IMG/VR virus record: IMGVR_UViG_3300024325_000122
Span: 1 to 37,965 of that record
DNA length: 37,965 bases
Direction: 5' to 3' (one strand)
Origin: a virus
Lineage: Duplodnaviria > Caudoviricetes
The translations under genes were made by a program, and so were the position numbers. Of this stretch, positions 1 through 37,965 are shown in pieces (within the stretch, counting starts at the first letter, position 1; each line of letters starts with the position of its first letter). The notes under the pieces are model-generated. The model saw nothing but the letters and a program-made list of their open reading frames with translations, had not been told where the DNA came from and ran no database searches.

Positions 1-13
1 AGCCAGCCTCCTT

Positions 14-53
14 GTCAAAGCCTCCACAGTCATTGTGGGAGGACTGCTTTGAC
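14..53. repeat. Imperfect inverted repeat (possible att-region or hairpin element)
   Basis: GTCAAAGC (14-21) / GCTTTGAC (46-53) enclosing CCTCCACA / TGTGGGAGG. Confidence 0.5.
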
Positions 54-115
54 TATAGGCGGCGCACAGAAATTGAATAGGGGTCCTAATGTGCACAATG
101 CTCTAGAACCACACA

Positions 116-152
116 GCCTCTCTGTAACCCCTTTAGCGCCTCTCTGTAACCC
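116..152. repeat. 15-bp direct repeat GCCTCTCTGTAACCC x2, possible integrase arm-type sites
   Basis: Exact copies at 116-130 and 138-152, 22 bp period. Confidence 0.6.
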
Positions 153-521
153 ATCACCGGACCTTGTGCCCTCGACGGCACCACGCAACACGATCTAAGT
201 ACGGCGCATGGAGGCACTTAGAAAATCGGCGCGTCGTCGGGTTATCTCGCTCTCGCGAGAGTACGTACTTCTTCCATCGCACGTTCAGTCTGGCGTCCCC
301 GCCAGTCCAGTCAAGGGGATCGTTCCGCGCCCAGGATCGGTCGCGGTCGCCGGTGCCGGCAGGCCGATGCTTCGCAATTATATCGACCTGCCACCAACGA
401 CACGCTCCTACCTCTGCGCTCCACGACCCCTATGACAGAACTGGCTTGCGGGCCGCAGCCTTCACGTGCGATGGAAAAACTATCGCCCGTGCGCTAGTCC
501 CGCCGGAACATCACAGCAACA

Positions 522-710
522 ATGCCTAAATATCGAGTCTATGCCCATGAAACCCTCGTGTACTCATACGAGGTCCGAGCAGACGACGAAGCAGAAGCCA
601 AGAAAATCGCACTCCAATTGTCGAACGAGACGCAGCGAAACCCGGACGATACCTTCTTCGACATTGGTGAGGTGCAACCCCTCGACGATGACGCCGAAGT
701 AGAAAACTGA
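522..710 (+). CDS. Small DpnD/PcfM-like hypothetical protein
   Basis: MPKYRV...YEVRADDEAEAKKIA pattern; ATG start, coupled to next ORF. Confidence 0.7.
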   Translation: MPKYRVYAHETLVYSYEVRADDEAEAKKIALQLSNETQRNPDDTFFDIGEVQPLDDDAEVEN

Positions 711-711
711 C

Positions 712-936
712 ATGCCCCGCTATCGAATCGTCCTGTCCGAAGCCGCTTTCTACCGCATCGCGGTAGAGGCGGCGACGGAGGAGGAGGCAGAGAAAATCGC
801 TCTCTCCCGAAGAGTGCCTCTCGGTGTCCGTCCCTACGACTTTGCGCCGTTCAAGGTCGAGCGCATTTCGTTCCTTGATGACACACCACGCCGTGCGAAA
901 TACCGGCGCAGAACGGGGCGACGGCGACGCCCTTGA
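712..936 (+). CDS. Small DpnD/PcfM-like protein, paralogue of 522-710
   Basis: MPRYRI...IAVEAATEEEAEKIA, same pattern as the upstream ORF. Confidence 0.7.
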   Translation: MPRYRIVLSEAAFYRIAVEAATEEEAEKIALSRRVPLGVRPYDFAPFKVERISFLDDTPRRAKYRRRTGRRRRP

Positions 937-966
937 CGAACGGTTCATAACCGTTACTGTTAAGGC
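933..966 (+). promoter_or_regulatory. Sigma70-type promoter P1 with palindromic operator
   Basis: TTGACG (933-938), 16 nt, TACTGT (955-960); AACGGTT-CAT-AACCGTT palindrome at 939-955. Confidence 0.7.
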
Positions 967-1122
967 ATGAACGAACAAGAATTACTGAAAGCCGCCGCCA
1001 GCTTGCGGGGCAAGAGGAGCTGGGCCGCCAGAGTAAAGAAGGCCGGAGGTAAGAAAGCCGCCGCAAAGCAAATGCGGGCAATACGAGCCGCAAAACGCAC
1101 CATGGAGTTATCAACAGGTTAG
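967..1122 (+). CDS. 51-aa basic, probably leaderless protein (candidate small DNA-binding regulator); below ORF-track cutoff
   Basis: MNEQELLKAAASLRGKRSWAARVKKAGGKKAAAKQMRAIRAAKRTMELSTG; ATG 6 nt after the -10 box. Confidence 0.65.
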   Translation: MNEQELLKAAASLRGKRSWAARVKKAGGKKAAAKQMRAIRAAKRTMELSTG

Positions 1123-1148
1123 CCATTTAGCCTTGATTTTCCTAGGGC

Positions 1149-1184
1149 TTGACGAACGGTTCAGGGGGAGTATTGTTAAGGCAT
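1149..1184 (+). promoter_or_regulatory. Sigma70-type promoter P2, near-copy of P1
   Basis: TTGACGAACGGTTCA...TATTGTTAAGGCAT; same -35, spacer length and downstream sequence as P1. Confidence 0.7.
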
Positions 1185-1222
1185 AAAGGCCGATCAACAC
1201 TCACCAAACACTAACCCATGTC

Positions 1223-1459
1223 ATGGCAAAACAAGAAGCGAGTTATCTATGCGACGTTTGCGGCGACCGCTATGCTTCCGGGTCCGACGTTCGCGGTTCT
1301 GTTTCTATCTATAGCTCTCACGGCTCTTTTATTTGCGGCGATGTCTGTGATGACTGCGCCGACCGAGTTTTAAAGGCTCTGAAAGAGCGGTTCGAGTACA
1401 TCGTCTTTACCGAGCACTCGCACGACACGAAGGCGATGGAGTCCCAAAAATCAACCTAG
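1223..1459 (+). CDS. Small zinc-binding hypothetical protein
   Basis: CDVC...CDDC motifs. Confidence 0.7.
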   Translation: MAKQEASYLCDVCGDRYASGSDVRGSVSIYSSHGSFICGDVCDDCADRVLKALKERFEYIVFTEHSHDTKAMESQKST

Positions 1460-1478
1460 TCGAAATTACCCGAGCATC

Positions 1479-1545
1479 CGGGAGAGATGGCGCCCCTGGC
1501 CACGCGCTGCAAGGTCTACCGCTCAGGTTCCCTTGCACTCTCCCG
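1479..1545 (+). ncRNA. Intergenic three-way-junction RNA element
   Basis: Closing stem CGGGAGAG/CTCTCCCG with inner hairpins TGGC/GCCA and TGCAAGG/CCTTGCA. Confidence 0.55.
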
Positions 1546-1561
1546 AATATCAATCACTCAC

Positions 1562-1993
1562 ATGAAACTGGAAGACCAAGTAGTAAGCCGAGAACTCGCA
1601 ATGAGACTCAAGGAGCTAGGCGTAAAGCAGGAGAGCTTCTTTGTCTGGTCCGTCGCCAACCTGAGTTCTATGACCGCCGAAGTGACCACCCAGATGTATG
1701 CCAGCTCGATCCATGGTAACGGAGTAGATTGTTCCGCCTTCACGGTCGCCGAACTGGGCGAGATGTTGCCCCGCGAGGTCAATGTTCCGCTATCTAGCGG
1801 TAAGAAGCGCAAATACTCGCATCGCGTTACATACTCGATTTACGGCAATGAAAGCCGGCACGGAAATTACAGAGTTGGCCTCAATCATGGTACGGCGATA
1901 TTCCAGTATAGCGAGTATGCCGGTACCGAAGCCGACGCCCGCGCAAAGATGCTCCTCTACCTACTCGAAAACAAACTCATTTCATTCTCATGA
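1562..1993 (+). CDS. Phage hypothetical protein
   Basis: ATG at 1562 (MKLEDQVVSRELAMRLKELG...AFTVAELGEMLP...EADARAKMLLYLLEN); phage-like pattern, coupled to next gene. Confidence 0.8.
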   Translation: MKLEDQVVSRELAMRLKELGVKQESFFVWSVANLSSMTAEVTTQMYASSIHGNGVDCSAFTVAELGEMLPREVNVPLSSGKKRKYSHRVTYSIYGNESRHGNYRVGLNHGTAIFQYSEYAGTEADARAKMLLYLLENKLISFS

Positions 1994-2799
1994 AAAAAGA
2001 AATCCGGACGGCCGACACCGAGAAAGGCATCGTCCAAATCACCACCTACGATGAGCGCTGGTACGCACGCGACATCAAAGACCCGAAGACCGCGCTCCCG
2101 ACGTACAGCTTCGTTCCCTCCGTCACTTGGATAACTCACTTCTACCCGAAAGGTGAGGCGTTCCTGAAGTGGTACGCCAAGCATGGCTGGGACGAGGCAG
2201 AAGCCCTGAAGTCCGCCGCAGGGGACAAGGGTTCGAAGATCCATCTCGCGATAGCCGACCTCCTCGCTGGCAACACCGTGAGTATCGACTCTAAGTACAT
2301 CAACAAGTCCACCGGCAACGAGGAGGAGCTGACGCCGAACGAATACGAGGCGGTCATGTCGTTCCTCGACTGGTACCTCGAAACGAAGCCCGAAGTTCTC
2401 CAGTTCGAGTACGTCGTCTTCAACTCCGCCGACGGCTACGCCGGAACGGTGGACCTGAAGTGCAAGCTCGGCGACGAGGTCTGGATCATCGACGTGAAAT
2501 CCGGCCTCGACGTCCACCCGGAACACGAGCTTCAGGTATCCGCCTACAAGCACGCCGAGGGACAGGAAGCCGTCACCCGGCTCGCAATCCTCCAGGTCGG
2601 ATACAAACGGAACAAGACGAAGAAGTTCAAGTTTACCGAGGTGCCCGACAAGTTCGGAGTGTTCCTCTCGACAAAAGCTATCTGGCAGAACGAAACCGAG
2701 GGCGTCACGATCTCGCAGAAGGACTACCCGATGAGCATCTCGATTCCGAAGGCGGAAGAAGCAAAGGCCGAAGATCAACCAATTGAACAAGCCGCATGA
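1990..2799 (+). CDS. PD-(D/E)XK exonuclease (RecE/Cas4-like)
   Basis: PSVT, GSKIH, YAGTVD, IIDVKSG and QVSAY motifs. Confidence 0.85.
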   Translation: MKKEIRTADTEKGIVQITTYDERWYARDIKDPKTALPTYSFVPSVTWITHFYPKGEAFLKWYAKHGWDEAEALKSAAGDKGSKIHLAIADLLAGNTVSIDSKYINKSTGNEEELTPNEYEAVMSFLDWYLETKPEVLQFEYVVFNSADGYAGTVDLKCKLGDEVWIIDVKSGLDVHPEHELQVSAYKHAEGQEAVTRLAILQVGYKRNKTKKFKFTEVPDKFGVFLSTKAIWQNETEGVTISQKDYPMSISIPKAEEAKAEDQPIEQAA

Positions 2800-3293
2800 A
2801 GACCACCAAACAGGCGATGGACAAGATGAACGTCATTCCTCGCCTCCGCCTCGCGAACCAGACGACGGACGACAACGGCAAAAGAACGGGCATCGTCTCC
2901 ACCGGTCCACACCGCGTGACGTTCGTATCCGACAAGCTCGTAGACGGTTCAGACCCCGACACCGGCGCCACCCGCCAAGAGATCCAGTTCACCGTTGACG
3001 AGAATGGCGTCCGCAAGCTCTGGAACGTCCCGCTCTTCGACAAGAAAGGCCAGCCGAACTACCTCATCGAACGGCTCGCCGACGTGAAGGAAGGCGATGA
3101 AGTAATCCTCGAATCGAAGCGCCGCGGACCGAAGAACTACACGAGCGTTCAGCGTCTCGGCCATGCCACCGAGGTTGAAGCCGACGAAGCGGACGGCGAC
3201 CCAAGCGTCCTCGATTCCATCGTTGACCTCGACGCGGAGGTTGCCCGGCACGATGCCAGGAACGGCGACGCCTCCGACAACCCGCCCTTCTAG
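2796..3293 (+). CDS. Putative ssDNA-binding/annealing protein
   Basis: Follows the exonuclease; beta-rich core and acidic tail ending DNPPF, as in SSB tails. Confidence 0.6.
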   Translation: MKTTKQAMDKMNVIPRLRLANQTTDDNGKRTGIVSTGPHRVTFVSDKLVDGSDPDTGATRQEIQFTVDENGVRKLWNVPLFDKKGQPNYLIERLADVKEGDEVILESKRRGPKNYTSVQRLGHATEVEADEADGDPSVLDSIVDLDAEVARHDARNGDASDNPPF

Positions 3294-3307
3294 ATCACTC
3301 ACCCCAC

Positions 3308-3329
3308 GGGGCAGGTATCGGCCTGCCCC
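3308..3329 (+). terminator. GC-rich hairpin (terminator or stabiliser)
   Basis: GGGGCAGG-tatcgg-CCTGCCCC; no clear U tract. Confidence 0.35.
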
Positions 3330-3346
3330 TCTCATCACACAACCAC

Positions 3347-3628
3347 ATGCGCTTATCTCAATTCAAAGAGAGCGACATCATCACCAGAACAGCCCCGACC
3401 GAGCGAATCAAAGATCACTCGTATTGCGGCGACCCGCTCGAATACGTTGGCTTCGATAAGAGCATCATCGTTCTCATCGACAGCTCCCTTCACTTCGGGG
3501 GTCCGAGAATCCTCACGCTTGACGCCTTCGATTGGGACGACAACAACTGGGACTACTACCCCACCTCGCTCTTAGCGAAGGCGAAAGCCCGGCTCAAGGT
3601 GATCGCTTCAGCCATGAAACCCAACTAG
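3347..3628 (+). CDS. Hypothetical protein
   Basis: ATG ORF in operon context. Confidence 0.7.
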   Translation: MRLSQFKESDIITRTAPTERIKDHSYCGDPLEYVGFDKSIIVLIDSSLHFGGPRILTLDAFDWDDNNWDYYPTSLLAKAKARLKVIASAMKPN

Positions 3629-3634
3629 CTCTCC

Positions 3635-4105
3635 ATGCCACACACCTGCCCGAACTGCGGCGCACGAACCACCCCGACCCTTCACACGTTGAAGTCCGGC
3701 CACATCTCCGCGCTCCTCAAGTTCCGGCAGGCAGTGCGGCACTACAACCGGAACCGCGTCCACATCAGAAAGGAGATGGCCGACCTCCAAGGCGCGCCGT
3801 TCCAACTCACGAAGGACGAATGGACGAACTTCACGAAGCTTCGTTACTTCGGCCTCGTGGCGCACGCCGACGAGAAGAACCGCAGGAGCGGCTACTGGCT
3901 CCTCACACTGAACGGCGGCAGGTTCCTCCGCGGTGAGATCGTCGTCCCGGCTCAGGTAAAGACCTTCCGCGACAAGATCGTGGCGCGGTCATCGAAGACC
4001 ATCGCCCTCCTCGAATTCCAGAAGCAGCTACCCGCCTTTGAGAAAGAGTTCAACTACGAGACGCGCAAGTCGGGCGCGCAGACGATGCCGCTATTCCTTT
4101 CGTGA
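3635..4105 (+). CDS. Hypothetical protein with N-terminal CxxC and possible winged-helix
   Basis: CPNCG; FTKLRYFGLV...GYWLLT pattern. Confidence 0.75.
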   Translation: MPHTCPNCGARTTPTLHTLKSGHISALLKFRQAVRHYNRNRVHIRKEMADLQGAPFQLTKDEWTNFTKLRYFGLVAHADEKNRRSGYWLLTLNGGRFLRGEIVVPAQVKTFRDKIVARSSKTIALLEFQKQLPAFEKEFNYETRKSGAQTMPLFLS

Positions 4106-4494
4106 CGATCACCCTTCCGGGCCGCGTCCCGAGCAAGAAGAACTCAAAGCGCATCATCCTCGCTGGCGGCCGTCCCCGGCTCATCTCTTCCGAAGCATTC
4201 CTCACGTGGCACGTAGAGATGATGCTGAGGGTTCGGCGCTTCCGCCCGAAGGTGCCGATCGCCCGCGCCTCTGTCGCTATCACCCTTTTTGCTGAGTCCC
4301 GCCGCAGGTTCGATCTCTCGAACGCCGCGGAGAGCGTGATGGACCTCCTGGTCGATGCGGAGATCCTCGCGGATGACTCCTGGGCGGTCGTGCCGGAGCT
4401 GACGCTCAAGTTCGGAGGCGTAGAACCGGAGGGCGCGCGAACAGAAATTCAACTCACCAATTACCCAGAACATGAAAAGGCTCTTCCTGAATGA
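4102..4494 (+). CDS. rusA: RusA-like Holliday junction resolvase
   Basis: PSKKNS, RRFDLSN...MDLL...ILADD catalytic pattern. Confidence 0.85.
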   Translation: MTITLPGRVPSKKNSKRIILAGGRPRLISSEAFLTWHVEMMLRVRRFRPKVPIARASVAITLFAESRRRFDLSNAAESVMDLLVDAEILADDSWAVVPELTLKFGGVEPEGARTEIQLTNYPEHEKALPE

Positions 4495-6118
4495 AAAAAC
4501 TTTCGTTGACCTGCCACGCCTTCTCGAAACGAGGCTGCTTCTGCAGGCCAACTCTGGAGGAGGAAAATCTTGGGCAATTCGACGGATCGCTGAGCAGGCA
4601 GCGGGAAACGTTCAGACGATCATCATTGATCTTGAAGGCGAGTTCGCTTCGCTTAGAGAGAAGTATGACTTCATCCTCGCCGGCAAGGGGGGCGACACGC
4701 CCGCTGATCCTCGATCCGCGGCCCTCCTAGCCAGGCGCCTCCTTGAACTCGGCGTCTCGGCGATCATCGATCTCTACGAGCTGCACCCGCAGGAACGGAA
4801 GCACTTCGTGCGTCTCTTTCTTGATTCGATGATGAACGCTCCGAAGGAGCTGTGGCATCCCTGCCTTGTGATCGTGGACGAGGCACACGTCTTCTGCCCG
4901 GAGAAGGGGGAGTCCGAGGCTATGAGTTCGGTAATCGATCTCATGACGCGAGGCCGCAAGCGCGGCTTCTGCGGCGTGCTGGCTACCCAGCGCATCTCGA
5001 AGCTCCACAAGGACTCGGCGGCCGAGTGCAACAACAAGATGATCGGCAGGAGCTCGCAGGACATCGACATGAAGCGAGCATCCGAGGAACTTGGCTTCAC
5101 CTCGAAGACCGACATGCTTTCCCTTCGAGATCTCGAAGCCGGCGAGTTCTATGTTTTTGGCCCGGCTATCTCGCGCCGCGTTGAGCGGATTCAGGTCGGC
5201 GACGTTTCAACATCGCACGCTAGGGGAGGAGCTGCCGGACTCGCAAAGGCGTCCACGCCGAAACCTACGCAAAGAATCCTTGCGATGCTTCCAAAACTTG
5301 GCGACCTCCCGAAAGAGGCAGCCGAGGAAGCTCGCACCGTCGCGGATCTGAAGAACGAGATTCGCACGCTCAAGGCCCACCGGTGCACAACTGCGCCCGA
5401 TGAAGCCGCGACCAAGCGTAACGTCGAAGCGGCGCTTAGGGACCAGGAGAAGCGATTCAAGATCCGCGAGGCCGACATCCTCCGGGGCGTGAAGGGCATA
5501 ACGGACTTCGTGGCTGATGTCGTGAAGCGCGGCCAGCATGTGCTGCACGTACCGACCGTCACAATCGCCGCACCGCAGTTCCTTGTGACAACGCCTCAGC
5601 CTCCCGCCATCCCAAAGGCGCAGTCGCCCGATCGCCCGGCGCCCGATGGCACGTTGCCGCGGCAGGCCGCCCACATCCTCGGAGTTCTTTCGTCCCGGCA
5701 TCCAACGTCGCTCACCCGATCGCAGCTTGCTACGCTCGCCGGAGTGAGTCCGAAGAGCAGCACCTACGCGAACAGTCTCTCGATCCTGAATGTCTCAGGC
5801 TTCATTCGCAAGCACGGGGACCTGATCTCGATGACTCCCGCTGGCTTCGATGTCAGTGGTGCCGCGCCGGAAGTGCCAACGGATCTCGCTGAAGTCCGCC
5901 GAATATGGAAGGAGAAACTCCCCTCTGGCGCATCTCGGCTATTCCAGGCTCTCGAAGGCCCGCATCCCGATGCACTGAGCCGCGACGATCTTGCAAAGGC
6001 CGCCGACATGTCCCCCACGTCCAGCTCGTTTGCGAACTACCTGAGCATGCTCAATACGAATGGGCTGATCACTAAAACCGAAGGCGGCATTCGGCTCTCG
6101 GAAACACTATTCGACTAG
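4472..6118 (+). CDS. HerA/DUF87-like P-loop ATPase with C-terminal tandem winged-helix-like domains
   Basis: Walker A ANSGGGKS, Walker B IVDEAH, GRKRG and ATQR; two C-terminal repeats (LTRSQLA.../LSRDDLA...). Confidence 0.85.
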   Translation: MKRLFLNEKTFVDLPRLLETRLLLQANSGGGKSWAIRRIAEQAAGNVQTIIIDLEGEFASLREKYDFILAGKGGDTPADPRSAALLARRLLELGVSAIIDLYELHPQERKHFVRLFLDSMMNAPKELWHPCLVIVDEAHVFCPEKGESEAMSSVIDLMTRGRKRGFCGVLATQRISKLHKDSAAECNNKMIGRSSQDIDMKRASEELGFTSKTDMLSLRDLEAGEFYVFGPAISRRVERIQVGDVSTSHARGGAAGLAKASTPKPTQRILAMLPKLGDLPKEAAEEARTVADLKNEIRTLKAHRCTTAPDEAATKRNVEAALRDQEKRFKIREADILRGVKGITDFVADVVKRGQHVLHVPTVTIAAPQFLVTTPQPPAIPKAQSPDRPAPDGTLPRQAAHILGVLSSRHPTSLTRSQLATLAGVSPKSSTYANSLSILNVSGFIRKHGDLISMTPAGFDVSGAAPEVPTDLAEVRRIWKEKLPSGASRLFQALEGPHPDALSRDDLAKAADMSPTSSSFANYLSMLNTNGLITKTEGGIRLSETLFD

Positions 6119-6256
6119 ATGCCCGAACCTCTCCTCGTCCACTGCAAACGCTGCCACCGGAACGTAGAACCCGGCAAGAAGCACAACGAGATCTGCGCAG
6201 GCTTCGCCGGGGAATGCTGGCCGTGGTGCAGCTATCCGGAGCCGGTCTCGCGTTGA
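6119..6256 (+). CDS. 45-aa Cys-rich small protein (below ORF cutoff)
   Basis: MPEPLLVHCKRCHRN...ICAGFAGECWPWC; starts directly after the ATPase stop. Confidence 0.5.
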   Translation: MPEPLLVHCKRCHRNVEPGKKHNEICAGFAGECWPWCSYPEPVSR

Positions 6257-6308
6257 CTCCATCGCCCAGCGCGGCGCATCATCGAAACTTGGAACGGAAG
6301 GCTACACC

Positions 6309-7145
6309 TTGAGCATCTTGGAACTCTACTTCGACGAAAGCGGTCACTCGGCGGACAAGCCACTGATCGTCATGGCTGGGTACCTAGCTCCCTCTGAACA
6401 GTGGGTCGGGTTTGCAGACGAGTGGAACGCAGCTCTCATCAAAGCCGGCGTCGTTCTAGCAAATGGCGCACCCGGCCAGTTTCACATGACGGACTGCGAA
6501 GCCAAGCGCAGAGCATTTGAAGGTTGGACAGAAGGCCAGCGGCGCTCGCTCTTGGGCGACTTAATGGCTACGATCGAACGTCATCGACTGCACGCCACTG
6601 GTTTCGTTATTTCGACCGAATGGTGGAAGACCATTGACTGGAACGACGAACACCCCGACCACTTGGCTCTCGAAGATCCGTATCACCACGCGATGCAGAA
6701 CGCGATCGCCACAGCTTTGACCATGACGAATGAGCCGATCGCGGCGCCCGAGCTTTTCGCGCCGACTGGCGTCAAGTGCGTCTTTTCGCAACAAGGTGAG
6801 TTTCAGGGGAGAGCGACGGCGTACATGGCAGCTCTATCCCATTTTCTATCGACAGCCCGGCCTGGATTCGAGCCCTTGACATACGGCGACCCCGCGAAGC
6901 TGCCGCAGCTCCAAGCCGCGGACATCGTGGCCTTCGAATTTCGATGGCGACTCACGAGACCAGACATCGACAGATGGCCGATGCGCCAGATCATCAACAG
7001 CAGGCGCGCGATGTTCGCCGGTATGCCACAAGGCATTCTTGACAACGCAAACCTCGGCGGAGAAGTAAGACCGATCGAGTACCCGACCCAAGTTCTCCAG
7101 GTCGGCGAGGAGTTAGCGAACAAACTGCGAAACCCTACGCCTTGA
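6309..7145 (+). CDS. DUF3800-family (RNase H-like) protein, cargo gene
   Basis: YFDESG N-terminal motif, FHMTD, C-terminal LQAADIVA. Confidence 0.85.
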   Translation: MSILELYFDESGHSADKPLIVMAGYLAPSEQWVGFADEWNAALIKAGVVLANGAPGQFHMTDCEAKRRAFEGWTEGQRRSLLGDLMATIERHRLHATGFVISTEWWKTIDWNDEHPDHLALEDPYHHAMQNAIATALTMTNEPIAAPELFAPTGVKCVFSQQGEFQGRATAYMAALSHFLSTARPGFEPLTYGDPAKLPQLQAADIVAFEFRWRLTRPDIDRWPMRQIINSRRAMFAGMPQGILDNANLGGEVRPIEYPTQVLQVGEELANKLRNPTP

Positions 7146-8088
7146 GCTTGTCCATGTGCTTCTTCATCAGCTCAAGACGGTATCGGCCGTTATCCTTGTG
7201 TCGCACCGCCAACCCGTGCCGATCCGGGTAGAACGTGTATGCATCTAGACCCGCCGCTCTCAGGAACGCTTCTACCTCATTCCTCATGTCCGGCCTTAGT
7301 ATGAACTTTTGCAAACGCCCCGATTTCAAGAGCGCTGGAAATTCCTTGTCGAGCGGCTCAAACGAATCGCCACTCATCGTAAAAGCTGACTTCTGCGCGG
7401 TCATCCTCGCATTTGTGAAGTCCGGGGGCACCGCGATCGTTCTCAGGACAGTTTTTCCAGGAGTCAAATACTTCGGATGCCATAACCGAGCATCGAACAC
7501 GTTCTCCTCATCAGCTTCCATGTCCGAAGGATTATCGAGCGCAATCAACCCGTCACGCCCCTGGCTCTGCTTATTCAGCGCTTGCGGGTCAAGCATCCAG
7601 ATCGCAGCATTCTTTTTCGGGTCATGGCACTTGTCACATGAGATCGACAGCGCGAAATAGGCCGCGCATCCCAAGCTCTCTGTCCAATCCAGCATCCGCG
7701 TGATCTGGCCGTAGTGCTGCATCGCGAACACGATGCCCCAATCTGTTTTCTCGCCGTGATCGAGCAACGGCCACGCTGAAGCCCGGAAGCCTCGATACTC
7801 TGTCTTGTACGTCGACCGCAGAAGATTTATCTGTTCATCTGGTTTCGGCTGAAGCTTGAGCTTCTTTAAGAACTCTTCGACCTCTCGGTGCAACGTAGAC
7901 TTCAACTCAAAAGTCTCATCGGGAAGACCCCGATACCACGCGAGTGAGCCATCCATCCGCCACTCTTCCGCCAGTTTCCCCGCCGTCTCCACGATCTTCG
8001 CCCAGCTCGTTTCCTTCTCGACAGCCGCAACCTCTTCCACAACTCCTCCAGCTCGACGCACAGCCTTCCGCCTTGACGCTTTCCCCAT
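7135..8088 (-). CDS. FRG-domain protein, cargo gene
   Basis: WYRG, MQHYG..TRMLDWT, AAYFA, NARMTAQ..FT motifs; start placed at ATG 8088 (uncertain). Confidence 0.88.
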   Translation of the reverse strand: MGKASRRKAVRRAGGVVEEVAAVEKETSWAKIVETAGKLAEEWRMDGSLAWYRGLPDETFELKSTLHREVEEFLKKLKLQPKPDEQINLLRSTYKTEYRGFRASAWPLLDHGEKTDWGIVFAMQHYGQITRMLDWTESLGCAAYFALSISCDKCHDPKKNAAIWMLDPQALNKQSQGRDGLIALDNPSDMEADEENVFDARLWHPKYLTPGKTVLRTIAVPPDFTNARMTAQKSAFTMSGDSFEPLDKEFPALLKSGRLQKFILRPDMRNEVEAFLRAAGLDAYTFYPDRHGLAVRHKDNGRYRLELMKKHMDKLKA

Positions 8089-8123
8089 GACTGGTACGCT
8101 GAAGATACACCCCACCTGCAGCC

Positions 8124-8321
8124 ATGGCCTCTCTCGACGGAATCGCAAACGCCCGGACAGCGATCAGCGCCGCCGAAGCAGCAACCCGGGAGCGCATCCA
8201 CGATCCCTCGAAGGTCTGCAAAGTTTGCGGCGAAGGCTACGAGTACTCCCTTCGGATCGGTCCCGACTTCTGCGAGCACGACGGCGTTCCAAAACAACCA
8301 ACCAACACACCCCACCCATGA
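8124..8321 (+). CDS. Small hypothetical protein with CxxC
   Basis: CKVC...FCEH; coupled to downstream ORFs. Confidence 0.5.
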   Translation: MASLDGIANARTAISAAEAATRERIHDPSKVCKVCGEGYEYSLRIGPDFCEHDGVPKQPTNTPHP

Positions 8322-8395
8322 AAATCGGATTCGTTCTCGGCTTCCTCGCCTGCGTCGTCCTCCAGGCGATCCTCACCCACGACGCCAGCCTTTGA
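8318..8395 (+). CDS. 25-aa hydrophobic peptide
   Basis: MKIGFVLGFLACVVLQAILTHDASL; ATGA overlaps on both sides. Confidence 0.45.
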   Translation: MKIGFVLGFLACVVLQAILTHDASL

Positions 8396-8886
8396 TGCCC
8401 CGGAAGCCCTCGATCAAGCAGGCGAAAGCTATTGCCATCGCGGCGGAAAACGGTGGAAACATCAGCCGGGCCATGCGTGAGGCCGGTTACTCTCCAATGA
8501 CGGCGAAGAACCCGGACAAGCTCACCAAGAGCCGCGCTTTCCAAGAGGTTCTCGACAAGTTCCTACCCGAAGATCTTCTCGGCCAAGCTCACGCGGCTCT
8601 CCTCGGCCTGAAGGAACTCAAGCAGACACCGTTTTTCTACAAGCTCCCCGACGACCAGGTGCGCGCCATCGTAGAGTCCCAAGGGTTCACGTTCATCTCG
8701 GCCAAGCGATTCATGACGAACGCCTACGTCTACTTCACCGTGCCTGACGGTAACGCGATGAAGTCGGCTCTCGACATGGCCTACAAGCTCAGAGGCTCCT
8801 ACGCCCCCGAGAAGTCGGTCAACCTCAACCTCACGAAGACCATCCCGGCCGTCATTCAACAACTCGAAGAGGATGCCGGGACGTGA
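8392..8886 (+). CDS. Putative terminase small subunit
   Basis: N-terminal HTH-like ISRAMREAGYSPMTA; ALDMAYKLRGSYAPEK; located upstream of TerL. Confidence 0.7.
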   Translation: MMPRKPSIKQAKAIAIAAENGGNISRAMREAGYSPMTAKNPDKLTKSRAFQEVLDKFLPEDLLGQAHAALLGLKELKQTPFFYKLPDDQVRAIVESQGFTFISAKRFMTNAYVYFTVPDGNAMKSALDMAYKLRGSYAPEKSVNLNLTKTIPAVIQQLEEDAGT

Positions 8887-9073
8887 TCTAACGATTCACA
8901 TTCGCGGTAACCGCGGACCCGCACGGTTCAAGGCCCTCATTCGTCTCCGTCGTCAAGCAGACACTCCCTACGCCGAAGCCATGATGCAGAACTTCGTGGA
9001 GCGCATGGAGCTCGTGCTCGATGACGACATCCTAGCCATCGTCGAGAAGATCACCGTGAACACGGAGGAATGA
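8873..9073 (+). CDS. Hypothetical protein
   Basis: Overlapping ORF bridging TerS and TerL. Confidence 0.6.
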   Translation: MPGRDLTIHIRGNRGPARFKALIRLRRQADTPYAEAMMQNFVERMELVLDDDILAIVEKITVNTEE

Positions 9074-10668
9074 CGGATGCCGAAGCAAAACTAAAGCTGT
9101 CCGATCGTCTCTGGCGCCTGTCCCACCTTTACAAGATCAAGACGAAGGACATGCGCCTCGCGACCTTCCGGCCGAACCCGGCCCAGGTTGCCTACCTCGC
9201 CGAAGAATCAGACCGCGACATCATCGTCAAAGCCCGCCAGCTCGGGATGACGACCCTGAAGGCAGTCGAGCTGCTCGACTTCTCCGTCACGACCCCGAAC
9301 GCGAACGCCTGTCTCATCGCGCACGAGCGGGACAAGGTTCAGAAGCTCTTCGAGATCATCCGCCTGGCCTACGACAAGATGCCGCCGGAACTTCGTCCGG
9401 TAGCGAAGTACGACAACCGCAACGAGCTTTCCTTCCCGGCCCTCAACTCCAAGGTGTTCGTCGCCCTCGATACTCGCGGCGAAACAATCCACAACCTGCA
9501 TGTCTCCGAGGTCGCCTACATCGAGCGCGCCGAGGAGAAGATGCTCGGCATCCTCGAATCCGTCCCCAAGGACGGGATCATTTCGTTCGAGTCCACCGCG
9601 AACGGCATGAGCGGGTACTTCTACGACACCTGGGAAGACTCACGCTCCGAGTTCCGCAAGCACTTCCTGGCGTGGTTCCTAGACCCTGACTACGTCGAGA
9701 GGACCGGGAAGACCCTCGCGGAGCTGATCGCGGAGTACGAGCCGTTACAGCTCCAGTACGGGCTCATTCCCAAGATTTGGCAGCAGTGCAGCCTCTCTCC
9801 CGAACAGTTTGCCTTCTACATCGGTAAGGTCCGCAGGCACAAAGCGAAGGTCGTTCAGGAGTACCCCTCGACCGCACTCGAAGCCTTCATCGCGTCCGGT
9901 CGGAACGTGTTCCACCCTTCGGACCTTCAGAAGCATCAGCCGCAGGCTCCCGTCGAGCGGATGTACCAGTCCCTCATGATCTACGAGAAGCCGCAGCCAG
10001 GCTTCCGGTACACCATGGGTATCGACCCGGCTGAAGGAACCGGCAGAGACAACTCCGTCATCGAGGTCCTGAACGCCTACACGGGGGAGCAAGCCGCCGA
10101 GTTCGCCGACAACCAGATCCAGCCCGACGAGCTGGCCGACTACGCCATCTCGATTGGCAAGATGTTCAACAACGCCTTCATGGTCCCGGAGGTCAATGCC
10201 CACGGCCTTGCCTTCGTGAACCGGGTCAAGACGAGGTACGCGAACGTCTACCGCCGCGAGCACTTCGACAAAACCAGTAACAGCTCAAGCTACTCACTCG
10301 GTTGGAAGACAACCATGGTTACTAAGCCGATCCTTGTCGATGACCTCGAAGAAGCAACTCGGACCGAGACCATTCACGTGCGCTCTGAAGAAGCTTTGAA
10401 AGAGATGAAGGTGTTCGTCCGTCTCGAGGAGTCAGGGAAGCACGGGTTTGGAGCTGAAGGCTCGAAGCACGACGACCGGGTTATCGCTCTGGGGTTGGCT
10501 CTTCAGGGCGTGAAGCATCTTCCGAAGATGGCGACTCCGAAGAGTGACGCTCAGAAACGGCTAGAGGAGTACATCAGGGACCAGCAGACCGCTCACTACT
10601 TCCCGAATCGTCAGGAGCAGGCGCGGGGGAGGAAGAGGTACCGGATCAGAGGGCGCGAAGCGGCCTAG
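9070..10668 (+). CDS. terL: Terminase large subunit
   Basis: KARQLGMTT Walker A, LHVSEVA Walker B, ESTANG, GIDPAEG, HDDRV nuclease motifs. Confidence 0.95.
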   Translation: MTDAEAKLKLSDRLWRLSHLYKIKTKDMRLATFRPNPAQVAYLAEESDRDIIVKARQLGMTTLKAVELLDFSVTTPNANACLIAHERDKVQKLFEIIRLAYDKMPPELRPVAKYDNRNELSFPALNSKVFVALDTRGETIHNLHVSEVAYIERAEEKMLGILESVPKDGIISFESTANGMSGYFYDTWEDSRSEFRKHFLAWFLDPDYVERTGKTLAELIAEYEPLQLQYGLIPKIWQQCSLSPEQFAFYIGKVRRHKAKVVQEYPSTALEAFIASGRNVFHPSDLQKHQPQAPVERMYQSLMIYEKPQPGFRYTMGIDPAEGTGRDNSVIEVLNAYTGEQAAEFADNQIQPDELADYAISIGKMFNNAFMVPEVNAHGLAFVNRVKTRYANVYRREHFDKTSNSSSYSLGWKTTMVTKPILVDDLEEATRTETIHVRSEEALKEMKVFVRLEESGKHGFGAEGSKHDDRVIALGLALQGVKHLPKMATPKSDAQKRLEEYIRDQQTAHYFPNRQEQARGRKRYRIRGREAA

Positions 10669-10928
10669 TGATGGAAGAGCCGCGCGATGACCTCGACAGC
10701 CGGAGGGATTGCGAGGATGGAGAGGACCAAGGTCAGCACAATCAGAACGACCGTTAGCTTCTCCAGCCGTTTCGACGACTCGTGGATCTTCAGCACTGCT
10801 CGGCGGAGCACCTCCGTCTTCACATCCTCCGGAAACGATCCATTCGCGCTGAATGTCTGCTTCCAGCGGTCCATCAGCTCATCATCCGAAACGTTCAGCA
10901 CATGCTTGAAATCGTATGGCTCGCTCAT
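10665..10928 (-). CDS. Moron: small protein with C-terminal transmembrane helix
   Basis: Antisense ORF between terL and portal; TACGAT 6 nt upstream of ATG 10928; LTVVLIVLTLVLSILAI. Confidence 0.7.
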   Translation of the reverse strand: MSEPYDFKHVLNVSDDELMDRWKQTFSANGSFPEDVKTEVLRRAVLKIHESSKRLEKLTVVLIVLTLVLSILAIPPAVEVIARLFHH

Positions 10929-10938
10929 GCGCCTATCG

Positions 10939-10983
10939 TAATCCACAGCTTTGCCGATTGGCCGTTTGACAGCGTGCTATAAA
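10939..10983 (+). promoter_or_regulatory. Portal promoter: DnaA-box-like site plus extended -10
   Basis: TAATCCACA (10939-10947); TGcTATAAA (10975-10983). Confidence 0.55.
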
Positions 10984-10999
10984 TAAAGCAACTCCATCG

Positions 11000-13120
11000 A
11001 TGCCTCGCACCAAACCCTCCGCAAAAGCTTCATCGAAAGATACCGAGCAGTCTGAAGCTACTCCAGCCACGACCCTGAACGTGAAGCCTCTGGCTGAGGA
11101 GAAGGAGAACGGCTCCAACTACTCCCCGACCGGCACCGAAGGCAAGGTCCACAAGCAGTACCTCCGCCGCAAGCAGGAGATCCTCCAGAGCCGCACCAAC
11201 GTCTCCGGCATCAACATCGACCAGAAGATGCGGGAGTGGGACAAGAACTACTTCAACCGCGATGCGGACATCCCGCCGGCTGAAGTTGACGTAGACCAGC
11301 GCCCCATCGCCATCAACCGCGCGTACGGCAAGGTTCAGACTGCCCTCGGCATCCTCGTCGATCGCAATCCCACCTACGTCCTGAACGAGAACATCGCGAA
11401 GTTCCGGGGCAACCGCGAGATCATCCGCGCCCTCGCGAACGCCTCCTGGAAGAACTCGAACAGCCTCGGGCAGTTCAAGCTCTCCGTCTTCAACTGCGCC
11501 AAGCGCGGTTTTTTCGTCGGCAGGACCTACAACCGCATCATCGCGAACATGGGCCGGTTCCCGAAGACCATGGAGTCGAACGGCCGCATCAGGTACGAAT
11601 CCAGACTCGTCACTCACATGGACGACATCGGCTACGTGAACCTCGACAACCGAAACGTCTGGATCGATGAAGCCGCACGCCCGGAGGACATGTACTCGAT
11701 CCGCGATTGGGCATGGCGCGAGGTCTGGCACATCGACGACATCAAGGCCACGTTCCCCCTCGCTGAGTTCCCGAACATGAGGTACGTCCACTCCGGCGGC
11801 AACACCCAGGAGACGATCTACGGCAGCTCTCAAAGCGAAGGCAACATGTCCGTGACTCAGGCCCGTGAACACAAGAAGGGCATGACCGAGATCTTCTTCT
11901 ACGAGAACTACAAGACCGACTGGTTCATCATCGAGATCAACGGCGTCATGGTGGTTTGGGAGCCCCTGCCGCAGTACCACAAGCGCATCTCGCTCGTCAC
12001 CGGCCTTTGGTCCCTCCGAAGCGCCGAGGACATCTACGGCATCGGCGTTATCGAGGCGATGGAGCGGTCTGAATCCCTCATTGACCGCATCAACAACATG
12101 GACCTTCGCCAGCTCCTGCTCTCGATCAACCCGCCGGGTTTTTACTCAGGGACCGAGGACTTCGAGAACGAAGAGATCAGGCTGAAGGCAGGCGTCCTCC
12201 GGCGTACCCTGAACCCCAAAGACATCACCTGGCTGCAGATCCCGAAGCCTGACGATGGAGCACCAAAGCGCATCGCACAGATCCAGCAGGACGAGGACAG
12301 AGATACCGGCATCACGAGAGCCGTTGAAGGTGACCCCTCTGCGCAGAACAGCAACGACACCGCGTTCGAACTCGGCCTCGACAAGGAAGCGGCTCTAAAG
12401 CGTCTCAGAATCCCCCTCAAGTCGTTCCAGAGCGCCCTCGAATGGGAGGCGAAGAACCGCATCGCTCTCATACAGCAGACCTATTCTGATTTTCAGGTTG
12501 AGCACATCGCTGACCAAGACGACATCTTTGACTACCTCGACGAAGTGAAGAAGGACCCGGCGTATTACTACATCGAGAACGAAGGCAAGTCAGGTGAGGA
12601 GAAGTTTTTCAAGAAGCAGTATCGCGAAGTTTCTCTCGCCGTTGAGCAGGACGAGAAGGGCAACTTCATCGAGACAGACCATGAGGCGTTCTTCAAGGTG
12701 AAGCCCGAATGGCTCGCGTGGTCCGGTTCCGTGAGCGTCGATATGGACTCGCTCTTGGTTCAGTCAGACCAGGTGGAACAGGCCCAGACCATCAAGCTCA
12801 CGAACCTCCTCATGCCTATCTTCCAACTCGGTCCTGAGATCGGAAAGAAACCGGCTGAACAGCTCCTTCAGGCCCACAACAAAGACCCGAAGAAGTGGCT
12901 CCCTGATGCGTGGCTGAACCCTCCACAGAAAGAGGTCAAGCCGAACCTTCCTCCCGCTCTTGCAGCGCTCGCCGACCGGAACAAAGCAGCTCCAGGCGGC
13001 GCACCAACTGCCGACCCTGCCGCTCCCTCTTCCTCAGCTCCCCAATCTCAAACGCTAGTACCTCCGGGCGCAGTCGATACCGGAACACCACGCGGAATGC
13101 CGAATGCCGCTGTTGCGTGA
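11000..13120 (+). CDS. Portal protein (podovirus type)
   Basis: 706 aa, directly after TerL; IYGIGVIE and TAFE portal-like motifs, Pro/Ala-rich tail. Confidence 0.88.
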   Translation: MPRTKPSAKASSKDTEQSEATPATTLNVKPLAEEKENGSNYSPTGTEGKVHKQYLRRKQEILQSRTNVSGINIDQKMREWDKNYFNRDADIPPAEVDVDQRPIAINRAYGKVQTALGILVDRNPTYVLNENIAKFRGNREIIRALANASWKNSNSLGQFKLSVFNCAKRGFFVGRTYNRIIANMGRFPKTMESNGRIRYESRLVTHMDDIGYVNLDNRNVWIDEAARPEDMYSIRDWAWREVWHIDDIKATFPLAEFPNMRYVHSGGNTQETIYGSSQSEGNMSVTQAREHKKGMTEIFFYENYKTDWFIIEINGVMVVWEPLPQYHKRISLVTGLWSLRSAEDIYGIGVIEAMERSESLIDRINNMDLRQLLLSINPPGFYSGTEDFENEEIRLKAGVLRRTLNPKDITWLQIPKPDDGAPKRIAQIQQDEDRDTGITRAVEGDPSAQNSNDTAFELGLDKEAALKRLRIPLKSFQSALEWEAKNRIALIQQTYSDFQVEHIADQDDIFDYLDEVKKDPAYYYIENEGKSGEEKFFKKQYREVSLAVEQDEKGNFIETDHEAFFKVKPEWLAWSGSVSVDMDSLLVQSDQVEQAQTIKLTNLLMPIFQLGPEIGKKPAEQLLQAHNKDPKKWLPDAWLNPPQKEVKPNLPPALAALADRNKAAPGGAPTADPAAPSSSAPQSQTLVPPGAVDTGTPRGMPNAAVA

Positions 13121-13340
13121 GAACCGGCACTTTCGTGCCCAGTGTGCCCTCATCGTCGCGCAGCACGAGGAGACCATCAAAGCGATCCTCGAAGACGAAA
13201 TGGCCACGATGTCAAAAGACGCCACGATCGGCGACAGCGAGTTCGAGATCGTGAAGTCAGCGATCTACACCGCTGGACTCAAGGAAGGCATGAAGCGCGT
13301 ACTAGCCAAACTCCACGAATATGCCCGAAGAGAAAATTGA
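13104..13340 (+). CDS. Hypothetical protein (post-portal)
   Basis: Overlap-coupled small helical ORF. Confidence 0.7.
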   Translation: MPLLRENRHFRAQCALIVAQHEETIKAILEDEMATMSKDATIGDSEFEIVKSAIYTAGLKEGMKRVLAKLHEYARREN

Positions 13341-13740
13341 ACGAACTTGGCAGATCAAGGCTCCGAACTCCGGCACCGTGTTCGACTTCCGGCCGATCTT
13401 CCTCGCGAACGAGGAGACCGGCGAAGTGGAGTGCAAAGAAATCCAGGTCAAGGTTGACGGCAAGGTCCACAAGTTCGCCTACGACAACCTCTACATGTTC
13501 ATGTACTTCGTCTCGAACGAGGAGATGCGCCGGAAGCTCATGCAGCGATACGAGCAGCAGATCACGAACATCCCGTACGACGTCACCTTCAAGCTCGACA
13601 AGAACGAACGCGAGACCGGCATGGCGAAGCGCCGCATCACGCTTCAGGTTGGCGAGATCGCCATGGCCATGGTCCGTTCTGAAGCCGAGATGCTCCGAAG
13701 CAAAGACCCCACCATCAAAAAGATATTCAAAGGAACCTAA
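13321..13740 (+). CDS. Hypothetical protein
   Basis: Overlap-coupled ORF with phage codon style. Confidence 0.75.
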   Translation: MPEEKIERTWQIKAPNSGTVFDFRPIFLANEETGEVECKEIQVKVDGKVHKFAYDNLYMFMYFVSNEEMRRKLMQRYEQQITNIPYDVTFKLDKNERETGMAKRRITLQVGEIAMAMVRSEAEMLRSKDPTIKKIFKGT

Positions 13741-13766
13741 AGGTCGTAACCAACAACAACACGAAC

Positions 13767-13925
13767 ATGGATGAAAACCAGAACGTCCCCGAGGTCCAGG
13801 AGGAAGCCGCCGAGCAAGCCGCTGCGGTTGTGGCTCCGGCTGTTGAAGTACCTGAAGCCGAGGAAGCGGCCATTGAACCTGCCGGCCCGGAAGAAGTAGC
13901 AGCTGAAGAAGAAGCCACGGTCTAA
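13767..13925 (+). CDS. 52-aa Glu/Ala-rich acidic peptide (below ORF cutoff)
   Basis: MDENQNVPEVQEEAAEQAAAVVAPAVEVPEAEEAAIEPAGPEEVAAEEEATV; A/C-rich leader. Confidence 0.6.
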   Translation: MDENQNVPEVQEEAAEQAAAVVAPAVEVPEAEEAAIEPAGPEEVAAEEEATV

Positions 13926-13965
13926 AACCCGTGGTTCACGTCGCAAGTAACCCAATACAACATCA

Positions 13966-14661
13966 ATGCAGAAATGCGAAACGTGCGGCAAGGACTACAA
14001 GAACCTCGCCGCGCATCAAAGGTCCGCGCACGCTGAGCCGCTAGGCGAGAAAGCACTCGCCACGCTCGCAGCGGAGGAAACCACTGCCGTTCCAACTGCG
14101 CCTGCTCCTTCCTCCATGGAGGCGATGATGGGCGAAGTCCTCGGCATGGTCCGAACGATCAGCCAAAAACAGGAGGCAGCCGACAAACGCCTCGACCGCA
14201 TCGAAACAGGCGGCGCGAACGACTTCAAGCACGGCAAGACTGCCGAAGACGTAGCGGCCGCGGAGCAATCCAAGGAGAACATCAACCCCCGCGTCGTCCA
14301 GATCGTCGAAGAGACCCTCGGCGACGACTTCAGAGTTCAGATGAGGCCTCAGAAGGACCGCCCAGGTTTAGAGTTCACCGTCATCGTTCCTCCCCGACTG
14401 TCCGATCTCGCGAGCGAAGAGCGTCCGATCATCGACCCAGAGAGCACTCACCCGAGGCACTACAAACTCGATCAATACGGCGAGGTGATCTTCGAGACCT
14501 ATCATCCGGAGGACCGCCGCACCCGCGCCGTCTCCTCGACCGACAGTTACGACGTTATCCGCGAGCACTGCGAGCGTATCCGCGCTCACATCATCGCCAC
14601 GTTCCAGAAGACGAACCGGCCAGTCCCCGAGTTCAAGCTGCGCCAATCAGTCCGTCTCTAA
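13966..14661 (+). CDS. Hypothetical protein with N-terminal C2H2-type zinc finger
   Basis: CETCGKDYKNLAAHQRSAH. Confidence 0.8.
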   Translation: MQKCETCGKDYKNLAAHQRSAHAEPLGEKALATLAAEETTAVPTAPAPSSMEAMMGEVLGMVRTISQKQEAADKRLDRIETGGANDFKHGKTAEDVAAAEQSKENINPRVVQIVEETLGDDFRVQMRPQKDRPGLEFTVIVPPRLSDLASEERPIIDPESTHPRHYKLDQYGEVIFETYHPEDRRTRAVSSTDSYDVIREHCERIRAHIIATFQKTNRPVPEFKLRQSVRL

Positions 14662-14663
14662 CC

Positions 14664-15137
14664 ATGGCAAACCTAGCACTCAAGAACCAGCATCTCGTCG
14701 GGCTCTGCACCTGGCTTCAGGGACTCTCTCTCGCGGGGAAAGAGAGCCGCGAACGCACCCGGTTCGTCGCCCTCTGCATTCCCCGAATCAGTGAGATTGA
14801 GGGGTTGAAAGGCCAGCTCGTCGAGAAGTACTGCGAGAAGAACGAGGACGGCAGCCGCAAAACTGTCGAAAAGGACGGCCGAACCCATTGGGACATCCCG
14901 GCCGACCAGGAGGCGGCGTTCCGAAAGGACCTCGAAGAGCTCGACAACGAGCTGTTCATCATCGACCTCCTCGACGGGAATATCTCCAAGGTGAAGACCG
15001 TCCGCGAACTCGTCTTGAACACCGACTATAAGTTCGGTCCAACCGAGGAAGACGACGAGCTAGAGCGTGACGCGAAGGTCCGTTTGGCTCATGACTACTC
15101 CGAATGGTGCATCGCGTTTGAGATGCTCGAAGCGTAG
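14664..15137 (+). CDS. Hypothetical acidic protein (possible assembly chaperone)
   Basis: ORF in head operon; LVEKYCEKNEDG pattern. Confidence 0.7.
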   Translation: MANLALKNQHLVGLCTWLQGLSLAGKESRERTRFVALCIPRISEIEGLKGQLVEKYCEKNEDGSRKTVEKDGRTHWDIPADQEAAFRKDLEELDNELFIIDLLDGNISKVKTVRELVLNTDYKFGPTEEDDELERDAKVRLAHDYSEWCIAFEMLEA

Positions 15138-15143
15138 GTCAAG

Positions 15144-15189
15144 TTATCAACAGAAAACGAAAGCGACAGTATGTGAACGGTGGTATAAA
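15144..15189 (+). promoter_or_regulatory. Head-gene promoter: DnaA-box-like site plus extended -10
   Basis: TTATCAACA (15144-15152); TGgTATAAA (15181-15189). Confidence 0.6.
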
Positions 15190-15198
15190 TCAATCAAG

Positions 15199-15390
15199 TC
15201 GGTACCGTACCTTCACAGTAGAAACCTAGATCTCCGGGGATCAGGGCTAAGTGCTGGCAGAGAGCAATCTCGGTCAGTTTGTGCTCTGGCAGTAACGGTT
15301 CCCCGGAGGTCCCGTTGCAGCCGGCACTTAGCTCTCGATCCTCACGAGAGCTTTTTCTATATCGGGAGAACGCCACTCCTTGTCAGCCGA
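15199..15390 (+). ncRNA. Structured leader/ncRNA upstream of the scaffold gene
   Basis: 16-bp stem 15243-15258/15320-15335 with two G-U pairs (supports + strand RNA) enclosing two hairpins. Confidence 0.7.
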
Positions 15391-15429
15391 ACGCACGTTG
15401 CGCAAGGCACAAATGGTTGTTAATAGAAA

Positions 15430-16131
15430 ATGCCTGAACCAACTGAGGAAAAAGATCCGGTAGCCCCATCCGTGGACCAGCTACAGGAGCAGATCGCGAA
15501 CCTGAACAAGGCCATCGCGACTGAACGAGGACAACGACACGACACCGAGACGAAGTATTCGACACTCGAAACCGAGTTACGAGAACTCAAAACGAAGGTT
15601 GGAACTGCGATCGATCCGAAGCCCGTTGAACTCAAGCCCGAGGACGAAGAGAAACTTGAAGCCTTTGCCAAGAAAAAGGGGTTCGTCACAGCCGAAGAGC
15701 TGCAAGCCGAGCGAGCACGTCTCGCCGAACAGACGATCAGATCCTACGAGACGCAAGCGGTCACAGAGTTTCTCGAGAAACACCCCGAAGCGGACGACAA
15801 CGAGGTGTGGGCCAAAGTCCAGGAGGAGTTTCAGCTTTACAAGCAGCCGAACAACCTCGTGACCTACCGAGCCTTGCTCGCCCGCGTCTGGGAAGACGTG
15901 AACGACAAGAAAGGCAAGGCCAGAGAGGAAGGGAAAGCCGCCGCGAAAGCGGAAGCAGCCACCAATGCCCGCTTATCCCTCGGAGGAGGAACGCAGCCAT
16001 CGGATACCGATGACACGGACTCTCCCGAGAGTCTCCAGAAGAAATATCCACATCTCTCCAAAGAACAGATCGCATCGACGAAATCAGAACTCGCCGCGAT
16101 CATCAAGGAGCGAACCAAAGACAAAAAATAA
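15430..16131 (+). CDS. Capsid scaffolding protein
   Basis: Charged coiled-coil protein upstream of the capsid genes. Confidence 0.75.
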   Translation: MPEPTEEKDPVAPSVDQLQEQIANLNKAIATERGQRHDTETKYSTLETELRELKTKVGTAIDPKPVELKPEDEEKLEAFAKKKGFVTAEELQAERARLAEQTIRSYETQAVTEFLEKHPEADDNEVWAKVQEEFQLYKQPNNLVTYRALLARVWEDVNDKKGKAREEGKAAAKAEAATNARLSLGGGTQPSDTDDTDSPESLQKKYPHLSKEQIASTKSELAAIIKERTKDKK

Positions 16132-16560
16132 ATGGTCAAACTCTCCGACTCCCTTTACGGCAAGCTCCCGACCCTAACCGGCACGGTAGCGAGCCTGACG
16201 GCCGTCAAAGGCTCCTTGGTAGCCGCAGACCTCACGAACGCGAAACTTGTCGCCGTGACCGGTTCTGTCGGTACTACCCAGACCTTGATGGGTGTCCTTT
16301 CAAAGGCGGTTGCGAGCACCGACACCCTTGCCGAATGGAAGCCGCTGAACTCCGGCGTGTACTGCATCGTGGATTGCACGAACAACACCGCCGCGAACCA
16401 GCTCTTCAAGCGTCAAGCGATGACCGATGCTTCGACTGTTGCCAATACCTCCACCGACATCACGACTAACCTCGGGGTGTTCATGCCGCTCAAGGTCGTG
16501 GGCGCAGCCGCAGACAAAAAGCTGTACGGGTACTTCATTACCCTCGGCCAAACTACCTAA
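16132..16560 (+). CDS. Putative capsid cement/decoration protein
   Basis: Small Thr/Ala/Val-rich protein between scaffold and major capsid. Confidence 0.65.
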   Translation: MVKLSDSLYGKLPTLTGTVASLTAVKGSLVAADLTNAKLVAVTGSVGTTQTLMGVLSKAVASTDTLAEWKPLNSGVYCIVDCTNNTAANQLFKRQAMTDASTVANTSTDITTNLGVFMPLKVVGAAADKKLYGYFITLGQTT

Positions 16561-16567
16561 CATCTAA

Positions 16568-17572
16568 ATGAGCGCTAACCCTACAGCGGTGCCCTTCGAC
16601 ATCAACGCCGCGGCCGACCTGACCGACCTCTCCATTCAGGAGATCTGGATCAAGTCCCCGGCTGATGTGAAGGAGTACTTCCGCGACTACTACTACTCCG
16701 AACCGGTCTCTGACTACATCGTGAAGGATTCTTCCCTCACCTCCGTCTCGACCTTCGGCAAGATCCCAGAGAACGGCAACATTCCGGCAGGCTCCCCGGC
16801 GCAAGGTTTCAAGCAGACCTACACCCAGAGCTTCTTCGCAGGCATGATCCGTGTTACCCGCCCGATGTGGCGCTACGGCGTCCAGGCGCGCAAGCTCACG
16901 CAACTCGTTGACGAAGAGCGCAAAGACGCCATGCGTTTCCGCGAGACCGTCTTGGCGAACGTGTTGAACAACGCGACCTCCACGTCCTACACCGAAACTT
17001 CCGGTCCGTTCGCTTACTCCGTAACGAACACTGGCGGCGACGGCGTTGCCTTGCAGTCTGCCTCCCACACCCGTGAGGACGGCGGCACCAACTGGGCGAA
17101 CGTCATCACTGACGGCACCACGAACAACATGAGCTTCGACTACGGCGCATGGAAAGCAGCCCTCAAGACCGCTCAGGCGATCAAGGGAGGCGTCGGCGAA
17201 ATCTTGGACGTCGCACCTGATGCGATTCTCGTCAAAAAGAACTCCTCCGCCCACTTCCGCGCGCAGGAAGTTCTGAAGTCAATCGAGAAAGGTGAACGGC
17301 CTGGTACTACGAACCGAGACGGTTCGATCAGCGCTTCGTTCGAGATCCGCGCGAACCCGTATCTGACCTCAGACACGGCATGGGGCGCGATCGACACGAA
17401 CCTCATCGGTCCGAAGTTCGGCCTCCAGTACAAGGAGGGAATGCCTCTCACGATGGACCCTCAGTTCATCGACTACGACACGAAGGAGATCAAGTACTCG
17501 ATCGGATGCGACTTTGCTTACGGCTTCAACGACGTACGCAACCTCACCTGGTCCACTGGCTTGAACGCCTAG
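16568..17572 (+). CDS. Major capsid protein (HK97 fold)
   Basis: 334 aa; DGVALQSASH, NPYLTSDTAW, YGFNDVR motifs; position in head operon. Confidence 0.88.
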   Translation: MSANPTAVPFDINAAADLTDLSIQEIWIKSPADVKEYFRDYYYSEPVSDYIVKDSSLTSVSTFGKIPENGNIPAGSPAQGFKQTYTQSFFAGMIRVTRPMWRYGVQARKLTQLVDEERKDAMRFRETVLANVLNNATSTSYTETSGPFAYSVTNTGGDGVALQSASHTREDGGTNWANVITDGTTNNMSFDYGAWKAALKTAQAIKGGVGEILDVAPDAILVKKNSSAHFRAQEVLKSIEKGERPGTTNRDGSISASFEIRANPYLTSDTAWGAIDTNLIGPKFGLQYKEGMPLTMDPQFIDYDTKEIKYSIGCDFAYGFNDVRNLTWSTGLNA

Positions 17573-17579
17573 TCGCTTT

Positions 17580-17638
17580 GAGGGTGTGCGTGAACACCCT
17601 CCCAACTTACGAGACCGCTCTTTCCGCCGAGCCTCTCG
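17580..17638 (+). other. Two post-capsid hairpins
   Basis: GAGGGTGT-gcgtga-ACACCCTC, then CGAGA-cc-GCTC-tttccgcc-GAGC-c-TCTCG. Confidence 0.55.
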
Positions 17639-17647
17639 CCCCAGGAC

Positions 17648-17953
17648 ATGCGGAAAATCCTTAACAACAAGAACTCAACCAAAGCCGAGCGAAGATTCCA
17701 CGAGAGTCTCAAGGCTCATCGGATCCCCTTTCTCTTTCGAAAGAAGGTGCTCGGCCGCGAGATCGACTTCCTCATCGGCAAGATCGCCATCGAGATCGAC
17801 GGCCACGACCAGGACCGAGCCAAGAACAAGCTCCTCCTCGAAGCCGGATACTCGCTGGTCCATCTCTCGAACCGTGAAGTCCTCGAACAAAAGTACTCCA
17901 ACATCATCAAACAATGTCTACAGCACGTCCATCAGCTCAAACCTCTAACGTAA
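17648..17953 (+). CDS. DUF559/Vsr-like endonuclease
   Basis: STKAE...EIDFLIGKIAIEIDGHDQD...LLEAGYSLVHL. Confidence 0.85.
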   Translation: MRKILNNKNSTKAERRFHESLKAHRIPFLFRKKVLGREIDFLIGKIAIEIDGHDQDRAKNKLLLEAGYSLVHLSNREVLEQKYSNIIKQCLQHVHQLKPLT

Positions 17954-18588
17954 ATGTCCTCGGTCTAGACGGCGTAACCGAAACTGTCGGCACGCCTTCA
18001 ATCACGACCCTTCAGCGAGATCCGAACAACGACGTTCTACTCTGCTCAGGAACAACCGTTCCCACGGCAGGAGACGCCGGCTACGCCACCGGATGCACGT
18101 TCATCAAGACGAACGGCACAACCGGCACAGTGATCTACGTGAATGAAGGGACCGCAAGTGCCGCCGCCTTCCACGCCACCTCTGCTCCCGAAACCGTAAC
18201 GGTGACTTCCGCGACCATCGCGACCACGAGCACGACCAGCACCTACGCGGTTGCTCCGAAGACAGGGGCTCTTACTTCCGCTGACTTCGGCGGCAAAGAC
18301 GCGCTTGCAACTTCCGACACGAACTACATCACCTGGACCATCACCAACCTCGGTCAGGCCGGTGCAGGCTCGACCGCCATGCTCGCCACCACTCCCGCAG
18401 GCATCAACACCACGAAGGTAACCGGCGGAACTGCGATAACCGCAGAAGGTGTCTACGCCCTCACGCTTTCCGGGACCGCTCTAAACCTCGCAGTCGCTCA
18501 GGGGGATCAGTTGAAGATCACCGCAACGGCAACCGGCACGTTGGCGAACACCGTCACCTTCCCGCGCTACCAGCTCCGCTTCGCTTAA
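17914..18588 (+). CDS. Virion structural protein (Thr-rich, head fibre-like)
   Basis: GYATGCTFIKT...IYVNEGT motif; beta-rich. Confidence 0.65.
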   Translation: MSTARPSAQTSNVNVLGLDGVTETVGTPSITTLQRDPNNDVLLCSGTTVPTAGDAGYATGCTFIKTNGTTGTVIYVNEGTASAAAFHATSAPETVTVTSATIATTSTTSTYAVAPKTGALTSADFGGKDALATSDTNYITWTITNLGQAGAGSTAMLATTPAGINTTKVTGGTAITAEGVYALTLSGTALNLAVAQGDQLKITATATGTLANTVTFPRYQLRFA

Positions 18589-18605
18589 ACCAATCACTAC
18601 CCCGA

Positions 18606-19001
18606 ATGTTCAACCCCGACATCGAACTTCAACAGCCACGCTCCGTCCGAGCGAGTGCCGCTCTCACGAATGCCTACGTCGTTGGGACCAACACGGTGAG
18701 CTTTGAGCGCCACAACTCTCTCGGCATCGAAGTCAGCTACACCAAAGGCGATGAAACCTCCATGCAAATGAAAGTGGAGGTCTCGAACGACGGCGGCACA
18801 ACCTGGGCTCAGGAGACGACCGAGACCACAACCGCAGGAACCGTAGCTATCGCCCTCGCAGAACGGTCCTACTCAGCTAGCGGCGTTTACTCGACCTTTC
18901 TTCGACCGGTACGCGCCGGACTCGCTCGCATCAGTGTCAAAGCTACTGGCGGAACTCCAACCGGAACAGTCGCGATCCGGGCCTACCCAAGCTGGGCTTA
19001 A
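18606..19001 (+). CDS. Virion structural protein (beta-sandwich-like)
   Basis: VEVSNDGGTTW motif; late operon. Confidence 0.65.
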   Translation: MFNPDIELQQPRSVRASAALTNAYVVGTNTVSFERHNSLGIEVSYTKGDETSMQMKVEVSNDGGTTWAQETTETTTAGTVAIALAERSYSASGVYSTFLRPVRAGLARISVKATGGTPTGTVAIRAYPSWA

Positions 19002-19723
19002 TGGTTGACCGCGAGCTACAAGCGGAAGAAAAGAACCTCGAAGCCTCTGTCGCCTTCTTACGATCTGAAAACCAGCGTGAAGCAGCTCTCCTTTCAGAGC
19101 TACTCGCGAAGAAGAAGGCGGCTGAGACCGAGGCCAGAGCAGCCGAAAGAAAGGCTGCAACCGCTCTAACTCGCCTCGAAGACCTCAAGACAGCCCACGA
19201 GACCGAGAAGGCCGCCAGAGCCGCTCTCAGAGCCTCCCGGAGCGACGAACAAGCCCAGCACGTCGAGACCCTCAACCAGCTCAAGAATGACCATCAGCAA
19301 GCTCTGAACGCGATTGCCACTCTGCACGAGGACATCGCATCCCTCGAAGAGAAGAAGACCGCACTCTTAACCGCCACCGACACGCTCCAGGCGAACATCA
19401 ACGCGAAAGCGGAGCTCGCGCAAGGCATCGAGCAACTCAACGTGGAGATCGCTAGCCTCGAAACTCATCGCGACCATCTAAACGCCGACTGTTCAAACAT
19501 CATTGAAGAATTCGAAGCCAAGAAGCGATTGAGCGAGTCCGATCTTTCTGACCTCGACACTCGTGCCTCCGCGCTCCGCATCGAGCTGGCCCAATTCCAG
19601 AACGAGAAGAAGTCCGTTGACGACGAGTGCCAACGCAAGAGCGCCGATCTCCTGATCGCCATCGAGCGCATCGAAGCCGAATATCAAAAGGCGTTCCCCG
19701 GCCTTCGCCTTCTCCTCATCTAG
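19001..19723 (+). CDS. Coiled-coil protein
   Basis: Heptad-rich, Ala/Glu/Leu-rich. Confidence 0.7.
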   Translation: MVDRELQAEEKNLEASVAFLRSENQREAALLSELLAKKKAAETEARAAERKAATALTRLEDLKTAHETEKAARAALRASRSDEQAQHVETLNQLKNDHQQALNAIATLHEDIASLEEKKTALLTATDTLQANINAKAELAQGIEQLNVEIASLETHRDHLNADCSNIIEEFEAKKRLSESDLSDLDTRASALRIELAQFQNEKKSVDDECQRKSADLLIAIERIEAEYQKAFPGLRLLLI

Positions 19724-19726
19724 CCC

Positions 19727-21787
19727 ATGCTCGCACCCGACATCAACTACAGCGGCCTGACCACAGCGGAAAGAGCGTTCGTCCAGAACCTTGCCGGACT
19801 TTCCTACGTCAACGGCGACATCCTTTACTACAACTCCGGCGCCCTTCAGCGTCTCCCCATCGGCAGTTCCACGAACGTTCTCACAGTCTCGGCTGGACTG
19901 CCCGCATGGACGGCCGCAATTTCAGGGATCACCACTTTAAATACTCTCACCGCCGCGACGCAGACCTTCGCAAATGCGAACGACACCAACGTCACACTCT
20001 CAATCGGCTCAGCGACATCGACGCACACCTTCACGATGGGATGGACGGGGACACTTGCCCCCTCTCGCGGCGGGTTTGGTACCGACGTTTCAGCGATAGC
20101 CAAAGGCGGTCTCGTCACCGGCACAGCCGCGGGAACCTTTGGCATCAAGGCCGTTGGAAGTGACGGTCAAGTCCTCAGCGCCGATTCAACACAAGCAGGA
20201 GGCGTGAAGTGGATCGCGGCCGGGGGGACAGGAACTGTCACCACCGTCTCCGTCGTCTCCGCGAACGGCTTTGCCGGCTCGGTTGCGACCGCCACCACCA
20301 CTCCAGCCATCACGATCTCCACTTCGATCACTGGAACCTTGCAAGGGAACGGGACGGCCATCTCCGCCTCGAAGGTCACGCTCACCCAACCGGCCACCGG
20401 CTCCACGCTTACGATCCTCGACGGCAAGACCGCGACCTTCAACAACACCATCATCTTCGCCGGGACCGACTCGACGACGATGACGTTCCCTTCAACCTCC
20501 GCGACGATCGCCCGCACCGACGCCGCGAACACCTTCACCGGTGTCCAGACCATGACCTCGCCCGCGCTTACCACGCCCGCGATCACGGGGCTTGCCACCG
20601 GTTCGGGTGTCGCCTCGGCCGCGACCGCGTCTACGCTGGTATCAAGAGATGCGAACGCGAACACGACCGTCAACAACCTTCTCGAAGGCTACACAACCAC
20701 CACAACCGCCGCCGGAACCACGACTCTGACCGTTGGCAGTACGTACGCGCAGTTCTTCACGGGCTCAACGACGCAGACCGTCACGTTGCCCGTCGCCTCA
20801 ACTCTCGTTCTCGGTCAGCAGTTCCTCATCGTGAACAACAGCACAGGGGCGGTTACCGTGAACTCCTCTGGAGCGAACGCCGTCATCGTTCTCGCCGGCA
20901 GCACCTCCGCCGTCATCACTTGCATCCTGACCTCCGGCACTACCGCAGCCTCTTGGAGCGCTGCCTACTACGGCGATGCCGTCGCCAGCGGCAAGAAGCT
21001 GAGCGTCTCAAACTCCCTCACCCTTGCCGGAACTGATGGGAAGTCACTGACTTTGACAAACAGCCTCACGGTAACAACTAACGACGGCACGCTTGCTTTC
21101 GGTGCGGCTTCGAAGACGCTGACAGTGAACAAATCGCTGACGCTCGACGGGACGGACAGCACGACGATGACCTTCCCTTCCACCTCGGCCACGATTGCCA
21201 GGACCGACGCAGGCCAGACCTTCACAGGCGTGAACGTCTTCACATCTCCGAAGATCATCACTCAGATTTCGGACACGAACGGTAACGCGTGGCTCTCGAT
21301 CGTCGCGACAGCTTCTGCAGTCAACTCTCTCCAGGTTACGAACGCCGCCACGGGTTCTACAGGACCACTCCTGAAGCCGGTCGGCGAAACCAATGTTGAC
21401 CTTCGCGTGGGAGGGCTTGGCACTGGCAAGGTTGCCTTTCAATCCTCAACGAACCACGGCGACTTCAACGCCTACTTCACGGAGCACGACAACGGCAACA
21501 CCGGAACCGCGAAGACGGTCGACTGGACGCTCTCTAACAAGCAGAAAGCAACGCTCACGGGCAATTGCACCTTCACCTTCACTTCGCCGAACGGTCCCTG
21601 CTCGATCGTGCTCTATCTCGCCCAGGATGCTACCGGCTCTCGTACCGTCACCTGGCCCGCCACCGTCCATTGGTCAGGCGGGACAGCACCAACTCTCACG
21701 ACGACCGCAAGCAAGGTGGACATCATCGCGTTCTACTGGAATGGGTCCACCTACTACGGAACCTCATCACTCAACTACACCGCTTAA
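19727..21787 (+). CDS. Tail fibre / receptor-binding protein
   Basis: Thr/Gly-rich; GSDGQVLSADS motif; C-terminal QDATGSRTVTWP...WSGGTAPTLT...VDII domain. Confidence 0.8.
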   Translation: MLAPDINYSGLTTAERAFVQNLAGLSYVNGDILYYNSGALQRLPIGSSTNVLTVSAGLPAWTAAISGITTLNTLTAATQTFANANDTNVTLSIGSATSTHTFTMGWTGTLAPSRGGFGTDVSAIAKGGLVTGTAAGTFGIKAVGSDGQVLSADSTQAGGVKWIAAGGTGTVTTVSVVSANGFAGSVATATTTPAITISTSITGTLQGNGTAISASKVTLTQPATGSTLTILDGKTATFNNTIIFAGTDSTTMTFPSTSATIARTDAANTFTGVQTMTSPALTTPAITGLATGSGVASAATASTLVSRDANANTTVNNLLEGYTTTTTAAGTTTLTVGSTYAQFFTGSTTQTVTLPVASTLVLGQQFLIVNNSTGAVTVNSSGANAVIVLAGSTSAVITCILTSGTTAASWSAAYYGDAVASGKKLSVSNSLTLAGTDGKSLTLTNSLTVTTNDGTLAFGAASKTLTVNKSLTLDGTDSTTMTFPSTSATIARTDAGQTFTGVNVFTSPKIITQISDTNGNAWLSIVATASAVNSLQVTNAATGSTGPLLKPVGETNVDLRVGGLGTGKVAFQSSTNHGDFNAYFTEHDNGNTGTAKTVDWTLSNKQKATLTGNCTFTFTSPNGPCSIVLYLAQDATGSRTVTWPATVHWSGGTAPTLTTTASKVDIIAFYWNGSTYYGTSSLNYTA
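20462..21211 (+). repeat. Internal 21-aa duplication in the fibre gene
   Basis: GTDSTTMTFPSTSATIARTDA at 20462-20524 and 21149-21211; identical peptide, synonymous DNA differences. Confidence 0.85.
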
Positions 21788-22446
21788 TGGCCATAGCTTT
21801 CGACGCCACAGCACACGGAGTCGCGAACCCAGGCTCATCCCTCACTTACGCCCACACCTGCACCGGGTCAAACCTTCTTCTCTTCGTCGGAATCGAGGGC
21901 GATAGTACCAACGACATCATCACCGGAGTCACCTACAACTCCGTCGCCATGACCCGCGTAGACGCGCTCCCTGCTACTACTAGCGGCAATCGCTGGTTCT
22001 ATCTCTACTATCTCGTCGGCCCCGCAACTGGGGCAAACAACGTCGTCGTGAGTGCCAGCTCCTCTATCTTCATATCAGCCGTCTCTGCCTCGTACACCGG
22101 AGCTCAACAATCCGGTGTTCCCGACTCTTCGAACAAGGGCGGGGCTACAACCGGAACCAGCCTTTCCATCAGCACTACCACCGTTGCTGACAATTGCTGG
22201 GTAGTGGGTTACATGAACGGAGCGGCTGCCGCATCCGCTTCTGGCGGCACGACGATCCGAGGAACTGAAACTACCGGCCAGGGCAACATCTGCGACAAGA
22301 ATGGCGTCGTTACGCCCGCCGGGAGCGCGAGCCTTGGCATCACCTGGACCGGTTCAAACGGTAATGGAGGCATAGTAGCCTCATTCGCGCCCGTCGTCGC
22401 CGGCGCTCCTGCCGGAAACAACATGTTCCAGGGAGCCAATTTCTAA
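21787..22446 (+). CDS. Fibre-associated structural protein
   Basis: True start ATG 21787 (MAIAFDAT...); TAATG overlap with the fibre stop. Confidence 0.75.
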   Translation: MAIAFDATAHGVANPGSSLTYAHTCTGSNLLLFVGIEGDSTNDIITGVTYNSVAMTRVDALPATTSGNRWFYLYYLVGPATGANNVVVSASSSIFISAVSASYTGAQQSGVPDSSNKGGATTGTSLSISTTTVADNCWVVGYMNGAAAASASGGTTIRGTETTGQGNICDKNGVVTPAGSASLGITWTGSNGNGGIVASFAPVVAGAPAGNNMFQGANF

Positions 22447-22453
22447 TCCTTCA

Positions 22454-22891
22454 ATGAACCCCGAAAACCTCTCCTACTTAGCGAACGTCTTCCATCGGCT
22501 CTGCGCTTTCCCCTGGTTGAAGCTCTGGTTCGGTATCGCTCTCTTCTGCTTCCAGTTCTTCTTCGACGCCCTGAACACCTCCGCTCTCTTCGCCGTCTAC
22601 GCCCTCATCCTCATGGACAGCGTGACAGGGTTGCTCGCGGCATATCGCACCGGGACGCCGATCCGGTCCCACAAACTCCTCCGAACCGCCCTCAAGATCG
22701 CCGTCTACTCACTCCTCATCTCCGCTGGGTTCGTATCCCAGAAGGCGATTCCGCTTCCAGGTATCGAGACCACGATCATCGCAGCCCTCGGCCTCACCGA
22801 ACTCTTCTCGATCCTTGAGAACACCGCGCGAGCTGGCTACACGATCGCGGCGAAGATCATGACCCGGATAAGCCACGACCTCACTCCATGA
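22454..22891 (+). CDS. Phage holin-family membrane protein
   Basis: Several TM segments; MDSVTGL and TELFSILEN motifs. Confidence 0.8.
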   Translation: MNPENLSYLANVFHRLCAFPWLKLWFGIALFCFQFFFDALNTSALFAVYALILMDSVTGLLAAYRTGTPIRSHKLLRTALKIAVYSLLISAGFVSQKAIPLPGIETTIIAALGLTELFSILENTARAGYTIAAKIMTRISHDLTP

Positions 22892-23409
22892 TCGACCCCA
22901 ACCAGCAACAGACCGAATACGACGTTCTCAATGCACAACCGGCATCGCCGCAGGCCGCGGCCTTCGATCCCCGCGCATTGCCCGGAATCATCCAAGACCT
23001 ACTCCCCACGTCTCAGGTCCAGACGAACGTGATTAGAAAGACATTCTCAGACTTCTCCAAGGCGGCTACGACTAATGACGTTGCTCTCTTCTCCCTTCCG
23101 AAGCACTGCATCATCTTGACCGTCGCCGCGAACGTCACCCAAGCATTCGCCGGAGGCGCTATCGCCACCTACACGATTTCGATGGGCAAGAGCGGAAGCT
23201 CGACCGGGCTCCTCACGGCCCAGAGCGTCACGACGACCGGTTTCAAGAACGCTGTTGGGACGGACTTCACCACGAACCGACCCATGTACAGCGCAACCGG
23301 CCCTACGTCGATTGTCGCCACCGCGACCTCGACCGGAGCGAACCTCAGTGTTGCCACAGCCGGCTCGATCGACTTCTACGTCGTCTACTACTCATTCCCT
23401 CTGCTCTGA
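22888..23409 (+). CDS. Virion structural protein
   Basis: Beta-rich, TQAFAGG...TAGSIDFYVVY. Confidence 0.65.
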   Translation: MIDPNQQQTEYDVLNAQPASPQAAAFDPRALPGIIQDLLPTSQVQTNVIRKTFSDFSKAATTNDVALFSLPKHCIILTVAANVTQAFAGGAIATYTISMGKSGSSTGLLTAQSVTTTGFKNAVGTDFTTNRPMYSATGPTSIVATATSTGANLSVATAGSIDFYVVYYSFPLL

Positions 23410-25010
23410 TGCCGAAGATCATCTGGACCAACTTCAACGGGATGTCCTCGACCTCCGTCTACGACAACTCCAAACTCGCCCCGGACGATACGTTTCAGTC
23501 CGCTACGGCCGTTGACACGATCAAGACCCCTGGCGTTCTCCGCGTCGGCATCGGAGCCGGAGCCGACCTCACGAATGCGAGCGTCGTCCGCACGCCGGTC
23601 ATCAAGGTCGTGAACTACTTCGCGGGTAGCTCTTTCCCCGATCTGTTCGGGTTCGGAATCGAAGCGGGAACCACGACCTATGACGCGCGGGTCCACAAGA
23701 TCGATACCGTCACCGATACCTTCAGCAACACAGGAGGTTGGCCCTACACGATCGGCAGCAACATCACGACCGGTCACGCGGGGCACACCCACTTCGTAGG
23801 AGAAGACATCACTATCTTCAAAGAGAACGGTGTCTCGAAGCTGATGTACTCATGGACCGACGCCACAGATGGGGACATCGGCGTCCTCACTCTCGATCTC
23901 GCAACAAAGAGCGACACCTACTTTTCCGACAACTCTCCCGGCCACGTGCCACTTGGCCGCTTTCCCCACCCGATCGTTCGCGGCGACAACGGTTACTACT
24001 ACGTCGCCGATGGTTCGTCTATTCACAAGATCGACGGCTCCACGGCCCCGGCTACGATCACGCTCTCGGCGATCGACCTACCGACCGGCTGGATCATCTA
24101 CGACATGCTCAATTTCAAGGGCCTATGCTGGATTCTCGCACGCCAGCAGTTCAACTACGTTCCAAACGACCCCACAGGCAACGCCGCCTTCGAAACAGCT
24201 GTGTTCCAGTGGAACTACGTATCGAATCGCGCTGCCGACTTCTCAGGCTTCACCACAGGTTCCCCGTTCTTCCTCGAATACTCAGCCGAAGGCAGCGCGG
24301 CGAACATCGGCAAGCTCTTCCTCCTCCTGAACGTCGTCCACTCCATCACGTACACGATCTCCGGCAGAACCCAGATCCGGCGCTTCTCAGGTGCCGAGTT
24401 CGTTCCCGTCGCGGAGATTGCAGGCAACTACCTCCCAGCCAGGGGAGGGATGACAGGCTACAAGGGCCAAATCGCGTGGCTCGCCATAACCTCCGGGACC
24501 TTCTGTACCTACGGAAGCATCTCCCCCGATTACCCAGCTCGCTACAACTTCATCGGCAAACTCCCAAATCCTGGCAACACCTCTGCTGGTTTCCTCTCTA
24601 TCGACTACAACGGCAACTACTACGGCTCCTACAACGACACCAAAGTCAGCCTCCTTAACGGCATGATCACCTCAGCCTCCCTCACCTCCTTCGTGAAGGA
24701 GCTTCCCAAGCTATCGCGTACCAAGAGCACGACCCTCATGTACCGTCCCATTACCGACGTAACCGCCTCGACGCTCACTCTGACGTTTTACAAGAACTAC
24801 TCCACCTCCGCCGTCGCCGGAACGTTCCAGCTCACCCACGCAAAAGACGGTGCTACCGGCTTCAAGTTCTTCGAGCTAAGCGGCAAGAACTTCCAGAACA
24901 CGAACGCCCTCCGCTGGACACTTACATGGGCGCTGAACGTCAACGCTACTGACGCTATTGAGCCTTACCGCCTAGAGGTCGAATACGACCAGCTCGCGAA
25001 GAAGAAGTAA
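23409..25010 (+). CDS. Putative tail nozzle/stabilisation protein (beta-propeller-like)
   Basis: 533 aa, aromatic/Gly-rich, N-terminal NFNG; podovirus tail position. Confidence 0.6.
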   Translation: MPKIIWTNFNGMSSTSVYDNSKLAPDDTFQSATAVDTIKTPGVLRVGIGAGADLTNASVVRTPVIKVVNYFAGSSFPDLFGFGIEAGTTTYDARVHKIDTVTDTFSNTGGWPYTIGSNITTGHAGHTHFVGEDITIFKENGVSKLMYSWTDATDGDIGVLTLDLATKSDTYFSDNSPGHVPLGRFPHPIVRGDNGYYYVADGSSIHKIDGSTAPATITLSAIDLPTGWIIYDMLNFKGLCWILARQQFNYVPNDPTGNAAFETAVFQWNYVSNRAADFSGFTTGSPFFLEYSAEGSAANIGKLFLLLNVVHSITYTISGRTQIRRFSGAEFVPVAEIAGNYLPARGGMTGYKGQIAWLAITSGTFCTYGSISPDYPARYNFIGKLPNPGNTSAGFLSIDYNGNYYGSYNDTKVSLLNGMITSASLTSFVKELPKLSRTKSTTLMYRPITDVTASTLTLTFYKNYSTSAVAGTFQLTHAKDGATGFKFFELSGKNFQNTNALRWTLTWALNVNATDAIEPYRLEVEYDQLAKKK

Positions 25011-25056
25011 TGCACAGGTTCTGCAAAGTCCGACCTTCTATACTCAAATCAAGCTC

Positions 25057-26223
25057 ATGGCTGTAACACTCGCCGACATCAACAACCGAATAAACGACAT
25101 GCGCCGCGACAACGGCAGCGCGAGCGTCGATATGACCGCTGAAGGCTTCCGGGCGATCAACGCCACCCTTCAGGTCTGGCAGCAAATGCACGATTGGGAG
25201 TTTTCTATCGAAGAGCAGACACTGAACTACCACTCTGGAATTGATCGCTACACCCTCGCTTCGAACTTCAAAGCCCCACTTGGCATGAAGTACTACAAAG
25301 GATCTCAGAGAGACCCCTTCGCCCTCGTCTCAGATACGAACTTCAACCAGACGAACGAACGCCTGAAGCCCCTCCGCTACGCCATTTCAACCACGGCCCA
25401 AGGCCAGACGCTCCGACTCAAAGCCGTCGGAACCAAGAGTGTCATCAACGCGGCCAGTGCTTATAACAACACGGGAACTTGGGTTGGAGCGAGCGGCGTG
25501 ACGAACGTAGCGACCGACTCTTACGAGTACTTCGACCTCGGTTCGTCCGTGAGTTTCGACTCCAGCTCAATGACGGCCGGCACGCTTACGAACAGCACCT
25601 TTACAGCCATTGATCTTTCCCGCTTCCAGAACCGTTCCGCCGTTTATTTCAACATCTACTTTGCAACGGTAACGAACCTCTCATCGATCTCTTTGAAGTG
25701 GGGAACTGACGTGTCGAACTACTGGACCTATACCTCGACTTCGGACTATCTCGGGAACGCCTTTGTCGCGAACCTCTGGACCCGTATCAAGTCTCCGTGG
25801 AACTCCGCAACGAAGGTGGGAACGCCGACGATCACGAGCATCAAATACCTTCAGGTCACGTTGAACTACGGTGGTTCGACCACTTCGACCGGCTTCAGAA
25901 TCGAGAACTTCTTCGTTTCCGAGGATACCCCCGTCACCTTCACCTACTACTCTCTGAACATGGTCAAAGCCGCATCTGGTGGAGCGAAGACCATGATCTT
26001 CTCGAACTCCGGGAACGCGACCGACACGCCGCTCTGGTCGGGGACCTGGGATTACGTGAACGAGGCATTTGCCAACTCCGTTCTCGAGTACATCTTCTGG
26101 ATGACAGGCGAGTACGACGACCTGGGGACTGCTTTGAAGCACATCCAACCGATCGTAGACAACCTGAAAAGGAGGCTTCCATCGCGTCGAAAGTACGCCG
26201 AATTAACCATCATCGATAACTAA
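25057..26223 (+). CDS. Putative head-tail adaptor with inserted beta domain
   Basis: TLADINNRIN...AINAT...HDWEF...YTLASNF adaptor-like N-terminus; helical C-terminus. Confidence 0.65.
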   Translation: MAVTLADINNRINDMRRDNGSASVDMTAEGFRAINATLQVWQQMHDWEFSIEEQTLNYHSGIDRYTLASNFKAPLGMKYYKGSQRDPFALVSDTNFNQTNERLKPLRYAISTTAQGQTLRLKAVGTKSVINAASAYNNTGTWVGASGVTNVATDSYEYFDLGSSVSFDSSSMTAGTLTNSTFTAIDLSRFQNRSAVYFNIYFATVTNLSSISLKWGTDVSNYWTYTSTSDYLGNAFVANLWTRIKSPWNSATKVGTPTITSIKYLQVTLNYGGSTTSTGFRIENFFVSEDTPVTFTYYSLNMVKAASGGAKTMIFSNSGNATDTPLWSGTWDYVNEAFANSVLEYIFWMTGEYDDLGTALKHIQPIVDNLKRRLPSRRKYAELTIIDN

Positions 26224-26224
26224 C

Positions 26225-27871
26225 ATGGCACTCACTGACCCAACACTCACTCCTCCCGGCATGGGCGGAACAGGAACCGCCTCTCTGTCTGCGGGCATGG
26301 GAGGTTCAGGCGTCGGCGGCCCCGGAAACGGCGGCCAAGCATGGACCCCGAAGAGCGACGAGTACGGAAACCCGCTCAGTGTTTCTGGCGCAGCCCCAGC
26401 GATCACACCGAACAACGGCCTCGCGATCGGCGCGGGCGGTTCCTCGACGAGCATCGATCCTTCCGGCGGCAATACAACCCTGAGTGGCTACCTGGGCGGC
26501 AAGCAACTGAACCCGCCGGAGTCGTCCACGATCATGGATGCTTACAACCAGCGTACGCTCCAGGCGCAAAACGCCGGCGCCGCCGAACGCTCGGGAATCA
26601 GCGCCGACTACGGACAACAGATAGAAGACACCAAGACCGATAACCAACGAACGCTGACCGGGCATCAAGAGGAAGCCAGAAGCCTCGGCCCTGCATCCCT
26701 CGCCGCTGTTCTTGGTCTCGAAAGCGCGAATGCCGACAAGCGCGTCCGAACCTTGGAGAGAAACCGCGACATCGCCCTCGCGAACTCGAATACGAACGAA
26801 GCGAGTCGCATCGACAAGCTCATCACCGACGAGCACGCGGCAATCACTACGGCACGCCAAAACTACCTTCAGACCATCTTCGCTACGAACGCAGAGCAAC
26901 GCGCGCAAGCCGGTTTCCAGACCCCGGATCAGCAGTCCGTTCGTCAGCTCATGCTGCAGGCTCCCGATGCGAAGATCAGCCCGAACGACACCCTTCAAGA
27001 TGCGCTCGCGAAGTACCGAGGATCTTCCGCTTTCCAGCGCCAGCTCAGCACTCCAGTCTCGATTCCCTTCGGTGCCAGCTACCTCCAGTACAACCAGAAG
27101 ACCGGAAAATACGAACAGCAGAACGGCGTCTTCGACAACAGCAACGGGACAGGCTCCACGGCCGGTGGCACCAATGCGCCGTTCAATCCGACCAACACTC
27201 TCGATTCCTACACCCTCCAGTATCTTCAGACCGGGGAACTTCCGTCGAAGATCGCGCAGAACCCGCAGTACACCGCACCGATCATCCAACGAGCGAACGA
27301 GCTTTCTGGCCAACTCGGTCTCGGCAACTTTGACCCTGCCCAGCGCAAAGCGTCCGTCACCGCTGACACGACCTCCTTGAACGATCTGCAAAACCGCCTC
27401 GACAACTCACAAGCTTCACTTCCAACCATCATCGCCAACGGCAAGTTGCTCCTCAACGGCATGAAGAAGGCCGGCATCAACGACCAGAACTCTCCGCTCA
27501 TCAATCAGTATCAAAACGCGCTGAACAAAAAACTGATCGGCTCTGGTGACCTCGCCGCGTTCAACAACTCCCTCACGACGATCCGAAACGAGTACGCGCG
27601 GCTTCTGATGGGCAAGGGCTCACCTACGGACAAGGCCACGAACGACGCTGACTCTGCTGTTCCGAACAACATCAGTGCCGCCGACCTCGCGAAGGTTCTG
27701 GACCGTATCAGCGGCGAGGGCAACAACGTAATCAGCTCGCTCACCGATCAGATTGGCACCATTAAGAAGCGCATCAGTCCGTACAACTTCAGCACCTCGA
27801 CCACTTCTCGATCACTTTCACCGTCGAACACCTCAACGGCATCAGCGCCAAGCGGTTGGGCTGGTCTCTAA
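26225..27871 (+). CDS. Putative ejection (internal virion) protein
   Basis: Gly/Gln/Asn/Ala-rich helical protein after the tail genes. Confidence 0.6.
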   Translation: MALTDPTLTPPGMGGTGTASLSAGMGGSGVGGPGNGGQAWTPKSDEYGNPLSVSGAAPAITPNNGLAIGAGGSSTSIDPSGGNTTLSGYLGGKQLNPPESSTIMDAYNQRTLQAQNAGAAERSGISADYGQQIEDTKTDNQRTLTGHQEEARSLGPASLAAVLGLESANADKRVRTLERNRDIALANSNTNEASRIDKLITDEHAAITTARQNYLQTIFATNAEQRAQAGFQTPDQQSVRQLMLQAPDAKISPNDTLQDALAKYRGSSAFQRQLSTPVSIPFGASYLQYNQKTGKYEQQNGVFDNSNGTGSTAGGTNAPFNPTNTLDSYTLQYLQTGELPSKIAQNPQYTAPIIQRANELSGQLGLGNFDPAQRKASVTADTTSLNDLQNRLDNSQASLPTIIANGKLLLNGMKKAGINDQNSPLINQYQNALNKKLIGSGDLAAFNNSLTTIRNEYARLLMGKGSPTDKATNDADSAVPNNISAADLAKVLDRISGEGNNVISSLTDQIGTIKKRISPYNFSTSTTSRSLSPSNTSTASAPSGWAGL

Positions 27872-27874
27872 CCC

Positions 27875-30121
27875 ATGGACGTACCAGTCACTCCACAAGC
27901 ACCGACGAGAAGCCTGACACCCGAGCCGCCGACCACGCCAGACAGCTCACCGTTTCCACCTCCTACGAACCTCGACCAGGGCGTCGTTGCTTTGACGCAT
28001 GCGATCCGAAACATCGAGACGGGCAACAAGGACATCAAAGGCGAGAGCGGGGAACTCGCCAGCAGATACCAGTTCATGCCGGAAACGTGGAAGGCCTGGG
28101 CCGGAAAGTATCTCGGCGATCCGAACGCGCCCCTCACTCCCGCGAATCAAAACTTCGTCGCGTACAACCACATCAAGTCTCTGCGTGATCAGGGCTACAA
28201 CCCGGACCAGATTCTCTCGATCTGGAACCACGGCAGTCCAAAGTACGAGGGACAGGTTGGCGTGAACAAGGAGGGCGTGAAGTTCGACGTACCTGCATAC
28301 GTGCAGCGCGGCATGGCCGAGTTTCAGAAGGAAGCCGAAGCCATCAAACAGGCCGGAGGCGTGCCTGTCGCAAATGCAGCGACCGCCGATCCGTCTCAGC
28401 CCGACTCGACGGACCCCCTTGGCGGAAAGTCCTTCGAGGAACTCTACGGGCAAGCCGCGAGCGACCAGTCAGCACCAGAACAGGGACTCGGAGAACGCGC
28501 GCTTTCCTTCGCCGGAAACGTCGGCGGCAGTCTGCTCTCCGGACTCGGAAATGCCGTCGCTCATCCCATCGACACAGCCGAGGGCATCGCCAAGGACGCC
28601 GCTATGCCCTTCGCGCGAGCCGGAGCTTCGCTCGTCAAAGCAGACCAAGGACTCTTCCATCTCGGAACTGCGGTATTTCGCAAACTGACCGGGGATCATG
28701 AAGGCTACGCAACTGAACTTCAGAAGGCTCTCAAGGCTTCGGACCCTCGCAACTCCACGCACGTCCCTCTTCTCGGCGATGTGCCGACCTTCGGACAGTA
28801 CGGCGACACTCGACGCGATCTCGCCGACGTGGGTGGTGCTGGCGTGAACGCTGCCGGAACGCTCCTCGGAGGCGGTGAAATTGGAGCGGCCGCAAAGCTC
28901 GGTATCGGTGGCCGAATTCTCAAGACCGCAGGCGAGGGCGCAATCGGTGGAGCACTTGTCGGCGGCGGGCAAGGACTCTCATCCGGCCTCGGAGATCCCA
29001 ACGCTTCCGCCGGCAATGTAGCAGCCCGCGCCCTGACGGGAACACTCATTGGAGGCGTGGCGGGTGGCGTCGCAGGAGGCGCGCTCGGTACTACTTCGGC
29101 GGCCCTGAAAAGCGTCAAAGACTTCGTAAGCCCATCGGTCGAAGCAGCTCTAACGAAGGGATTACGCCCAGGCAAGGCGGCCGAGACTTTCGGAAAGACC
29201 CTTGAAGATGCGCTGCCGTATGTACGCGAAGCTGAAGGTGCCTCGGGCAAACCCATCAATACCGTCGCAGCCCTTGATGACGCTGTAAAGAACGCGAAGC
29301 AATCAGTCTGGAAGAAGTACGAACAGGTACTCGGACCGAATGCAAATGCGACCATCGATGGCAACGCGATCGCGGACAAGATCGAAAGTTCCATCGACCC
29401 TCGCTTCGACCGCCAGGACCCTTCTGCCGCGGCTCGTATCCGCGCTTACGCAAAAACCTATCGTCGCGACATTCCTCTTTCCGAAGCTGAAGACGCTTTG
29501 CAGTCCGTGAACGCAGACCTTCACACCTACTACGCAAAGAACAAGGTCGGCCAGCAAGTCGCCGCGAGTGATCCAAGCCAAGCCTACGTGCTGAACGAAG
29601 GCAACGCACTTCGAGACGCTCTGAACGAGAAGCTCGGTCAGCTCTCAGGCAAGGATGCAGCGCAATTGAAGAAGGCCTACGGCTCCCTCTCAAAACTTCA
29701 GGAGATGACCTCCAAACAACGAGGCATTGTCGCGAACGCAGCACCAGTCGGTCTCGGAGAGCAAATCGGAATGGCGCGCGGCCTCGGCAAGATCATCACC
29801 GGCCACCCGCTTGAAGGTGCCGCGGATGTCTTCGGTAGCCAATATCTCCGCGACAAGAACAACCCCGATACCCTCGTAAAGGGCGCGTTCGACAAGCTTC
29901 GCAAGAAGTCGTTCGACCCTGCATCGACTGCGATTCGCTCCGTCAGCTCTGACTACCCAATCGCGAAGAACCTGAAGACGCTCGCCCTCCCGGCTCCTCA
30001 GGCAGGATCCCCGAACGCCAGCGTTCACGTTCCCATCAACATGCCAGCCCGCAGCTTGAGTAGTATTCAGGCTGGAGAAGACGCAGCCGGCTCAACGCTC
30101 GCGCGCAGCCTCTCCCGTTAA
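27875..30121 (+). CDS. Ejection protein with N-terminal lytic-transglycosylase-like domain
   Basis: IETG...YQFMPETW...WNHG lysozyme-like motifs, then Gly-rich membrane-like segments. Confidence 0.75.
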   Translation: MDVPVTPQAPTRSLTPEPPTTPDSSPFPPPTNLDQGVVALTHAIRNIETGNKDIKGESGELASRYQFMPETWKAWAGKYLGDPNAPLTPANQNFVAYNHIKSLRDQGYNPDQILSIWNHGSPKYEGQVGVNKEGVKFDVPAYVQRGMAEFQKEAEAIKQAGGVPVANAATADPSQPDSTDPLGGKSFEELYGQAASDQSAPEQGLGERALSFAGNVGGSLLSGLGNAVAHPIDTAEGIAKDAAMPFARAGASLVKADQGLFHLGTAVFRKLTGDHEGYATELQKALKASDPRNSTHVPLLGDVPTFGQYGDTRRDLADVGGAGVNAAGTLLGGGEIGAAAKLGIGGRILKTAGEGAIGGALVGGGQGLSSGLGDPNASAGNVAARALTGTLIGGVAGGVAGGALGTTSAALKSVKDFVSPSVEAALTKGLRPGKAAETFGKTLEDALPYVREAEGASGKPINTVAALDDAVKNAKQSVWKKYEQVLGPNANATIDGNAIADKIESSIDPRFDRQDPSAAARIRAYAKTYRRDIPLSEAEDALQSVNADLHTYYAKNKVGQQVAASDPSQAYVLNEGNALRDALNEKLGQLSGKDAAQLKKAYGSLSKLQEMTSKQRGIVANAAPVGLGEQIGMARGLGKIITGHPLEGAADVFGSQYLRDKNNPDTLVKGAFDKLRKKSFDPASTAIRSVSSDYPIAKNLKTLALPAPQAGSPNASVHVPINMPARSLSSIQAGEDAAGSTLARSLSR

Positions 30122-30164
30122 CCACAGCCTCCGACCTTGCGCCTTCCTGTCAGCGCGCTAGTAT
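30118..30164 (+). promoter_or_regulatory. Lysis-module promoter candidate
   Basis: TTAACCACA (30118-30126), TTGCGC (30137-30142), 16 nt, TAGTAT (30159-30164). Confidence 0.45.
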
Positions 30165-30185
30165 CAAATCAACCTCATAGCTTTC

Positions 30186-31019
30186 ATGAACGTAGACCCA
30201 CATAACAACTTAGGAGGGCTCGAATCACCGCAAGACCAGAGGGATTACGACATCGGCAAGATCCAAGCCCCTGTCGTCCGACCGGACACGAACCTTCCTG
30301 ACTACTTCCTTCCCGTCTACTACCAGAACGGCCAGCCAGATTGTGGCGGCGAAGCTGGAGCCAAGTTCCAGAACATCAAGCGGCTTCTAAACGCACCGCT
30401 CTCCCGCCGCTTCGTCTACGCGCTCTGCAAGAAGATCGACGGCGTACCAACCCAAGAGGGGACCTTCGGCCGCGCAATCATGCAAGTTCTTCAGAGATAC
30501 GGCGTTCCTTTGGAGAGTTACTTTCCCACCGACGTTTCCCTGCCCCACGCCGAGTTTGCCGACTGGACGAAGATCCCGCAGGCGGCGTACATCGACGCTC
30601 TCTCCCGCCGCATCGGAGCCTACGCGCAAGTGACCGACCTATCTCCTGAAGGGTTGCGTCAAGCGATCTACCAGAACAAGGCGGTCCTTGTCCTTAAGTC
30701 TCCATGGACGCCTGCCTCTTGGTACCCCTTCGATTCGAATTCCGGCCACTTCTTCGTACTCGATGGATACACCCCGACGAAGTACCGCTTCGCCAACTCC
30801 TTCGGTTCGTGGTGGGGAGACAACGTAAACGGTGGCGGCAACGGGTACGGCTATCTCCTCGACTCCGACCTCCCGACGATCAAAGAAGCCTGGACCGCTG
30901 TTGAACTGACCGTAGACGTTCCGCTTCCCACTCCAATGCCTGCCGATCCGGTCCAGAAGCGCAACTGGATTCTCGACCGCATCGCCCTCCTCAAGTCCTA
31001 CCTGCCCTTCTTCAAGTAA
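30186..31019 (+). CDS. Papain-like (C1-type) cysteine peptidase, candidate lysin
   Basis: QNGQPDCGG (Gln/Cys), GHFFVLDGY (His), ANSFGSWWG (Asn). Confidence 0.85.
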   Translation: MNVDPHNNLGGLESPQDQRDYDIGKIQAPVVRPDTNLPDYFLPVYYQNGQPDCGGEAGAKFQNIKRLLNAPLSRRFVYALCKKIDGVPTQEGTFGRAIMQVLQRYGVPLESYFPTDVSLPHAEFADWTKIPQAAYIDALSRRIGAYAQVTDLSPEGLRQAIYQNKAVLVLKSPWTPASWYPFDSNSGHFFVLDGYTPTKYRFANSFGSWWGDNVNGGGNGYGYLLDSDLPTIKEAWTAVELTVDVPLPTPMPADPVQKRNWILDRIALLKSYLPFFK

Positions 31020-31044
31020 AGGTCGCAACTCCTACGCACTCTTA

Positions 31045-31344
31045 ATGCTTACCACCATTCTTCTCGGCATCGCTGCCTCGCTCGTGGCCGAACTCGTTAC
31101 ATGGATCAACAAGAAGCTCACCGGCACGGTCATTCAGGGCCAGGGCGCGTTTCTGTTCTCGTTCCTCATCGCTCTCATCATCGCGACAGGCGAAGTTCTT
31201 ATCCGTCACTTTAATGTTGACGTAAGCGGCTTAGTAACCATCGTTATGTCGATCTTCGGCGTAGCGCAGGTTTGGTTCTACATCGTCGCCAAGAACCTCG
31301 GCCTTACGGTACAGCCCTCCGTCCCTTCCGTTCCCCTCGCATAG
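31045..31344 (+). CDS. Holin-like membrane protein
   Basis: 99 aa, three hydrophobic segments, adjacent to the peptidase. Confidence 0.7.
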   Translation: MLTTILLGIAASLVAELVTWINKKLTGTVIQGQGAFLFSFLIALIIATGEVLIRHFNVDVSGLVTIVMSIFGVAQVWFYIVAKNLGLTVQPSVPSVPLA

Positions 31345-31348
31345 CACT

Positions 31349-31392
31349 CTGACGGTCCGGGGCGCGTCCTCACGCGTTGCCCCGGCGGTCAG
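31349..31392. other. Long hairpin at the end of the late operon
   Basis: CTGAC..CCGGGG.CGCGT-cctc-ACGCG..CCCCGG..GTCAG. Confidence 0.55.
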
Positions 31393-31453
31393 CGTACTAG
31401 CGCATCCCGCGCTCCTTCGCTGGGCTCACTGACAACCGACACGAGGTACGCCC

Positions 31454-31777
31454 ATGCTCTTCAAGCACTCCAGCACGCTCTCTTTCACCCGAGGCGTGAA
31501 CGGTATTACCCAGGTTCACGGTCTCTACTGGCTTTTGGACTTCATCGCCGCTCACCAGAAACGCATCAAGAAGGACGAACGCTTCAAGAAGGTGCAGCGC
31601 TGGGTCCACCGCGTCCAGTTCCGCCGAGCAACGATCTATTGCTACGCCGGAGAGTCAGACGACGACCCGCTCGTCTTTCCTCAGAAGCTCTACACCGCTG
31701 TCACGGAACCCGAGATCACCATCTATCTGGAGGACGGTGTTCTCAAGACCAAGGAGGAGCGCGATGCTTCGCTTTGA
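31454..31777 (+). CDS. Hypothetical protein (DUF6876-like)
   Basis: FTRGV...YWLLDFIAAHQ...IYLEDGVL pattern; GAGGT RBS. Confidence 0.65.
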   Translation: MLFKHSSTLSFTRGVNGITQVHGLYWLLDFIAAHQKRIKKDERFKKVQRWVHRVQFRRATIYCYAGESDDDPLVFPQKLYTAVTEPEITIYLEDGVLKTKEERDASL

Positions 31778-32051
31778 ACGCTATCTCCACTCTCGCTTCT
31801 GGGCCGTCTACAACGACAAGGAGCTCATCGCCGTTGTCGTCTATAAGCGCGGCGCTCAGGCCCTCATCAACTTCTGCACGACCGGAGACCCGTACCAAGG
31901 TCCCTTCTCTGACCTCAAACCGCCCAAAGAACGAAAGGAGTGTCCCAATTGTTCAACCTCAACCGCGTCATCGTCACCGGCTACCTCGGCAAAGACCCGG
32001 AAACCGCTCCCGCTGGAGCAACTACTGCTACAAAGTTCTCCCTTGCTGTAA
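31764..32051 (+). CDS. Small hypothetical protein
   Basis: AAGGAGG RBS then MLRFERYLHSRFWAVYNDKELIAVVVYKRGA; 3' end overlaps ssb. Confidence 0.6.
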   Translation: MLRFERYLHSRFWAVYNDKELIAVVVYKRGAQALINFCTTGDPYQGPFSDLKPPKERKECPNCSTSTASSSPATSAKTRKPLPLEQLLLQSSPLL

Positions 32052-32335
32052 CCGACCGCTGGAAGGACGGCGCCGGCGAGAAGCAGGAGAGGACCAACTG
32101 GCTTTCGATCGTCGTCTGGAACGGCAACGGCGAGAACGCTTCGCAGTACCTCAGGAAGGGTTCCCACGTTCTCATCGAAGGCTCGCTCCGAACCTCCGAA
32201 TGGGACGACAAGGAATCCGGCCAGAAGCGCTGGAAGACCGAGGTTCACGCCTCGCAGGTCATCTTCCTGGACAAGAAGCCGGAAGAGACGCAAGCCTCTC
32301 TGCCTTCCACCTCTCGACGCAAGAAGGCAACATGA
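31949..32335 (+). CDS. ssb: Single-stranded DNA-binding protein, lacking the acidic tail
   Basis: LNRVIVTGYLGKDPE...YLRKGSHVLIEGSLRT; TTG start 8 nt after AAGGAG (GTG 31940 is the alternative). Confidence 0.92.
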   Translation: MFNLNRVIVTGYLGKDPETAPAGATTATKFSLAVTDRWKDGAGEKQERTNWLSIVVWNGNGENASQYLRKGSHVLIEGSLRTSEWDDKESGQKRWKTEVHASQVIFLDKKPEETQASLPSTSRRKKAT

Positions 32336-32550
32336 GCTTCGAGCACCGCGTCCTCGTCTGTGAATGCGGCGATCTGAAGCGCCTTCACCTCAACACGAAG
32401 CAGAATCCGAACGGCCCCTGCTCATCCTGCTCCTGCAACGCCTTCGTTCCCGAGAAGCAGTGTCGCACTCCGAAATGCGGCCACGGCAAGAAGGCTCACC
32501 GCAAAGGCAGGTGCCATGAATGCGGGTGTACCAATTTCCAACCGGCTTAA
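32332..32550 (+). CDS. 72-aa protein with two Cys/His zinc-binding repeats
   Basis: CECG..H..CSSCSC..F and C..KCGH...H...CHECGC..F. Confidence 0.7.
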   Translation: MSFEHRVLVCECGDLKRLHLNTKQNPNGPCSSCSCNAFVPEKQCRTPKCGHGKKAHRKGRCHECGCTNFQPA

Positions 32551-32661
32551 CCCGGAATCCCTACCACGATCCGCAATCAAGCGGCGTGCGTTGAAGGAAT
32601 AGGAGGAAAGACCACGCGGAAGTTCCCTCGGGTTCCCTCCCGGAACCGACATGCTCATTCA

Positions 32662-32689
32662 GCCCCTCAATCACGAGGGGCCTTTTCTT
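32662..32689 (+). terminator. Intrinsic terminator
   Basis: GCCCCTC-aatcac-GAGGGGC followed by CTTTTCTT. Confidence 0.7.
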
Positions 32690-32832
32690 CCCCAGCCCAG
32701 CCCTTGCCACGCTCGTTCAATGCGCTAGGCTTAATCCACGGACGACAGGACCCGGAGCGCCTGACGCTCGATCGTCACCCGTCCGAAGTTTGAACCGTGA
32801 CCGGCTAGCCTTTCCCGTGAGCGAAGGCCTCG

Positions 32833-33234
32833 ATGAGTAACATCATCAAAACATTCGTGGTGAGCGTGGGAGTAGTCGTGGCCCTCTGCCCGATGAAAAC
32901 AACGACCGCCCGGACCTCATATGACATCAGAGCCGAACAATCAGTCTCCTCTACCATCCGAGCATGGGTTACTTCCTACTCTTCCGTTGAAAGTTGCAGT
33001 TCCCCGAAGTGCATCATGGCTTCCGGCCGGTCCGCGTACGTCGGAGCCGTCGCCTGTCCCCGCAAACTCCCTCTCGGATCGAAGGTCAAAATCGCCGGCA
33101 AACTCCTGACCTGTGAAGACCGCACAGCAAAGAGGTTCGACGGCCGCTTCGACATCTTCCAAGGCTACGGCCCGGACGCCCAAAAGAAGGCGATCCGCTG
33201 GGGCAAGCAGAACCTCGAAGTTCAGATCCTCTAG
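32833..33234 (+). CDS. 3D-domain (MltA-like) cell-wall hydrolase-like protein with N-terminal hydrophobic segment
   Basis: VTSYSS...MASG...VACPRKLPLGSKV...CEDR...RFDIF...WG. Confidence 0.85.
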   Translation: MSNIIKTFVVSVGVVVALCPMKTTTARTSYDIRAEQSVSSTIRAWVTSYSSVESCSSPKCIMASGRSAYVGAVACPRKLPLGSKVKIAGKLLTCEDRTAKRFDGRFDIFQGYGPDAQKKAIRWGKQNLEVQIL

Positions 33235-33437
33235 GCCCCGCTACGTCTGTTCGACATGCAAGAAGCCCGTGCGAACCCTGTATTGGGACAGAAACACGGA
33301 ATCGTGGGTAGGTGACTGCCACAGGAAGCCCGGCTAAGGCCCCTAAGCCTATTTATAGGCTCTCCAAGCCCGGCTCTCGACCCACAGAACCTTGAAACGC
33401 TCCTAGCGCATCGTACGAGCAAAAACGATGAAGCCAC

Positions 33438-33485
33438 TTATCCACACCCTAACCCGTTGAAGCCCACGAGATCGTCCGGTACGAT
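33438..33485 (+). promoter_or_regulatory. Perfect DnaA box followed by sigma70 promoter
   Basis: TTATCCACA (33438-33446); TTGAAG (33457-33462), 17 nt, TACGAT (33480-33485). Confidence 0.7.
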
Positions 33486-33489
33486 AAAG

Positions 33490-34200
33490 GAGCACATTAC
33501 ATCGGTCTCATGGTTATTGTTTCATCTGATTGAGCGATGAAACACAGCCCTGCCTTGCGCTCAATCCGCAGGGCAGTTTTGTTTCTTGAGAGCTGGCGGT
33601 CCGCGCGGACCCTACCCAAGGGGTGAGACACAGGGTTGGAAGGATGTCTCCGCGCCAGCTCTCAGGGCGCAAGCTCTGAATGGTTGTGCGTTGAGAGGCG
33701 AGCGGTAGATAGCATGGGTCCGGCGGAATGGTTGGACCTGATAAAGGCGTGAGAACCAAAAGTCTCACGGGCTTCCTCTACCAACCGCCTCCCAGCGCAT
33801 GACCGAGATAGTTCTTTGAGTGATGGGTGTGCGAATATCTTATGGAAATGGAGAGGACCCGCTACGGTCGGTCGTTATCGATAAGGCCGCACTGCCGCCG
33901 GATCTGATCACCCGGAGGTGCAACGGAGAAAAGAGGTTCGACTCCTCTACCCATCACTCAGCGAATTTAGATCGCTGGGATCGCTCGCTAGATAGAGCGC
34001 CGGATTTCTCCGGGAAGGTATCTAGCCCTTCAAATACTCGACTCAACTCCGGCTCATGTCCGAGGAACACCAGTACCCTGACCTTTTCAGGGGTGGGCTA
34101 CCCTCATGAGAGGAGGAAGGAGAGGAAGAAGGGGCCTGCCTTTGGTTTCAATGGGGGGAGCCGGTAGGGTGTCGCACAATATAAATCAGGAAAACACTTC
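33490..34200 (+). ncRNA. Large multi-domain structured non-coding RNA (unclassified)
   Basis: No credible CDS; successive closed helical domains with G-U pairs on the + strand; kissing loops; tRNA-like T-arm. Confidence 0.75.
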
Positions 34201-34470
34201 ATGGAGAAATCGGAGTTCATCTACCACAATCAGTTAATAAATCGACTGCGGCCGTACATCATGGCCGCGAAACGCGAACAAGGAGTCACGGCCTGCGAAC
34301 GCTGTGGTAGCGACAAGCGAATCGAGATCAATCACAAACGCTACGGCGAGGACATTACTTTGAACGACCTTGAGTTGCTTTGCGAGGAGTGCCATTCCGA
34401 GCAGACCGGGTGGGCCAACGACATGAGGCTCGCTGGTTCGTACTGCTCCCACTGCCAACGCCCGTACTAG
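34201..34470 (+). CDS. Small HNH endonuclease-like protein
   Basis: CERC...INHKRY...DLELLCEECH. Confidence 0.8.
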   Translation: MEKSEFIYHNQLINRLRPYIMAAKREQGVTACERCGSDKRIEINHKRYGEDITLNDLELLCEECHSEQTGWANDMRLAGSYCSHCQRPY

Positions 34471-34778
34471 TTGGCAGGTAACAGGTAGTCGTCCGCCGTC
34501 TTACCCTTGCTCAGATCGTCCGCCGCTCGCTTCAACATCGCGTTTTCCTCGGCGACTCTCCGCTCCAGCTTCTCATCTGCCCTATCGATCGCCGCGAGGA
34601 GCTCTTCCTGCGAGCCCTCACCCCTCTGCCGCTTCTCAAACATCGGCTCCAAATCTTCGTGGTATCCGGCTTTTGCGGCCGCCACGTTCGCTCGATACGT
34701 GAGTAGCGCTCTTTCGAGGTCTACGATTCGCTCCATACCGCGCCTCACCCACGCCGGCTCTTCTGGTTCGTCACTCAT
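34467..34778 (-). CDS. Hypothetical helical protein
   Basis: ATG ORF directly downstream of the HEPN-like gene. Confidence 0.65.
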   Translation of the reverse strand: MSDEPEEPAWVRRGMERIVDLERALLTYRANVAAAKAGYHEDLEPMFEKRQRGEGSQEELLAAIDRADEKLERRVAEENAMLKRAADDLSKGKTADDYLLPAN

Positions 34779-34784
34779 CGCCTG

Positions 34785-35438
34785 TTACACGATTCCGTAC
34801 TTGTCTAAAATCGCCTTTTGGATGCTCGGCTCCGCAGCTCTAAGCGTCGCCAGGTCCGGGAAGTCCTTCACCGTCTCCAGCAGCTTCCGTAGCGTATCCA
34901 TTTTGGGAAGATCGAGAAACGCGCAAATGTACGCGTACTTCCTCTTCACCATGTCGAAATCTGAGATGAGCCTTTTTGCTACTCTGCTGTACTTGTGAGA
35001 CCCGGCGATGTAGTCCTCGACGTAGTGGTCCGGGTTGATCGCGAGCAGATTTCCGCGCCATTCAAATCCACCGACCACTCCCCAGTCGTAGGCAATCTCG
35101 TATTGCGAGACCGAAAATCCCTGATGCGCCATCACGTTCCGCTCGCGATGGATCTTCTCGGCGATCGTCGAGTATTTACGATCAGGCGTCGGCCCGTCCA
35201 CGAAGTGCTCAAGGTAGAACTTCGTCGTTCCCGGACCTTTCCCAAGACCGAACACTTTCTCCGTGACGATCTGGATCACCGCATGGATTCCTAGCAACGT
35301 AAGCGTGAGCAGATGTTTCCTCGACGCCTCGGCGACCTCGTCTTCAAGGGTGTTCCGCAGCATGACGAACACTACCAGCGCCCACTCGCGGTCAGCGCCC
35401 TTAGTCCAACTCTTCAGCCTATCTTCGAAGCTTTCCAT
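34785..35438 (-). CDS. Putative HEPN-domain protein
   Basis: R-x4-H motif RNVMAH in a helical protein. Confidence 0.6.
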   Translation of the reverse strand: MESFEDRLKSWTKGADREWALVVFVMLRNTLEDEVAEASRKHLLTLTLLGIHAVIQIVTEKVFGLGKGPGTTKFYLEHFVDGPTPDRKYSTIAEKIHRERNVMAHQGFSVSQYEIAYDWGVVGGFEWRGNLLAINPDHYVEDYIAGSHKYSRVAKRLISDFDMVKRKYAYICAFLDLPKMDTLRKLLETVKDFPDLATLRAAEPSIQKAILDKYGIV

Positions 35439-35447
35439 CTTGCCTTC

Positions 35448-35906
35448 CTACGACCTACCCTCGCGCTCTTCATCCCGAAGGCGCTCCCTCACCACGGACT
35501 CCAGGATCCAGATGCGCGCCAGAGGGTCCAGCGCACTAATCTCACTTTCGAGTTGCTTCCATTCGATCACGGGTACGTCGCTCCGGCTCCTCTCATTCTC
35601 TACGCCCTCTCGGACACCCTCCTCTGCCATAGCACCCATCACGATCGCCGGAAGAGATCTCGCCACTACCCTAAAGTCATCGAAGAACAAATCTGCGAGC
35701 GCCGTCTGGAACACTGGCCGATACTTGTCCACCATCCTCTCGGCCTGCGGCGCTGACGCCGACTCCAAGTAAACATACCGGTCAACAACCAACCGGAGCG
35801 CTTCGCTCCGGTTCAGTGTCGGCCACGAGTCGAGTAGCTCGATCGTCTGTCGAGGCAGCTGCACTGAGGTTCGTTCGAGGGGCTGTCGTGATGGTTTTGC
35901 TGGCAT
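35448..35906 (-). CDS. Ribbon-helix-helix-like regulator
   Basis: Start ATG 35906: RTSVQLPRQTIELLD...NRSEALRLVVDRY. Confidence 0.7.
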   Translation of the reverse strand: MPAKPSRQPLERTSVQLPRQTIELLDSWPTLNRSEALRLVVDRYVYLESASAPQAERMVDKYRPVFQTALADLFFDDFRVVARSLPAIVMGAMAEEGVREGVENERSRSDVPVIEWKQLESEISALDPLARIWILESVVRERLRDEEREGRS

Positions 35907-35930
35907 CGTCAATTCTCCGGCGCGGATCAT

Positions 35931-35973
35931 TGCATACCTAGGTGGACGAATGCAATACCTTGGTACGCATACC
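35931..35973. promoter_or_regulatory. Candidate operator repeats upstream of the RHH gene
   Basis: TGCATACC, TGCAATACC, CGCATACC with palindrome-like ACCTAGGT and TACCTTGGTA. Confidence 0.45.
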
Positions 35974-36146
35974 CTTTCGACCCCGCCAAACTTTCCGGTT
36001 TTCTCCAACTCTTCGGGAAGGAAGCTGAGTGTTTGGGCGGGGAGAGCGGAACCGATGCGAGTCACTTCAAAAGAAACCCGGCGAAACTGCACACCCTTCT
36101 GTGCACCTACCCTTGACGCCTTTGGGTTCCGAGCTACGGTCAGCCC

Positions 36147-36497
36147 GTGGCTATGGACCTCGTTCAAGTTGAAATCGATTCGGAGATCGAGCAGGGGAAA
36201 CCGCTCAAGGTTACCGGCGCGGTCGTCCGCATCCCACCGGAAGTGATCGACGAGCACGAGATCGTCTACCGGGTCCGGCGCGCGCCCGATATGGAGAAGG
36301 GTGACCTTCTGAACGTCGAGCCCCGGAACTCAGCGGCCACCGGGGAGCTCGTCGTCGCCTTCCTCGGACCCCGAGCCTACCTCGGCCACTGGTGGGCGAA
36401 GCACGGCCTCCGGGAGTTGCGACCTGTCCTCGGCGAAAGCATCACCGGGGAGCTTCAAATAGCCGGAGCCGTCACCGTGATCGTGAGGGAGTCATGA
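36147..36497 (+). CDS. Stand-alone S24/LexA C-terminal-like domain, catalytic residues degenerate
   Basis: YRVR...MEKGDLLNVEP...GELVVA...IAGAVT; TTGACG-16-TACGGT promoter 6 nt before the GTG. Confidence 0.6.
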   Translation: MAMDLVQVEIDSEIEQGKPLKVTGAVVRIPPEVIDEHEIVYRVRRAPDMEKGDLLNVEPRNSAATGELVVAFLGPRAYLGHWWAKHGLRELRPVLGESITGELQIAGAVTVIVRES

Positions 36498-36706
36498 CGA
36501 AGCTCGAAGCGTTCCTGAAGGCGAAGGGCATCAAACCCGCCCATCTCGCCCTGCATTCGGAGTACTCCCGCCAGCACCTTCTCCGGATTCGGAAAGGAAC
36601 GATGGAGCCCACCCGGAAGTGCATCAAGGCCGTCGTTTCAGCGTGTCGAAGGCTTGCCCGCGAGCCCGTCACGGCGTCCGATCTCTTCGACCTGGACGAG
36701 CCTTGA
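36494..36706 (+). CDS. XRE-type HTH protein
   Basis: ATG 36494: GIKPAHLALHSEYSRQHLLRIRKGTMEPT. Confidence 0.8.
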   Translation: MTKLEAFLKAKGIKPAHLALHSEYSRQHLLRIRKGTMEPTRKCIKAVVSACRRLAREPVTASDLFDLDEP

Positions 36707-36730
36707 CGATGCGCTAGAATTCCTCCCGAA

Positions 36731-36928
36731 ATGTCCAGCGACCAAAAAATCCGCGCAGTCAATGCCTGGAACGAACTCATGCTCACGATGGGAACGACGT
36801 TCGGTCTCCCGAAGGGCTTCGGCATCGAACTCTCTCCCCAGCTCTCCGAGTGGTTTAAGAGTGACGACCCGAATAAGGTCGAGAAGTTTATCGAATGGGT
36901 AGAAAAGACGACCGCTGAACTCAAGTAG
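36731..36928 (+). CDS. Hypothetical protein
   Basis: ATG ORF preceded by TAGAAT. Confidence 0.55.
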   Translation: MSSDQKIRAVNAWNELMLTMGTTFGLPKGFGIELSPQLSEWFKSDDPNKVEKFIEWVEKTTAELK

Positions 36929-36942
36929 AAAAAGGGAGCGCA

Positions 36943-37965
36943 TCACGCGCCCCCTTGAATCACTTTGAGCCTTGGCCTCTCTTGCTTCCACGTCGCCCGG
37001 ACCCTCTCCGTCAATCGGTCCTGCCTCGACTTCACCCAGGCGGAGTAGTGCTTCTCGCAGACCTTGACCGAATTCCCAAGGATCGCGGCAACGTCTTCCA
37101 TGGGAACGCCGTTCGACAGGAGGTCGCAGGCGAGAGAGTCGCGAAACCGATGCGCGACCATCATGTTCTGACCCTTCGAGACCTTCGCGTCCTTCAGAAC
37201 TTTCCGTAGCGTCCTCTGCCAGCTCGATACCGCCGAGAGAGCTTTCCCGTTCCCGGACCAGAAAAAGTAACGGGAGTTACTGTTCTTCGTGGCCTGGTAC
37301 CGGAGCGCATCAGCGACGTCAGGAGGAAGCGGCACGAAGACATCCTGTCCCGTCTTCTGCGTCCTAAGCATGAGGTCATCACCATGGAGCCTCTCCGTTT
37401 CGAGACAGGTTGCGTCCTGAATCCGAAGCCCGGAATGCCGGAGGAGAAGAACGAACGTCTTGATCCGCGCCGGCCGGTTGTGTCCGTGGTCTCCGTGATG
37501 CGAGTACGTTTCACACGCCGAGAGAATCCGTTCCATCTCCTCACGCGTGTATGGCAACGTCGGGGGTTCGTCGATCTCCGGAGCCTTGAAGTCAGCCGCC
37601 GTGTTCTTCGCGATCCAATCCGCCGCCGTGCAGAAGCCCATGAACTGCTTGAGGAGTTCGAGCCTCTTCGCCGCCGTCGCCGGTTTCATCTTCCACGAAG
37701 CCTTGAACCCGGCCAGCTCCGAGAACGTCAGTTGCTTTACGTACCGGAAGCCCTTGTCCTCGCACCAAGCGGGCAACTGACGGCCGATAAAGCGGCGGTA
37801 GAGCCTCAGAGACGCCTCGGCTAAGTTTCGCGACTCAGCCTCGGCGAGGAAGAGTTTCACGGCCTCCTCGATCGTCGCGAGCTTGACCATTCCGGCGCCG
37901 ATCTTCCCGGCCTTGGTCCACTCGCGGATTTCGTTCTCTGCCGCCTCCCACGACGTTTGATCCAT
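36943..37965 (-). CDS. int: Tyrosine recombinase/integrase (N-terminus may extend past the window)
   Basis: SGLR, QKTG, HRFRDS, LGNS...HY catalytic R-K-H-R-x-Y pattern. Confidence 0.93.
   Translation of the reverse strand: MDQTSWEAAENEIREWTKAGKIGAGMVKLATIEEAVKLFLAEAESRNLAEASLRLYRRFIGRQLPAWCEDKGFRYVKQLTFSELAGFKASWKMKPATAAKRLELLKQFMGFCTAADWIAKNTAADFKAPEIDEPPTLPYTREEMERILSACETYSHHGDHGHNRPARIKTFVLLLRHSGLRIQDATCLETERLHGDDLMLRTQKTGQDVFVPLPPDVADALRYQATKNSNSRYFFWSGNGKALSAVSSWQRTLRKVLKDAKVSKGQNMMVAHRFRDSLACDLLSNGVPMEDVAAILGNSVKVCEKHYSAWVKSRQDRLTERVRATWKQERPRLKVIQGGA

Follow-up and report, generated by a model that had tools for sequence, protein, structure and literature searches.

A prophage array of swappable RNA cassettes with flanks resembling rRNA operon signals of the likely host family

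The window, the 37,965-base stretch of DNA analysed here in full, is a provirus record that encodes a terminase, a capsid protein, an SSB, an HTH gene and, at its right end, a tyrosine integrase. Between the SSB/zinc-finger block and the integrase end lies a region predicted to be expressed as RNA, and related prophages carry an array at the same place. Three genomes that GTDB titles Thermoanaerobaculia contain homologues of this array, and the integrase of the window is 80% identical to one encoded by a prophage within a same-family genome; thus, by sequence likeness, the host of the window phage itself is likely a member of the Thermoanaerobaculia (Acidobacteriota). All host-named loci among the 16 homologous loci are Thermoanaerobaculia prophages. 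A second type of element also harbours some of the arrays; it encodes TraD-like ATPases along with a primase, plus a terminase in one instance. In the flanks of the loci L171 and L172 (L219, L223), two TraD/TrwB-like ATPases and a primase stand beside phage genes. Within the window, a 257-aa ORF and a convergent FRG-domain gene (6372-8088 and 4472-6118) lie ahead of the terminase and disrupt the order of the phage genes. They are preceded by a HerA-like ATPase and may represent defence or moron genes.

A sequence-only reading of the window had proposed a multi-domain structured RNA of about 700 nt, built from five closed domains (A to E). The helix and promoter strings that it quoted are all present where it placed them, and the region is indeed structured and conserved on the + strand; its make-up is not fixed, since A, B and C can be swapped and vary in number. 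The 721-nt region folds at z = -6.06, with 0 of 20 shuffles folding as well, and z ≤ -3 is reached on the + strand by 4 of 34 sliding 150-nt windows, all within 33550-34099. Helices A, B (with three G-U pairs) and C have pair probabilities of 0.72-1.0 in the ensemble of 33490-34200. The same reading saw no credible CDS here. A 115-aa GTG ORF (33820-34167) does exist and is judged not to be a gene because, in the closest relative, its 5′ half gives way to unrelated sequence and its 3′ half carries a 1-nt insertion.

The RNA was also thought to be undescribed, and no Rfam family fits the window: nothing reaches the gathering threshold, and the five sub-threshold matches at E ≤ 10 were all rejected. 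Among the homologous loci, four give nothing at E ≤ 1 and eleven give one chance match. The Thr/Leu leader matches merely cover hairpin 2 of the leader and the U-tract that follows it. A weak match to YrlA (Y RNA-like) scores 18 bits against a cut-off of 69 (E 1.1) and spans two modules that do not move as a pair. TIGR-Tas was rejected since no Nop domain occurs in the HNH protein or in the 21 other window proteins scanned, and the units span 36-276 nt. Group I and II introns, RNase P, SRP, 6S, self-cleaving ribozymes and K-turn C/D boxes were likewise dropped, no match having been found.

Pattern scans, a leader covariance model and DNA searches yielded 16 distinct homologous loci, 15 with a leader and one partial (L193); L037, L087 and L174 are identical and counted once. 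In the common layout (Table 1), a promoter precedes a two-hairpin leader; then come the cassettes, from none to at least four, and finally a terminal domain of one of three types. The loci range from 389 to 1012 nt in length. The leader is missing only from L193, in which one cassette and the D/E terminal domain (1393-1735) lie amid host genes beside a beta-lactamase-family gene; this is probably a prophage remnant. The relative G001, whose capsid protein is 100% identical to that of the window, contains the same locus minus the HNH gene. In its alignment with the window the junctions are kept and the 3′ domain (D/E) is 97% identical; A, B and C share no sequence likeness in their interiors, though their stems still close. 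Among four other full-length capsid relatives (69-76%), the array has no DNA match in three.

Table 1. Features of the array and adjoining gene in the window.
Feature	Position	Strand	Remarks
DnaA-box-like 9-mer TTATCCACA	33438..33446	+	Just upstream of -35; only perfect copy in window
Sigma-70-type promoter TTGAAG-17-TACGAT	33457..33485	+	Predicted; 8/12 consensus bases
Leader	33518..33576	+	Hairpin 1 (33518-33544), hairpin 2 (33550-33576); loops pair 33528-33536 with 33558-33566
U-tract after hairpin 2	33577..33589	+	Terminator-like; is also the first boxA-like word (GTTTCTTGA, 33581-33589) and 5′ strand of cassette A closing helix
Cassette A	33586..33679	+	TTGA, 72-nt core (33590-33661), TCAG, trailer (33662-33679)
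Cassette B	33682..33804	+	Outer helix 33682-33693/33793-33804, 97-nt core (33695-33791)
Cassette C	33811..33977	+	BoxA-like GTTCTTTGA (33811-33819), 138-nt tRNA-shaped core, TCAG, trailer hairpin
Terminal domain, part D	33982..34031	+	Pseudoknot; hairpins 33982-33999, 34000-34013; loop pairing 33987-33994 with 34019-34026
Terminal domain, part E	34026..34169	+	Long irregular rod 34026-34133, invariant purine-rich 3′ strand, then variable hairpin
Terminal stem, 5′ arm TGTCGCA	34170..34176	+	3′ arm missing in window
HNH/zinc-finger ORF, 89 aa	34201..34470	+	Accessory passenger at terminal stem; Pfam HNH 20.8 bits, cut-off 21.4

True arrays made up 1/7, 2/5, 2/7, 4/8, 3/8 and 4/6 of the viral loci returned by pattern scans, the remainder being chance. 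The metagenome scan gave 4 true arrays among 119 loci (37 of 64 parts covered; 90 of the 119 also run with the leader model), and the genome scan gave 3 among 8. L180, L181, L077, L184, L187, L196, L204, L208 and L212 were excluded as ordinary terminators or chance matches. The leader model matches in 6 of 124 genomes of the likely host family. In samples of the phylum, with few candidates scored per genome, it found 2 of 151 genomes, both already in the set, and a DNA query found 2 of 401, one already known and one by chance. A blastn search of GenBank phages gave a single 36-nt chance match.

The promoter credited to the RNA is present as a string and stands as a prediction. With 8/12 consensus bases, it was not listed by the promoter scan because the scan needs 9 matches. 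Of the 15 homologous leaders, 12 have a promoter-like site with at least 7/12 matches in the corresponding position (best site per locus, no shuffle control). Just upstream lies a 9-mer that we take to be DnaA-box-like. It is found within one mismatch in 8 of the 13 loci with a promoter candidate (the window and seven others; background 0.007 per 45 nt), placed 10-20 nt upstream of the array -35, and is reversed and more distant in L034, L125 and L179. This element could link the promoter to the replication state of the host, or serve as a phage repressor site.

The five-domain description lacked the kissing-loop leader. The two leader loops differ in sequence between loci, yet they are complementary over 6-9 bases in 15 of 15; when loops are swapped across loci, the mean falls to 4.3 complementary bases, and 27 of 210 pairings reach 6. 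Across the leader hairpins, 94% of cells are paired and 6 of 22 pairs have changed on both sides. Two-sided changes are found in both the leader and the terminal domain, which supports a conserved structured RNA region.

In all, 28 cassettes were parsed in the 16 loci, with cores of 36-276 nt and BLAST likeness in two pairs only. The parser was run on 16 coordinate-delimited regions; in random 420-nt stretches it finds one cassette in 10 of 100 and never two. It requires YTGA and YCAG, both of which were first seen in the parser-free alignment with G001. The invariance of TTGA and YCAG is therefore by construction, and the upstream GTTYY is the only free test. Cassette number runs from zero in L179, which comprises a leader, a U-tract, an ORF and a terminal domain, up to four in L037, where one entry merges two units. 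Once the opening word and trailer are included, a closing helix of 19-27 predicted bp is obtained for 28 of 28 cassettes. The inner halves of this helix vary in sequence between cassettes and retain their pairing. The outer half (no shuffle control) contains many G-U pairs, and in 21 of 28 cassettes its competitor is a 3′ trailer hairpin with an energy of -8 to -14 kcal/mol; the trailer of cassette A, for example, has two options, pairing with the boxA word or forming a GCAA hairpin. In L034, the position of cassette A is taken by a core with no relation to that of the window. On sequence comparison, then, A, B and C are exchangeable cassettes that vary in number, not fixed domains of one RNA. 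Within the core of cassette A, GAGACA (33625-33630) is complementary to TGTCTC (33645-33650), a possible pseudoknot.

Since units are gained and lost whole and a tyrosine integrase lies 2.7 kb away, the stems might instead act as DNA, in the manner of integron-like recombination sites for the insertion and excision of cassettes. However, the G-U pairs are kept on the + strand, and loop-loop pairings, like T-arms, are meaningful in RNA alone. In addition, the flanks match rRNA signals, the short shared linkers would permit ordinary recombination, and the integrase sits at the prophage end, as expected for the integration of the prophage itself. We regard this explanation as very improbable.

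Known settings of boxA are rRNA operons and lambdoid nut sites, along with CRISPR arrays and the leaders of a few mRNAs. The word GTTYYTTGA opens 21 of the 28 cassettes (13 of 14 first cassettes, 8 of 14 non-first and two of the three in the window), though 13 of these 21 matches are one homologous site at the end of the leader. In flanking DNA the word is found at 12 of 2151 TTGA sites, and the whole window holds three, two of them within the array. The full word is missing from 7 of 28 cassettes, including B, whose opening word, GTGCGTTGA, deviates from boxA. The 3′ word is YCAGGG in 12 and YCAGCG in 13 of the 28. In the rRNA leaders of the host family, GGTTCCTTGA occupies the boxA position and is paired with a TCAGGG trailer like that of the phage. 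In each of three operons inspected, the leader GGTTCCTTGAC pairs with the TTCAGGG trailer after the 16S gene at -35.7 to -46.3 kcal/mol, and similar words also stand ahead of the 23S gene. The opening word of the phage is nearer to the rRNA word of the host family than to the boxA of Escherichia coli, UGCUCUUUAACA, or that of Bacillus subtilis, AUGAUCUUUGAAA, which binds NusB (excerpts of PMC13753749; both words also in excerpts of PMC5725501).

In E. coli, boxA recruits the antitermination complex; this complex has been proposed to anchor the 5′ strand during loop-out until the trailer emerges, and RNase III cleaves the resulting leader-trailer helix (excerpts of PMC10250234 and PMC8632103). 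E. coli RNase III requires a helix of 11 bp adjoining its cut site and, in the distal box, favours U-A next to U-G (excerpt of PMC1540722), while the Aquifex enzyme does not rely on that box (excerpt of PMC3074117). The fixed core of the cassette helix places U-G beside U-A, the pair type of the E. coli distal box with polarity and distance left aside. Genes for NusB and RNase III are present in each of the 5 genomes tested for them. In the host, boxA overlaps with the processing helix, and for this reason the similarity of the phage flanks bears jointly on NusB binding and RNase III recognition and cannot separate them. An unpaired GTTC, which would have singled out NusB, was rejected, as GTTC can pair with the trailer. 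In the 16S-23S spacers of the host operons L200 and L201, the 16S trailer can alternatively pair with a boxA-like word just downstream, a two-way pairing that the phage linker hairpin offers in miniature.

The resemblance of the cassette stems to the rRNA flanks of the host's relatives suggests that the prophage likely borrows the host rRNA machinery to make and release small RNAs. The explanation that we favour, with some confidence, is an array expressed in the style of an rRNA operon, in which Nus factors likely assist transcription and RNase III likely does the cutting. Use of the host Nus machinery is the more probable of its two components; release of the cassettes by RNase III appears somewhat better than an even chance. 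RNA polymerase would start near 33492 and could be halted by hairpin 2 and the U-tract, which would thereby act as an attenuation point. NusB-S10 would then bind each boxA-like word, shielding the long untranslated RNA from Rho and holding the 5′ strand while the cassette loops out. Once the trailer pairs back, a helix of about 20 bp would close, freeing the complex to reload at the next word. RNase III would finally cut the closing helices to give separate, clamped RNAs. The earlier suggestion of processing into subdomains comes close to this scheme, and likewise stands as a prediction from sequence.

That hairpin 2 and the U-tract score as a terminator in the window, and that L179 retains the leader and U-tract without any cassette, would also suit a cis-acting antitermination or attenuation tract, in which the leader resembles HK022 put, the boxA-like words resemble lambda nut sites and the interiors are tolerated inserts. 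Here put is a double hairpin of about 65 nt near the promoter (excerpts of PMC8632103). The double hairpin of the array is conserved; to count as a put-type antiterminator it would have to modify RNA polymerase. However, there is little downstream to read into, a convergent gene follows in the window, and the cores fold well (z ≤ -2 in 23 of 28, a value that includes the closing stem selected by the parser), with six keeping tRNA features. For the region as a whole such a tract is rather improbable; for the leader alone, it can be compatible with the expression array.

The expression array would work like an rRNA operon but is not one, as no Rfam match to 16S or 23S rRNA is found in the window. 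The two share a boxA-like word on the 5′ strand and a helix of about 20 bp or longer that closes a looped-out RNA, repeated for each unit. Unlike an rRNA operon, the array is prophage-borne, wraps swappable RNAs of 36-276 nt and small ORFs, and has a kissing-loop leader and terminal domains without an rRNA counterpart. The early mRNA of T7 is likewise a polycistronic phage RNA processed by RNase III. Similarly, RNase III frees an sRNA and small proteins from the polycistronic dicBF RNA of the Qin prophage; its content is fixed, in contrast to that of the array, and repeated boxA-headed stems around each unit are not described in the excerpted text (bioRxiv 10.1101/2023.04.14.536235). A literature search for boxA-headed RNA cassette arrays in phages found no published account, though the supplements of surveys might contain the motifs. 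If this explanation is true, a prophage that repeats the host rRNA wrapper around exchangeable RNAs would represent a new use of boxA and a new route to phage small RNAs. It would offer a compact natural test of the model in which the Nus complex holds the 5′ strand until its partner appears, and the wrapper suggests a ready design for polycistronic RNA expression. The array yields about 28 undescribed candidate RNA genes, along with new conserved motifs (the leader, D/E and the two other terminal domains).

The D/E terminal domain occurs in 11 loci, one of them ended by a contig edge, and the D/E alignment comprises 10. The second type is found in L037 and L171 and the third in L038 and L183; the sequence of L125 ends before its terminal domain. 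D had been described as a plain stem. The pairing is real, and it forms the loop-pairing helix of a pseudoknot, with both-sided change in 4 of 8 pairs. Helix E as quoted is outcompeted by the rod: it is absent from the minimum-energy fold, has probability 0.0 and keeps 7-8 bp in only 5 of 10 homologues, while the rod at 34026-34133 covaries. The quoted pairing may still arise as a second pseudoknot. In the D/E structure 95% of cells are paired and 13 of 35 pairs have changed on both sides, vs at most 3 in slid controls, counts that lean towards the model because the structure was drawn from the same sequences. D/E carries no boxA-type closing helix. The 3′ arm of the terminal stem is present in 9 of 10 loci, lying 12-25 nt on in eight and 292 nt on, past the HNH gene, in L182. 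The second type (oriented 2610-2830 in L037, 3515-3745 in L171) and the third (L038:2285-2545; after the first cassette of oriented L183) are each seen twice, have no Rfam match and contain a boxA-like word.

The two covarying loop-loop pairings, in leader and terminal domain, raise the alternative of one large, unprocessed RNA similar to ROOL or GOLLD, in which the leader and D/E would multimerise through loop-loop contacts and the cassettes would be variable inserts, exposed on its surface or lodged within it. In prophages, ROOL and GOLLD are large structured RNAs in which a variable linker joins conserved 5′ and 3′ halves and kissing loops form between molecules (excerpts of PMC12286853). 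The array shares with them kissing loops and a variable middle. However, one leader type goes with three terminal domains, the length varies from 389 to 1012 nt, and the cargo includes ORFs. In a crude test, the leader pairs more strongly with its own terminal domain in only 1 of 8. The middle of the array consists of repeated, punctuated units and its 3′ domain is exchangeable, unlike in ROOL and GOLLD, and the covariance models of both families find no match in the window (at gathering or at E ≤ 10) or in 15 homologous locus records. A single large RNA is thus considered unlikely.

The HNH protein has 89 aa, as the sequence-only reading had it. That reading also suggested that the RNA possibly forms an RNP with this protein. 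As the point of the locus this is not supported, since the gene is absent from 8 of the 10 complete loci that have this 3′ domain, and there the terminal stem is closed. Where HNH does occur (the window and L182), it sits at the terminal stem, replacing the 3′ arm of the stem in the window and lying inside the terminal-stem loop in L182. The two proteins are 49% identical, and across 124 family genomes the window HNH has a close match in the L182 copy alone. An alignment of 16 proteins shows no change at the zinc cysteines or the HNH histidine. Relatives are found as stand-alone proteins (three close ones in one search, 145 at E ≤ 0.001 in another), and none was confirmed in viral contigs. Insertion in a hairpin loop is the pattern of homing-type passengers, and we read the gene from its distribution as a passenger (homing-type or one more cargo gene), not as the partner of the RNA.

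HEARO/omega RNA accompanies IscB, an obligate adjacent nuclease with HNH plus RuvC domains, and TIGR-Tas combines a Nop-domain protein with short repeat-spacer units; like these, the array has a structured RNA adjoining an HNH-containing ORF. The RNA could accordingly be pictured as the scaffold or guide of the small HNH, as in HEARO/omega RNA with IscB, and the recurrence of one HNH subfamily at the same terminal stem in two loci, with the second locus its only close match in 124 family genomes and the zinc and HNH residues invariant, would agree. Unlike in those systems, the HNH is small, single-domain and mostly absent, even from the relative with a 97% identical D/E, there is no RuvC or Nop domain and no short spacer array, and insertion in a hairpin loop suits a homing-type passenger or cargo gene. 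A guide role seems highly unlikely.

Some of the cargo is tRNA-shaped. In 4 of 28 cores (shuffled mean 0.01, maximum 1 in 500 sets) a T-arm sits at 9-10 nt from the core end, the position it takes on a 7-bp acceptor stem, and a D-loop word occurs in three; together these give 6 tRNA-shaped cassettes among 28, by patterns composed after seeing the sequences. In cassette C, a 7-bp acceptor-like stem (33822-33828/33949-33955) is stacked on a T-arm (33932-33948), an arrangement shared with three cassettes of relatives and with tRNA and YrlA. Unlike a tRNA, C has no regular anticodon arm or D arm; it is not called by ARAGORN at default or by Rfam, and is detected only at a relaxed ARAGORN threshold. 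ARAGORN at default finds 0 tRNAs in the window and homologous loci. The second cassette of L171 nonetheless scores 32 bits with the Rfam tRNA model, above its cut-off of 29; an insert of 41 nt takes the place of the anticodon arm, and ARAGORN at default is negative. No shape could be assigned to the other 22 of the 28 cores. Small ORFs without an assigned function lie within two cassettes, and a similarity search with the cargo ORF of L178 returns only unnamed look-alikes. Two further ORFs, in two prophages of one genome (L182:851-1093, - strand; L179:1613-1846, + strand), resemble the Acb2/Tad1 hairpin domain (28.6 bits in L182 against a cut-off of 27; 23.8, below the cut-off, in L179). They lie just before D/E, outside any TTGA-YCAG stem, and their best solved-structure matches are weak (E 0.31 and 0.89). 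Proteins of the Acb2/Tad1 family act as anti-defence sponges.

The tRNA-shaped cassettes, small ORFs and Acb2/Tad1-like ORFs form the whole basis for a tentative view of what the array is for, namely that it carries an accessory payload, variable in content, with which the prophage would deal with its host, counter-defence being the likeliest role, through tRNA-shaped decoys and a nucleotide-sponge-like protein. More speculatively, the array might be a swappable library of RNA genes, in which an rRNA-mimicking wrapper lets the host rRNA chaperone complex fold any inserted RNA or small gene during transcription, before it is cut out as a stable molecule with clamped ends. The payload would then be a new class of RNA counter-defence that includes tRNA-shaped decoys against tRNA-attacking immune enzymes, an extension that we hold to be doubtful.

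Other tRNA-like sequences are found among the homologous loci. L176:1701-1820 contains a tRNA above the Rfam cut-off, with an extended anticodon arm and a long variable arm, that ARAGORN misses. In L038:2098-2277 and the first cassette of L039 (oriented 2020-2273), tRNA-Leu-like cores have a T-loop interrupted by an insert. These inserts pair back with a bulge-helix-bulge-like geometry, share 22 identical bases at their start and are possibly tRNA introns at an unusual position.
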